Shown piece by piece: positions 1 to 64,000 of a stretch of 64,000 nucleotides of DNA (its first letter is position 1; each line of letters begins with the position of its first letter). The notes beneath the pieces are model-generated. The model worked only from the letters and a program-made list of their open reading frames with translations, was not told the origin of the DNA and did not search any database. The stretch is from a virus: the IMG/VR virus record IMGVR_UViG_3300030419_008098, positions 1 through 64,000 of that record; one strand, given 5' to 3'. Made by a program: the position numbers and the translations under genes.

Positions 1-7963: not shown

Positions 7964-8137
7964 ATTTCGCTCTTTCCTTAAGTTAAAGTTCAGCCTTGCC
8001 TAGTTTCGCTATTAAAGTGTGGCGTCATCGTACATATTTCGCTCTGTTAAAGCAACAATTGGATCATGTTTCGCAACCCAAGAGCTTAGCTCAGCTGGTG
8101 TTTCGCCTTGGAAGTAATACTCTCCACCTCGTTTCAC
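7964..8137 (-). CRISPR. Non-canonical mini-repeat guide array upstream of nuclease
   Basis: RTTTCRC at 7964, 8003, 8036, 8068, 8100, 8131 (spacing 39,33,32,32,31) with unique intervening sequences; motif equals the end of the 36-nt repeat. Confidence 0.75.
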
Positions 8138-8224
8138 TTTAGAAAAGATGCTCTTTGATGCAATCTCGGAGCTTTGGATTCCCCCTGCGAACTAGGGAAG
8201 AATTTTAAATTATTTAAAGAACTG
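8131..8224 (-). ncRNA. Scaffold RNA copy D, first element after the promoter
   Basis: Hairpin 8178-8203, stem 8150-8172, boxA-like 8213-8224. Confidence 0.75.
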
Positions 8225-8230
8225 TAATAC

Positions 8231-8259
8231 ATTATCTCATAAACCGTGTTAAAAGTCAA
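8231..8259 (-). promoter_or_regulatory. Sigma70-type promoter driving scaffold D / mini-array / nuclease
   Basis: TTGACT-17 bp-GATAAT with TG extended -10. Confidence 0.75.
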
Positions 8260-8410
8260 GGTTTTTTATTCTTTATGTCTCGTATTTGGACAAGTTACAT
8301 CGTGTATCCACACAGAGAGCCGACTAGCCCCCAGAGGGTTAAATAAATAAACAGCCCAATAAGCCATTTCAGCAAAGGAATGACCAAAAACATTGTGAAT
8401 GAACCAATTT

Positions 8411-8602
8411 TTATAAAGTTTTTTCATAAGTAAGAGCATCCTTTATTTTGTTCACAGCCGTTTGTGAATCAGTAAGAATGTGTTCTCCATTAATTAAGAC
8501 GATCTTCCAAGTCCCATAATTTCTACGCTTTCTAATATAAACCACATGATCGCTATTTATATAATAAAACTGTTCGGTATTATCTACTACTTCTATAATC
8601 AT
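8411..8602 (-). CDS. Hypothetical protein (weak FlbD-like pattern)
   Basis: 63 aa, YINSDHVVYI...IVLINGE. Confidence 0.5.
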   Translation of the reverse strand: MIIEVVDNTEQFYYINSDHVVYIRKRRNYGTWKIVLINGEHILTDSQTAVNKIKDALTYEKTL

Positions 8603-9122
8603 AGTTATTTAGAGTATCCAACTCGTTTAAAAGTTTTTTTGCGCGTTGTATTAAGCGAAATTTTTCTGTATTTATATTATTTGCCGTGGTCTGTAGTTGC
8701 TCCGCTATTTCTTTGACCGTTAAGCCATCACAGATAAGAGAAAATATTTTTTGTTGTTTTTTAGTGAGCCTACCTAAAATTTTAAGACGGAGCCAACGCC
8801 TTTCCTCCGTAACCACTGGAGCAAAAGGAATGTAAGACAAAAACGGCTCACTCGCCTCGTTCTCCGCGCTGTTATAAAAATTAATGGATACATGAGTGGG
8901 GGTTTTTTTATGTTTTTTAAAATAATTTAATATTTGATACTTGGCTATTCCTATTATCCATGCTTCAAAACATCTCCCCTCCTCAAAAACCTCTTCTTTA
9001 TTTAACGCAACTTCATTCACACTTTGAACTATATCCAAAGCGTCTGCCTCATTGAAAACTTTAGACTTAACAAATGCTTTTAATTGAGGCTGATTTTGTT
9101 TAAGCTGAGTTCCATAAGACAT
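8580..9122 (-). CDS. ECF-type RNA polymerase sigma factor-like protein
   Basis: DALDIVQ, FEAWIIGIAKYQILNYFKK (region 2); LTKKQQKIF...GLTVKEIAEQL (region 4). Confidence 0.8.
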   Translation of the reverse strand: MSYGTQLKQNQPQLKAFVKSKVFNEADALDIVQSVNEVALNKEEVFEEGRCFEAWIIGIAKYQILNYFKKHKKTPTHVSINFYNSAENEASEPFLSYIPFAPVVTEERRWLRLKILGRLTKKQQKIFSLICDGLTVKEIAEQLQTTANNINTEKFRLIQRAKKLLNELDTLNNYDYRSSR

Positions 9123-9691
9123 TAAAAGGGAGCATACTGAGGTTTCGTAGCTTTTACCTTCCCAACTTTAGCTTTAGGGGATTTAGCTTGTTGTTTGGAT
9201 TTTTTAGGGATTTTGGGGGAAGCAGAAGGATTTCTAAATTGATACTGACTCAACACTAATTTATTTGTACCATATACATCATCGAGAGCAAGCTCCAAGG
9301 TTTCGAGTGCATAACGAGAGTGAGTCATGGAGCCGTAGTGTCTAGAGTTATCTAGTTTTCTGAAGATATTAAGTAAAAAATCTTTGGCATCAGCATAATT
9401 TCCTATATTGGCGAGATCAAGAGACTCCTTCCAGAATCTATAACTACTGCGTTGGCGATAACGCTTCTTTATTTGAATCTCTACCTTTCGTTTTTGAACG
9501 CTGTCAGGAGGAGAGAAATCCAACTCCGTTTGAATGGATTCAAAAACCTTTTCGGGAATACGATACCCACCGCCTTCCACGGGCTCGGCTTGTAAATAAG
9601 TTAAGTTAAGGAGATTCTGAAACCTGCGCAAAATCTTATTTTTATTCATCTCGCCAGTCATGCGAGCCCCTGCCATTGTCATACTGCTCAT
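9122..9691 (-). CDS. Hypothetical protein
   Basis: 189 aa, TAATG coupling. Confidence 0.65.
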   Translation of the reverse strand: MSSMTMAGARMTGEMNKNKILRRFQNLLNLTYLQAEPVEGGGYRIPEKVFESIQTELDFSPPDSVQKRKVEIQIKKRYRQRSSYRFWKESLDLANIGNYADAKDFLLNIFRKLDNSRHYGSMTHSRYALETLELALDDVYGTNKLVLSQYQFRNPSASPKIPKKSKQQAKSPKAKVGKVKATKPQYAPF

Positions 9692-9963
9692 TATTTTTCT
9701 TTATGTATTATTTTAAAAACTAAATTACTATACTCGTCTTTGGATATAATCATGCCTATTTTCGAATAACCTTCAGAGTAAAATATTTCATCTAAAAATT
9801 CTGCTATATGAAGGGACTGAGGGTTAGAGTCGGAAGAAGTCGGAAAAGAGGGAGGGGGAGGCTGAAGGTTGCTCGAAAAAATAGATTTCAAAAACTCTTT
9901 AGCTTGCTCATCAGAAATTCTTAAAGGAGAACTAGGCTCCCACCCTTCCTTAAAGGCTATCAC
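9691..9963 (-). CDS. Hypothetical protein
   Basis: 90 aa, coupled to neighbours. Confidence 0.5.
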   Translation of the reverse strand: MIAFKEGWEPSSPLRISDEQAKEFLKSIFSSNLQPPPPSFPTSSDSNPQSLHIAEFLDEIFYSEGYSKIGMIISKDEYSNLVFKIIHKEK

Positions 9964-10577
9964 TGTTTATCTTCTTTGACAATGGATTTATCGTCAACAC
10001 GAGGAAATTGCGGAACAACAGGAACTGGCTCCCCTTGTCGCTCAAGAAGAGTATCGATTATACCAAGGTAGGCTTCATCAATGCTTTCCCCCGTGTCCAA
10101 AGCATCCATCAACATTTCCATTACATAATTGGAGTCTACTAGCGTATCTAATTCAGTTTGAAGCTCAGTATTTTGATTTAGGAGGCGTGGCACCATTTTG
10201 CGCAATGAGACAAGCTCCTTCATAATACCCTCCGACACCGTAAGAATATCCGCCTCTTCTATGTTTTGGCCAATGGCGGCATGATAGCCTTCGGTATAAT
10301 CATAAAGAGATTCTCCTCTCGCTAGCGCTACGCCAGCTTGAGTCTTTCCCGCCTCAAATCCTTGAGAATAGGACTCGGCCCTTACTACTGCAAGCTGACT
10401 GCTGAAGTCGTTTATTTGCGCGTTTTGAATATTTGTTTCCACCGCATAACTTTGCAGAAGAGTTTGCAAATTTTTATTATTATCCTGCTGGCTTTGAATA
10501 TTATCCTGCTGGCTTTGAAACATGAACCCACCGAGAATAATGGCGGCAATCCATAGGTATCTTTCAGTTATTTTCAT
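9960..10577 (-). CDS. Membrane-anchored coiled-coil protein
   Basis: N-terminal TM; 21-nt tandem duplication at 10479-10520 (QSQQDN x2). Confidence 0.65.
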   Translation of the reverse strand: MKITERYLWIAAIILGGFMFQSQQDNIQSQQDNNKNLQTLLQSYAVETNIQNAQINDFSSQLAVVRAESYSQGFEAGKTQAGVALARGESLYDYTEGYHAAIGQNIEEADILTVSEGIMKELVSLRKMVPRLLNQNTELQTELDTLVDSNYVMEMLMDALDTGESIDEAYLGIIDTLLERQGEPVPVVPQFPRVDDKSIVKEDKQ

Positions 10578-10774
10578 GATTTAGTTTTTAGAGATTTAAC
10601 TTTTTTCTTTTTTTTAAAAGTTTTTTTGACTACAGGTTTTTTTCCTAAATTCTCCATGAAACTTCCATCAAGAAGTTCCATCCATCCTACATGATCTTTC
10701 CATACAGGAATTAAAAAGTTTTCCACATGCAGATCCCACACGCTTTTTTCTGCCAATTTTTTACTCTTCTTCAT
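10574..10774 (-). CDS. Lys-rich hypothetical protein
   Basis: 66 aa, in operon. Confidence 0.55.
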   Translation of the reverse strand: MKKSKKLAEKSVWDLHVENFLIPVWKDHVGWMELLDGSFMENLGKKPVVKKTFKKKKKVKSLKTKS

Positions 10775-11042
10775 ATTGAGGGCTCCAGTAAATGTTAGAG
10801 AAAAGCACTAATTCAATACCTTCAGGGGTTTCTACATCAATTCCAATAGGCTCCCCTTCGGGAACGGGACTGTCATCGACGGCGTAAAAGAATTCGTCTT
10901 CCTCTCCTGCATACATAATATCGTCAACGGTGGTTTTCATTACTATATCTTTATGGGTTAAGGGTGGAGCAATAACCTTAGTGTAGCCCCTTGGGCGACG
11001 GAGATGCTTCATATTTGGCTTCATTGTCTTCATTGTCTTCAA
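10761..11042 (-). CDS. Hypothetical protein
   Basis: 93 aa; start uncertain. Confidence 0.55.
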   Translation of the reverse strand: MKTMKTMKPNMKHLRRPRGYTKVIAPPLTHKDIVMKTTVDDIMYAGEEDEFFYAVDDSPVPEGEPIGIDVETPEGIELVLFSNIYWSPQYEEE

Positions 11043-11301
11043 ATTCGAGGGATTGTTGTAAATCTTTTACTGCTTCACTTTCCAATTCTGGCAAGGTTAG
11101 CACAGGAGATGACTCTTTGTCAACTATTTTTTTCGTTCTAAGCCAATTCCGTTGAGCTATGCGTATTACAAATCGCATAAATGCGAATGAGTAGACTTTG
11201 TTTAGCTTTACTTCATTGCCCTCTTTATCTTTAATAGTAAAGTTTTTAGTGACCTCGTCATAAGAGAACTGAGCAAATTTTAAAGATTTATTTATTTTCA
11301 T
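10978..11301 (-). CDS. Hypothetical protein
   Basis: 107 aa ORF. Confidence 0.6.
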   Translation of the reverse strand: MKINKSLKFAQFSYDEVTKNFTIKDKEGNEVKLNKVYSFAFMRFVIRIAQRNWLRTKKIVDKESSPVLTLPELESEAVKDLQQSLEFEDNEDNEAKYEASPSPKGLH

Positions 11302-11476
11302 TTAAACATTCCTTGAGGAATTTTTCAGCTTCACTAAAAGCTTCAGGGTGATATTTGCGACACCACCTTAAAACCCATTTTTCTATGGCGCGCTCTTGAC
11401 AGAGAGTTATATCAAAATCTACCGTATAATTCATTTTTAACTCCACTATAGTACCATAGGGAGGCAAAAATGTCAA
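11288..11476 (-). CDS. Hypothetical protein
   Basis: 62 aa ORF; start uncertain. Confidence 0.5.
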   Translation of the reverse strand: MTFLPPYGTIVELKMNYTVDFDITLCQERAIEKWVLRWCRKYHPEAFSEAEKFLKECLNENK

Positions 11477-11736
11477 GGATTATTTTCGTAAAAACGCAAT
11501 TCAGGATTGGGGTCCATTTCTTTTCCGTTGTTGTTGCGTCGATAGTGTTCTTTTATTAATTCTTGCATAAAAAAATAATATGCACCATAGTCCTTATTTT
11601 CCCCCGCCACTTTTATCTCGTGAACGAAAACTTCCGCCCAATCACGCCTGGAGTCATCAAATTTAGTGTCTACTGGTTGAGGGTCGTGAGTGGTTACACA
11701 ACCACAGACCAACAACAGCGGCAGGAATCTGAGCAC
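11473..11736 (-). CDS. Putative lipoprotein
   Basis: Short signal with LVCGC lipobox-like motif. Confidence 0.55.
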   Translation of the reverse strand: MLRFLPLLLVCGCVTTHDPQPVDTKFDDSRRDWAEVFVHEIKVAGENKDYGAYYFFMQELIKEHYRRNNNGKEMDPNPELRFYENNP

Positions 11737-11767
11737 ATAAGGATATACACATTATTTGGAAAACCCT

Positions 11768-12025
11768 CTACAAATCAAGGCTTTGGGGTTCAAACCATGC
11801 AGTACACAGCTCAGTTTTTAAGTCTTTTTGAACTTGAGTGCAACAGTACCCCGCCCCCACCATTCTTTCCACAAGGGGAGTAAAATATTTAACCTCTAAC
11901 CGACATTTTAATTCTTCGACGAACTGCCCCTTCTCCCCTATAGCTTCTCGGAAATTTTGTTGGACAACCTTATCTATGATGACAGTTTCGCAAAATTCTT
12001 CACAAATTGATTTCGCAATACTCAT
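11768..12025 (-). CDS. Hypothetical protein
   Basis: 85 aa ORF. Confidence 0.55.
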   Translation of the reverse strand: MSIAKSICEEFCETVIIDKVVQQNFREAIGEKGQFVEELKCRLEVKYFTPLVERMVGAGYCCTQVQKDLKTELCTAWFEPQSLDL

Positions 12026-12028
12026 TTT

Positions 12029-12496
12029 TTAACTCTCCAAATCTTGGACAATTTTTTTAACCTCTGTCATATCCACAGATTCATCGACTTGACCTTCGAG
12101 GCTACGGCGTTCTTCTAACACTTTTTCTTCCGTAAAACCGTAAAAGGTTATTTCATATAAAATATGAGCGGCAGTTTCATTTATATTAAAAATAAACGGC
12201 TCCTGTATTTGGGCATCAATAATCTCCGACCAAGGAGTGAGGTCAATCCCATAATCGGATTCTTCTTCAATATTATGCCAACAAATGTCGTCCAACTCAT
12301 CCCCTGTTGTTCTTACTTTAATTTCCCACTCTTTATTAGGCGCAAACGGCTTTTGGAGCAACTCATTCATAACTTTTTGGTAAGAGCGCGCCATTTCATG
12401 GACTTCGTCATCTATATTTTTATAATAATATTCTTTGTATAGATGATTAAAGATCTCTTTGTGGTTTGTTTTTTTTAATAATTCCCGAAAAGTCAT
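12029..12496 (-). CDS. Hypothetical protein
   Basis: 155 aa, YGIDLTPWSE...AHILYEITFYGF. Confidence 0.7.
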   Translation of the reverse strand: MTFRELLKKTNHKEIFNHLYKEYYYKNIDDEVHEMARSYQKVMNELLQKPFAPNKEWEIKVRTTGDELDDICWHNIEEESDYGIDLTPWSEIIDAQIQEPFIFNINETAAHILYEITFYGFTEEKVLEERRSLEGQVDESVDMTEVKKIVQDLES

Positions 12497-12735
12497 AATG
12501 GTTTGCCGTGAAGAGGGTTATTTCTACCCTTATCATAACTATTGGTCAACTCGTTTTCAAGCATTTTTATATAAATTGTTTGCGCATTTATAAGTTTATT
12601 TTGGTCTGCGATCTCATCTCGTTGATCCACAGCAAGTTGGAAAAGTCGCTCATTCTCCACCTCCTGCTGATAGAGGGTGTAGGTGAGCCACAAAAAGATA
12701 AAAAATAAAAAATAAATTAAACTACGATCTGCCAC
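12493..12735 (-). CDS. Membrane-anchored coiled-coil protein
   Basis: N-terminal TM, 80 aa. Confidence 0.55.
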   Translation of the reverse strand: MADRSLIYFLFFIFLWLTYTLYQQEVENERLFQLAVDQRDEIADQNKLINAQTIYIKMLENELTNSYDKGRNNPLHGKPL

Positions 12736-12752
12736 ATAGCAATTTACACTAT

Positions 12753-12926
12753 TTATTTCACAGATCTGGAATCAAAGGTAGAAAGCCCACAAAACATTGC
12801 CACACAAGCAGAAAAAATACAAGTTAAAGAGCCCGAATATAGCAGAAAGCCACCAATTATTAAATTTAAAATAGACAAAAAGTAAAGCAATTTACCTCTT
12901 AAATTTAGTTCTCCCCAAGAACGCAT
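12753..12926 (-). CDS. Small membrane protein (below ORF track cutoff)
   Basis: MRSWGELNLRGKLLYFLSILNL..., 57 aa, two TM segments, preceded by GTGTA motif. Confidence 0.5.
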   Translation of the reverse strand: MRSWGELNLRGKLLYFLSILNLIIGGFLLYSGSLTCIFSACVAMFCGLSTFDSRSVK

Positions 12927-12946
12927 GCATTATATTACACCACCCT

Positions 12947-13672
12947 TTATTCTATAGCATAAACATAAGGGTTTTTATTGGGCTTGTCTGTCACGGTGTG
13001 GTATTTGAGACGCCTAACATCGGCTGTATTTAAAATATCTAAAACGACATTCAGAGACTTATCCATCTCCCTAAGGGATACCTGCGGCTCGTCTTCAACA
13101 CTCAAACCTCCAAAAGAGTGCTGTATTTTATCGAAGATTCGTGTTTTTGTTATATTGACTGCCTGACGAGAGTTGTCGTACTTTTGCGCCAACTCCAACT
13201 CAGTCATTCCCTGAAGAAGCCCCTCAAAAACTTCTTTTTCATGATCAGTTAAAATATGAGAATATTTATTTATTATATTTTCAATTACTTTTACTTTAGC
13301 AACAGCATCAAATTCTTCTAACTCTTCATTGTCTTCCCCTGTATTTTCCGCCACAATGTCGAAGAGGCTTTTTTCCCCCTCATCGGTATAAAAGGTTCCA
13401 TCGTGAAGCTTCTGATCTTTATTTATATAACGGATGGCCTGCCATTTAGTTAAATTGCGGGCATAGTTATAAGCCCACTTACCAAAATCGGCTTTAGTAA
13501 ACTCATACCCGAATCTCTCAAAGAACTTATCTTTCGTGCTTAACAGTTGTTGATTTGTAACACTCACGACGTCATCCACCTTGATGTGGAGAGTGTTGGA
13601 TAAATGTTTTCCAATAATACGTTTTAAGTCCTCTTGGTAATTAACTAAAAACTCTTCAAATCTACACTTCAT
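12947..13672 (-). CDS. Sigma factor-like transcription regulator
   Basis: FGKWAYNYARN (region 2-like); LTDHEKEVF...GMTELELAQKYDNSRQAV (region 4 HTH). Confidence 0.7.
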   Translation of the reverse strand: MKCRFEEFLVNYQEDLKRIIGKHLSNTLHIKVDDVVSVTNQQLLSTKDKFFERFGYEFTKADFGKWAYNYARNLTKWQAIRYINKDQKLHDGTFYTDEGEKSLFDIVAENTGEDNEELEEFDAVAKVKVIENIINKYSHILTDHEKEVFEGLLQGMTELELAQKYDNSRQAVNITKTRIFDKIQHSFGGLSVEDEPQVSLREMDKSLNVVLDILNTADVRRLKYHTVTDKPNKNPYVYAIE

Positions 13673-14930
13673 GTTTTTCTATATCCTCTCTCCAACGTTT
13701 AAATGTGCGAGTATCTACCTTAAAAATTTTGGCAGCTTGGTGATCTAACTTACCCTCTTGGTAGTAAGCTTGCATAATTAAATGCTTGTTCTCTTTAATA
13801 AATTCAATCCTATTCTTGGTGCGAGTTTTGCGACACGAAGCAGCTTTGAGTCGCATAGAAATTTCTGAGGACCAAAATTCTTTTTCAAACTCGGGGTCTT
13901 CTTTAACAAAGCGCTTCATTAGCCTTATAAGATGGCTATTGGTAATCCCTAAGGCCTGCGCAGTCTCAGTGCGTTTATGGTCGTTCTCGCGCAACGCATC
14001 TATCACCCTCTCTTTCCAGTCGCCATAAAGCTTTGCTTTTTTAGCTTTCCATGTAGCGGTAATTTTTTTCTTCCATTTTTTATATTGAGGGGTCCCTTTT
14101 TTATTAGGAGGGGGTTTATGTCCCCTCTCACGTAAAGTATTAGCAAGTTTAGCTCGGGACTCTGGAGAGGCCATAGAATTGGGGGGCATAGGACGTGTTT
14201 TGGTAAGAGGAAACTCTTTTTTCCAGTCCACTTCAGGAAAGCGCTTAAGGGCGCGAAGGAAACTAGAGCGATTAGTCTTTGTACCATCAGCCGCCCAGTT
14301 TATATTTCCATGATATTTTTTCATTACCTTTTTTAAGTAATTCAACTCCATCTCCATATGCTCGGCATTACGCTTCGTAGAAAACCCTTTTCGTTGGGCG
14401 GAAGCCTTGCAGTAGGCGGAGCTGGCGCAAATTTTTCTTAATTCAGGACATAAAGGTTTAAAGGAGTCTTTAAGGTGCGTTTCTACTAGTTTATTACAGG
14501 CTTTTATTAATCGAGCTTTATGATCTGCAGAAACAGGGCGAGAGGGTACATTATATCTATTTAATTGCCCCTTGATTCGCTTTTTTTCGAACTTAAATAC
14601 TTTATTCCAATCATTGGGGAAAGAAACGTTACGGATAGCCTCCCACTGAGAAATAGAGAGTTTTCTTCTTAAATCAGCAATGTGCCAACATTCATGCACC
14701 ATTGAAGTGGAAACGCTGCGAATTTTTAGAAAATTTGCATCCTCCTTTAAACGCTCAATTAAAATCTTCTTAGCTAAGCCGGCAGAGCGTGCTTTAATGA
14801 TGGTTTTAAAGTCGCGTTCTAAACCAGCCTTATAACATTCGGTATAACTTAAGCACCAATATTGATTGTGGGAAAACTTCTTTTTTCTCACATCCTTTTG
14901 CTTTATTTTAGATCGGGGTCTCTTATCCAT
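13662..14930 (-). CDS. Multi-HTH DNA-binding protein (three Fis-like HTHs)
   Basis: KKYHGNINWAA...NRSSFLR; ALRENDHKRTETAQALGI; QAAKIFKVDTRTFKRW. Confidence 0.65.
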   Translation of the reverse strand: MDKRPRSKIKQKDVRKKKFSHNQYWCLSYTECYKAGLERDFKTIIKARSAGLAKKILIERLKEDANFLKIRSVSTSMVHECWHIADLRRKLSISQWEAIRNVSFPNDWNKVFKFEKKRIKGQLNRYNVPSRPVSADHKARLIKACNKLVETHLKDSFKPLCPELRKICASSAYCKASAQRKGFSTKRNAEHMEMELNYLKKVMKKYHGNINWAADGTKTNRSSFLRALKRFPEVDWKKEFPLTKTRPMPPNSMASPESRAKLANTLRERGHKPPPNKKGTPQYKKWKKKITATWKAKKAKLYGDWKERVIDALRENDHKRTETAQALGITNSHLIRLMKRFVKEDPEFEKEFWSSEISMRLKAASCRKTRTKNRIEFIKENKHLIMQAYYQEGKLDHQAAKIFKVDTRTFKRWREDIEKHEV

Positions 14931-15116
14931 ATGCGGACTATTATTTCATAGAACAGCCCAAAAGTCAAGACTTTTTTTGGGGTTTCCAATTAATATTCTC
15001 ATAATTATCTCTAAAGCGCGGGGATAAATTGCGGGGAGCATCCCCTTTACCGTTTTGACTCTTCGGCTTACAGGGGGTGCATTTGCCTTTTGTGCAAGAT
15101 TTTTTCTTTTTTTTAG

Positions 15117-15287
15117 TCATTTCCATTTACAATAATTGGGGTTCTCTAAACGTTTTCTACGCATATAGTCTCTTTTTTGCGCCCTCCGCTTGTCGAGGTG
15201 CGTTTTATCATATTTCTTTTGGGCGCGCAACAACGCCTCCTTTCCTTTGTCCGTTTTCATGTATTTTTGTTGAGATTTATTTTTCAT
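15117..15287 (-). CDS. Small basic protein
   Basis: MKNKSQQKYMKTDKGKEAL..., ATG at 15287 directly behind AGTGGACTATA motif. Confidence 0.55.
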   Translation of the reverse strand: MKNKSQQKYMKTDKGKEALLRAQKKYDKTHLDKRRAQKRDYMRRKRLENPNYCKWK

Positions 15288-15367
15288 ATATAGTCCACTG
15301 GCAGTTGAAAGTTTTTTAAAAAATTTTAAGGGGAAAAAAATTATACCCCAACTTATGGCGGTTACAC

Positions 15368-15399
15368 AAAAAGGGGGCGTCCCGTAGGACACCCCCTTT
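15368..15399 (-). terminator. Rho-independent terminator
   Basis: GGGGGTGTCC-TACG-GGACGCCCCC hairpin followed by T-tract on minus strand. Confidence 0.8.
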
Positions 15400-15420
15400 G
15401 GTGTACAGAAGTAAAATTAA

Positions 15421-15669
15421 TTACTTTTTCGGGCCGCAACAATCTTGCTTTTGCAAGAGTCCAACAAGGAGCAGAAGGGTGATGAGGCCAGCTAAGCTAG
15501 CTCCTTCCCCAACAAAACCATTGACAATCGCTTGAAGATTCCCAATAACATTCATTCCTGCTTCTTCACCGAAAACGACTTGTGAAAGCACAAGAAGTCC
15601 GATGACCGACGTTAACACTGTAAAGAGTCCTCCAATGGAAGACTTGATGGTTTGTACTACTTTATCCAT
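15421..15669 (-). CDS. Small membrane protein
   Basis: Two TM segments, 82 aa. Confidence 0.7.
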   Translation of the reverse strand: MDKVVQTIKSSIGGLFTVLTSVIGLLVLSQVVFGEEAGMNVIGNLQAIVNGFVGEGASLAGLITLLLLVGLLQKQDCCGPKK

Positions 15670-15691
15670 GATAATATATAATGGGTTAAGG

Positions 15692-16342
15692 TTAGAATTT
15701 TACACTAAGACCCAAGCCGACAACTGATTCATTCTCAATAGAATCAGAGTCTACATAGGCTACGGAAGCATTTACGCTAGAATTTTCGCTGAGAGATTTA
15801 CTCAAGGAAGCTCCCACCGTATAATAGTCGATGTTACTGCTAGTGGTAACATCGGTATTTCCATAAGACGCGCTCAAACCAAGAGTGGCAATTTCAAGAT
15901 CGAGATCATGAGATACGCCAAGTTCAATAGCATAGAGTGCATCCTCGGTGTCACGGGCAATACTTAAAGTAGGATTAAGCAGCGTATTCACCGAAAGATC
16001 CGCAGTTACGTCAAGGGTAGCAACTCCCGCAACGAACTCCGTATGCTCAAGCCCCACAGAAACCGAAAAAGTTTCGTTCAGAGCCCTAGAGAAAGCAGCA
16101 TCAATAATATAGGTATCCGTCCCACCCTCAATTGGTTGGTTGGTGAAGATTCCTACCGAGGAGTCGAGGCCGAGAGCCCTGAAGCCATAAGATGCGCTAG
16201 CTTGCACTGCCTCTTCTGACACAAGGGCTCCTTCGCGAAAATAATCAGATGTATATCCGATATTCGCTGAACCATTGCCTCCAGAGGCGACGTTAATAGA
16301 AAGTCCTAAAAGGACGGTTAGTATACTGAGTTTAGTTTTCAT
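15692..16342 (-). CDS. Outer-membrane beta-barrel protein (TorF/Gcw_chp-like porin)
   Basis: Signal peptide, YTSDYFREG motif, alternating beta strands, C-terminal Phe (GLSVKF). Confidence 0.75.
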   Translation of the reverse strand: MKTKLSILTVLLGLSINVASGGNGSANIGYTSDYFREGALVSEEAVQASASYGFRALGLDSSVGIFTNQPIEGGTDTYIIDAAFSRALNETFSVSVGLEHTEFVAGVATLDVTADLSVNTLLNPTLSIARDTEDALYAIELGVSHDLDLEIATLGLSASYGNTDVTTSSNIDYYTVGASLSKSLSENSSVNASVAYVDSDSIENESVVGLGLSVKF

Positions 16343-16364
16343 ATATAGTTATTGTTTATGAAAG

Positions 16365-16544
16365 TTATTCATCCCCTTTTTTGTTAGCAACATGCTCCCC
16401 CACATTACCAGCGGCATAAATGCCAAAAATCCACTTCACAAAATCTGCCCATTCAGGAAAAGTGGCAAGACTTGCAGCTAAAAGACCACTGGCAGACACG
16501 AAGCATATCCCGGCGCATAAGAGTTTTCTACTTTTAAAATTCAT
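16365..16544 (-). CDS. Small holin-like membrane protein (below ORF track cutoff)
   Basis: MNFKSRKLL...IFGIYAAGNVGEH, 59 aa, two TM segments. Confidence 0.5.
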   Translation of the reverse strand: MNFKSRKLLCAGICFVSASGLLAASLATFPEWADFVKWIFGIYAAGNVGEHVANKKGDE

Positions 16545-16545
16545 T

Positions 16546-17136
16546 TTATTTTATCCTGATTTCTTTCCAAGCCACATGTTTGTTTTTAATTAAATCTCTT
16601 ATATGTCTTTGTTTGGCATTGAGTTGGCTTTTGCCCATTTTTACTTCAATAAAGGTAATTTCCTCATCTGCAAAAGAGATATAATCTATAGGGCGGCCTA
16701 AAAAAATACAATTTTCGGGGTCAAAGGCAAACTGGTCAAGAAATGGGGCAAGAGTTTCGGCAACGTTTCCTAATCTTACTTCACTACTTTTCTTTTGAGA
16801 TACAACCTTTTTCCGGTTTTCAGTTTCTTGTTGTAAGCTTTTTTCTACTTCAGCAATATTTTTAAGAAGGTGAGCTTCCTGCTCCTTGAGCTGAGCTTCC
16901 TTTGCTTTAGTAGATTTCTGTTCTTCAGAGAGAGCGTCCTGTAATCCTAAAATAGTCCGATGGAGTTTGGATTCAAGGAGATCGTGAGAGTCTTTGTTTG
17001 TGTTAAGTTGATCCTTTAGGGAAGAGGTTTCTTTCTTAAGGGATGTAGCGTTAAGTTTTAAGTCTTTTAATCTGAATACTAGGATTAGTACACATATAAT
17101 AGTGGATCCCAGAGCAAATTCTAATAAAAATTCCAT
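16546..17136 (-). CDS. Holliday junction resolvase-like endonuclease with TM and coiled coil
   Basis: GNVAETLAPF, FLGRPIDYISF, FIEVKMG PD-(D/E)XK pattern. Confidence 0.8.
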   Translation of the reverse strand: MEFLLEFALGSTIICVLILVFRLKDLKLNATSLKKETSSLKDQLNTNKDSHDLLESKLHRTILGLQDALSEEQKSTKAKEAQLKEQEAHLLKNIAEVEKSLQQETENRKKVVSQKKSSEVRLGNVAETLAPFLDQFAFDPENCIFLGRPIDYISFADEEITFIEVKMGKSQLNAKQRHIRDLIKNKHVAWKEIRIK

Positions 17137-17153
17137 AAATACGCATAAAAAAA

Positions 17154-17414
17154 TTATTTCTTTGTAAGGGAAATAATCCTATCATGCCGGAAAGAACGAA
17201 CTTCGTCACGACCATAGCAATAAGCTTTGAACCCTACATTACGACGATTATCGTCTTTATTGCCGAAGGAACTAAATAAATCAATTTTCCCAATTTGATA
17301 AGTTTTAATTTTATCGTCGCTCCCGCGATATACTACATAGTAACGGGGGCTGTAAAAAGATTTACGAGCTAAACCGTTAAGTTTTTTGAGTTGATAATAT
17401 ATTTTCTTGAGCAT
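17154..17414 (-). CDS. Stand-alone WYL-like domain protein
   Basis: AYCYGRDEVRSFRHDRI matches the WYL C..R...R.FR.DRI signature. Confidence 0.65.
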   Translation of the reverse strand: MLKKIYYQLKKLNGLARKSFYSPRYYVVYRGSDDKIKTYQIGKIDLFSSFGNKDDNRRNVGFKAYCYGRDEVRSFRHDRIISLTKK

Positions 17415-17428
17415 CGTCTATAGTCCAC

Positions 17429-17683
17429 TTACTTCTCGTTTTTTTTAATATTTTTTTTGCGTTTTGGCGATAATGGGGCGGTGGGGTCAATCCCACGCGC
17501 ATCACAGTATCCCACACTATAACCTACTTTGAATTGAAATCTATCGATAAACAATATGGAAGCCATTATAGCATAAGGTTTCCATTGAGTCAACTCGAAA
17601 CTAGTAAAAAGTAAAAAAGTTACAATAATGAGGGGGCAAAATCGATTTAAACAATAATTAACTATAGCTTGGGTGTTATTCAT
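17429..17683 (-). CDS. Membrane protein
   Basis: 84 aa, hydrophobic. Confidence 0.55.
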   Translation of the reverse strand: MNNTQAIVNYCLNRFCPLIIVTFLLFTSFELTQWKPYAIMASILFIDRFQFKVGYSVGYCDARGIDPTAPLSPKRKKNIKKNEK

Positions 17684-18056
17684 CTTTTATCTGGGTTTGT
17701 AATTCTATATAAGAGGGAGGGTTAATGGAGGGGAGATTTAGAGAAGGTTCAGGCTTTAAAAAATAATCTATATCATCTTCTGGTGTGGAGGTAATTCCTT
17801 CTTTGATATTGAGTTTTTGAGCTTGAGTAAAAGTTTGGTGAAGCGCAGTTGGATCTTCGTTACTAGTAAATACATGCTTAAATAAAATTTTTACCCCCTT
17901 TTTTCCATACGGAATATGCAAACCCACGCAGGCTCCCTTTTTAATACGTTTAAAATTCCTGAGATCAAAAAAATTTTTTTCATCTCCCACATAAATTAAC
18001 CAATCGGGATTGATGTGAGAAAGAGTTTCCATATAACTGGAATTTAACTCTGACAT
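17676..18056 (-). CDS. Hypothetical protein
   Basis: 126 aa ORF. Confidence 0.6.
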   Translation of the reverse strand: MSELNSSYMETLSHINPDWLIYVGDEKNFFDLRNFKRIKKGACVGLHIPYGKKGVKILFKHVFTSNEDPTALHQTFTQAQKLNIKEGITSTPEDDIDYFLKPEPSLNLPSINPPSYIELQTQIKDE

Positions 18057-18487
18057 GATTCCACTCCAGCTTGCGCTAATAAATCTAACCCATCACGATT
18101 TCTATAAATTTCTCCATAAACTACTCGTTTTATACCGGCTTGAATAATTAATTTAGCGCACTCGATACACGGGGAAATAGTTATATAAGCTGTAGCTCCA
18201 ATACTGGATTGAGTAGATTTAGCGAGCTTCGTTATAGCATTACTTTCGGCATGTAAAACTTCAGGTTTAGTTGTTAGCTCCTCACCACCTTTTTGTATAG
18301 CAGTGAAGGAATTCCTCATCTCACAATTATTATTAAATCCACTAGGAGTACCGTTATACCCATCTGAAATAATAGCTCCATCTTTAACAATCAAACACCC
18401 AACCTTCTTCCTCTTCGCCGTAGACAAGAGGCTCCATGTGTGGGCCATCACAAGGTATGTCTTGTCTAGTTTTTCTTGAGAAGCCAT
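18044..18487 (-). CDS. dCMP deaminase
   Basis: VGCLIV, GYNGTPSG, HAESNAI, SPCIECAK. Confidence 0.93.
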   Translation of the reverse strand: MASQEKLDKTYLVMAHTWSLLSTAKRKKVGCLIVKDGAIISDGYNGTPSGFNNNCEMRNSFTAIQKGGEELTTKPEVLHAESNAITKLAKSTQSSIGATAYITISPCIECAKLIIQAGIKRVVYGEIYRNRDGLDLLAQAGVESCQS

Positions 18488-18768
18488 ATCTCATCACCCT
18501 TAATTTTAAGTTCGGGAGCCTCACAGTGTTGCGCTGCTTTAGGGGTTCGGTTTACCCATTTTTTAGCAAAACGATCAAACTCCTCCACGGCTACAACAGT
18601 TAATTTATTTCCCTCGATGTGTTCGCGACGGAAAGTGTGGGCAAGGTAGTCCAATGCCTCACTGGAGTGAAAAACATTATAATATTGAACGGTTTCCGTA
18701 ACCGCTCCATTAATTAAATACCTAATTCGATATTCGCAGGGAGAAGTATGTGTGGCTTTATTTTTCAT
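18466..18768 (-). CDS. Hypothetical protein
   Basis: 100 aa; TTGACT-17-TATCAT promoter upstream. Confidence 0.6.
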   Translation of the reverse strand: MKNKATHTSPCEYRIRYLINGAVTETVQYYNVFHSSEALDYLAHTFRREHIEGNKLTVVAVEEFDRFAKKWVNRTPKAAQHCEAPELKIKGDEIWLLKKN

Positions 18769-18802
18769 ACTGCGAGTATGATACCATAGACAAACACGAA
18801 AG

Positions 18803-19057
18803 TCAAGAACTAAAATTGCCGCTACTGAGAAGGTGAAAAGTAGGCGCGTCTTTTTGTAACGCCAGCACCCCCGCGCTCTTACTAATAAAAAACTCCCCCT
18901 CGGTGGGAGAACCCTCAGCTAACACGTACCAGTGGGGTGGATATAGGTTGGGGGCAACTCTCGCAATGTGAGCAAGGGCCTCCTTGTGGCCAGAAGCCTC
19001 TACCGTAGTTAAAGTAGAGACTAAAGCGGGCTGAATAACCTGAAAGGTGTACTCCAC
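18803..19057 (-). CDS. Hypothetical protein
   Basis: 84 aa, GTG start. Confidence 0.45.
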   Translation of the reverse strand: MEYTFQVIQPALVSTLTTVEASGHKEALAHIARVAPNLYPPHWYVLAEGSPTEGEFFISKSAGVLALQKDAPTFHLLSSGNFSS

Positions 19058-19064
19058 CTGAATA

Positions 19065-19316
19065 TTAAGAAGTTTTGATCTCAGGGATTTTTTTCACAGG
19101 GGCGTCCTCAACCTCCACGCAACTGAGAGGTAAAGACTGGATCTCTTTGGTTATATCCTGGGCAATTAACTTTATCACTTCATCATCACCGAGATCCACC
19201 TTAAGTTTTTGGTATTTCTTCAGGACAGAAGTGATTTCAGGACCGTAAAGAAATCCATCACGGCCAGTGGGGATAAGATAATTAGGCATTTTTTTTATTC
19301 CTTTATTTTTTTCCAA
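19065..19316 (-). CDS. Hypothetical protein
   Basis: 83 aa; likely start MPNYL. Confidence 0.55.
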   Translation of the reverse strand: MEKNKGIKKMPNYLIPTGRDGFLYGPEITSVLKKYQKLKVDLGDDEVIKLIAQDITKEIQSLPLSCVEVEDAPVKKIPEIKTS

Positions 19317-19801
19317 ATATGGGTGTCTTGTATTTGTAATAAATCGTTGGCTTGAATTTGGGTTATAGATTCTTTTTTGTTGGGGCGTCTGTACAACCTA
19401 TACTTAGCTTCCCAACTATCGTTTACAAAAGGTAAATCAAATCTAATTTTATTTAAAGTATTAATCCAGTGAACCAAGTTTTTTCTCTTAACTATTATAA
19501 AATCCTGTTTTCGTTCAAAAGCAATGAAATCAGCCTCTTGATAAATCCACCCAGGGCGCCCTGTTAAGTCCCTAAGCTCTATCCAGTGCCATTTGTTAGA
19601 GCAATTCTTCAGGGTTTTACAACACTTTAAATCAAGAGTTATGGTAGAAACTTGTTTTTTTGGGTTCAAACCACTCAACACTAGGTCAATATGAGAACGT
19701 TTTTCATTTTTAGTGGGACGACGAGTCTTATATTTGCGAGCTTTGGCTATATTCAAAAAGCTCTGAAAGCCGAAAGGCGGCGAAGATGGTGACGCAGGCA
19801 T
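19295..19801 (-). CDS. PD-(D/E)XK-like endonuclease
   Basis: HIDL...DLK...WIEL...GRPGWIY..ADFIAFE. Confidence 0.6.
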   Translation of the reverse strand: MPASPSSPPFGFQSFLNIAKARKYKTRRPTKNEKRSHIDLVLSGLNPKKQVSTITLDLKCCKTLKNCSNKWHWIELRDLTGRPGWIYQEADFIAFERKQDFIIVKRKNLVHWINTLNKIRFDLPFVNDSWEAKYRLYRRPNKKESITQIQANDLLQIQDTHIWKKIKE

Positions 19802-19804
19802 AAA

Positions 19805-20017
19805 CTAAAGGTGATTTAGTTTGTTACACAAATCCACGGCACGAGAAGCGCCTTTTTTTTCCAACCATACCCGACTTACCACCACGATCTCTTCCTCTGA
19901 GGGTAATAAATTAATTAACTCCTGTAAAGAGATGTCCGCGAAAGAGGTAGAGCCCTTTGGTCTTCCACTTCCTTTCTTTCGGAGCGACCCGTCTTTGTTA
20001 TAACTCTGAGATTTCAT
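19805..20017 (-). CDS. AT-hook-like DNA-binding protein
   Basis: RKKGSGRPKGSTSF. Confidence 0.65.
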   Translation of the reverse strand: MKSQSYNKDGSLRKKGSGRPKGSTSFADISLQELINLLPSEEEIVVVSRVWLEKKGASRAVDLCNKLNHL

Positions 20018-20208
20018 CGTTCTACTTTGTCTATTAATTCAATAGCAATGGTATGCAGCCATTTCTTGCTCACAGGAATTAAACAATCTTTACTTACAAA
20101 ACGCTCTAATTCCGACAGCTTTACTTGCGTGAAGGAAGTAGAGCCCTTAGGTCTACCGCTTCCTTTTTTGCGAGGTTTGCCATCTTTGTTATAACTGATA
20201 CGCGACAT
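20014..20208 (-). CDS. AT-hook-like DNA-binding protein (tandem paralog)
   Basis: SYNKDG..RKKGSGRPKGSTSF shared with adjacent gene. Confidence 0.65.
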   Translation of the reverse strand: MSRISYNKDGKPRKKGSGRPKGSTSFTQVKLSELERFVSKDCLIPVSKKWLHTIAIELIDKVER

Positions 20209-20255
20209 ACCTTATTATAGAAGAAAGAAAAATATCTTCTATTTTTTTTAAAAAA

Positions 20256-20447
20256 TTATTTAACTGTAGAGTTTAATTTTTTTTCCATAACGGGAGATAC
20301 AGCTAATATTGTAGGGGTATATCCCGACTCCCTAAGATTGGCTTCCAGCATCTCCACTGCCGTGGCTTTGTTAAGAGCACGGAGGTATTTAAAATGTGGC
20401 TGGCGGTCTGACTTAGTTAAGGAGTATTTGATTTTATAAGTCATCAA
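20256..20447 (-). CDS. Hypothetical protein
   Basis: 63 aa, GTGTA motif upstream. Confidence 0.55.
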   Translation of the reverse strand: MMTYKIKYSLTKSDRQPHFKYLRALNKATAVEMLEANLRESGYTPTILAVSPVMEKKLNSTVK

Positions 20448-20465
20448 GAGTCAATACACGAAATT

Positions 20466-20678
20466 TTAATAAATAGAAGCCGGATCTTGCGTTTTAATTA
20501 TTTCCACCTTCTTGGAGTCACGATCTCCCCATTTTCGGAGGCAGAACCGCAGCTTAGAGGCTCGACCTTCAGCCTCTTCATAAGTCCAATAATTATTCTC
20601 TTCAACGCGACGCCCATTACGAGTGACCACATAGAAGATATCATATTTTTGTCTACGTTTGCGCCGGCGCGTTGTCAT
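20466..20678 (-). CDS. Hypothetical protein
   Basis: 70 aa ORF. Confidence 0.6.
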   Translation of the reverse strand: MTTRRRKRRQKYDIFYVVTRNGRRVEENNYWTYEEAEGRASKLRFCLRKWGDRDSKKVEIIKTQDPASIY

Positions 20679-20985
20679 ATAAAGAACGAATTAAAGAGGT
20701 TAAACTTGAGGGATCTAATACACCCACCTGGGTATAGATAACTTGATTGTTGCGAATAAATTTAAAAGTGGGTACCCCGGTAATCATAAAACTTTGGGCT
20801 AAATCGGGACTCGCCTCTATATCCACCTTAAATATGGTGAGGTCGTCAAATAATGCCTCCATTTGGTCGAGTAAAGGAGCTATAGCCTTACAGGGGCCAC
20901 ACCACTCCGCAAAAAAATCCACTAACACCAAACCAGACTGGGAGGCTATTTCGTCGGAGAAATTTTCGGAGTTTAGTATTTTCAC
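20653..20985 (-). CDS. trxA: Thioredoxin
   Basis: VLVDFFAEWCGPCK, GVPTF. Confidence 0.95.
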   Translation of the reverse strand: MKILNSENFSDEIASQSGLVLVDFFAEWCGPCKAIAPLLDQMEALFDDLTIFKVDIEASPDLAQSFMITGVPTFKFIRNNQVIYTQVGVLDPSSLTSLIRSLYDNAPAQT

Positions 20986-21326
20986 GTCTCGGAGTTCAGG
21001 GATTCCATGAATTTAATAACCCCATTCGCGAACTTAATTTTTTGTTCTTGACCGGGGTAGGTGTCCTCATCTAGCCTCTCGTCTTTAATATGTATCCAAC
21101 CGGAAAATTTTTCATCCGTGGATTTCTCATGAAGATATTTTTCCTCATCATTAACCCATTTCCATTCAAACAATAACGAAAACTCGGTCATGTTCCCTTT
21201 AAAGTCAGTTCCGGCTTGGCGTTCATCAAGAAGCTCTTGATTGACGTTGGTGTACTCCACACCCTTCTTCACTCTCTCTTGGTCTTCTTTACTAAGATCA
21301 GATAAATTAGAATCTTCAGCGTTCAT
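20982..21326 (-). CDS. Hypothetical protein
   Basis: 114 aa acidic ORF. Confidence 0.6.
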   Translation of the reverse strand: MNAEDSNLSDLSKEDQERVKKGVEYTNVNQELLDERQAGTDFKGNMTEFSLLFEWKWVNDEEKYLHEKSTDEKFSGWIHIKDERLDEDTYPGQEQKIKFANGVIKFMESLNSET

Positions 21327-21907
21327 TTTTGATATAATGCATTAAATAAATTCACAGAGCGCTCACGGAGAGCTTTTTTACGGATGGATTCCGCCTCGGC
21401 CTCTTGTTGGGCTCTCTGCGCGGCGAGCTCATCTTCTTCCTTCATTTGCTCTAATTCTTCTTTTAGGGCACTCTTTGTTCCCATTATCTCATTTAATTGT
21501 TCTTGAAGGAGATCATGTTTGGCCTGTATGTCTACCCGCTCATCTAGCTCTTTTTCTAAGATAGAGATTTGGGCATTCAAGTGTTTTATCTCACCCATTA
21601 ACCCTTCCCGGTCTTCTTGGAGGTTCTCTAGTTCCGAACCTAGACTTTGATTGTTTGCTAGGAGACGTTTTTTATCGGCTTCCTTAGCTTCTCTTCGCGC
21701 TTGATCCTTTTCAATTTGATCTTGCGTTCCTTTGGCTACAATAAGAAACAAAATCTCTTGATCTTCATCAGTTTTAACTAGTTGCTCGGAATAATCTATA
21801 AGATCAAGCCATTGGGTTTTCTCTAACTCTACATACTGCTCACTCTCGGCAATCTCCTCAGGGAGGGCACTGCTAGTCACTAAAGCATATTGTAGATCTT
21901 TTTTCAT
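21323..21907 (-). CDS. Coiled-coil protein
   Basis: E/K/Q/L-rich heptads. Confidence 0.65.
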   Translation of the reverse strand: MKKDLQYALVTSSALPEEIAESEQYVELEKTQWLDLIDYSEQLVKTDEDQEILFLIVAKGTQDQIEKDQARREAKEADKKRLLANNQSLGSELENLQEDREGLMGEIKHLNAQISILEKELDERVDIQAKHDLLQEQLNEIMGTKSALKEELEQMKEEDELAAQRAQQEAEAESIRKKALRERSVNLFNALYQK

Positions 21908-22186
21908 TTATAAATCTACCAAGGGATCATTCGCACCCTTAGTATCGCTAGGAGACGCATCTAGATTGTCACGAGGACGATCTTCGAAAACTCTAAAATC
22001 AGGTTGACGATCATTTTCCTTGTAATTGTTTTTGAAAACTACCACAGAGATCTCACGCTCTTCACCTGAATCGGTTACTTTTATTTTTCCCGAAAGAAAA
22101 GTTTGGTTCTTGCCTTCGCGACGCCACAAGGCTCCAAGTTCGCGTTTCTTCCATTCACTCTGGGTTTCGTTATTTTTTTCGGACAT
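21908..22186 (-). CDS. DUF736-like putative ssDNA-binding protein
   Basis: ELGALW...FLSG...FKN...QPDFRV with acidic tail. Confidence 0.65.
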   Translation of the reverse strand: MSEKNNETQSEWKKRELGALWRREGKNQTFLSGKIKVTDSGEEREISVVVFKNNYKENDRQPDFRVFEDRPRDNLDASPSDTKGANDPLVDL

Positions 22187-22409
22187 TTTTAGTAGGGACT
22201 GATTTGTTTAGGCGACGCTCTGTTCTTAAAAGAGATTGAGAACCTTTACGCACTGAATATCTTAAAGCTTTATTGTGGGGATGTTTGGAGAGTAAACGCT
22301 CTTTCGCCAACTGCTTTTTTTGTTGGTGGTAAAAACGATTAGTTGTCGTGGCGCCACTTAAAAGACTAGTAACAAAACTGAAGAATAAAAATAAAAATAA
22401 AAGTTTCAT
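22170..22409 (-). CDS. Hypothetical secreted protein
   Basis: Signal peptide-like N-terminus. Confidence 0.45.
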   Translation of the reverse strand: MKLLFLFLFFSFVTSLLSGATTTNRFYHQQKKQLAKERLLSKHPHNKALRYSVRKGSQSLLRTERRLNKSVPTKNVRKK

Positions 22410-22410
22410 A

Positions 22411-22662
22411 TTAGAGAGATAGGTTATGAGAGATTGTGTCTAGGACTTGAGGGGTGACGAGATCGATGGCCGGCACCCCGAAAATATTTTTGATAAGATA
22501 GTAATATTGATGATGGCGAATAATGATTGTTGTTGCTTTATTGTAAAACTCTTCTCCATAATTTTCTATAAAAAGATCAGTTAAATTGTTAATTATATCT
22601 GCTGCCTCTGCACCAAAGTCAAAAGTATGCCCTACATCCTTATTGTCAACCAAAATAACCAT
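22411..22662 (-). CDS. Hypothetical protein
   Basis: 83 aa ORF. Confidence 0.55.
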   Translation of the reverse strand: MVILVDNKDVGHTFDFGAEAADIINNLTDLFIENYGEEFYNKATTIIIRHHQYYYLIKNIFGVPAIDLVTPQVLDTISHNLSL

Positions 22663-22831
22663 TAATCGCTACCAATGGAAACATCTATCCCACTAAACAC
22701 GGTACGATAAACAGCCGCAGTTAAGGCACCATACACTAAAAGACCCAACCCTTCGCCGTTGTCTGCGCCAAGGCACGTTACAACAAATAAGAGAATAAAA
22801 AAAGCTCCACCGATCTTTAATACTTTATTTT

Positions 22832-23806
22832 TCATAATGCCCTATATTTTACAGATTTATCCAAAGAAGTCAAGTCTTTTCCACCAGAATAACTTATGGA
22901 ACTTTGGAGGTCTTCTTCAATCTCCACGAGCTTGTCCTTAAAAGTGAGGCCACAAGAGGGAATGTTTTTGAGTGTTCCTTCAATATGAGTTTTAGTTTTT
23001 TTATTTTCAAAACTAGCGGAACCATAGTAGGCGCGATGCAAGGATCCTTCCACCATGATCGAGTGAGCAGCACTGTCTACACAACACGCAAAGATTCCTC
23101 CAGCCATAACAAAGTCCGCCCCCGCAACTAAAGCTTTAGCTATATCCCCATTACATTTTACTCCCCCATCTGCAATAATGGGAACACGGTGAGATTCACT
23201 AAAACCATCTCCGCTAAAAATACCAGAGCAATCTTGGATACAAGTAAACATAGGTAATGTGAAGCCAGTTTTATCCTTCGTAGTGCAGGGAGAGCCTTGA
23301 CCAATTCCCACTTTTACTATATCGGCACCCCACTTAGCAAGATCCGCAACCCCTTGCGGGGTAGCCACATTCCCTGCGATAATTTTCGTCTCAGGAAGGT
23401 TGGTCTTGCAGCACTCTAGCATAGACCTCATGAGGTCTAGATGACCATGTGCAATGTCAATAGTTAGAAAATCAACACGGGCTCCCGAAGCTCTAAGGTT
23501 GGAGAGGATTTGCTTATCAACAGACTTTACTCCCAAACTGGCGGAAATAATGGGCCACGATTCGCGATTAGCATCTTCTATAAATCTTTGAATATCTATA
23601 TCAAACCTATGCATGATATAAAAATAGTGATTGTGACTCAACCATTTACATTGATCTGTATTCACCACAGCCTTCATATTTGCAGGAACAACCGGAAGAC
23701 GAAAGGGGTGGCCGCAGAGGATCGCTTCAGTACTACACTCACTGCGTGTAGCGCAATTATTGTAGCGCGGCAACAGACACACGTCGGAATATTTTAAAGC
23801 CCTCAT
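22832..23806 (-). CDS. guaC: GMP reductase
   Basis: PVVPANM, IDIAHGH, IAGNVAT, KVGIGQGSPCTTKDKTG, IIADGG; start at TAATG overlap 23806. Confidence 0.9.
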   Translation of the reverse strand: MRALKYSDVCLLPRYNNCATRSECSTEAILCGHPFRLPVVPANMKAVVNTDQCKWLSHNHYFYIMHRFDIDIQRFIEDANRESWPIISASLGVKSVDKQILSNLRASGARVDFLTIDIAHGHLDLMRSMLECCKTNLPETKIIAGNVATPQGVADLAKWGADIVKVGIGQGSPCTTKDKTGFTLPMFTCIQDCSGIFSGDGFSESHRVPIIADGGVKCNGDIAKALVAGADFVMAGGIFACCVDSAAHSIMVEGSLHRAYYGSASFENKKTKTHIEGTLKNIPSCGLTFKDKLVEIEEDLQSSISYSGGKDLTSLDKSVKYRAL

Positions 23807-24351
23807 TAGCGAAACTCTTTGCGTAATAACCGCCAACGATCTGAATCAATTTCTTTATCACCTTCATCGATGGCTTGAAGCATAGAAATTATTTCATCCA
23901 CATTATTATAAATATATTTATGTGGAAACATACCTAACATCCATAAAGGAGTTTTAGATTTGCCGCCCTCCATGCTAACAAATACAGGTTTTTTCATTCT
24001 AACTGCCGTTACTATTTCTTCAGCAGAGCCCCAACTAGCCACGTCAGGCACCAAGTGGGCAATTATAAAATCAGAACGATCCACTAAGTTAAGATCATAG
24101 GCTCGAACCATTTTCATACGATCCGTTACTCGATCATATTGCTTAGTTTGCATCCATACCTCCATCTGCTCTCGCGTTTCCTCATCCTCTTCTACGTCTT
24201 TAAGGAAAGGCTTCTTGTAAGGATTAAAACAGGTTACCCCGAGGGGTGTAAGTTTCTCCGTGACGTGAGAGCGCCAATCTCTACCTTCTACATATTGCAT
24301 ATGACCCACAAGATAGGTTTTTGTTTTATAGAGAAGATTCATATCCTGCAT
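23806..24351 (-). CDS. Nucleoside 2-deoxyribosyltransferase-like protein
   Basis: YLVGHM, DWR, FNP, DLNLVDRSD, GSAEE, KPV. Confidence 0.7.
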   Translation of the reverse strand: MQDMNLLYKTKTYLVGHMQYVEGRDWRSHVTEKLTPLGVTCFNPYKKPFLKDVEEDEETREQMEVWMQTKQYDRVTDRMKMVRAYDLNLVDRSDFIIAHLVPDVASWGSAEEIVTAVRMKKPVFVSMEGGKSKTPLWMLGMFPHKYIYNNVDEIISMLQAIDEGDKEIDSDRWRLLRKEFR

Positions 24352-24376
24352 AGGATACCATACTCTGACACAAAAG

Positions 24377-26842
24377 TCAAGAAATTTTTAAACAAACTTT
24401 ATTATCTCTAACTTTAATTTTAACCACACTGTTTCTGCTTAAATTTCCATCCACTAATTCAAAGGCCAAGAGGGACTCTATCTTGTCTTGAATAAGTCTT
24501 TGAAGTGGACGAGCTCCACAATTCTGCTCTAACGTGTGGGTAATTAAATAATTATTAACAGAAGAATCAATTACTAAACCAATATTCTTTTGGGTTAACT
24601 TATCTTTTACTTTATTTAATTCCATATCCACAATTTGACTAATATCATTCTCCGTGAAATTGTTAAACACTAAGATGTCGTCTAATCTATTTAAAAATTC
24701 AGGCCTAAAGAACTTCTTTGCCTCATCAGCAACCTTATCCCGAGAAGTGGAGGAGTCATCTGAATTAAACCCAACGCTTGTATTTTTATTTAAATGGACT
24801 GAACCTAGATTTCCTGTAAGAATAACTAAACAGTTGCGAAAGTTGGCGCTTCGGCCAAAGTTATCGGTAAGACGACCCTCATCTAGTAGTTGAAGTAATA
24901 ACTGAATAACTTCATCATTAGCTTTTTCTATTTCATCAAAAAGAATTATGCTATACGGATCTTTCCTTACTCTCTCTGTAAGTAATCCACCCTCCTCGTA
25001 ACCCACATAACCAGGGGATGCCCCAATTAATTTAGAAGCCGAATGTTTTTCTGAAAACTCACTCATGTCCAAATGAATAAGTTTGCGGTGAGAGCCGAAT
25101 ACTTCTTGAGCTAAAATTTTAGTTAAATAAGTTTTTCCAACTCCCGAAGATCCCAGAAACAAAAAAGACCCCAAAGGTTTATGAATATTACCTAACCCCG
25201 ACTTATTTCGGATTAAGGTCTTGTGGATTTTATTAATTACTTCATCTTGACCGATTACAATTTTTTTCAAACGAGTGTTTAAAGATAAAATTTTTCGTGG
25301 TTGCACATGGCTTAATTCGTTAACGGGAATGCCCGTTTTGGAAGAAACTATATGAAATAAATCTTCTTGCTTCACTTGCACTTTCTTAGGTGCTTTCGCC
25401 CATTTTCCTAAAACCTCCTTGTAGTTTTCAAAAAGTTTTTCTTGTTGTTTTTGTAGCTCCAACTTAAGGGACGAAGCAGTGGCGGCCTCTTCTTTATCGA
25501 ATAAATCTTCAATTTTAGTTTCCAGCTCACGGGCTTGAGCAGGACGCTGAAAACCTCGGATTTTAGCTCGCGCCCCCGCTTGGTCTAAAAGATCAATGGC
25601 TTTATCCGGAAAATCTCTATCGGTAATGTAGCGTTCCGCTAAATTATAAATTAAAGGAAGTAAAGGTTTGCGATATTTAACCCCATGGAAGTCCTCATAA
25701 GAAGGAATAACCCCTTCTAGGATAGCTAGAGTTTCAGGTTTAGTGGGTTCAGTTATTTTTAAAGATTGAAAACGACGCTCTAATGCACGATCTTTAGCGA
25801 TACTTTTGGTGTACTCTTTTAAAGTAGTGGCCCCAATGCACCTAAATTGCCCTCTAGCTAGCTTAGGTTTTAATATATTAGCAGCATCCATGGTTCCTTC
25901 CGCACTTCCTGCTCCCACTAGCGTATGTATTTCGTCAATAAATAAAATTATATTCTCATTACCCTCCACTTCTTCGAGGACTTTTTTTAACCGCTCTTCA
26001 AACTGCCCCCGGTATTTAGTGCCGGCAATCATCGAGGCTAAATCTAAACTGTAGACCGTTTTATTTAATAAAAAATCGGTGCATTCTCCTCTTATGATTT
26101 GAGAAACTAACCCTTCAATTAAAGCCGTTTTACCTACCCCGGCACTCCCGAGAATTAAGGGGTTGTTTTTACTCCTCCGGCATAAAATTTCCTCGAGTTG
26201 TTGGATTTCTTCCTCCCTCCCAATCACGGGATCAATCTTTCCTTGCAAAGCTAAAGCATTAAAATTGATAGCGTAACTCTCCATGACGCTTGATGGCGAA
26301 GATTGAGAAGGGCGACGGGGAAGCGAAGTATCCGCCAGGGAAGTATCCTGTTCAGGGAAATCCCTGACGCCGTGAAGAAAATAATTTTTAATTTTATTTA
26401 TTAAAATATAAGAGTCTAGTTGAGAAGCCTCAAGGTATTCTGAAAAAACACCCGATCCGTGCTTACATAAAGCTAAAACAATATGCAATAAACCCACATA
26501 TCCATGTTCCATTTTATTAGCAAATAAAATAGCAACGGCAAAAATCTTTTTAACTTCGTTAGAATAGTGGGTTTTGGGCGGCTCACTCTCAGTCGCGTCA
26601 AACGCGGGAGCTATTACCACATTTTTTAATGCAATAGCCTCGCTTACAAAAGATAAAAAATCATCTACATTAATCCCGCATTGAATTAAAATAGACTTCA
26701 CGGGCCCCGTTTTAAGATGTAAAATTCCTAAAGAGAGATGGTTAAGATCAATAGTAGAGGATTGGGACTCAATGGCATACTGGCGGGCCATTTTTAAGGC
26801 AGCTTGGAGACGCGGAGTAAAGTTAGGTTTTTGGGTTTGCAT
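24377..26842 (-). CDS. clpC: ClpC/ClpA-type AAA+ chaperone
   Basis: Clp-N repeats, GSAGVGKT, FIDEIH, GSSGVGKT, PGYVGYEEGG, FDEIEKA. Confidence 0.92.
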   Translation of the reverse strand: MQTQKPNFTPRLQAALKMARQYAIESQSSTIDLNHLSLGILHLKTGPVKSILIQCGINVDDFLSFVSEAIALKNVVIAPAFDATESEPPKTHYSNEVKKIFAVAILFANKMEHGYVGLLHIVLALCKHGSGVFSEYLEASQLDSYILINKIKNYFLHGVRDFPEQDTSLADTSLPRRPSQSSPSSVMESYAINFNALALQGKIDPVIGREEEIQQLEEILCRRSKNNPLILGSAGVGKTALIEGLVSQIIRGECTDFLLNKTVYSLDLASMIAGTKYRGQFEERLKKVLEEVEGNENIILFIDEIHTLVGAGSAEGTMDAANILKPKLARGQFRCIGATTLKEYTKSIAKDRALERRFQSLKITEPTKPETLAILEGVIPSYEDFHGVKYRKPLLPLIYNLAERYITDRDFPDKAIDLLDQAGARAKIRGFQRPAQARELETKIEDLFDKEEAATASSLKLELQKQQEKLFENYKEVLGKWAKAPKKVQVKQEDLFHIVSSKTGIPVNELSHVQPRKILSLNTRLKKIVIGQDEVINKIHKTLIRNKSGLGNIHKPLGSFLFLGSSGVGKTYLTKILAQEVFGSHRKLIHLDMSEFSEKHSASKLIGASPGYVGYEEGGLLTERVRKDPYSIILFDEIEKANDEVIQLLLQLLDEGRLTDNFGRSANFRNCLVILTGNLGSVHLNKNTSVGFNSDDSSTSRDKVADEAKKFFRPEFLNRLDDILVFNNFTENDISQIVDMELNKVKDKLTQKNIGLVIDSSVNNYLITHTLEQNCGARPLQRLIQDKIESLLAFELVDGNLSRNSVVKIKVRDNKVCLKIS

Positions 26843-26867
26843 TAAAAATAATTACACGTTTGAATAT

Positions 26868-29800
26868 TTATTTCAGATCACTAAGTTTTAAGTAAATTTT
26901 CTTGTCAAGCACTTTAAGCTCATCAATAAAAAAAACATCTTCCCCTTTAGTGCATCTCAACATTACAATATTACCCTTTTCGGGAAGCTTGTTTCCGTCA
27001 TTTATGTAGTCATCCAAACGGGGAATGCGTCTATACCCCCCATTGGCTTGGCGCACATTACCGTTCATGAATAATCCCTTAAGGGTTCCCACATCATCCC
27101 CCAACTCTAAGCGCAAATAATCATTTCCATTGCGGGAAGTGCTTTTAAAAGAATCCTCTACAGTACCGATAAATTTTATCTCACGCCTTAATTCAACATC
27201 CTCAGCCTCCCTGCTATCTAAAAGATAACGATCTTGCGCAAAAACATTCTTGAGTTTAGTGCTATAGCTATATCCTAAAAGCTGGGTTTCAAAGTACCAA
27301 TTAGCAAATTTTTCATATTTTTTATTTTGGTTATATATATCCCGGTAGGGAACATATTTTTTCTTAAAAGTGCCAAAGCGTTTTTCCGTCATAAGAAGAC
27401 GGCCATCGTCCCCCACGAGCTTGCCGTCTCTAGCATCAACTAAAATATCCAAGAGTTTGTAATTGTATTTTTCTCCTAACTGTAAAATGTTACGTTTTTC
27501 CCTGTCGGTTAAAACATTAAACGCCTGCGCCTCCAAGACGAGTAAAGAACGGTTCGTTTTATAACTAGAAAGCGCCCCTGCTTGAATTAAAGCTGACACA
27601 ATTCCAATATTTAAACCTGCCTGTTTAGCCGCAATAAAAATATCAAACTTAGTAGGGGTCTCGCTTTCCCTAAAATCCCTTAATGCCGTAAGAGACTTTT
27701 TGCTTACACCTTTAATACTGTTAAGTCCATAACGAATATCCTTTCCCTCTAACGCAAAATCCATGGAGGACTTAACAAGATCAGGGGGGAGTAATTCGAT
27801 ATCAAAGAAAGAGAGTTCTTGCGAAATTTTAGCAATCTCCTCTTGCGGTGCGGGTTCAAATTGAGTCATCTTCAATAAACTCAAAAAGAATTGTTGTGGA
27901 TAAGTGAATTTTAAATAGGCTGTCCAGGCGGCAAGAGTAGCATAGGCAATAGAGTGAGATTTATTAAAAGAATAGTTAGCACTATCTTCCGCCACACTCC
28001 ATAAAACATCAGCGACTTCCGACGGTAAGTTGTTTGCTCGCACCTTACTCTCAATTTTAGCTTTCCAGGCGGGCATTTTATCTACCTTTTTCTTCCCTAC
28101 AATACGCCTTAATTGCTCAGCCTCATCCAGGGAAAACCCTACATGCACCGCCATTTTCATTAATTGTTCCTGATATAAGGGGATCCCACCTGTATAATCG
28201 AGGACTTCACTAAAAAACTCATGAGGACATTGAGCCTCGCCTTGCTCTATAGATAATCGGTATTGATCTACAAAATCCAATGCGCCGGGGCGAGCTAAGG
28301 CTACCACCGCACTTAATTGTTCTAAGTTTTTAGGTTTCACTTTAGTACACACCCTGTAATTGGTGTCGGCCTCTAATTGAAACAGACCATGGGGAGACTT
28401 AAGGTCATCTAAGGGGGCAAAGGTAGAATAGGAGTCCAAATCAATATCATTGGTGTCGATGTCGAGAGAAGTACATACATCATAAATAACACTAAGAGTT
28501 CTCAAACCCAAAATATCAAATTTTACCATAAGCTCTGAAACCCAGTTCATATCATAGCCGGTTACTAAGGCGCCATCATTTGTTAATTGGAGGGGACAGA
28601 TATCGCTGATGTCTTGATGGCTAATAGCTATGCCACTCGGGTGAACTCCTGTATTTTTATTTAACCCCTCCAGTTTAAGTGCAATGAGATATACTTCCTG
28701 ATTTGCATCAGCCCACTCTCGAAATTTTTCGCTCTCTTCATAGGCATCGCTCAATGGCATCACTTCTCCATACTGCTTGGGAATCATGTCGCTTACCGCG
28801 TTAACCTCCTGCTCACCCATCCCACCTACAATTTTTCCACATTCCTTAATGCAGAGTTTCGAGCTTAAGGTATTAAGTGTTAAGATTTTAGCTGTACGGC
28901 CTGGATGTTTATTTTCTATATATTTTATTACTTCCTGGCGGCGTTCATAAGAAATATCGTTGTCAATATCAGCCAACAAGCTACCATCCAAATAAATTAC
29001 CCCTTCATGCTCAATTTGTTTAGCTCTTGTTTTCGACACAAATCTTTCAAAAAACAACTCATGTTTCACGGGGTCTACATTAGTAACCCCAATTAAATAT
29101 AAAACTAAAGACCCCGCAGCTGAACCACGGCCCGGCCCAGTTGGGATATCATTTTCGTGACAAAAGTTAAGAATATCCCAGTTAAGCAAAATATAATCAA
29201 CAAAACCCAAATCACGAAGAATAGTAAGCTCCACTTTGACGCGATCATAGTAGGCTTGTTTATTAGGGAATTCATTTAGCTTTTTCTCCTTTGATCCTTT
29301 AAGGCATAGTTGGCGAAGAAACTCGTAGTTAGAAATATCTTTATCTAGATGCAGATCTTCGTAATATTTGTCTTCGATATGGATTTGGGGTAACAAAACA
29401 CCGGGAGGAACACAGTTTTGATACGACTCAAACCCCTTTAAGAAAGTGGAGGAAAAACTCTGTGAAGGTGTAGGGGTTGAACTAACCCTCTCGGTGCCCG
29501 CCTGCTGAGTTTCCCCTTGAAGGCCGGCTAAAAACCAAGGGGATTCTTCAAGGCGCAACCGATTCAGTTGAGATGCTCCCACCACCCAATTAACAGGACC
29601 ATCAGAACGGTATTGTTCTTTAAGTTTTATAACATTAAATTCTTCCTTTAATATTTTCCCCAGTATAGATATTTTACAGCGATCCTTACGGGGACGACGG
29701 GCAGGCACACCCTCCACTAATGCAAGAGTATACTTTGTTAATGCAGGAGGAATGTAACATAAAAAATACTCCTCAATATTAGAACGAACCGAAAATTCAT

Positions 29801-30200
29801 CTTCCGGAATTTTTAAATCCGTTTCGTTTAAGCGTCCTGTCTGGGAGTTGGTTTGCCCTGTACCCCAATACTGCGAAACTTTGACTTCGGTTTTCTTGAA
29901 ATCTTCCCCCGTGTCTCTTACATCATAAAGGTTTAAATCCAGAGGTTCGTTAAGGTACACCCCTACAGCCTTTTCCCCTAAAACTCCAGCTAGATGACTT
30001 GCATATTCTTCTTGGTCATCAGGCTGGAATTGGGTGGCATTACGAAAGCTCGAATCCTTTTGCATGTGACGATCCCTTCCATGGCTCCCATAAAACTTAA
30101 GTTGGTCATCAGAGAGAGTCAACGAAAGGGCTCCCCCTTTCTCCGTTTTTAATTCACAATGTGGATGATGATTCTCCATCACTAAATCTCTACCTCCCAT
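26868..30200 (-). CDS. dnaE: DNA polymerase III alpha catalytic part (lacks PHP) with N-terminal nuclease-like extension
   Basis: GPGRGSAAGSLV, FERFV, DIDND, GVHPSG, KFDILGL, YQEQLM, YSFNKSHS; likely start at ATG 30179. Confidence 0.92.
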   Translation of the reverse strand: MGGRDLVMENHHPHCELKTEKGGALSLTLSDDQLKFYGSHGRDRHMQKDSSFRNATQFQPDDQEEYASHLAGVLGEKAVGVYLNEPLDLNLYDVRDTGEDFKKTEVKVSQYWGTGQTNSQTGRLNETDLKIPEDEFSVRSNIEEYFLCYIPPALTKYTLALVEGVPARRPRKDRCKISILGKILKEEFNVIKLKEQYRSDGPVNWVVGASQLNRLRLEESPWFLAGLQGETQQAGTERVSSTPTPSQSFSSTFLKGFESYQNCVPPGVLLPQIHIEDKYYEDLHLDKDISNYEFLRQLCLKGSKEKKLNEFPNKQAYYDRVKVELTILRDLGFVDYILLNWDILNFCHENDIPTGPGRGSAAGSLVLYLIGVTNVDPVKHELFFERFVSKTRAKQIEHEGVIYLDGSLLADIDNDISYERRQEVIKYIENKHPGRTAKILTLNTLSSKLCIKECGKIVGGMGEQEVNAVSDMIPKQYGEVMPLSDAYEESEKFREWADANQEVYLIALKLEGLNKNTGVHPSGIAISHQDISDICPLQLTNDGALVTGYDMNWVSELMVKFDILGLRTLSVIYDVCTSLDIDTNDIDLDSYSTFAPLDDLKSPHGLFQLEADTNYRVCTKVKPKNLEQLSAVVALARPGALDFVDQYRLSIEQGEAQCPHEFFSEVLDYTGGIPLYQEQLMKMAVHVGFSLDEAEQLRRIVGKKKVDKMPAWKAKIESKVRANNLPSEVADVLWSVAEDSANYSFNKSHSIAYATLAAWTAYLKFTYPQQFFLSLLKMTQFEPAPQEEIAKISQELSFFDIELLPPDLVKSSMDFALEGKDIRYGLNSIKGVSKKSLTALRDFRESETPTKFDIFIAAKQAGLNIGIVSALIQAGALSSYKTNRSLLVLEAQAFNVLTDREKRNILQLGEKYNYKLLDILVDARDGKLVGDDGRLLMTEKRFGTFKKKYVPYRDIYNQNKKYEKFANWYFETQLLGYSYSTKLKNVFAQDRYLLDSREAEDVELRREIKFIGTVEDSFKSTSRNGNDYLRLELGDDVGTLKGLFMNGNVRQANGGYRRIPRLDDYINDGNKLPEKGNIVMLRCTKGEDVFFIDELKVLDKKIYLKLSDLK

Positions 30201-30820
30201 ATCATTTTTTTAAATACTTCATAATTCTTTTCAATATCATATAAGGCATCGTGAAGTAACTTGGGGTCAAAGTCAATGGAATAATCCTTACAGCACTGTT
30301 GTAGAGAAGTGCGCAACCCTTTTTCACGAAAACTATGAAGTTTATATTGCCAACTTAAAAAATTTCCATTTTTAAAAGGAATTTCCTTTTTTATCGCCCT
30401 GCCTAAGCATACCGTGTCTATAGTGCGATCTATATAGGAGTAATCAGCCTTTAAACCTAAGAGTTTCCTGTGGATATTGTGAATGTAGACATCAAAACCT
30501 AAAATATTATGCCCCACAATAAAAAAATCTTTATTATAAAGGTACTCCTCAAATTTTTTCAAAGGGATTGACGGGTCAACAGCAAGCTTGTCGTGTTGAG
30601 TTTTCTTGAAGCCTGTAATTCTTGCCGCCTCTTTCGATACCTCAAGACCCTCCCATTTTAACCTGAAGTCCTCTTTTTTTATTACCTTACCCTGTTGAAC
30701 AACGATGAAAGCTAATTGCCACGGTTTATTGGTGGTAGAGCAAAGGTTAAGATTACACGTTTCGTAATCAAAAATAACTAAATTTAGGTCATTTTTAAAA
30801 CGCAGTAAATTATTATCCAT
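30182..30820 (-). CDS. DEDDh 3'-5' exonuclease (DnaQ-like)
   Basis: IFDYET, GHNILGFD, HDALYD. Confidence 0.88.
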   Translation of the reverse strand: MDNNLLRFKNDLNLVIFDYETCNLNLCSTTNKPWQLAFIVVQQGKVIKKEDFRLKWEGLEVSKEAARITGFKKTQHDKLAVDPSIPLKKFEEYLYNKDFFIVGHNILGFDVYIHNIHRKLLGLKADYSYIDRTIDTVCLGRAIKKEIPFKNGNFLSWQYKLHSFREKGLRTSLQQCCKDYSIDFDPKLLHDALYDIEKNYEVFKKMIWEVEI

Positions 30821-30959
30821 CCCTTAATAATAGCATTATTGACGCCCAAAGTCAAGGAGTTTTTTTTAAAAAAAAGAAAGAGTAAGAGAAAAAATTTAAA
30901 AATTCCCAATGCTAGTTTTTAGTTGTATATTTAAGTAAACCTTATATTATTTTTATATT

Positions 30960-31421
30960 ATGGCTAATGCATTAACAGAATTAGATTCGCTGTCAGGATT
31001 ATTTCCTGGCGCTCATGCTATAGCTGCTGGAGCTAGTACTCCTGCGGCTGGGGCTGGAGTAGACGGCGAAAGAAACGATGACGGTTACGTGTGCATCCCC
31101 GTGAACTCTATATATTACACAGGAGGATTACCTAACCGCTTAAATACGACAGACGATGGTGCTATTTCCGCCCTCACAGCAGGAGATGGAGATATAGCGG
31201 GTACTTCGACGGGATCCTTCAGACAATTTGCCCGAGGAATGCACGTTTCGCTATCGCGATATACCGCTGAATGTTTAACTGGAAACAACGCCTTTACCTA
31301 TTGGGGGGAGAGTTCCGGTAATTATTCAGTTTATAATGCGACAACGTTATCCAAACGTTACACAACCAACTTATATTACGAAGCAGGAGATGGCTTGGGC
31401 CTTAAGGGCTCTGCTACTTAA
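30960..31421 (+). CDS. Gly/Ala/Thr-rich protein, probable virion component
   Basis: 153 aa, paralog of next gene. Confidence 0.65.
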   Translation: MANALTELDSLSGLFPGAHAIAAGASTPAAGAGVDGERNDDGYVCIPVNSIYYTGGLPNRLNTTDDGAISALTAGDGDIAGTSTGSFRQFARGMHVSLSRYTAECLTGNNAFTYWGESSGNYSVYNATTLSKRYTTNLYYEAGDGLGLKGSAT

Positions 31422-31441
31422 TCTTTAACTAATTAAATATT

Positions 31442-31903
31442 ATGGCTGATTCACTATCACAATTAAATACCTTAACAGGTTGTTTTCCAGGAGCTACCGG
31501 AGCGGCAGTTGCTACTGCTTTGCCCGCTGCGCACTCCGACGACTATAACAACACTGACGGTTATATAGCTATTCCTGTCAATTCTATTGCCTATACAGGA
31601 GGAGTACCTAATAAAGTAAATGTTACTGACGCAGGAATTCTTGCATCCCCTTCCTTGACGGCTGGAGTGGGAGATGGCGCCGGTACATGCTCTGGAGATT
31701 TCAGAAAATTTGCTAGAGGTTTACACGAATCCTGGGCGCGTTATACAGCAGAAACTCTTACTGGAAACAACTCCATTACATTCTGGGGCGAAAGTTCAGG
31801 AAATTATGTTGTCTTCAACGCAAATACGTTGTCCAAGACTTATAGCACAGACCTCTATTATGAAGTAGGCTTGGGACTACCCTCCAAAACCTCAACTTCA
31901 TAA
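31442..31903 (+). CDS. Gly/Ala/Thr-rich protein, tandem paralog
   Basis: Shared DGY..IPVNSI.YTGG.PN, FARG.H.S..RYTAE.LTGNN, WGESSGNY. Confidence 0.65.
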   Translation: MADSLSQLNTLTGCFPGATGAAVATALPAAHSDDYNNTDGYIAIPVNSIAYTGGVPNKVNVTDAGILASPSLTAGVGDGAGTCSGDFRKFARGLHESWARYTAETLTGNNSITFWGESSGNYVVFNANTLSKTYSTDLYYEVGLGLPSKTSTS

Positions 31904-31936
31904 AGAGATTAAAAAACCTTAACCTTAAAAACTCGC

Positions 31937-32701
31937 TTAACCGCGAGTTTTTTTGTGCCATGATTCAAAAGAGAATTGATCCGACGCACAATGATCTAAG
32001 TTAGGCTTTGATAAAGTAGCGTTCCCGAAAGACGCTCTCTTGTGGATACATTTACGGGTTTGGTATGCGGAAAAATCTGCTTGGGTCGAATAATAAATCG
32101 ATTGGGTTTCCTCCGTAGGAAAATCTCCTTGAATAGCATATTTCAAGACGCTCTCTCTCACCATCATATCAAAAGGGAGATCATTACTCTCTAAGAAAAA
32201 GGTAGGATTAATGGTTGAAAAATCCACGACGCAATTTTTAAAACTCATTAAATTATTAAAAATAAAAGAATCATAAAAGGGGATGGCTAGCTTCAAAGCA
32301 GTACTATCCCAGAACTTTTTTAAGTGCATCATGTCTATTCTTCCTTCCCCGTTAGTAAATGCCCAGGAGTAGATTTTATTTAACAACCGACACCCGGCGT
32401 CATTGCGACTAAAAATAATTATTTTATGGGCGGTGGCGTCTTCGCGCCCTGTTGTTTCCCCCGTGGCATCATCACAACAGGAGAGCCTCAAACCAAAAAC
32501 TAACTGAATCCCTGCAGACTCAGACACCTTTTTAGCTTGTAAAAAACCTGTTAAAGAGTCTTCCACTAAAACTAATTTATCTAACCCCGCTTTCTGAATT
32601 AAGGAAATAATATTCCGTTCCGGCTTTAAGGTAGCAGTGGGAACCTCTAAAGACAAAATACTTTTCCCTAAACTGTAATGGGATTTAAATAAAGGAATCA
32701 T
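31937..32701 (-). CDS. Stand-alone PHP domain of DNA polymerase III alpha
   Basis: FKSHYSL..SIL, LVED...GF, GIQLVFGL, IIIFSRNDAGCRLLNKIYS; TTGACC-17-TATCAT promoter. Confidence 0.8.
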   Translation of the reverse strand: MIPLFKSHYSLGKSILSLEVPTATLKPERNIISLIQKAGLDKLVLVEDSLTGFLQAKKVSESAGIQLVFGLRLSCCDDATGETTGREDATAHKIIIFSRNDAGCRLLNKIYSWAFTNGEGRIDMMHLKKFWDSTALKLAIPFYDSFIFNNLMSFKNCVVDFSTINPTFFLESNDLPFDMMVRESVLKYAIQGDFPTEETQSIYYSTQADFSAYQTRKCIHKRASFGNATLSKPNLDHCASDQFSFESWHKKTRG

Positions 32702-32733
32702 ATGCCATATGATAGCATAGAAACACTAAAGGG

Positions 32734-32985
32734 TCAAGGCTTTTTTCTATTTTTTAAAGCTTCAATATAAGAGCGTACATTAATTTCCCCTATCTCTCCG
32801 AGCTCAATGGGGTCTTCATTGAACCCCACCCGAGTCCCAATTAAACCTTCCGCTCTAGCAATGGAGCGCTCTAAGATAGATTCATCGTTGGTCGAAAGTA
32901 AACTGTTATCTTGCATGTATCGAGCAATAATAACTAAATTCTCAATAGCTGTTTTATCTTTATTGTCCATGCTTAATAACGCCAT
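32734..32985 (-). CDS. Hypothetical protein
   Basis: 83 aa; likely start MDNKD. Confidence 0.55.
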   Translation of the reverse strand: MALLSMDNKDKTAIENLVIIARYMQDNSLLSTNDESILERSIARAEGLIGTRVGFNEDPIELGEIGEINVRSYIEALKNRKKP

Positions 32986-34636
32986 CAGTTAATCCTCCGG
33001 CAGCTTTATTTAAATCTAATCCCACCCTTTTAGAGGCGTTAAATAATAACTTCAGATAATACAAAGGCTCTCCATGATCGTTAACATGATAAACATCGCT
33101 AAATACAATACCATCTTTATTATCGATGTGGTGTTTGTTCTCTTGCCAATAGTATTTTTTTAAATTGTGATTTTCGAGGTAACCTTTTCCCTGCCACGAG
33201 TTTTCCACGAACTCTTTAAAAGACTTCGCAAAAGTACGACCCCGGTCAACTTGAAGCATAATACCTCGATAGAGACCCGTATGCTTATCTAGGACGCCTT
33301 TCAGTTGATTAAGGTCGGCTAGGTATTCATCTTCGGGAAAGCGGTTGAAATTAGGCAAATGGTATGACGGTTGAGCCTCGTCTTGAAAGACTAAAGCTAG
33401 TACATTGTCTTTACTAGCGGCATCTTTAAAAAATTGCAAGGTACGCTCTCCATTACCGTCAACAATGGTTACTCGTCTCTCATAAAGAGATTCATCATTA
33501 TTGTAATAAGGAAGAAGCGCATCCTTTAGGAGAGTGTCTTTCATTACCTCTAGTTGCTTTCGTGTATTAAGAATGCTCCCACTACCGTCCACATGCATCA
33601 TAATATGCAGGGCTCCATTGGCAGGCAGATGTTTAAAATAATCCCCTCCTTTGCCGGCGTGGCTATAACCCCCTGCGCCTCTGCCGTCTCTCAAGCCTAG
33701 CCTATCTTGAGCCAGCGAAGTGGTAATCCCCGCAACTCCCCCCGCGCCGGCTCCCCCAACTAAACCGCCTACCCCGCCAGACGGAGAAAGAGAATATCCT
33801 TTAGTCCCTACACCACCTAAAGCAGGAACCGCCTTCCCGTTTAAAAGAGCCTCCCCAATTCCAGCTCCCAACCCAGCACTGCCGGCCCCCGCTCCTAAAG
33901 CGGGGGAGCCCACACCAGCTCCTATGCCGTGGCTGGGGTAATTATAGGCATATAAATCCCCTTTTTTAGTTTTCCCCTCACCTAAAATAGAAGAATCGTC
34001 GTCGGGTTTATAATCAAAATCTCCCGCTTTCTCTTTAGCTAAGGTCAAATTTAACCCATCTTCTTTTTCTAGGCCATAATTTTCATCTTTAAGATCTTCT
34101 TCCTGAGCGGCAGTCTTTATAGCAGCTTCCATAGCCGCAATGTCTACCACCCCCTCAAAGTCTTTTCCAGATTTGTTATGAATAACATCGCTCCCATCGT
34201 GGCCGCCATGTAAAGCGACAGTAGGATCACCATGTAAACCATGGCCACTACGATGCCCAATACTCGTTTTAGTTTCAAAGCCCCCTTTTGTTAAATGATT
34301 ATTTCCTCTCAATACCACCGCGTCAGAATTGTCTACTACAGCCACTCCATGATCGTCTAGTACGAGAACATCGGCGTGGTTATCCAGTACGACACCCACT
34401 CCCCGATCTATACCCACCTCCCGCTCCAGTGCTAAAGCGGGTGCACGTCTATCAATATAAATAAATTCTTTTTCAGTTGGAGCTATAACCAGCTCTTCCG
34501 TGTTATTTGTGTCGCCCTGAGTTATCTGCGTCTCCTCGGCACGGTTTCCGAGCACCAATAAAATAAACAAAAAGGCGCAGAGATATCCCGCGATAAGATT
34601 GAATAACAAAAACCTTTTGAGTTTATTCTTTTTCAT
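32960..34636 (-). CDS. Membrane-anchored Gly-rich protein with vWA-like C-terminal domain
   Basis: N-terminal TM, G/A-rich linker, HVDGSGS (MIDAS DxSxS). Confidence 0.6.
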   Translation of the reverse strand: MKKNKLKRFLLFNLIAGYLCAFLFILLVLGNRAEETQITQGDTNNTEELVIAPTEKEFIYIDRRAPALALEREVGIDRGVGVVLDNHADVLVLDDHGVAVVDNSDAVVLRGNNHLTKGGFETKTSIGHRSGHGLHGDPTVALHGGHDGSDVIHNKSGKDFEGVVDIAAMEAAIKTAAQEEDLKDENYGLEKEDGLNLTLAKEKAGDFDYKPDDDSSILGEGKTKKGDLYAYNYPSHGIGAGVGSPALGAGAGSAGLGAGIGEALLNGKAVPALGGVGTKGYSLSPSGGVGGLVGGAGAGGVAGITTSLAQDRLGLRDGRGAGGYSHAGKGGDYFKHLPANGALHIMMHVDGSGSILNTRKQLEVMKDTLLKDALLPYYNNDESLYERRVTIVDGNGERTLQFFKDAASKDNVLALVFQDEAQPSYHLPNFNRFPEDEYLADLNQLKGVLDKHTGLYRGIMLQVDRGRTFAKSFKEFVENSWQGKGYLENHNLKKYYWQENKHHIDNKDGIVFSDVYHVNDHGEPLYYLKLLFNASKRVGLDLNKAAGGLTDGVIKHGQ

Positions 34637-35141
34637 TCTTTTTCTTCTGAGCTTTTTTCCAGGCAGTGGGAGAGGGCCTATCCTTATCTCCCGGCTTCGC
34701 TGGTTTGTATTTTTTACCCATCTTCTTTTTCTTTTCTCTGATGTTATCCCATAGCCCTTTTTCCCCTTCGGATTCGTCCAGCTCGTTCTCTAAACCCTCT
34801 TCTCCTTCCGTAATATTAGTAACACTCTTTCCCGACCACATTTTACAACTCCAATATCTAGCTTTAGTTTTCGGCCCTGGGTTGTCGCAGTTGTGGCGCG
34901 CTCTAAAACTTTTTCGGCGCTGGGGATCATCACGCTTTATTTCCATATTAGGGTCACCAAAATTAACCTTCACCACATTTCCTTTTTCGTTTTTTACATA
35001 AACAGAGAACTTCTTAGGGCCTTTTGGAGTTCTGAAAGGTTTGTTTAATTTTTTACCGGCTTGCTCGGCGGCACCCCAGGCTTCATGGGAAACGGGCTCT
35101 TCCGTTCCATCATTAATTTTATCTGAAAAATCTAGTTCCAT
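34623..35141 (-). CDS. Phage-type conserved protein (DUF6321-like)
   Basis: KKFSVYVK..VKVNFGDP..RRKSFRARHNC..ARYWSC. Confidence 0.7.
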   Translation of the reverse strand: MELDFSDKINDGTEEPVSHEAWGAAEQAGKKLNKPFRTPKGPKKFSVYVKNEKGNVVKVNFGDPNMEIKRDDPQRRKSFRARHNCDNPGPKTKARYWSCKMWSGKSVTNITEGEEGLENELDESEGEKGLWDNIREKKKKMGKKYKPAKPGDKDRPSPTAWKKAQKKKNEKE

Positions 35142-35157
35142 GGTAATATAATTTTAT

Positions 35158-35316
35158 TTACTTACACTTACAATTTCCCGAAAACGCACAATCTTCCGCA
35201 GAACAGTCAGTACAGCGACAAATTTTATCTCCATTACATTTGTGGGAAGGGTAATTGTGGGGAAGAGGGTAGCACCCTCCAATAAATACAGTTAGTAATA
35301 AGACGTATTTTTTCAT
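35158..35316 (-). CDS. Small Cys-rich lipoprotein (below ORF track cutoff)
   Basis: MKKYVLLLTVFIGGC-YPLPHNYPSHKCNGDKICRCTDCSAEDCAFSGNCKCK, GTGTATAAT upstream. Confidence 0.6.
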   Translation of the reverse strand: MKKYVLLLTVFIGGCYPLPHNYPSHKCNGDKICRCTDCSAEDCAFSGNCKCK

Positions 35317-35333
35317 AATTTATTATACACGAG

Positions 35334-35645
35334 TTAATTCTTAATATTATATATTACACTTAGTATAAAATCCAGATTAAAAGAATTAATAGAATCAATG
35401 TTTAAGTTGCCGCCTCGTGATGCAACCTTGAATCCTCTTTCATGTTCGGTAGGTTTGAGTAAGTAAGAAATGAAATCATGAGCCCCACGAGACTTTAACC
35501 ACTTCCAGTAGAAACTCCGCGTGCCTAATTCACATTCTAATAAAATATCCTCACAAACAAAAGTTTTAGCATATAAAGTCACATCTCTGAAACACGTGCT
35601 CTCACTGGGGGGAGCACAAAGAGGTGCCTCTATAATAAGGTTCAC
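35334..35645 (-). CDS. Hypothetical protein
   Basis: 103 aa ORF. Confidence 0.55.
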   Translation of the reverse strand: MNLIIEAPLCAPPSESTCFRDVTLYAKTFVCEDILLECELGTRSFYWKWLKSRGAHDFISYLLKPTEHERGFKVASRGGNLNIDSINSFNLDFILSVIYNIKN

Positions 35646-35893
35646 CGCTTTTTAGATTTAACTGACTGAACTAAATCGTAAAGCTTACGAATATCGTTTC
35701 GCCGGTCTTCGAGACGTTTGTCCGTGGAAGCCCACCGTTCTCGATCCCGCACCTCATTTTTTGCTAAAGTTACATTGATTTCATTAAGTAAACCATCCAT
35801 TTCCGTTAAACGCCTATTTTCTCGTTTAAGAAAATAACCAATTACCGAGATCGCTGTCCCGATTCCCATGAGCCAAAATTCACCATACTCCAT
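35642..35893 (-). CDS. TM plus coiled-coil protein
   Basis: 83 aa. Confidence 0.6.
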   Translation of the reverse strand: MEYGEFWLMGIGTAISVIGYFLKRENRRLTEMDGLLNEINVTLAKNEVRDRERWASTDKRLEDRRNDIRKLYDLVQSVKSKKR

Positions 35894-35907
35894 ATTGGAA
35901 TATACAC

Positions 35908-35938
35908 AAAAAAGGGCGCCAACCGAAGCTGGCGCCCT
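35908..35938 (-). terminator. Rho-independent terminator after hsp20
   Basis: AGGGCGCCA...TGGCGCCCT hairpin plus T-tract. Confidence 0.8.
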
Positions 35939-35963
35939 GCGTTCAGGAGGAGTGGGCGTAAAT

Positions 35964-36452
35964 TTATAAAATTTTAACCTTTTTAGGTGCCGTCGCTTCC
36001 TTTTTGGGAACGGAAATCAATAATATTCCATTATTAAATGAGGCTTCAATTTTTTTATAGTTAATATTTTTACCAAGTTTAAAAGAACGCTTAAAGGAAG
36101 AACGCTTTAATTCTTTACGGATATAGCGAGCATTTCTCTGCGTATCATGACCTGTTTTAGCTGCACACGATCCGGAAATAGTAAGAACATTCTCTTCGAG
36201 GTCGACGGAAACATCTTCTTTTCCTAAACCCGGAATTTCCGCTTCAATGGTAATCTTATCCTCGTGATCAATTACATCCACCTTGGGGTAAGAGTTGTTC
36301 CCGAAAAACTCCACGCCAAATTCTTGGCTAAAGGTGGGGTACGCCTTACTTATGATATTATCGAATAAAGAGTCGAAGGGCGTAAGAAACTCTTCTCGAT
36401 TATTGAATAGTTCGCGATTGAACTTTGATATTTGCTGTTTTGATTGTGTCAT
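35964..36452 (-). CDS. Small heat shock protein Hsp20
   Basis: PKVDV, AEIPG, LTISG, FKRSF.L, ASFNNGIL.I..PK; AAGGAG RBS. Confidence 0.93.
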   Translation of the reverse strand: MTQSKQQISKFNRELFNNREEFLTPFDSLFDNIISKAYPTFSQEFGVEFFGNNSYPKVDVIDHEDKITIEAEIPGLGKEDVSVDLEENVLTISGSCAAKTGHDTQRNARYIRKELKRSSFKRSFKLGKNINYKKIEASFNNGILLISVPKKEATAPKKVKIL

Positions 36453-36545
36453 AATAACTCCTTTTAGATGTTAGTGAGCCTTTTAAGTGCTCAGGAAGCC
36501 TCTGTGAGTACTTCTGCTTATATAGTAACATAAAATCTATAAAAG

Positions 36546-37001
36546 TCAAGAATTTTTAATACGTAAAGTATCGCAATAAAAATTAATAACCTCTAAAATA
36601 CCCGCATCCAGCGGCGAAAGAGAGGGAAGGGTCGAAATTTTAAAATAATCTGCGGTAGTATGCTCTTCATCTAAGGTTGGTTTAAATAAAAAATTTAATT
36701 CATGGGCATACAAAATTAAACTGCGGTTAGGGCCGCTTACCTCTTTTATGTATTTTAAAGAATGAAGTGGAACTTCCAGACCAGTCTCCTCTCGTAGCTC
36801 ACGCTGGCCGCATACCAAGGGGTTTTCCCCTTCTTCTATCGCCCCTGTAAAAGGAGACCAATAACCCCCAAAAACAACAGGATGGCCGCGATATTCTACA
36901 CAACGTTTCCCTAAAAGAACAGCGTCTTTATAAAAAAGTAACACTCCTGCCGCTCTAGATGTTGAAGGGGTCGGGTCGGTTCCAGTGGGGGCAACCTTCA
37001 T
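36546..37001 (-). CDS. NUDIX hydrolase
   Basis: GAIEEGENPLVCGQRELREETG Nudix box; start uncertain. Confidence 0.88.
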   Translation of the reverse strand: MKVAPTGTDPTPSTSRAAGVLLFYKDAVLLGKRCVEYRGHPVVFGGYWSPFTGAIEEGENPLVCGQRELREETGLEVPLHSLKYIKEVSGPNRSLILYAHELNFLFKPTLDEEHTTADYFKISTLPSLSPLDAGILEVINFYCDTLRIKNS

Positions 37002-38037
37002 AATATCTTTCCTCTATTGTCTCACCCTTCTCTGCGTTGGGGTGAAGTTCCTCTTTGTCTTCTGTAAAAACACTCCGTTTCACTTTACCGTCTTTGTTTA
37101 GTAATACATAATAGGTGGAAGGTTTGCGATAAGCGCAAATATAGGCAGGGATAGGGTTCCCCTCTTTATCTAGGACAGGTTTTCCTCTATACATTTTATG
37201 GCCATCCTTTCCGCACATCAAAGGACCCCCAAAGGTTCCGTCAGCAGGGTACTTTCCTCTAGCGGCTAAGTTAAGAACAGCCTCTTTTTCGGAAAAGGAA
37301 TCTATAAATACTTGGACTTCGGTTAAATAGTGCTCGAAGCCTTCTAGTTCGGCCTCGGAAACCGCTTCCATGCGGACAATACCGGAACCAGGCTTACCAA
37401 AAAGGTCTTCAGTTAAGTCAAATTTAAGGAAAACAAATTCAGATTGACGCTTGAGATATTCCGGGTAAAGATGTTTGACAGCTAAAGAATACATTAAGTT
37501 TTGTAAATTATCCGTTAATTCATTTCCTTTAAAAACCCGCTTACTGCTTTTGAAATCTCGAATTATAGCTTTCTTTTTGCGGGAATACAGAAAAAGTTTA
37601 TCAATGAAGCCTCGAATAGAATATTTTTTACCATCTTCGTCTATTACAATATTGAACTCTTCTTCCGAAATTCCTTGGGCCGGCTTCTCTTTTGTGTCTC
37701 CGTAAAAATCATAATGCAAACCATTGACAATCATCTTGTCAATAAGAGCCAAGTTCTCTTTGTCATCCACTTCTAGCTTGCGAGAATAGATGTCCACTAA
37801 TCTCCCTACAGCCTTACTAGCCCACACTGTACCCCCTTTAAGAATCTTTTTATAATGATGGTGGTGGCGAGGGTTACCCAAGCATTCAAAAACCAAATGA
37901 CATACGCTCCCCCTCGAAGCCCCATCATTGGAGCGATCTGGCATTTTAAGCTTATACTTGCACCAATAGATCCAAGAGCAATCTTTAGCCGTTTTTATCC
38001 GGCTCGCGGAAAGCGGAGTGAGGTTACTCATCTCCAA
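36955..38037 (-). CDS. PD-(D/E)XK exonuclease (RecB/Cas4-like)
   Basis: LSASRI...C, GSVCH, IRGFIDKL, IRDFKSS, QNLMY. Confidence 0.82.
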   Translation of the reverse strand: MEMSNLTPLSASRIKTAKDCSWIYWCKYKLKMPDRSNDGASRGSVCHLVFECLGNPRHHHHYKKILKGGTVWASKAVGRLVDIYSRKLEVDDKENLALIDKMIVNGLHYDFYGDTKEKPAQGISEEEFNIVIDEDGKKYSIRGFIDKLFLYSRKKKAIIRDFKSSKRVFKGNELTDNLQNLMYSLAVKHLYPEYLKRQSEFVFLKFDLTEDLFGKPGSGIVRMEAVSEAELEGFEHYLTEVQVFIDSFSEKEAVLNLAARGKYPADGTFGGPLMCGKDGHKMYRGKPVLDKEGNPIPAYICAYRKPSTYYVLLNKDGKVKRSVFTEDKEELHPNAEKGETIEERYYEGCPHWNRPDPFNI

Positions 38038-39073
38038 AGGCCGCTAATAATTTACGGTTTTTAATAAGCTTTTTTGAGAGTTGGCGGTTCTGGACAAGGG
38101 ATTTAGAGTGCTCTAAAACCTTTTTGTAATGAGTTGAAGGATCTAGATCCTCTACCTTAGTTATCCATTTTTCAAAATTTTTTGAATCCATGTCCCCAAA
38201 ATCATTACACATTGGCAGGCAAATAAACAATTTCTGATAATCAAAAAAGGATAATAATTTAAGATAACTTTTAAGAGAGCCAGTTAATCCCCTGTTTTCA
38301 TTACTCTCAGAGTCATTATTGAAAGATAAAATGATTTTAGAAGGATTAAACTGCACTAAGACCGAAATAAGGGCTGGACTTATATCCAAACCAAAACTAA
38401 CCAGGACATTATAATGCCCTTGTTGATGAAAAGCCAAGAGGTCTCCAATGCTCTCCACCAAAATAACATAATCCGCCTCCTCTAAGGAGGATAGAAAAAA
38501 GGGATTTACATACGCAGGATAGACCCAGTGAGACTTACGACCCACATGCTTCCATTTGGGGCGATTGGGTTTATTGAGCATGTCTCTCCCCGAGTACCCA
38601 TGAATCTGCTCAAATTCATTATAAATAGGAAACACTAACCGTTGATACATTCGACCTTGCGTGGCTAGACCGCACTTTAACTTTTTTAACACGGGATCAT
38701 CTATCCCTCTGTCATTATAAAACCGATAATGAGGTAAAAGTTTTTTTAAAGAATCCTCGGGGTATATTTCTTCCATTTGTAGTTTCTTGGGAGGGGGAGC
38801 TGTCTGCTTGGTCAAGTTTAGAAACTTTTTAGTGTCAACTAATTTTTTAAATTCGTCGCTATCCTTCCCTAGGGATTTTTCCACTAACCTCTCAAACTTA
38901 AGGGGAGGAGTGTTGCTTACAAAATCCCGCCACACCCCAGTATCTTTATAAATTTGAAGAGCCGTCTGGTTGTCCCCGTTCCTAAAAACAGCACTCGTCT
39001 GCCAATAGGAACCTCGATCATGTAATTTATACCCCAAAGAAGTTAAAACGTCATATATTTCCTGCGTGTTCAC
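38024..39073 (-). CDS. DNA primase (Toprim)
   Basis: RLVFPI, GYSGR, PKWKH, ILVESIGD, FNND, DFGDM; adjacent to DnaB. Confidence 0.8.
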   Translation of the reverse strand: MNTQEIYDVLTSLGYKLHDRGSYWQTSAVFRNGDNQTALQIYKDTGVWRDFVSNTPPLKFERLVEKSLGKDSDEFKKLVDTKKFLNLTKQTAPPPKKLQMEEIYPEDSLKKLLPHYRFYNDRGIDDPVLKKLKCGLATQGRMYQRLVFPIYNEFEQIHGYSGRDMLNKPNRPKWKHVGRKSHWVYPAYVNPFFLSSLEEADYVILVESIGDLLAFHQQGHYNVLVSFGLDISPALISVLVQFNPSKIILSFNNDSESNENRGLTGSLKSYLKLLSFFDYQKLFICLPMCNDFGDMDSKNFEKWITKVEDLDPSTHYKKVLEHSKSLVQNRQLSKKLIKNRKLLAAFGDE

Positions 39074-40596
39074 AAATCTACCCCTTCATCTTCACCATCT
39101 TCCTCGGCCTGACCCCCAAGGCTCATAGCCTCCACTTGATCCTGAAGGTCACCGACTTCTACAATGCTGAAATTATCCATTTCAAGATTGATGTGGTTCA
39201 TCACTTTAGAGCCATCATCCTTTTCGACATAACCTAAAGCCCTCTGCACATTAGTCCCTAAATGGCGGCATTTAAATTTTTCTAAAACACAATTCCCAAA
39301 TTGAGCATTCTCTTCTTGGATTTCTTCGGCAACCTTAACGCGCAAATGAAACATGTGGGAACAGTATTGAATAATTCTATCTGAAAGGGAAACAATGCTT
39401 TCATCGTTAAGGATGTTTTCCGGTCTACGATTAGTGACCACGCCAGACCTATTGCTTTGCACACTCGTAATCATAGAAATAACTGGAGTAGGTTTTCCGT
39501 TCTCATCTTCCCCTTGTATTTCTTTGGTGATTAGGTTTTTAAAAGAAGTAACTAAATCCCCCACTACCTCCCACTCGTTACTGTTTTTCCCTCGCATCGA
39601 ACTGGTCGTCTTAATGTAATCAAAGCTAAAAATCATAGGATTGTTGCGTTTAACTTTAGAATAATAAAAACGCCTTAGAATATTAAGCATAGAGGGTACA
39701 TCCATCCCCGCCACACTATAATAATAGAGCTTCATCTTTTTGATTTTAGGCCAAAGATTACGAATTTTATCGACGCAGTCTTGGTTTTGTCGCCACGTTC
39801 CATGTTGGATCATGGTAAGAGGCACTCCAGTTAAAGCCGCACACTGACGCCATACAAGTTCTTCTTGACTCATTTCTCCATTATCAAAATGAAGAATGGG
39901 GATATTGTCATATTTAAGTGCAGCCTTACTGACGAAATCCAGGCAAAAAGTGGTTTTACCGACACCAGAACGAGCCACTATCACACTTATATTGCCGGGC
40001 AAAAGCAAAGAACCGTAAAGTTCATTGATGCGAGGGTGGGGCCCCATGATGCCAAATTCCTCAACCGGGTTATTCCCTCGGTCTTCCACCAGAAACTCCA
40101 TGTCTTCATAAATATTCTCGGGGGAACTGCTATCGACAGAGTAGCTTTCTAAAGAGTCATGAAAAATAGAATCCGCCGCTCCAATAATCTCATCATGAGT
40201 AGAAGAAGAGTCCAAGGAGAGCATTTTCTTGCAGACTCCTTGGCCAGCAGCCCAAACCTTGCGTAGCAAAGTAACTCTACCAAGAGATTTAACGGCAGTT
40301 ATAACTCCGGATTTATTAATTTTTCGCATTCCCAACTTCTGTATAAAATTGGTAATGTCTAATTGATCCTCAAAGGTAATATTTAAATCAATTATTCTTT
40401 GGGCTAAAATAATTTCATCAATTTCCTCGCCTCTGTCCAACGCCATCTTTAAAACTTTAAAAATGGTTTGGTTAACCTGACTACTCTCAGTATAAAAATC
40501 TTTTTCAGAAATATACGGAGCCACCTCAGCATAAACAGAGGGGATTTTAATTAAGCCAGCGAGCACATGTTGCTCTAGTTCATATGAGTATATCAT
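39070..40596 (-). CDS. dnaB: Replicative DNA helicase
   Basis: ARSGVGKTT, GEMSQEEL, FDYIK, VQSNR; TTGACA-17-TAGAAT promoter 6 nt before ATG. Confidence 0.88.
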   Translation of the reverse strand: MIYSYELEQHVLAGLIKIPSVYAEVAPYISEKDFYTESSQVNQTIFKVLKMALDRGEEIDEIILAQRIIDLNITFEDQLDITNFIQKLGMRKINKSGVITAVKSLGRVTLLRKVWAAGQGVCKKMLSLDSSSTHDEIIGAADSIFHDSLESYSVDSSSPENIYEDMEFLVEDRGNNPVEEFGIMGPHPRINELYGSLLLPGNISVIVARSGVGKTTFCLDFVSKAALKYDNIPILHFDNGEMSQEELVWRQCAALTGVPLTMIQHGTWRQNQDCVDKIRNLWPKIKKMKLYYYSVAGMDVPSMLNILRRFYYSKVKRNNPMIFSFDYIKTTSSMRGKNSNEWEVVGDLVTSFKNLITKEIQGEDENGKPTPVISMITSVQSNRSGVVTNRRPENILNDESIVSLSDRIIQYCSHMFHLRVKVAEEIQEENAQFGNCVLEKFKCRHLGTNVQRALGYVEKDDGSKVMNHINLEMDNFSIVEVGDLQDQVEAMSLGGQAEEDGEDEGVDL

Positions 40597-40637
40597 CGTC
40601 TAATTCTACCACAGACGACGGGGATTGTCAATAACTT

Positions 40638-40904
40638 TTATTCGTCTACTTGACCGAAGCTTGTATCAATATCGGTTTGGGTCGCTTGCTTTAAATATTC
40701 CTCCATAGCTTTGCGTAATCCCATCTCGATAAGTTGGCTTTCGGTCTTAGAATAAATCATCGGAGTACCATCCTGCCCCGCAAAAATCAACAGAAACCCC
40801 TTCCCTGCGTCACCGTTGCCGGAAAAATTATAGAGTTGCTCTAGTGTATTCTCCGGAAGATGAAAATTAGGAATATTTTCTGGGTCTAAATTGAAGTCGT
40901 CCAT
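40638..40904 (-). CDS. Hypothetical protein
   Basis: 88 aa, GTGTATAAT upstream. Confidence 0.65.
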   Translation of the reverse strand: MDDFNLDPENIPNFHLPENTLEQLYNFSGNGDAGKGFLLIFAGQDGTPMIYSKTESQLIEMGLRKAMEEYLKQATQTDIDTSFGQVDE

Positions 40905-40939
40905 GTTTTATTATACACTTTATATATCGGTTTGTCCAC

Positions 40940-41347
40940 TTATAAATATACCCCTTGAGACTCAAAAAGAGTTTTGGTAAGGTCATCCTCGGGGTAAATT
41001 TCCACTAACTTAATGGCATTTAATTTGCAGAAATCCAGTTTTTGTTGATCGCGCCTTAATTGTTTTACAAATTCGCCTCGCCGTTGATGAAAAAACGGTA
41101 CATACTTAGTGTGTTGCCTGCCTTGAACTTCTACGGCAATTTTTTTAGTGGCATTATAAAAGTCTAAAGTCATGCGCGTTCCCACAATAGGAAATTCCTC
41201 GAAAACCACATAATTCTCCCAATATTTTTTAAGAAATTGTTTGGCGGCAAACTGGCATTTACTGCGACTTTGTTGCGGCCAGTTTATTAAATAGTTTTTA
41301 GGTTTAGGGAGGCGCTTCAGGGAACCCGTTAAGGTTTTGAACTTCAT
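40940..41347 (-). CDS. Vsr/DUF559-like endonuclease
   Basis: LDFY, IAVEVQGRQH, RDQQK..FC..N.I.LVEI. Confidence 0.78.
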   Translation of the reverse strand: MKFKTLTGSLKRLPKPKNYLINWPQQSRSKCQFAAKQFLKKYWENYVVFEEFPIVGTRMTLDFYNATKKIAVEVQGRQHTKYVPFFHQRRGEFVKQLRRDQQKLDFCKLNAIKLVEIYPEDDLTKTLFESQGVYL

Positions 41348-42459
41348 GTGTTATCTTTAGAAAAGGTAGAGAGCATATCTTGAAAATATTTAATTAAAAA
41401 TTTTCGCAACTCTTCGTTTTCCTCTAAAAGGGTATTTAGCTTGGGTTCCCCTTGTATTTTATCCGGAATTTCTATCCCTTCTTCTTTTAAAAGGTTGGTG
41501 AGTTCTATGTCGAGGGTTATCCACGCCCCTTTGCGGTGAATAAACTCCCACCCGTACAACATATCGATTACTTCTCGTTCCACCCAAATAGAATTACCGC
41601 CTTTTCTCCCATAACAAATAGGATATTCTAATACATAGTTAGTTTTTTCATTAGGAGATTTCTTGACCGTCACCTTAACGTTATGTCCTAAAATTTTATT
41701 TTTTATTTTATCTATGGGTTGGGTTTGGTTTTCAAGAATTAAGTCTTTTTTAAACCTTGGTTCAAATTCCAGTATATAATTAGCAAAATGAAGGAGGGCA
41801 TTCCCTCCGGTGGCGGTTGTTTGTCGAATTGGAGCTTTGCTATACGGATCTAATTTAATATCAGCCCGCACTTGCGAAATAAAAATAGCCATGTGGCCTC
41901 TTTTCGCTAAAGCAATACTCATTTTTTGCATAAATTTAGCACCTAAAAGAGCGCCCCCGGCCACCTTGTGGGCATCACTAAAGCTTTTATTTAAATCCTC
42001 TTTCATTATAAGGCCATCCAGAGAATCTAAAACAAAACAATATTTTATTTTTTCTTTATTATTCATTATGAGAGCTTGGATTAATTCCACCACGGTCTCA
42101 TAAATATTACTTTCAAATACAAAACAACTCCCGTCTTCCCAGTCTTCCTCGCTGAAGGCAAATTTCACACCACTGCGATCCCTCATTTCTTTAGGTAGCC
42201 GCCCTTCTGCTTTAATGTAGATACCTCTAGAGTCCGGCATCCCGAGAAAGTTTTTCATAACTTCCAGGGCTTCAGATGTTTTTCCCCCTTCGTTCATCCC
42301 AGTAAAGCGGTGGAGGCCTGGACCAAATCCTCCGTTTAACTCAAAATCAAATTTTAAACTACCGCTAGAAACTCTGTAGGTAACTTCTTCTTCGAAATTA
42401 TAGTGATGGTCTTTATTTTCTTTTAAGAAAGACTCTAAAGTTTCGTTGGCTGTACCCAT
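41344..42459 (-). CDS. RecA/UvsX-like recombinase
   Basis: SSGSLKFDFELNGG, GMNEGGKTS, VLDSLDGL, ISQVR, TGGNALLH. Confidence 0.88.
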   Translation of the reverse strand: MGTANETLESFLKENKDHHYNFEEEVTYRVSSGSLKFDFELNGGFGPGLHRFTGMNEGGKTSEALEVMKNFLGMPDSRGIYIKAEGRLPKEMRDRSGVKFAFSEEDWEDGSCFVFESNIYETVVELIQALIMNNKEKIKYCFVLDSLDGLIMKEDLNKSFSDAHKVAGGALLGAKFMQKMSIALAKRGHMAIFISQVRADIKLDPYSKAPIRQTTATGGNALLHFANYILEFEPRFKKDLILENQTQPIDKIKNKILGHNVKVTVKKSPNEKTNYVLEYPICYGRKGGNSIWVEREVIDMLYGWEFIHRKGAWITLDIELTNLLKEEGIEIPDKIQGEPKLNTLLEENEELRKFLIKYFQDMLSTFSKDNT

Positions 42460-42791
42460 TATTCGTTTAAAAATGCTCTAATGCTTTTAGGTATGGAAAG
42501 ACGACGATCTTCGCCAATCTTTTCTCCTAAATTATATGATACTGGAGAGGGAATCTCAAAAGTAAATTCATTATATTTTCGCTTTACCTGATATTTACCA
42601 ATAGCCGTCAATAAATAAGCCAAACTCGGAACCCTCTCTCCAAAATTAACCTTGCTCCAAAAATCCAGATCAGGGTAGTCAGCTAACAATCGCTTTAATA
42701 GGGTCATTTCCCTTGCCCAAAAAGGTCTTTTGTTTTTAAGAGGAACCTCTACTAATCTTTCTATAATCCTTTTCTTGTCCGTTTGTTTCAT
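42459..42791 (-). CDS. Hypothetical protein
   Basis: 110 aa, AGTGGACTATA upstream. Confidence 0.65.
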   Translation of the reverse strand: MKQTDKKRIIERLVEVPLKNKRPFWAREMTLLKRLLADYPDLDFWSKVNFGERVPSLAYLLTAIGKYQVKRKYNEFTFEIPSPVSYNLGEKIGEDRRLSIPKSIRAFLNE

Positions 42792-42844
42792 TTTATATAG
42801 TCCACTATAGCCGCTGAGCTATTTTAATTTTTTTTCTTTTATTA

Positions 42845-43213
<369 letters not shown>

Positions 43214-43247
43214 AAAATTTACAAAGAACAAGTATACTACTATACAG

Positions 43248-43580
43248 TTATTTTAAACTTTTGTCAAGCTTTTGATCTATTTTTTTCTTGATATAACGAA
43301 AAAACTTAGGCGGATAAGGAGAGAGAGCACGATATAAAAAAGGTACAATGCAAATTGTTACAATAATCACCACAATGGTTACAAAAGGGAAGATGTGAGT
43401 AACTTCCTCGGGTGCAAATGTAGGGGCAACGGAGCCATCTTCCGTTTTGCCTTCTCCTTGACGAGACAGAGCGCTCTTTCTGAAAGGATTTTTACTTGGA
43501 CCAGGCCCCGGGGTGTAGCACCCTCCAAGCAGAAAAAATAAATATATAATTAAATTTTTCATTTGCCTGTTACCATCCAA
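43248..43580 (-). CDS. Putative lipoprotein with TM segment
   Basis: Likely start MKNLIIYLFFLLGGC. Confidence 0.5.
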   Translation of the reverse strand: MDGNRQMKNLIIYLFFLLGGCYTPGPGPSKNPFRKSALSRQGEGKTEDGSVAPTFAPEEVTHIFPFVTIVVIIVTICIVPFLYRALSPYPPKFFRYIKKKIDQKLDKSLK

Positions 43581-44818
43581 CCATTACTGTCTGCATCCTT
43601 ATTGTCACGGGGAGAAGTAGATCTTTCTATTTTTTTTTCTACCACCCCGGCAGGCGGCGGGAGGTTGGGGGATTCAGGAGTCGTTTTCTCTGCCTCTTTA
43701 GGGTTGGGAGGTTTGTGTTCAGCTTTAATGTGATCCGATAATTTATCGTAAGGGCGCCCAAAAGCCTTAGTAAGGGACATATGGGCAGCGATTACCAAAA
43801 GTATGGCTAGGGGATCAAAGACAAGCATTAAGACCAATATAATGGCTCTAACAGCCTTGTCGGCAGCTAATTCAGACCCGCCCATATCCTGAATGGCCTC
43901 CGCTACATATTTCAAAGGCCCAATTTCCGCTTCTAGGGCACGAATTTTTTCACCATAACTAAGTTTTTCTTTTTCAAATTCGGTTACTCGGTCCATCGCA
44001 TCACGAATTAAACCATTAGTTTTTTCCACTTCAGCTTGTAGGTCTTTGACATTGGTACCCCCTTGAGTCCGGAAAGCTTTAATATTGTCACGGAGAGTCG
44101 CAATTTCTAAGTTAACGGCTTCCCTGAATTTTTCAATATTATCATTATAGGTTTTAATGCTGGCAGACAGTTCGAGGCGCTCTGGCCCTTGTTGGGCTTT
44201 TAGTTCTTCGATTTTTTTCTTTTTATTAGAAAATAAACCACCACTGGAAGCCTGTAAGGTGGTAAGGGCATCATCTAATTCTTTTCTGCGAGATGTTAAT
44301 TTATTAATTCTTTCTTGTTCTATTGCAACATCTTTGTCGAGGCTACTTAATAATTGGGCGATGCGCTTCTCCTCGCGTTCTATTTCTATGTTAGATTGAT
44401 TACCTGTATTATTTAAACGATCCTGCGAGGCAGAAACATAATTTTCGTATTGAGTTATTAAACCCTTCTCTTTAGAGATTTTAGTTTCCAGGGTTTGTAT
44501 TAAGGTTATTTCATGGGTGGTTTGAGCTTGGTGTTCAATATGTGATTTACTTAAAAAACCAAAAATTCCCAAACTCGTAATCCCCATTAAAACTAAAACA
44601 GCAAAACATAAATAACCCTTAACTACCCAGGGCGCAATCTTCCAATTACGGTGCAACCATACCGCTGCAATAACTTTCCCCAGTTCCAACACTATCCCCA
44701 TTATCACCACAGAGACTTGCGATCCTGGGAAAATAGTCGCTAAACCTAAAATACTAAAATAAGCCCCCACGCAAGAAATGCTGAGGGCGGATAACAGGGT
44801 TGTGATTGCAAAAATCAC
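43559..44818 (-). CDS. Membrane protein with long coiled coil
   Basis: Three N-terminal TMs, GIFGFLSKSH, coiled coil, IGPLKYVA...VFDPLA. Confidence 0.75.
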   Translation of the reverse strand: MIFAITTLLSALSISCVGAYFSILGLATIFPGSQVSVVIMGIVLELGKVIAAVWLHRNWKIAPWVVKGYLCFAVLVLMGITSLGIFGFLSKSHIEHQAQTTHEITLIQTLETKISKEKGLITQYENYVSASQDRLNNTGNQSNIEIEREEKRIAQLLSSLDKDVAIEQERINKLTSRRKELDDALTTLQASSGGLFSNKKKKIEELKAQQGPERLELSASIKTYNDNIEKFREAVNLEIATLRDNIKAFRTQGGTNVKDLQAEVEKTNGLIRDAMDRVTEFEKEKLSYGEKIRALEAEIGPLKYVAEAIQDMGGSELAADKAVRAIILVLMLVFDPLAILLVIAAHMSLTKAFGRPYDKLSDHIKAEHKPPNPKEAEKTTPESPNLPPPAGVVEKKIERSTSPRDNKDADSNGWMVTGK

Positions 44819-44823
44819 GAAAT

Positions 44824-45054
44824 TTAACTCAAAGGAAAACTATCGGGGTTTTCTATTTTTTTACGATCCGAATCGCTTAAAGGGCGCGGACTGGTACGTG
44901 CCCCCGGCATTCCAGAATGCCCCCCCATTACAATACCTACATTAGCAGGACACTGAGCCCCAACGGACTTCAGAAGAGCTGCTTTAGCTAATAAGGAACC
45001 GCCCTTAGTAACTCCGCTCCGGAATAAGTCGCAAAATCGACGTAATTGAGTCAT
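44824..45054 (-). CDS. Hypothetical protein
   Basis: 76 aa ORF. Confidence 0.45.
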   Translation of the reverse strand: MTQLRRFCDLFRSGVTKGGSLLAKAALLKSVGAQCPANVGIVMGGHSGMPGARTSPRPLSDSDRKKIENPDSFPLS

Positions 45055-45068
45055 TCAGGCGCCCAACC

Positions 45069-45707
45069 TTAATAATCATGGCGCTCTGAGACATTAAAGG
45101 CGCCAATAACATTAGTCGTATCGGTCACACTCGGGTCAGGAGACATGATACGGACCCGCCCCTGCTGAAAATTCCAAGTATCATAGATCGCAACACCAGT
45201 TTCCCATGCGTCGGCGGAATACCCTGTGTGAACCCCTGACTCAATAACCGCCCAGTTTGTTCCATCATTAGAAACTTCAATAACAAAAGCTCCGCTGATA
45301 CACTCCCCCCCGGCGGCTTGAATCCAACCAGCATCTGGTATAACCGACGAAGCTGTTAATTGATAGGAGTGTTTGGACAGCGCACCTAATTCGTCAGTCG
45401 CTAAACTAAGGACGGTGGAAGTTTTTGTGGCATTAACCGCAGTGGTATCTTGTGATTGAGGGACGCGCCCAAGCCTGCCAGTAACGTTAATGTCACCACT
45501 GACGGGAACATCGTGGGTATTCAGCCCCCCCACTGCAACCGAATCACTCGGCCACTCTAGGTCCACTGCTACAGAAAGATTTTCAACATTAACATCAATT
45601 CCGGTTTGAGGCTCCCATTGAGCCGTAGTGGGATTGTAGTTATACGCCAAAGACATGGTGGGGCCATGCCCCAAATTGGAAATATCCGTTATATTATTAA
45701 CTCCCAT
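45069..45707 (-). CDS. Hypothetical protein, possible virion component
   Basis: T/S/G/V-rich, EVSNDGTNW. Confidence 0.6.
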   Translation of the reverse strand: MGVNNITDISNLGHGPTMSLAYNYNPTTAQWEPQTGIDVNVENLSVAVDLEWPSDSVAVGGLNTHDVPVSGDINVTGRLGRVPQSQDTTAVNATKTSTVLSLATDELGALSKHSYQLTASSVIPDAGWIQAAGGECISGAFVIEVSNDGTNWAVIESGVHTGYSADAWETGVAIYDTWNFQQGRVRIMSPDPSVTDTTNVIGAFNVSERHDY

Positions 45708-45722
45708 AATAAATCTTATACA

Positions 45723-45929
45723 CTAAATTAAACCCAAAGCATCCCCTTTTCTTATTGAATCCCATTTTACTGCGGCATTGCTGGTTTTTTTTCGTTTTTT
45801 ATATTGACTCAAACACACGGCAACCCGCTGCTTTGAATCCGAAAACTCTTGCTTCATGATGTCATCGCTCATACAGCGTTGAACAAAGGAGTTTTTTTCT
45901 TCGCCAGAATTTTTAGTAGGGAGAGGCAT
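45723..45929 (-). CDS. Small phage-type protein
   Basis: MPLP...GEEKNSFVQRCM...QRVAVC. Confidence 0.65.
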   Translation of the reverse strand: MPLPTKNSGEEKNSFVQRCMSDDIMKQEFSDSKQRVAVCLSQYKKRKKTSNAAVKWDSIRKGDALGLI

Positions 45930-45971
45930 TTTACAGTATTACACTTAAAACCGCGAAGATTTACCTGTTAT

Positions 45972-46985
45972 TTAAAAATCATCCTCTAAAGCGCCGCTTT
46001 GCTGGTATTCCCTTACACGCCTTTCAAAGAAATTTCCCATAGCCTGCACATCCACCACTTCACCTAACCATGGAAAGGGGTTTTTGTCGCTAGGAAAAGA
46101 GTAATCTAACCCAATACCTTCCAACCGACGATTCCCGATGTAGTGCATGTAATCCACGAACATCTCGGCATTTAAACCTAAAATTCCCGTCGGTAACACG
46201 TCGTGGGCATAAGCTATTTCAAGCTCCACGGCTTTACGAATGTGTTCAATGAATTCACCTTGGATAGTTTTAGTCCAGATGGAAGGGTTTTGCTCGATAA
46301 TAGTATTAATTAAATAAGTCCCGAAGGCAATATGACTGCTTTCATCTCGTAAAGTGTATTTAATCTGGTCCGATACCCCTTGCAGTTTGTTTTGTCTACC
46401 AAGAGCTAAGAGCATAGCGAAACCACTAAAGAAAAAAGTTCCCTCACAGACTATATAATAAGTGAGAAGATTTCTTAGGATTTCTTGTTTCCCTGCTTTC
46501 GTGTTGGGGTTAAAATCTTGACGACTGATATCCGTCGTGATTTCCATAAGGAAGTCGTCTTTGGCTTTAATGCTGGGAATAGTTTCGTAAGCATTAAACA
46601 CTTCTTCAATATCCAATTCCAGGCTATCGCAAATATAAACCACGGTAAGGTTATGCAAACTTTCTTCAAAAGCTTGACGCAAAATGTACTGGCGACATTC
46701 AGCATCCGTAATAAATCTAAAAGCAGAAAGAAGAAGGTTATTGCCCACCAAAGACTCGCTTCCCGCAAAAAATCCCAAACATCTCTTGACGAGGAGTTTT
46801 TCATCATGTGTGATTTCATTATTCTTCCATTGTTTAATGTCATCTTGCATGGAGATTTCTGTGGGCATCCAATTGTTGGCGCAACTTTTAATAAATAAAT
46901 CCCACGCAAATTTATGTTTATGCGGTAAGATTCGATTTACCCCCGCAAGATCAGGGGTGAGTAATTCTCCAGTTTTATCATCCAT
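45972..46985 (-). CDS. nrdB: Ribonucleotide reductase class I beta subunit
   Basis: NWMPTEI, EESLH, EGTFFFSGF, RDESSH, NFFERRVREY. Confidence 0.95.
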   Translation of the reverse strand: MDDKTGELLTPDLAGVNRILPHKHKFAWDLFIKSCANNWMPTEISMQDDIKQWKNNEITHDEKLLVKRCLGFFAGSESLVGNNLLLSAFRFITDAECRQYILRQAFEESLHNLTVVYICDSLELDIEEVFNAYETIPSIKAKDDFLMEITTDISRQDFNPNTKAGKQEILRNLLTYYIVCEGTFFFSGFAMLLALGRQNKLQGVSDQIKYTLRDESSHIAFGTYLINTIIEQNPSIWTKTIQGEFIEHIRKAVELEIAYAHDVLPTGILGLNAEMFVDYMHYIGNRRLEGIGLDYSFPSDKNPFPWLGEVVDVQAMGNFFERRVREYQQSGALEDDF

Positions 46986-47030
46986 AACAAGAGCCTATAT
47001 AATAACAAAAACAGGCAGACTTGTCAAGAG

Positions 47031-47465
47031 TTATCTTTTTTTTCCAGGGACAGCGTAAAAACCCACAACCATAAAGCATAAATCCATAAAAGAGCTTAAC
47101 AATAGCCCCCCCGTTAAAGTTACCACCTTCCAGTCTTCACCCCCAAATACCCAACTAAAAAAGCCCCATTTGGCGGAGTCCCCTTTAGGTACAATAATAT
47201 CATAAGTAATAGAGGGGTTATGGGCATAATAAACCATTAAATAACACATAGTAAAAGTAATCGACATAAATAAAATACGTCGGGTTACTTTTACAAACGG
47301 ATCATGCGCCTGCTTAAGCTGGTTCTCCAGCATAGCTTCAACAATTTTTTGATCCCGTGCAGCCAACATCATTTGATCTTGGCGTTTTTGCTCTAGCCAT
47401 GAGTTGATCATGTTGCAGGCAAGTTTAATGCCCGCTCCAATAATAGTATTTAGTATAGGTCCCAC
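47031..47465 (-). CDS. Holin-like membrane protein
   Basis: 144 aa, several TMs, between nrdA and nrdB. Confidence 0.5.
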   Translation of the reverse strand: MGPILNTIIGAGIKLACNMINSWLEQKRQDQMMLAARDQKIVEAMLENQLKQAHDPFVKVTRRILFMSITFTMCYLMVYYAHNPSITYDIIVPKGDSAKWGFFSWVFGGEDWKVVTLTGGLLLSSFMDLCFMVVGFYAVPGKKR

Positions 47466-47482
47466 ATGGGATTATACACTTT

Positions 47483-49927
47483 TTATTGGCAAGATTCGCA
47501 AACTTCTCCGTTAGAAAGCGCTTCTAAACTGCAAGCCTCCGATTCTGTTTGGGGTGTTTCGATGGTAGATTTTTCTACTTTAGTTGCCGCTCTGTTGCGT
47601 AAATAATAAGTAGTTTTTAAGCCGGCTTCCCACGCTTTCATGTATAAATCATTGAGATGCTTTAAGGAAGTAGATTTGTTATATAAATTAAAACTGATAG
47701 ATTGATCTATCCATTTTTGCCTGACAGCATTGATTTCAATTAATTTAAACATATCTCGATCAAAAGCGGTTTTATACTTTTCCTTAAGATGGAGAGGGAT
47801 ATCACCGTTAAGAGAGTAAACGTCACCATCCACACTCTTAATTAAGCGGGCTAATTCCGGAGACCAAAGATTGTGTTTTTTTGCATCGCGAACAAAATGT
47901 TCGTTGGTTATATAAAAATTCCCACTCTTACACTCATAAACAAAAAGAACAGAAAAATTTGGTTCAATACTCTGTTCCACCCCATTGATGTATCCAATGG
48001 TGGCCGTTGGCGCAATAGCCATCACATTAGAATTACGCATTCCATGTTCTTTGATAGAGTCTCTTACCTCCTGCCAATTAAAAGTAGTTTTATGAGTTTT
48101 TTTCTGCCCCCTATAAGACATTAAATTATTCCAACTATCAAGAGGAAGAATGTTTTGATCCCACAACGACCCAATAAATGATTCGTAAGACCCTCTTTCG
48201 GCGGCGAGTTGACTACTTGCTAGAATCGCGTGTCTGCTATAAAATTCAAAAAGTTTATCGTTAAACTTAAGAGACTCCGGCGAGTCAATTTGAATATCTA
48301 AACGATGTAAAACATCATGAACCCCCATTAAACCCAAACCAATAGGTCTATGTCGTAGATTAGAGTTAGATGCTTCAGGGGTAGGATAAAAGTTGAGGTC
48401 TATTACATTGTCCAACATGCGAATAGCTAAATGAATAGTCTCCTCAAGTTTAGTCCAGTCCATATCTTGATGGGAAAGCTGACCCTCCTTGCTGTAGGAT
48501 TCTCTTAAATGATTAAACACATTAACTGAACCCAGATTACACACTGCTGTTTCGCCTGTCTCTACTTTTTCCCCTTGTTTATATTGAGAGGCTTTGGTAT
48601 GTAAAGTTATCTCTGTACAAAGATTAGAGCTATGAACCACGCCCTCATGTTGGTTGGTGTAGCGAATATTGCATGGGTCTTTGAAAGTATTCCACGGATG
48701 CGAGGTCTCAAACAATACTTTTAACATTTTTTTCCATAACTCTTTCGCTGGAAGCTTATGAAAACTTTTAATTTCCCCACTCTCCGCTTTCTTACAATAA
48801 AATTTATATTTTTTATCAAAAGCCTCCCCATACAAATCATGCAGTTCAGAACATTCTCTCGGATCAAATAGATACCAGTCCTTTTCTTGCTGCACCCGCC
48901 TCATAAAGATATCAGGTATCCACGAAGCAGTATTCATGTCGTGACAACGAAGTCTGTCATCCCCAGTGTTTTTACGTAGACTCAGAAAAGCTTCATAATC
49001 AAGATGCCACGGCTCTAAATATGCACAGCCCGCACCGGGACGCTTACCCCCTTGATTTACCGCAACTAAAAGATCATTATAAATCTTAAGCCACGGAACC
49101 AACCCGCTGGAAATTCCATTAGTTCCTTTAATGTAAGAGCCAGTAGACCTAAAAGGCGTAACATCCAATCCAAGACCCCCCGCATATTTCGACTTGCGAG
49201 CCTCTTGCCATGCTCCATCAAAAATTCCATCTATACTATCGTCAAAAGTATTTAAATAACAAGAGCTAAGTTGAGAATGACTCGTGCCACTATTAAAAAG
49301 AGTGGGGGTGGAGGTTGTATATCTAAATTGGCTCAAAAGATCATAAAATTTAATAGCCCATTCTTCTTTATCCTTTTCGTTAATTGCCAACCCCATGGCC
49401 ACACGCATCCAAAAGCATTGAGGAGCCTCCATAATTTTATTATCTTGACGAATAAAATAACGATCATAAAGAATTTGGATGCCTAAATATTTAAAGCGCT
49501 GATCTCTACTTAACTCTAGAGAATCACTTAATTTCTTAAGATCAAAATCCAATAATCTTTTATCTAACCTTCCTTCCTTTACAAGACCTTTAATGTTTTG
49601 AATAAAAGACTTGCGGTACTGTAAGTTAAAAGTGTCAGAATCCACACCTTCTTTAAAAACTTCTTTGTAAAGACAGTTAAGAAGGAGGCCGGCGGCAGCA
49701 TAAGAATACTGTGGCTCCTTCTCTATTTTTTCTCGGGCCGATAAAATAAGAGCTTGGTCAATCTCCGCTGTAGTAATCTTGTCATAGAGTTGAAGTTGGG
49801 CATCTAGAACTATCTCGCTAGCTGAAACTTCTTTTATGTTTTCACAGACTCTCTGAGCGCTAGCATTAATCTTATCGACTTCAAAATCTTCCAAACGGCC
49901 ATTGCGTTTTTTAACTTTTATATCCAT
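47483..49927 (-). CDS. nrdA: Ribonucleotide reductase class I alpha subunit with ATP cone
   Basis: VKKRNG, TPTLFNSG, LSSCY, SNLCTEI, AIAPTA, KTTYYLR, C-terminal CESCQ. Confidence 0.96.
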   Translation of the reverse strand: MDIKVKKRNGRLEDFEVDKINASAQRVCENIKEVSASEIVLDAQLQLYDKITTAEIDQALILSAREKIEKEPQYSYAAAGLLLNCLYKEVFKEGVDSDTFNLQYRKSFIQNIKGLVKEGRLDKRLLDFDLKKLSDSLELSRDQRFKYLGIQILYDRYFIRQDNKIMEAPQCFWMRVAMGLAINEKDKEEWAIKFYDLLSQFRYTTSTPTLFNSGTSHSQLSSCYLNTFDDSIDGIFDGAWQEARKSKYAGGLGLDVTPFRSTGSYIKGTNGISSGLVPWLKIYNDLLVAVNQGGKRPGAGCAYLEPWHLDYEAFLSLRKNTGDDRLRCHDMNTASWIPDIFMRRVQQEKDWYLFDPRECSELHDLYGEAFDKKYKFYCKKAESGEIKSFHKLPAKELWKKMLKVLFETSHPWNTFKDPCNIRYTNQHEGVVHSSNLCTEITLHTKASQYKQGEKVETGETAVCNLGSVNVFNHLRESYSKEGQLSHQDMDWTKLEETIHLAIRMLDNVIDLNFYPTPEASNSNLRHRPIGLGLMGVHDVLHRLDIQIDSPESLKFNDKLFEFYSRHAILASSQLAAERGSYESFIGSLWDQNILPLDSWNNLMSYRGQKKTHKTTFNWQEVRDSIKEHGMRNSNVMAIAPTATIGYINGVEQSIEPNFSVLFVYECKSGNFYITNEHFVRDAKKHNLWSPELARLIKSVDGDVYSLNGDIPLHLKEKYKTAFDRDMFKLIEINAVRQKWIDQSISFNLYNKSTSLKHLNDLYMKAWEAGLKTTYYLRNRAATKVEKSTIETPQTESEACSLEALSNGEVCESCQ

Positions 49928-50122
49928 GATACGGGTATTACTACACAGGAAAATAGTCCCCTGTTTTTTCTTCAGTTATATTGTGAGTTTTTCTTGTTTA
50001 ACCCCAAAAAAAGTGTACGGGTCTGGCTAAAATAATTATTCCAGCCTAGGGTTTTAAAAACACTATCATACCAGAAAACCTCATCACTGGCAAGTATAAA
50101 AAGAAAAAGTTATTCACAGTCT

Positions 50123-51154
50123 CTACGAGAGAAGCGAGTAATCGTGCTGGTACATTTTTTTTACCAACCCTTTAAAGTCTGTATGACGCTCCCAACCAAG
50201 TTCTTTTTCCGCTAAAGAAGGATCCCCGCAAAGCTCATGCACCTCGGCGGGTCGATAGAATTTAGGGTTTATTTTAAAGATAAGTTGGCCTGACGGGGAG
50301 TGATAAAAACATTCATGCTCCTTATTTCCCCGGGAATAATATTCGATACCGGCTACAGCTAAAGATTCTTCGAGAAATTCTCTTACACTATGCATTTCCC
50401 CACTTGCTAAAACATAATTTTTAGGTTGATCTTGATTTAACATCAACCATACGCCACCCATAAAGTCTTCTGCGTCACTCCAATCACGTTGAGCCTCTAA
50501 ATTTCCTAGTGACAAAACTGGGATTTCGGTAGAATTATTTAACGCAATCTTGATTTTAGCCACTCCATCACTAATCTTGCGGGTAACAAAATCTAAACCG
50601 CGCCGAGTACCTTCATGATTGAAAAGCCATCCCTGTACCGCATAAAGACCATAGGACTCCCTATAAACTCTAACTAAATGTCTAGCGGCACATTTCGCCG
50701 CACCATAAGGAGACTGGGGCAACAAGGGGTGCTCTTCGGATTGGGGCGAATGAATTACATCACCAAACTCCTCCGAAGACCCCGCATTATAAAAACGACA
50801 ATCTGGAACAAAACGGCGTACAGATTCCAGAATATGTAAGACCGCATCAGCATCAGTGCCCCAGGTTTGAATGGGATATTTCCAGCTCCCCGCCACAAAA
50901 GACTGAGCTGCAAAGTTTATAAAGTAATCAGGCTCAATGTCAATGATAACATCTCTGATGCTGTGAGCATCCATAAGATCCATATCAATCAATTCAAAAC
51001 GTTCTTCATTTTCTAAGTGAAGGATGTTTTCATGGTTTTTAACGCTAAGCCTACGAATGGCTCCATAAATTTTATGAGAAGTCTTTTTGAGTAGGTAATC
51101 CACCATGTGGCTCCCATCCTGGCCGGTAACCCCGGTAATGATTATTTTTTTCAT
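50123..51154 (-). CDS. gmd: GDP-mannose 4,6-dehydratase
   Basis: ITGVTGQDGS, AAQSFV, SPYGAAK, FNHE, FVTRKI, GNLEAQRDW, FYRPAEV. Confidence 0.93.
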   Translation of the reverse strand: MKKIIITGVTGQDGSHMVDYLLKKTSHKIYGAIRRLSVKNHENILHLENEERFELIDMDLMDAHSIRDVIIDIEPDYFINFAAQSFVAGSWKYPIQTWGTDADAVLHILESVRRFVPDCRFYNAGSSEEFGDVIHSPQSEEHPLLPQSPYGAAKCAARHLVRVYRESYGLYAVQGWLFNHEGTRRGLDFVTRKISDGVAKIKIALNNSTEIPVLSLGNLEAQRDWSDAEDFMGGVWLMLNQDQPKNYVLASGEMHSVREFLEESLAVAGIEYYSRGNKEHECFYHSPSGQLIFKINPKFYRPAEVHELCGDPSLAEKELGWERHTDFKGLVKKMYQHDYSLLS

Positions 51155-51173
51155 ATTAAGATTCCTTATTTAT

Positions 51174-52151
51174 TTAAGCCTGCATTAGTATATCTAATGT
51201 AGACGAAATATCCACAATATAATTTTGGTCAAAAAGCGGATTCTCTTGAGCACGGCCACTTTTTCCTCCGGGATTAGGGTTATGCACTAAAGAAAAAGAA
51301 GGAAAGAAGTATTTAGAAAACAGTCTGTCGGTCCCCATTAAGCGAGGCCAAGAATTACGATAATCTACTTCGAGAATACAAATATTTTTATTCATTAATA
51401 AAAGATTGGTCATATTAGCCCCCGTGGGGGAGATGAAAATTTTACAACTGTTCAGAAGTAGGGCTTGATCACGGAAACTTAAATTGGCTAAAGTGTCTAC
51501 AATTTTTACGGAAAAGCCAATCTTTTTAATTTCCTCTGCGAGCTGCGCGGCATTTAAGATTATGCGAGAGCCCGCCTCTTCTCGGGTGTAGATAATTACA
51601 TCTTCAGCCGGAGGGGGTGGTAGCTTTAGGGTTGTAGAAATTAACTTATATAACAGATGCGCATCCCCGGGATATCGCAACAATCTATCTTCCCCTAAAA
51701 TAATAAGTTCTTCAAAGAAATAAACTTTTTCGGTTTGATAAACCACCTTAATGTTAAACTGAGACAGCGCGCATAAAAATAAAGAATTACACCAATAGTT
51801 GGAGCCAGTTTTAAATGTACCCACAGCATCCATATCGCTTAATTGAGGAAAGGCTGGGGTCTCCAGGGAGTCGCTTTTTACATTAATTAATAAAGTGTCA
51901 ATCCCCGCACTATTCTCTCTCAAAAAATGAAAAAAATTCAAGAAAGTATCGTAAGTAAAATGAGCTATATTGTGAACATGTAGTTCATAGCGAAGAGTAG
52001 TTCCCTTAAGATGTATAAAGTTCTCAAAAGAAAGGGGTTTATGAAAATTATATAAGCGATTTTCAATGGAAGTAAAGTTTCCAAACAAATCAGTACCATT
52101 ATATATTCCTTTATGGGAATTTTTTAAAAATACATTCCTAAAAGATTTCAT
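51174..52151 (-). CDS. Glycosyltransferase family 61-like
   Basis: NIAHF, R.ILN, LSFRDQ, ISPTGANMTN. Confidence 0.7.
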   Translation of the reverse strand: MKSFRNVFLKNSHKGIYNGTDLFGNFTSIENRLYNFHKPLSFENFIHLKGTTLRYELHVHNIAHFTYDTFLNFFHFLRENSAGIDTLLINVKSDSLETPAFPQLSDMDAVGTFKTGSNYWCNSLFLCALSQFNIKVVYQTEKVYFFEELIILGEDRLLRYPGDAHLLYKLISTTLKLPPPPAEDVIIYTREEAGSRIILNAAQLAEEIKKIGFSVKIVDTLANLSFRDQALLLNSCKIFISPTGANMTNLLLMNKNICILEVDYRNSWPRLMGTDRLFSKYFFPSFSLVHNPNPGGKSGRAQENPLFDQNYIVDISSTLDILMQA

Positions 52152-53242
52152 TACTTGTGAAGGGTTTGGTAAATTTTAAGAAGGAAGTACCGCGCCAAAG
52201 ACGTACTGCTAAAATACTTGAGGGCTCGCTCACTCATTTTTTTAATCCGAGTTTCAAATTCGGAAGGGTGGGAATATAAATACAAAGCTTTTTCTACGAG
52301 TTCTCTATAATCAGTGCACTCCGCAAAAGAGTCGCATTCTGATAAAGGATATTCAGAAATGTCTATAGGAGGCTTCGTGAATAAAAAATAACTACCACTT
52401 GATAGGGCCTCCCAGGGGCGCTTGGAATCCCAAAAAGGCCAATGGTCAATGCCCCCATATAAAATACATTTACAGTTTCCCAGGGCGCTTACATACGCGG
52501 GATTGGAGGCCCAGCGGTGGTAGGAATGTATGTTCTGATCTTTGGAGGCCATAGCTGAAATGGGAGAAGGGAACTTCGGGTCACCATAAACTTTACCATA
52601 AAAAGTATTTCCGGGAATCAACCCCCTCGCTACTAAAGCGTCCACCTCATTCCGTTTTTGGCCGGGACCAGAAATGTGGGCAAAATCTATCTCTCTATCC
52701 TTAAAGGAGCGCGACTTGGGATTTTTATAAAAATCCGTAATTCCAAAAGGTAAATAAAAATTGGCCTCGTGGGAGGAGGTAAATTGCTTCTGAGAGGTGA
52801 AGAGAATATCAGGGGTATAGTTTCCTAAGGGAAGGGCCCACCGCTCTAAAAATACATCCTGGGTTAAGTCCGAGGGCACACATTTACCATGGTCATCTAC
52901 AAAAGAGTTGGCTTTCTTAATCCATGTGTCGTTACCATTTACCACATCACTTCCATCCACCATTATTTTAATAAGGTTAGAGGGAATTAAATCCCATCGG
53001 GTGCCCCACTGCTGCCCGCTTAAGCAAAAATCATAACCTTCACTAGCGGCAGAAATGAGGTTTTCACAAAACCAGGAATTTATGTTTGATTTGAAAACGT
53101 CAATTTGAAACCCTAACTTATATAAACCCTCTAAAATTGTAATGACGGGAGCCTCGTAACTTTCGGAACCAACGAAAAGAATTTTTTTATTAAAGTTTTT
53201 TTCAATTCCCCGAGCTTCTTGAAAATATTTTTTAATAATCAT
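52151..53242 (-). CDS. Putative glycosyltransferase
   Basis: YLPFGI, WDSKRPWEAL..G C-terminal GT-B-like motif; cluster context. Confidence 0.6.
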   Translation of the reverse strand: MIIKKYFQEARGIEKNFNKKILFVGSESYEAPVITILEGLYKLGFQIDVFKSNINSWFCENLISAASEGYDFCLSGQQWGTRWDLIPSNLIKIMVDGSDVVNGNDTWIKKANSFVDDHGKCVPSDLTQDVFLERWALPLGNYTPDILFTSQKQFTSSHEANFYLPFGITDFYKNPKSRSFKDREIDFAHISGPGQKRNEVDALVARGLIPGNTFYGKVYGDPKFPSPISAMASKDQNIHSYHRWASNPAYVSALGNCKCILYGGIDHWPFWDSKRPWEALSSGSYFLFTKPPIDISEYPLSECDSFAECTDYRELVEKALYLYSHPSEFETRIKKMSERALKYFSSTSLARYFLLKIYQTLHK

Positions 53243-53295
53243 GGAACTTTTGTATTATAAAGGGAGGTTATTAATATTCTAATAAAAGAACTGTA

Positions 53296-54330
53296 ATGAA
53301 AGTGGTGATTGTCAAAGAGGCGTTAGATGAATTAGGGCCGTATTCATCTTTTGAATACAGGGGCATGTCATTTAAAAAATTATTAAATCAGTTTAAAACT
53401 AAAGCTAATGGGGTGCATACATTTTTAGCTTTTCAAGCCGATAGCATTATTCTTAACCAACCGCCTTCTCAAGGATATAAACAAAATATACCTCTAGAGC
53501 GTCAACAGAGGATTCTTTCCGCCACCACCAACACATACAATTTAAAAGACATATCGTGGGGAAGTTATGATGTGGTGTGGTGTCGCGATGCTATACTGGG
53601 GGAAATTGATACACTCAGAAAAAACTACCCTCAAACCTTATTTATTTATGAAAATGTCGAACACGCGTTTGCGATAATGGATCCTCGGTATGACATAATT
53701 TTAAATCATGTGGATTTTTCATTTACCGGAAAACCCAACAAACAAGGTTTAACGCCCTTTCCTTATGTAATAAATCCTGCAATTTTAAGAAAAAATATAA
53801 ACTGCAGCAAAAAAAGGGGGGTTTATCTAGATAGTAGAGACATCTACGAGTACGCCGAAGAAAAAAACATTAAAGATAAATACAAAAATCTCCAACAAAA
53901 ATTTAAAACTTTTAATATAAACCTAAACTCTCTTATTCCAAGGCCAGAATTCTGTTATAGGGAGGTAAATGATATACAGTCCAATACCTATAATTATCTG
54001 AAGCGCGTAGGAGAAGCCGAATATTTTGCTTTATTAGCTGACCGAGAGGGGCAAGCATTGGTAGAAGCCGCCGCTCTAGGATGTATTGTAATTGGTAACG
54101 GGACGACGACACAATCGAAATTAATTTGCCATCCAGTATGTAGGGTGGAAAAATTTTTAGATGGGGGTCTTTTAAGGAATAAAATACTAGCCTTGCAAGA
54201 AAACGCCCCTCTTAAAAAAGAAATTTTAGAATACCAAAATACCGTTTTAGATAATTACTATTATAAATATCAAGAGCGCCTCATTCGCACCGCCCTTTAT
54301 AATAAAAGAGGGTTAAGGGTTGCGTTTTAA
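53296..54330 (+). CDS. Putative glycosyltransferase
   Basis: GQALVEAAALGCIVIG GT-B-like motif. Confidence 0.6.
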   Translation: MKVVIVKEALDELGPYSSFEYRGMSFKKLLNQFKTKANGVHTFLAFQADSIILNQPPSQGYKQNIPLERQQRILSATTNTYNLKDISWGSYDVVWCRDAILGEIDTLRKNYPQTLFIYENVEHAFAIMDPRYDIILNHVDFSFTGKPNKQGLTPFPYVINPAILRKNINCSKKRGVYLDSRDIYEYAEEKNIKDKYKNLQQKFKTFNINLNSLIPRPEFCYREVNDIQSNTYNYLKRVGEAEYFALLADREGQALVEAAALGCIVIGNGTTTQSKLICHPVCRVEKFLDGGLLRNKILALQENAPLKKEILEYQNTVLDNYYYKYQERLIRTALYNKRGLRVAF

Positions 54331-55398
54331 CTGAAGTGCTGTAGATAAAATATTTTGTTGGTATTCTACAAAATAGGTTTGGAGTCTTTGATTTTGATAG
54401 AGTAGTATTTCTTCTTGAAGTTGGGGGTTTGATTCGAGCTTAAGTATGCGCTCTTCGACCTCCGAGTAGGGTTGAAAAGAAGAAAAAAGAGTAAAAGGAT
54501 GGCATAGGAGATTGTGGTTGGGTGAACGAGTGGTACCAAAGCAAATACAATTTAACCCTGCGGCATCCACTAAAGATTGACCTAACCTACCGCTAGTTGA
54601 GGAAAAATATTTACTTTCCGCCAGTAAAGATAAATATTGAAAGCTGTCGGACTCACCACTCGGAGATACGCATAATCCGTTAAGGGAATTCTTGAGATTA
54701 CAGACTTTCTTAATGTTTCGATCCGCCTGGATGTGGTTTAATTTAGCCACCACCTTTATTTTGTCGGAGGAATAGCTAGGCGAAGAGGCACTCAACTCTG
54801 CCCCCAAAGCATAGTGCATCAGATCCCTATAGTCTATGTATAGCTGTATTTTTTTATCGCAAGAAAACTGCTTTCTCATTTTAGCTGGAGAACGCGGATA
54901 GGGAAATGGGATTTCCTTGTTTAATTCTTGGAGTAATATATCCCGGGGTGGGTGGTCGTGGCGCAAAATCAAATCATAAAAACGTGAATTGGTGGGACAG
55001 AACCCACGACTATGCTCAACTTCCTCATAAACAAAAAGAGTAGTGGGGTATTTAACCTTATGGGATTGAATGTTTTTTAAAATAGGGTCACGACACCATA
55101 CTACATCATAATTTTCAAATGGAATCTCTTGCTCGGATTTTACAGTCCCTAAGGTGGCGTGATAAGTATTGGTATAATTATCTTCTAAAGTGTTGGCTTC
55201 AATAATGTCGCATTCATGCCGGGCAAAGTTGTAGCTGTCTAAAATGTAATGGTCGGCTTCGAATAACAAAAAGGATTCTAAGCCATTAGTTTTGGTGTTA
55301 TGGAGCTTTAGTAAATCTTGAAATTTTAAATCCCTATAGTTGAAAGAGGTGGTGGGACCCAGGACGTCATAATATTGTTTGATTATACAGACTTTCAT
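54313..55398 (-). CDS. Putative glycosyltransferase (paralog of 53296 gene)
   Basis: GQSLVDAAGLNCICFG; shared YDVVWCRD. Confidence 0.6.
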   Translation of the reverse strand: MKVCIIKQYYDVLGPTTSFNYRDLKFQDLLKLHNTKTNGLESFLLFEADHYILDSYNFARHECDIIEANTLEDNYTNTYHATLGTVKSEQEIPFENYDVVWCRDPILKNIQSHKVKYPTTLFVYEEVEHSRGFCPTNSRFYDLILRHDHPPRDILLQELNKEIPFPYPRSPAKMRKQFSCDKKIQLYIDYRDLMHYALGAELSASSPSYSSDKIKVVAKLNHIQADRNIKKVCNLKNSLNGLCVSPSGESDSFQYLSLLAESKYFSSTSGRLGQSLVDAAGLNCICFGTTRSPNHNLLCHPFTLFSSFQPYSEVEERILKLESNPQLQEEILLYQNQRLQTYFVEYQQNILSTALQLKRNP

Positions 55399-55448
55399 TT
55401 TTTTTTAGATTTATGTGAAAATTAATTGAATATAAAGCAAGAAATATT

Positions 55449-56549
55449 ATGGCGTGCAACAAGATTATTATAAATAACATGGCGGAGATTGATGCCTATT
55501 TGCAATCTCAAGACACTGAAAACTGTAATATCGCTAACTATGTATGGTTGGAGTATGGTTTTTATCCTATATTCTTTAATGAATTGTTTTATGAATTTTT
55601 TAATAATTTGAAGGGGAAATATATTGGGTTATGTTTTGAGGGACAAGAAATCTTATACGAAGACAAAGTAGATGACTTGTTGATTTTGAAAGATTTTATA
55701 GATACTCGCAAAACCTACCTAGATAATAAAGAAACTCCGCTACTAATTCAAAACTTTAATTCTATAAGCGATAGGGGTATTGCTTTTTGGTATACGTTGC
55801 GTAATTTCGATGAAAATGAATATGCTAATGTTGTATACAAATATAAATATAAAAACATCCTACACCCTTTAGGTAAAGATGATCCCTGGAGGCTCGGGTT
55901 GTTTTCGTGTTTAAAATTTTGCTATGCCACCGGAGAGAAAGAGTTTTGGACAACTGAAGATACATTGTGGAAAACTTCGGGAACCCTGGGGTGGCGACTC
56001 GATAGATGGAGGCAAGATTATAAATTCCCAAATATTCTACCCTTTGACACCAACGAGTACTATGCCATTTTCGTAAAAAATACCTGGAAAACGCGCAACT
56101 TTAGATCGAACAATATTCAAGACATCCTCGTGGGAGACAGTGGGGCTGAGGGGCAAAGAGGGTTTGGTTTTGTGGATACGGGGTTTTATAAAAACCTAAT
56201 AGAATATATTTTAAAAAACAATAAAAAATTAGTTATTATTAGCGACCTAGTAAAATACCCCATACCCGTTCACCCTAATATAGAAGTTTTTGAGATGAAG
56301 GGCTTTTTTGATATAAAAAAATATTGCGCCGTGGTCCATAATAGTAAAGCGTTTCTAACCTCTTCTACCTCGCCATTAGATTTAGCGTCTTATTATTGTG
56401 ATACTAATATAGTCTGCCTCGACGACCAGCAAAATAAATTTTCCTGGGTAGAGCAAATATTAAAAATCAAAAATAAAAAGGGGCTGGCCTTTGATATGCA
56501 GCATGATAGCTTCGGGAAACTCAAATCTTTCCTCGAAGAGTTAGGATAA
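55449..56549 (+). CDS. Hypothetical protein, possibly glycosyltransferase-like
   Basis: 366 aa ORF within sugar cluster. Confidence 0.6.
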   Translation: MACNKIIINNMAEIDAYLQSQDTENCNIANYVWLEYGFYPIFFNELFYEFFNNLKGKYIGLCFEGQEILYEDKVDDLLILKDFIDTRKTYLDNKETPLLIQNFNSISDRGIAFWYTLRNFDENEYANVVYKYKYKNILHPLGKDDPWRLGLFSCLKFCYATGEKEFWTTEDTLWKTSGTLGWRLDRWRQDYKFPNILPFDTNEYYAIFVKNTWKTRNFRSNNIQDILVGDSGAEGQRGFGFVDTGFYKNLIEYILKNNKKLVIISDLVKYPIPVHPNIEVFEMKGFFDIKKYCAVVHNSKAFLTSSTSPLDLASYYCDTNIVCLDDQQNKFSWVEQILKIKNKKGLAFDMQHDSFGKLKSFLEELG

Positions 56550-56550
56550 C

Positions 56551-57252
56551 TTAGAGCTCAGATATTACTCTCCCCTCTAAGGGCATCATAGGTATATCGG
56601 TAGGCTGACCCCAAAGCTGATGGTAGGGATAGGAAAATAAATCGGTAGAAGGTATCTTGTTTATATCGCAGCGCACAAAAGCCATGTTGACGTGATTTAG
56701 CCAGACTAAATCATAGCCTTTCAATGCTCCCAGCTCCAAGAAGGCTGGCGCAGAGGCGCCATAATAACGGATATTGTTGAGGTGGCGATAACCTGGCTCA
56801 TATCGCATAACACAACTTTCGGAATGATTGGAATTGTATTCCACTAAAACCACCTGTGGTTGATAGTTTAAATTTTTCCAAACCCACCAATCAATACTGT
56901 CGATGTCAATGGTGAAGAATTCAAAATCTTCTTTAATGTTATGAGCTTTTAGGTGAAAATTTACATTTGTAGAATCGTCCTCGCAGGTAACAAAAGAGTT
57001 AATGCAAATGGCATCGTGTCCAGCCAAATTTTGTTGGGACTCTTGAGATTTTTGAGAGTCTCCTTCTATGCAGAGGCCTCGCCAGCCTTTTTCTAGGAGC
57101 AATTTAGTATTACTAAGATAAACGCCATCCCACGCCCCCACATCAACAAAAACTCCTTTTTCTATCCCTTGACGCTCAAAAATCTCTTGTAATACTCCAT
57201 CTTCATTATTTTGGCTATATTTAGACCAGGGATATTTTGTTAAAGAACTCAT
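56551..57252 (-). CDS. FkbM-like methyltransferase
   Basis: YSQNNEDG, FVDVGAWDG..SNT, GWRGLCIE, IDIDSID. Confidence 0.8.
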   Translation of the reverse strand: MSSLTKYPWSKYSQNNEDGVLQEIFERQGIEKGVFVDVGAWDGVYLSNTKLLLEKGWRGLCIEGDSQKSQESQQNLAGHDAICINSFVTCEDDSTNVNFHLKAHNIKEDFEFFTIDIDSIDWWVWKNLNYQPQVVLVEYNSNHSESCVMRYEPGYRHLNNIRYYGASAPAFLELGALKGYDLVWLNHVNMAFVRCDINKIPSTDLFSYPYHQLWGQPTDIPMMPLEGRVISEL

Positions 57253-57938
57253 TGTAATATATTGGCATAGGGAATATTATTCTCTAAATGAAAGAGGTCA
57301 GAGGGTTTTACCTTAAATTGGTTCATTAGAGCGGTGGGAACAACGTATAGTTTTCCTACGCCTATACAATGAGGCCTAAGAGAAGGATGATAATTTTCGG
57401 CTGTATTTGAATAATAATAAACATAATCCCCCAGATTTTTCAGTGCATCCTTTACAAAACTTAGGTCACACGCTTGATCTTTGTATTTATCATATTGAAG
57501 GGGGCGGTGGGGGACATAAAAATCGTCAATTACAATAATCGCTTTATTTTTATAAACTTTTCCAATTTCCTGGAGTTCGGCATTAAGGGGCCAGTCATTT
57601 TCCCAATGGGCATCTAAAAAACATAAAATAAAATCGTGTTGTTCTTGGAGTAGGGGTAGTTGTTTGGATAAAAATTCTACCGAGTGGGATTTGGTAATTG
57701 AAATGTTAGCGGCACCAGCTTCTTTGAATTTCGCGGAGGAATAAGAAAACCATTCATCGGTGATTTCTACGGTGTGTACATTGGACGCGAAGGCAGAAAG
57801 CCATAAAGAAGTGTTTCCTGTATAAGTCCCGGTTTCAATACAACAAGATACTTTAAATTTCTCTAATAAAAGTTTTACTTGTTTTTCTACCTGAAGGTCA
57901 CAATTAAATGCTCCTCCCTGATCATTTGCGTGAAACAT
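57249..57938 (-). CDS. SAM-dependent methyltransferase
   Basis: IETGTYTG, FLDAH, IVIDD. Confidence 0.75.
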   Translation of the reverse strand: MFHANDQGGAFNCDLQVEKQVKLLLEKFKVSCCIETGTYTGNTSLWLSAFASNVHTVEITDEWFSYSSAKFKEAGAANISITKSHSVEFLSKQLPLLQEQHDFILCFLDAHWENDWPLNAELQEIGKVYKNKAIIVIDDFYVPHRPLQYDKYKDQACDLSFVKDALKNLGDYVYYYSNTAENYHPSLRPHCIGVGKLYVVPTALMNQFKVKPSDLFHLENNIPYANILQ

Positions 57939-57943
57939 GGAGT

Positions 57944-58717
57944 TTAGGAATTAGGGATTAAGCAAGTAGGTGGCGGAAGTAATTTATGTTTAGTATTAAG
58001 ATGGCGAGCCGTATAAAGATCTAGGACTTCTTTTTGGCGTAGAGAGAGATTGGAGTAGTCTCCCTTGTGGATATCATAATAATTCAATGCCCACTCTAGT
58101 TCATCGTAAGAAGCGCCTATTTGGTCTTCGTCGGTCCTATTATCATCCCATAGGCCATCAGTGGGGGGAGCAGCAAGAATATCTTCCAAAATATCCAATT
58201 CTTTTGCCAGCGAGTAAACTTGGTTTTTGGTTAAATCCGCAATAGGACTTAAGTCCACCCCCCCATCCCCATACTTGGTAAAAAAACCAATTCCATAATC
58301 TTCAACTTTATTTCCCGTACCTAAAACTAAATAGTTGTGGGTGTTGGCTATACTATAAATAGCGGTCATCCTTAAGCGCGAGGCGGTATTAGCTAAAGCT
58401 AATTTATTTACACAAGAAGGGAAGGCCTCCACTAACGAATTAAAAGAGTCTGTCAGATCAATCGTGTAAGGTTTAATGTTGTTGAATTTCTCTTCGAGCC
58501 AATCAATATGATCCAGGGATCGGCTGTGCTGCGAAGCCTCTTGATTGATGGGTAAACTTAAGGGGATAACAGGTAGGTTGGTAAGAGCGCCTAAGGTGGA
58601 AGTTAGGGCAGAATCCACGCCTCCAGAAACCCCCACTACAAAGCCCTTGGAGCCGCTTTTATTAGCGTAATTAATTAGCCAGTCCGTAATATGTTTGGTG
58701 ATTTCAGAATGATTCAT
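57944..58717 (-). CDS. nadE: NH3-dependent NAD+ synthetase
   Basis: GVSGGVDS, RLRM, GTGNKVE, GFFTKYGDGG, PPTDGLW, TDEDQIG. Confidence 0.93.
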   Translation of the reverse strand: MNHSEITKHITDWLINYANKSGSKGFVVGVSGGVDSALTSTLGALTNLPVIPLSLPINQEASQHSRSLDHIDWLEEKFNNIKPYTIDLTDSFNSLVEAFPSCVNKLALANTASRLRMTAIYSIANTHNYLVLGTGNKVEDYGIGFFTKYGDGGVDLSPIADLTKNQVYSLAKELDILEDILAAPPTDGLWDDNRTDEDQIGASYDELEWALNYYDIHKGDYSNLSLRQKEVLDLYTARHLNTKHKLLPPPTCLIPNS

Positions 58718-58721
58718 GAAT

Positions 58722-59855
58722 TTAATCCGTTTGTTTGTAAATAAAAAGATCTCCGAATTGTGCCTTAAGTACTTTAAGGACTGGAGCTCTTTCGTTAATA
58801 TGAACTATATAGCCGGCAAGCGCAAGAGCTTCCGCGAATTTAAGTTGTTGGGATTCCGTGAGAATCGTTGACTCCGGTTTATAAGTTATGGGGCCTAGCT
58901 CAATAGGTTTAGTTTTATCGGGAAACTTTTTGATATAATCATCGAATTGATAAGTGAGATGAAGATCGTTCATTTCATCGGCGGCCTTACAAAGAGGAGC
59001 CTCTCTTCCACGGGATAACGCATAACGCCTTAAAGCTTTATTGTCTCGGGGAAAACACGGTCCTCCGTAGCCATAACCAAACCCCAAATATTTTGAAGAA
59101 ATACGGGAATCTTTGCCTATTGCCCCCAAAACCTTATCGGGGCTTGCTCCGCTGGCTACACAAATATCCCCAATCATATTTGCATAAGAAATTTTTGTTG
59201 TAAGAAAGCAGTTGAGAGATAGTTTACAAATCTCCGCCTCAAGACAGCTGACGCGACAAAAAGTTGGGGTGTTGTTGGTCATTTTTTTGTAATGAGCCTC
59301 TATTTCATCCCCCCCCTCTACCGTTGATTCTCCAATTAACACCATGTCAGGAGAAAGTTGATCGCGTAAAATTGTGCCTTGGGCAATGAATTCAGGGTTA
59401 TAAAAAACATTGTAATTATAAGCACTTAAAAGAGACTGAATTTTGTCACAGTACCCCGGGAAGGTAGTTGAGCAAATGATTAAATTACGCGAGGAATCCT
59501 GTTTGCCTAAAGAGATTAATTCTGTAATTAAGTTATCAATGCGACTGTGGTCATATTCTCCATTCGGTAAAGAAGGGGTATCTATGACCACATACAAAAA
59601 CCTACTAAAAGAGACGGCCTCTTCTAGGTTTGTGGTGGCTATAAAATTATTGCTTTCCTTAAGGTATTTATTAACCCCAGGTTCATCCGAAGAAAAACTC
59701 TTTGAGTTTATAGCCTCCACGTAAGCGGTATTAATATCTACCCCTCTCACACAATACCCAGCCTTCTCTAGGGTGAGAGAAAAGCATAACCCTAATTTTC
59801 CTATTCCTATGACGCTGATGTTTTGTTTCATGATAGAGTTTTCCGGGACAAGCAT
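58722..59855 (-). CDS. UDP-glucose/GDP-mannose dehydrogenase family
   Basis: GIGKLG, YNPEFIAQG, KISYAN, GYGGPCFPRD; likely start MKQNI. Confidence 0.88.
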   Translation of the reverse strand: MLVPENSIMKQNISVIGIGKLGLCFSLTLEKAGYCVRGVDINTAYVEAINSKSFSSDEPGVNKYLKESNNFIATTNLEEAVSFSRFLYVVIDTPSLPNGEYDHSRIDNLITELISLGKQDSSRNLIICSTTFPGYCDKIQSLLSAYNYNVFYNPEFIAQGTILRDQLSPDMVLIGESTVEGGDEIEAHYKKMTNNTPTFCRVSCLEAEICKLSLNCFLTTKISYANMIGDICVASGASPDKVLGAIGKDSRISSKYLGFGYGYGGPCFPRDNKALRRYALSRGREAPLCKAADEMNDLHLTYQFDDYIKKFPDKTKPIELGPITYKPESTILTESQQLKFAEALALAGYIVHINERAPVLKVLKAQFGDLFIYKQTD

Positions 59856-60619
59856 ATTTGTTGATCGGCATTATAGGAAGTAATAAAGTCTGCATCAACG
59901 ATAGAGCAAAATCCTTTGGGCGCGGGCTTCCAGGTATCCGCTTTAAAAAATAGTTGGTCGTTATAAAGTTCATCGCTGTCGGGGCGAACATGGCGACTAA
60001 TGGGGTCAGAGTGAATTGCTTGAACCGTAGCGGTGGCATCAATTAGCGGGATTCGACCAACTTTCGAAAGACCAATAAACCATTGGTCCCAGCGGAATTT
60101 AGGGACAATAAAAGGTGGAATGGTAACCCCACGTAAGAAATCGGTTTTAAAGAGAAAATAATCTATGCCACAGGGATCATGAATGGCCCCGTTCTCGGAG
60201 ACGACCTTTTGTATGTCTTTTTGGGTCCAGGAGTCCGAAATTAAATGAGGAGAAAACCAGTCATAACGTTGACCCACCATAAAAAAATCCTTTACATTTT
60301 CTTGCAAAAAAGATGCAGACGCCAGAAAGTCAGGAAAAATCATTATGTCCGCATTAATATAACACATGTAGTCGGTAGAGACCACAGAAAGCATTGAGTC
60401 GAGAAGTGAATCTAAAAAAGGAAGGCCGCTTTCACTTAGAGACCCTTCGGGGTGGAGGGTTATATTGTAAGATGAAAGGAGCTCTTTAAACTCATCATTA
60501 TCGGGACCCCATAAATGGACATCTACCCCTAAGCGGGCCCATGTTTTAAAGGCGTTAATTACGAGATAGTCGTCTGGAGAAACTACCCCTGAGGTGCAGC
60601 AAAAAGTTAGATTATTCAT
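59828..60619 (-). CDS. Putative GT-A glycosyltransferase
   Basis: YINADI, GQRYD, GIDYFLF, WDQW. Confidence 0.65.
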   Translation of the reverse strand: MNNLTFCCTSGVVSPDDYLVINAFKTWARLGVDVHLWGPDNDEFKELLSSYNITLHPEGSLSESGLPFLDSLLDSMLSVVSTDYMCYINADIMIFPDFLASASFLQENVKDFFMVGQRYDWFSPHLISDSWTQKDIQKVVSENGAIHDPCGIDYFLFKTDFLRGVTIPPFIVPKFRWDQWFIGLSKVGRIPLIDATATVQAIHSDPISRHVRPDSDELYNDQLFFKADTWKPAPKGFCSIVDADFITSYNADQQICLSRKTLS

Positions 60620-61472
60620 CGCGAATACAAATATTGTTAAGCGAGTGGGACCTCATTAGCTCGCGCTGCTCGGTTGTATTGCTCCAATCGCTGAAATTGA
60701 TATAATTATAATGCTCTACCGGAATAACTTCACAATCGTATTTAAAATGAGATATAAAAGATTGAGGCGTATTTTCATATACAGGGAAATAGATTTTTTT
60801 TAACCCCGGAGCCATTTGAGAAAAAACCCTACTAAAGCTTCCGGCCCCACCACAAATAAAAATGCTAGCATTAAGTATAGTATTTATGTCTGTCCATAAG
60901 TCTTCGGTCTGAAGCGTGCAGTCCCACTTGGAAGATAAAAGATTTTCAATGACGGGGTTGGATTTATCTTCTGATACTAAAAGGATTTTTTTGGGATTTT
61001 CTTTTTCGAAAATCTTTAAAAAATAAGAAGCAGGAGATTGGAGAATGTGTCCGGGAGAAGAGGAAAAAATATCACCACCTCTAAGGTGAACCACGATATC
61101 ATGAGTGTTGCTGGTTTTTTTATAATGAAAAAACGAGAAACAATATTTTTTAAGGACCTCCAAACGCTGGGACTCCACTTCACTTTGTGAAATGTCGAAG
61201 TGCTCCCAAATATTCCAAAAATCAGAGGAATATAAACTTTGGTTAACCAAACTATTCTCCGAATCTCCTCGGAAATCAAAATGGGTTGGGGATAAAATGG
61301 GATGATCTAGAACTCGCAAGGGAGATTTTATTTTTTTTGCTAAAACTATAGCATTAGATAATTGTAAAACATTATTACCCAAACGCCCAAACCAGGAGTC
61401 TAGGAAAAGTGGTTGACCTGTATCAGGGAGAGGAGGTGATTTGATCATATATCCATTTATAGGTTTTTTCAA
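60612..61472 (-). CDS. Alpha-1,2-fucosyltransferase-like (GT11)
   Basis: GRLGN, VHLRGGD, SED, SFS. Confidence 0.7.
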   Translation of the reverse strand: MKKPINGYMIKSPPLPDTGQPLFLDSWFGRLGNNVLQLSNAIVLAKKIKSPLRVLDHPILSPTHFDFRGDSENSLVNQSLYSSDFWNIWEHFDISQSEVESQRLEVLKKYCFSFFHYKKTSNTHDIVVHLRGGDIFSSSPGHILQSPASYFLKIFEKENPKKILLVSEDKSNPVIENLLSSKWDCTLQTEDLWTDINTILNASIFICGGAGSFSRVFSQMAPGLKKIYFPVYENTPQSFISHFKYDCEVIPVEHYNYINFSDWSNTTEQRELMRSHSLNNICIRDE

Positions 61473-62397
61473 GACCTGTTTCCAAGAAAACAGAAGGAGC
61501 CCACCCTAGAACCTCCTTGATCATCGTGTTGTCGCTATTTCTGCCCCTTACTCCTTGAGGAGCATTAAGGTTATAATTTCGCTTTAATTTAACGCCGGCA
61601 AATTTTTCCGCTAAATCTACCAGTTCATTTATAGAAACCATTTCGTCGCTCCCTAAATTAATGGGACGACTATCGCCTTGCTCCCAAAGTAAATTCATTC
61701 CTAAAATGCAGTCATCTATATACATAAAAGAGCGCGTTTGTTCACCGTCTCCCCAAATTTCAATTTCATGATTACCACTTAACTTTGCTTCTATAACCTT
61801 TCTGCAAATTGCGGCGGGAGCCTTTTCTCTTCCTCCTCTCCACGTTCCCAGCGGTCCATATACATTGTGATAACGGCAGACGCGGGATTCGATTCCAAAA
61901 TCTTTTCCAAAATAATGAGTAATTATCTCGCTAAAGAGCTTCTCCCACCCATAACCGTCTTCAGGATTGGCTGGATAGGCGTCTGATTCTTTTAGGCCTT
62001 GTGATTGCGCATCTTTAACGGAAGATTGTATTTCCGCAGGATAAATACACGCGGAGGAACTATATAAAATTTCTGAAACACTATTATCTCGCGCCGCCAT
62101 AAGGGCGTGAACTTGAGTTAATACGCTTTCCATGCAGAGGGCATGGTTATTTTGAATAAAGCCCATTCCTCCCATATTGCACGCTAAATTGTAAATGCGA
62201 TCAATTCCTTCGGAAAGCCTATAGGCGTTTTCCTTTAGTCCCATATCCGCCTCTACATTTGTAGCTTCTGGTGAAAGTTGGTACCAGGCGTTTACTGGTT
62301 TGATATCGCTTGCTACCACCTCGTGACCTTTACTGAGAAGGTCCTTAACTAAATACCCCCCAATAAATCCACCTGCGCCAGCTACTAATGTTTTCAT
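61423..62397 (-). CDS. NDP-sugar epimerase (GDP-mannose 3,5-epimerase-like)
   Basis: GAGGFIG, MGGMGFI, SSSACIYP, YGWEK, GGREKAPAAICRK, GVRGRNSDN. Confidence 0.88.
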   Translation of the reverse strand: MKTLVAGAGGFIGGYLVKDLLSKGHEVVASDIKPVNAWYQLSPEATNVEADMGLKENAYRLSEGIDRIYNLACNMGGMGFIQNNHALCMESVLTQVHALMAARDNSVSEILYSSSACIYPAEIQSSVKDAQSQGLKESDAYPANPEDGYGWEKLFSEIITHYFGKDFGIESRVCRYHNVYGPLGTWRGGREKAPAAICRKVIEAKLSGNHEIEIWGDGEQTRSFMYIDDCILGMNLLWEQGDSRPINLGSDEMVSINELVDLAEKFAGVKLKRNYNLNAPQGVRGRNSDNTMIKEVLGWAPSVFLETGLEKTYKWIYDQITSSP

Positions 62398-62515
62398 ATC
62401 TTATATATTATTTAATGCTTTAGAAATTTCTAATTAAAATTACCGACACATCTTTGATTAGTGCATAGTAAGACTCTAGGGATAAAATTACCATTTTATT
62501 TGAGATGAAGAGGGG

Positions 62516-63151
62516 TTAAGTTATTCTTTGGAGAGCTGATTCATGTATTAAGGTATATTCCTTGTTATTGGAAGTGTATTGTGTCGTATAACCGTCGGCC
62601 CACAGGGACGCTAAAGCAGCTCGTGTGTCTTGAGGAGAAAAATCCGTGCAAAAATGATGGAACTCTATACAAACTTGAGGGATGCCGCTGTTTCCAATTT
62701 CTTCTATCATTTCGTACTCCGCTCCTTCTATATCTAATTTTAGAACCGCAATAGAAGAATTCTGGCTTATTATAGAAGTTAAGTTGAAAGCTGGTGCTAG
62801 GTGGTAATCATCACTACAATTCTTATTAGACTCAATAATAGACTCCGAAACATAATCAGGGTTCTTTTGCTTGAAAATTTTAACAGTAGACTCTCCCCCT
62901 CCCACAAGAGCCCCTTTAAGAAGGGTAAAATTGGGGGGATTCAAAGTTTCAATATACTGGTGGGATTTGGGGGTGGGGTCAATACCTAAAATTTTACATT
63001 TCTTTAAGGTAATTAAAGCCTCATCAAAGCTAATGTCTTCCCCTACACCCGCTGAAATAATAAGAGACTCCGACGGAACTAAATCCAAGCAGATGGCCCA
63101 GCCGCCATAGTCAGTGCCTAAGTAATTTAGTTGGATTTGTTTAGCGGTCAT
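62516..63151 (-). CDS. FkbM family methyltransferase
   Basis: GTDYGGW, SAGVGEDISFD, DPTP, LKLDIEGAE, IEFHH. Confidence 0.82.
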   Translation of the reverse strand: MTAKQIQLNYLGTDYGGWAICLDLVPSESLIISAGVGEDISFDEALITLKKCKILGIDPTPKSHQYIETLNPPNFTLLKGALVGGGESTVKIFKQKNPDYVSESIIESNKNCSDDYHLAPAFNLTSIISQNSSIAVLKLDIEGAEYEMIEEIGNSGIPQVCIEFHHFCTDFSPQDTRAALASLWADGYTTQYTSNNKEYTLIHESALQRIT

Positions 63152-64000
63152 TAGAAAAAAGATAAGTTAAGATATTATTCCATAAGGAAGGGGGAACATT
63201 ACTCATGTTTAAGGAATTCGCTTTAATTAAATTTGGGTGATCTAGGTGTTTAAGATAAATTGCACCTTCGCGGAAATAAAGTTTCTTTACCCCATTCTCC
63301 ATCTCGTACCCTTTATCTGGCGCAGCTCCTACCATAAGGTTTTTGCCGGTTTGAACCAGGCATTGGTCAAAAGTTTCCTCAGCTATAATATCCTGTAGTA
63401 GCGTGGAGTTAAAATTAGTAGGCGGGTATATCCTTAGGGACCCATTGGTAGTGCATCCTGGTTTTTTGTATTCCCCATAAGCGCGCATCTCTGTAAATGA
63501 ATAGTCCGGATGGGTGGTGCAGAACTCTTTTTTTTGAGTGTTTAAGTATTTTTCATTCTGAAAAAGATTATTAATGGTCTCTAGGTAGTTTTTTACAACG
63601 TTTAAGTTGTTTATAAACCCATTCATGCAAGCGCCATTACATTGCTCCGTGCAATCATAGGAGGTGAATTTAGATTGTTGCGAACTTAGGTCCGTGAGAA
63701 TTAAAGTGTCTGAGTCAAAGGTCCAGAAACTCGTGTGTTGAGTGGTTTGGATAAAATTATACATGTAGAACCACCGTTTGAAGACGAACTTTATCCATTC
63801 AGCTGATTGGCCGCAACGCGGCCCTTTTATGAGTTGAAATACCCTATCAAAAAGTTTTGTAGCTTCACTGTTGTCATACTCCTTGAATGGGAAGAAAGAA
63901 ACTTTCGCCTCCTCTGCATAAGGCTCGGTCCCCTCGTCTCCTAAGAGGTATATATCCAAGTCTGGATTAAAGCGCCGTGCTACTCCTAAGGTCGCCCTAA
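63141..64000 (-). CDS. Putative GT-A glycosyltransferase, 5' end beyond window
   Basis: Frame open to window end (RATLGVARRFNPDLDIYLLGD...), RWF, FDSD. Confidence 0.55.
   Translation of the reverse strand, partial: RATLGVARRFNPDLDIYLLGDEGTEPYAEEAKVSFFPFKEYDNSEATKLFDRVFQLIKGPRCGQSAEWIKFVFKRWFYMYNFIQTTQHTSFWTFDSDTLILTDLSSQQSKFTSYDCTEQCNGACMNGFINNLNVVKNYLETINNLFQNEKYLNTQKKEFCTTHPDYSFTEMRAYGEYKKPGCTTNGSLRIYPPTNFNSTLLQDIIAEETFDQCLVQTGKNLMVGAAPDKGYEMENGVKKLYFREGAIYLKHLDHPNLIKANSLNMSNVPPSLWNNILTYLFSNDR

Follow-up and report, generated by a model that had tools for sequence, protein, structure and literature searches.

Introduction

The complementarity between a scoutRNA and its crRNA comprises only a few nucleotides. 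It is through short complementarity that the helper RNA recognizes the crRNA in scoutRNA-dependent systems (PMC11127173). Naturally truncated repeat-spacer units that serve as guide-encoding units have been described for the type V-K (Cas12k) transposons (Hsieh and Peters, 10.1101/2021.02.06.429022). In the omegaRNA of ISDra2 TnpB, nucleotides -5 to -3 beside the guide pair with a 5'-proximal segment and thereby form a pseudoknot, and a guide-adjacent pseudoknot was reported to be conserved among Cas12 guide RNAs (PMC10097598). The type V-U* variants comprise small effectors derived from TnpB, which are associated with arrays and lack Cas1, Cas2, and Cas4. Arrays are thought to arise through duplication of omegaRNA segments, and fusion of half a repeat to the tracrRNA re-creates an omegaRNA (PMC10691335). 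Mini-arrays are also known from Thermus phages encoding Cas12r, for which interference with plasmids and rival phages has been shown and whose spacers match elements integrated at tRNA genes (bioRxiv 10.64898/2026.04.20.719267). Finally, dCas12f loci mix full-length guide RNAs with CRISPR arrays (PMC13472631). In the literature searched, we found no paper on runs of units with repeats of 7-10 nt. Here, we describe such a run next to the gene of a TnpB-fold protein in a marine phage. An earlier note, made from the letters of this DNA, had drawn attention to it as a cryptic array that CRISPR finders would likely miss.

Results

Setting and organization of the locus

The window, that is, the whole stretch of 64,000 nucleotides analyzed here, makes up the initial 64 kb of an IMG/VR virus record that measures 96.7 kb, is linear, and is 69% complete. 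The DNA runs containing the locus are labelled as marine or seawater metagenomes, and no RNA runs containing it were listed. A blastn search with the locus did not return any close cultured relative of the phage, and its DnaE-like protein is less than 35% identical to every phage in the cultured-phage collection. The genes around the locus are located on the minus strand. The effector gene is present in a single copy in the record and occupies a syntenic place, with flanking genes that are conserved in related phage contigs. Since these neighboring genes are conserved, the effector gene appears to be a domesticated resident and not an insertion sequence. A Y1 TnpA was not detected in the record. 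Likewise, no match to Cas1 or Cas2 (PF01867, PF09827) was found in the 96.7-kb record, which covers 69% of the phage genome. The small open reading frames flanking the effector gene do not have a Pfam match. A gene of the sigma-70 family is located 0.4 kb upstream of the array region.

The organization of the locus is summarized in Table 1. All four scaffolds end in a handle, and unique sequence comes next. In the stretch that separates the promoter from the effector start codon, our scan did not reveal any further promoter-like or terminator-like site on the minus strand. Therefore, scaffold A, the array, and the effector gene are probably co-transcribed from this promoter. The hairpin and T-run at the end of the locus escaped the simple terminator scan. 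No Rfam family matches the locus, and the exact pattern of the scaffold core did not give any match in IMG/VR. In a contig of DNA run X3, the letters over 6305-6328, a canonical spacer position, differ between conserved repeats. In the DNA runs X2 to X4, the flanks of the short-handle array were covered, 7954-8131 was uncovered, and no contig bridged this gap; joints found in X3 were set aside because of short sides and low likeness.

Table 1. Features of the locus in the order in which they follow on the minus strand
Feature	Position	Strand	Remarks
Sigma-70-type promoter, TTGACT, 17 nt, TG-GATAAT	8231..8259	-	Scan: 10/12 matches, extended -10; orthologous to the L071 promoter located directly before the effector gene
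Scaffold A, omega/tracr-like RNA	8131..8222	-	Hairpin loop AGUUCGC; own handle GTGAAAC at 8131-8137; four copies align
Short-handle array	7964..8130	-	Parsed inserts and handles, motif statistics, logo
Array inserts (A1-A5)	8107-8130, 8075-8099, 8043-8067, 8010-8035, 7971-8002	-	24-32 nt each
Array handles GCGAAAY, one after each insert	8100-8106, 8068-8074, 8036-8042, 8003-8009, 7964-7970	-	
Last segment, final handle to effector start codon, 57 nt	7907..7963	-	Possible sixth guide or plain 5' leader
Effector, predicted 458-aa TnpB-fold RNA-guided nuclease	6530..7906	-	Pfam, NCBIfam, AF2 model, fold search
Scaffold B	6432-6528	-	Ends in GTGAAAT
One short-handle unit after scaffold B	Insert 6408-6431, handle 6401-6407	-	
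Canonical array, four 36-nt repeats, 30-32-nt spacers	6135..6400	-	Parsing, Tandem Repeats Finder
Scaffold C	6007-6107	-	Variant handle GCTAAAC
Two short units after scaffold C	Handles 5975-5981, 5949-5955	-	Second unit keeps 12 nt of repeat
Scaffold D	5829-5926	-	Alignment of four scaffold copies
Short units D1 and D2 with handles, after scaffold D	5805-5828 (D1), 5770-5797 (D2)	-	
38-nt segment, then terminal 28-nt truncated repeat	5697-5724 (truncated repeat)	-	
Hairpin and T-run closing the locus	5672..5696	-	Terminator-like by eye; conserved in L071

Motif, spacing, and statistics of the short-handle array

On the plus strand, the motif RTTTCRC starts at positions 7964, 8003, 8036, 8068, 8100, and 8131, with steps of 39, 33, 32, 32, and 31 nt. 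These are exactly the positions and the period (31-33 nt with one step of 39) given in the earlier note. Read on the minus strand, GYGAAAY occurs six times within 174 bases: the segments end in GCGAAAY, and scaffold A contributes its own copy, GTGAAAC. Of the 32 plus-strand matches in the 64-kb window, 18 fall into 5697-8131. Based on the background rate outside the locus, 0.04 matches are expected per 174 nt, compared to six observed. Among 300 first-order Markov genomes, 174-nt windows contained three matches at most on either strand, and shuffles of the array region itself gave a mean of 0.09 matches and again a maximum of three. Both the clustering and the period of the motif in 7964-8137 are far beyond chance (six matches observed, simulated maximum of three).

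The conserved minus-strand block reads (a)GA-GCGAAA-Y and is identical to the 3'-terminal 7-10 nt of both the 36-nt repeat and the scaffolds. The exception is scaffold C, which ends in GCTAAAC; the other three scaffolds end in GYGAAAY. The claim that the motif forms the 3' terminus of the repeat and of each scaffold is therefore correct for the repeat and three scaffolds, but not for scaffold C. Similarly, the additional units listed in the earlier note fit the motif at 5763/5798/5829, 5949/5975, and 6401/6432, but its position 6007, where scaffold C ends, reads GTTTAGC. A logo of the 19 handle copies in the locus shows an invariant G..AAA, a Y at the second and seventh positions, and, less strongly, aGA ahead. 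All 19 copies have the same orientation and coincide with the 3' ends of repeats or scaffolds.

Within 7964-8137, conservation ends after 7-10 nt at a sharp boundary. The inserts A1-A5, 24-32 nt in length, are unrelated to one another, and their likeness to the repeat body is no better than that of shuffled controls, in agreement with the notion that the inserts are unrelated. Units C2 and D2, located further downstream, still carry 12 nt of the repeat, unlike A1-A5. Parsing, logo, and insert-versus-repeat alignment all agree with the proposed reduction of the repeats to the 3' handle common to the 36-nt repeat and the scaffolds.

We also considered whether the 31-33-nt units might have no spacers at all and represent degenerate copies of the 36-nt repeat. 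This idea was rejected, since A1-A5 match the repeat body no better than shuffles.

Compared to a canonical CRISPR array, the spacing agrees: steps of 31, 32, 32, 33, and 39 nt separate unique inserts of similar length. The repeat length does not, since the conserved block comprises only 7-10 nt instead of about 23-55 nt. With 31-33 nt per short unit versus 66 nt for a full unit, the guide density is about doubled, as had been estimated. Tandem Repeats Finder reported only the array with a 66-nt period at 6134-6302 and missed the short-handle array, which a generic repeat finder split into two-copy families. The short-handle array is thus invisible to ordinary repeat detection, in line with the expectation that CRISPR finders would likely miss it.

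The handle is complementary to the scaffold loop

Every scaffold contains a hairpin near its 5' end, and the loop of this hairpin is complementary to the 3'-terminal bases of the cognate repeat. Nineteen scaffolds from 12 related loci were aligned (alignment A3). Loop and handle belong to the classes GUUCGC:GCGAAAC (the window, L071, L073, L074, L079, L083, and the upstream arrays of L075 and L004), GUUUAG:CUAAAAC (L075 downstream, L078, and L076), GUUGAG:CUCAAAC (L004 and L072), and GUUUGC:GCAAAAC (L077). L004 and L075 each combine two classes within one locus, and every array follows its cognate scaffold. The loop:handle helix comprises six pairs, three of which have changed on both sides, and 95% of the cells in A3 are paired. 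For the whole 12-pair structure (loop:handle helix and hairpin stems), 0 of 500 shuffles reached the observed covariation score or percentage of pairing; the structure was read from the same, related sequences, but it is difficult to see what else would produce four compensated classes. When the partner was shifted by 1-3 columns, the pairing fell to 34-67%. The predicted loop:handle pseudoknot in scaffolds and full repeats is thus supported by covariation, which bears on the role of the handle in these two contexts and not on the use of the short units. Handle positions 2 and 7 are occupied by Y, and the variant GTGAAAC retains pairing via a G-U pair.

The loop:handle helix matches the pseudoknot of the ISDra2 TnpB omegaRNA. 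The 7-10 nt that remain in the short units are thus precisely the strand of this pseudoknot. As in TnpB/OMEGA scaffolds, the guide position is found at the 3' end, next to a predicted guide-adjacent pseudoknot. In addition, the 3' part of the scaffold is complementary to the middle of the repeat, and both change in step: AGGAGGUU is complementary to AACCUCCU in L073, and AUCAUAGGUU to AACCUAUGAU in L074. Such concerted changes between loci identify these as tracrRNA-type systems.

The effector is a predicted TnpB-fold nuclease

The effector matches the Pfam families PF07282 (Cas12f1-like_TNB) and PF01385 (OrfB_IS605) and passes the NCBIfam model guided_TnpB (NF040570) with 191 bits at a cut-off of 100. 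It stays below the NCBIfam cut-offs for IS200 and IS607 TnpB, C2c8, and Cas12f2, in the case of the named-subtype models for Cas12f2 and C2c8 by a wide distance (NF049972, 50.8 bits at a cut-off of 450; NF038192, 78 at a cut-off of 350). The RuvC residues D269, E352, and D445 and the zinc-ribbon cysteines C416/C419/C435/C438 are invariant in 17 clade members, so the protein displays the features of a type V effector: a single RuvC domain with a D-E-D triad and a zinc-ribbon/TNB insert. About 20 full-length relatives form a distinct clade, of which P0001 is the closest homolog (89% identity); ordinary TnpBs match the C-terminal half only.

TranC proteins are reportedly transposon-CRISPR intermediates. 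A search with the AF2 model of the effector (pLDDT 84.6) returned one of them, LaTranC (PDB 9jfo/9jfq), among the structural matches. The best Foldseek match was ISDra2 TnpB (8h1j, E 2e-15, TMt 0.69); ISFba1 TnpB, Cas12p, AsCas12f, Fanzor2, and LaTranC came next, and Cas12k structures ranked only 43-44. Judged from sequence and model, the effector is most simply described as a TnpB-fold RNA-guided nuclease with its RuvC triad predicted to be intact. Fold and family are those of TnpB/OMEGA proteins; the context is not that of a transposon with respect to Y1 TnpA, copy number, and neighbors.

Short-handle runs in related loci

A search with the clade alignment yielded about 20 loci, all of them from marine/aquatic metagenomes or IMG/VR. 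The gene is usually flanked on either side (L073, L074, L079, L075, L077) by a promoter, a scaffold of ~100-150 nt, and an array in which 36-nt repeats alternate with ~30-nt spacers; L076 and L078 show this scaffold-array layout downstream of the gene. Arrays of the 36/30 type are found beside the gene in the window as well as in L071, L073, L074, L075, L076, L077, L078, L079, L084, and L088, a stable association with CRISPR arrays as known from type V systems. The spacers differ between contigs with a common scaffold, e.g., L073 and L079.

Runs of short handles after scaffolds recur in relatives and are not a one-off. In L004/L005/L072, the effectors of which are 60% identical, a scaffold of the GUUCGC type is located upstream of the gene with six handles GYGRAAY (its own and five more) and five inserts of 18-44 nt; here, the handles often lie inside a 12-nt block. 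The short-handle runs of L004 and L005 are identical, and the full array differs by one unit. In L004, a separate gene promoter comes after the run. Upstream of the gene in L084/L006 (35% effector identity), the scaffold is followed by two handles that lie 19 nt apart, and one short-handle unit is present in L071 (85% amino acid identity). In L089, a T-arm-like hairpin was noticed after the scaffold.

Repeat remnants of 7, 9, 12, 27-30, and 36 nt are found here and in L071, L074, L075, and L083. They always keep the 3' end, which fits the loss of a dispensable 5' part under selection for the handle and not random decay. The earlier note had argued that such short repeats are unlikely substrates for Cas1-Cas2 and probably arise by trimming of full units or by another route. 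The 96.7-kb, 69% complete record gave no Cas1 or Cas2 match. The graded remnants are in line with trimming, but do not prove it.

The array at 7964-8137 has no ortholog among the compared loci. Upstream of the gene, the -35 and -10 boxes of the window and L071 are orthologous, and the start codon of L071 follows ~12 nt past the -10 box, where the window has a block of ~315 nt comprising scaffold A, the array, and the leader. Since L071 does without this block, it is strain-specific and dispensable. Downstream of the gene, the two loci align at ~90% over scaffold D, over the truncated repeat at the end, and over the terminator, and the content in between has been replaced. D1 together with its handle appears as an indel of about one unit, which starts at the handle of the scaffold. 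The insert of D2 is identical in both loci except for two extra 5' letters in L071 and a T-run that is two letters longer in the window. It is about as conserved as its flanks, as would be expected of fixed guides but equally of inert DNA that is simply inherited. Rapid turnover of inserts at conserved handles, which the earlier note had proposed as a check, is therefore not seen in D2, the one short-unit insert that could be compared. Units are gained or lost whole, and at least one short-unit insert was inherited unchanged.

Targets and origin of the inserts

We did not find protospacers for any insert in the genome of the phage itself, in plasmids, or in 150 fetched loci. The same was true for cultured phages, where all hits had E values of 3 or more and canonical spacers likewise lacked a match. 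Exact 20-22-mers of the inserts A1, A2, and A4 and of the canonical spacer B3 did not match IMG/VR, and neither an exact 20-22-mer of A2 nor the conserved D2 pattern matched the GTDB genomes (one per species). Because the canonical spacers also lack targets, the absence of protospacers does not separate short from canonical units. A pattern of three handles at gaps of 21-28 nt gave at least 119 matches in IMG/VR; none among the matches listed encodes an effector relative, and those inspected were coding repeats or unrelated.

The inserts were also compared with 41 tRNAs from the fetched loci. A2 matches an antisense D-arm at 13/14 positions (reached by 1/100 shuffles), D1 a T-arm at 14/16 (6/100 shuffles), and C2 the 3' acceptor end at 10/10 (4/100 shuffles), and D2 does not stand out. 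The tRNA-likeness of A2, C2, and D1 is suggestive only.

Discussion

We read the region 7964-8137, at about even odds, as the guide array of a phage TnpB-derived (type V-like) nuclease, with repeats shrunk to the 7-10-nt handle (GA)GCGAAAY. This reading is supported by the clustering of the motif, the identity of the handle with the 3' end of repeat and scaffolds, the unrelated inserts, and the covariation between loop and handle. It also draws on the intact effector, the short-handle runs in relatives, the remnants that keep their 3' ends, the one-unit indel at D1, and the Cas12k precedent. Starting from the promoter match at 8259-8231, a single RNA would be made that combines scaffold A with the handle-insert units and probably with the mRNA of the nuclease, co-transcription being suggested by the absence of other promoters or terminators. 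The handle of each short unit would then pair with the scaffold hairpin loop GUUCGC to form a guide-adjacent pseudoknot. Its partner could be the loop of scaffold A, alternatively pairing with any handle in cis, or one of the four scaffold RNAs acting in trans. The 22-30 nt after each handle may serve as guide for DNA cutting by the intact RuvC site. Full 36-nt repeats would add a second contact, a repeat:anti-repeat duplex that co-varies between L073 and L074, whereas the short units would do without it and rely on the pseudoknot alone. They probably originate from full repeat-spacer units that have lost all but the functional 3' end, with gains and losses of one unit each. Several points speak the other way. 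With the repeat:anti-repeat duplex missing, a pseudoknot of 5-6 pairs may by itself not be strong enough for guide loading. We also count against guides with minimal handles that neither a protospacer nor an RNA run with the locus was found, that L071 lacks the block, and that D2 is conserved like its flanks.

If the units work, the only part of the repeat needed in a TnpB-type guide would be the 7-nt strand that closes the pseudoknot. They would represent a natural minimal crRNA and a multiplex format of ~32 nt per guide, which would be useful for miniature genome editors. Moreover, they would stand for a stage of CRISPR evolution that is invisible to repeat finders, and "array-less" phage genes for TnpB- or Cas12f-like proteins may in fact be armed.

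The same observations on L071 and the targets would also be expected if the short units were inert, deletion-eroded leftovers of a canonical upstream array as present in L073, L074, and L077. Only the guide adjacent to scaffold A, or none at all, would then be used, and the other handles would have survived by chance or because of recent origin. We consider this possible, though unlikely. Relatives do carry canonical 36/30 arrays at the same upstream position, and truncated repeats pile up at the distal array ends in L004, L071, L074, and L075, as in decaying arrays; L071 lacks the whole block, and neither targets nor RNA runs with the locus were found. But one would not expect random decay to erase the rest and spare five further handles at 7/7 positions, nor to preserve a regular step of 31-33 nt. 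Moreover, the same design appears independently in L004/L005 and L084/L006, and the remnants always keep the very 3' end that pairs with the scaffold loop.

A different origin of the units is conceivable as well. The short-handle arrays could represent a distinct, Cas1-independent way of building guide libraries, in which new segments are inserted at the scaffold-proximal handle and only the ~9-nt handle is duplicated, reminiscent of a target-site duplication. Many guides would then share one scaffold via alternative pseudoknots in cis or in trans. This proposal seems rather improbable to us; if Cas1-independent multiplexing of this kind were true, phage TnpB-derived systems would possess a natural format for multiplexed guides, with a functional repeat shorter than any other known.

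The array is located between the only detectable promoter and the start codon, and its handles can pair with the scaffold loop. Both observations would also suit a regulatory function at the RNA level. Located in the 5' leader of the effector mRNA, the handles could be extra docking or processing sites for scaffold RNA and effector, which couple translation or mRNA stability to the level of the ribonucleoprotein or titrate the scaffolds, and the inserts would be mere spacers. We give this explanation only a slim chance, since the same units are also present downstream of the gene after scaffolds B, C, and D, that is, outside of the mRNA leader, the separate gene promoter of L004 comes after the short-handle run, and inserts of 22-30 nt match guide lengths. 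It is very improbable that RTTTCRC functions at the DNA level as operators or iterons for a phage protein, such as a replication protein or the sigma-like factor encoded nearby: direct repeats that are short, evenly spaced, and close to a promoter would fit, as would the neighboring sigma-70-family gene, but all 19 copies share one orientation at the 3' ends of repeats and scaffolds, a spacing of 31-39 bp is not a helical repeat, and the motif of the relatives varies in concert with the loop of an RNA hairpin some distance away, which a protein-binding DNA site would not do and which disfavors the operator or iteron that the earlier note had named as the alternative to an RNA handle.

Comparison with known systems

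TIGR-Tas arrays lie next to the gene of a Tas protein with a Nop domain, whereas here the adjacent effector is a RuvC-containing TnpB-fold protein. The Cas12r loci share with our locus a TnpB-like effector, short arrays with degenerate repeats, a phage host, and the absence of adaptation genes. Unlike here, Cas12r works without tracr or scout RNA, its repeats measure 29 bp, and it falls into another branch of TnpB. Type V-C and V-D systems, which depend on scoutRNAs, have full-length repeats and large Cas12c or Cas12d effectors and are associated with Cas1, again unlike here. In V-U* and omegaRNA arrays, the repeats are of normal length or longer (omegaRNA arrays over 60 bp), compared to 7-10 nt here (PMC10691335).

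The best structural match is provided by IS200/IS605 TnpB and its omegaRNA (ISDra2; PDB 8h1j, 8exa; PMC10097598), in which the guide directly follows the scaffold and a pseudoknot lies adjacent to the guide. In contrast to these elements, which combine TnpB with one omegaRNA and one guide, our locus lacks Y1 TnpA and consists of a single-copy, syntenic gene with four scaffolds, a CRISPR array, and short-handle arrays.

The truncated units of type V-K transposons resemble the short-handle units in several respects. Both combine an effector of the type V family with a tracr-like RNA, and in both, DNA-encoded guides beside a standard array have lost the repeat except for its helper-RNA pairing part, which here is the loop-pairing strand, the handle. 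V-K transposons also maintain a stable, "dedicated" truncated guide next to a changeable array, and the pattern seen in the window, L071, L004, and L005 resembles that. V-K units target tRNA genes, and some of the inserts described here look, weakly, like pieces of tRNAs. On the other hand, V-K units stand apart as att-targeting units with a spacer of 17 bp, with which nuclease-dead Cas12k, together with TnsBC/TniQ, directs transposon homing. Here, up to six units follow each other, the remnant comprises 7-10 nt, and the host is a phage with a small TnpB-fold effector and intact RuvC; Cas12k and an att-matching spacer were not found, the effector being TnpB-like and the inserts lacking a match. 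The truncated units of Cas12k and the scoutRNAs with their short complementarity are the closest precedents for guides that would be held by so little contact.

Variation among related loci

One contig of the metagenomic DNA run X3 derives from a related strain with an effector gene 90-97% alike, covered at low depth (2.7). At window positions 6305-6328, it carries roughly ten substitutions along with three single-base gaps, all confined to one canonical spacer, and the adjoining repeats are conserved. These differences fall exactly within the spacer, which suggests that spacers are replaced in natural populations. The related loci L004 and L005, on otherwise near-identical contigs from different samples, have the same short-handle run. 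Their full arrays differ: that of L005 (~3370-3420) has one more repeat than that of L004, and the spacer of this additional repeat is only 15 nt, which is unusually short.

In two loci, a single effector is accompanied by two scaffold/handle classes: GUUCGC:GCGAAAC and GUUGAG:CUCAAAC in L004 (3271-3930 and 5410-5675), and GUUCGC:GCGAAAC and GUUUAG:CUAAAAC in L075 (3189-3940 and 5350-5664). Every array in both is placed after its cognate scaffold. In the window, scaffolds C and D alone have the 5' extension GCAGGGACGCCCTTAA..., absent from A and B, which indicates that a scaffold-plus-units module was duplicated in tandem. Locus L071 has only B-like and C-like copies.

Insert sequences

TAG opens several segments directly 3' of a handle (window 6408-6431; L075 3767; L084 ~2130; L073 5507; L071 2155), and three of these start with TAGAGTTC, although the effectors of the loci concerned share just 35-50% identity. 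This common start could reflect a target in common or a signal for processing, or it could extend the pairing with the loop, whose context is CUAGUUCGC.

Compared with a test set of 41 tRNAs, some inserts resemble tRNA pieces, a sequence likeness that is only suggestive. A T-arm-like hairpin follows a scaffold in two places, insert D1 and locus L089 (1789-1805). ARAGORN found no tRNA genes in the 64,000 nt of the window.

Features of the window
Feature	Position	Strand	Remarks
5' extension of scaffolds C and D	5928-5948 and 6108-6134	-	
Insert D1	5805-5828		resembles T-arm
Insert C2	5956-5974		resembles 3' acceptor end
Insert A2	8075-8099		resembles antisense D-arm
Sigma-70 family gene	8580-9122	-	regions 2 and 4; 0.4 kb upstream of locus promoter
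tmRNA-like gene	42847-43213	-	367 nt; tag peptide AATSVLLTQIG; ARAGORN

Sigma-70 family gene

L004/L005 and L075 also have homologs of the sigma-70 family gene at the equivalent position upstream of the effector; for L086 this is partly the case. Phage synteny alone may account for this linkage. The proximity of the gene to the window effector resembles dCas12f-sigmaE pairs, which drive RNA-guided transcription, but unlike in these pairs, the window effector retains an intact RuvC site.
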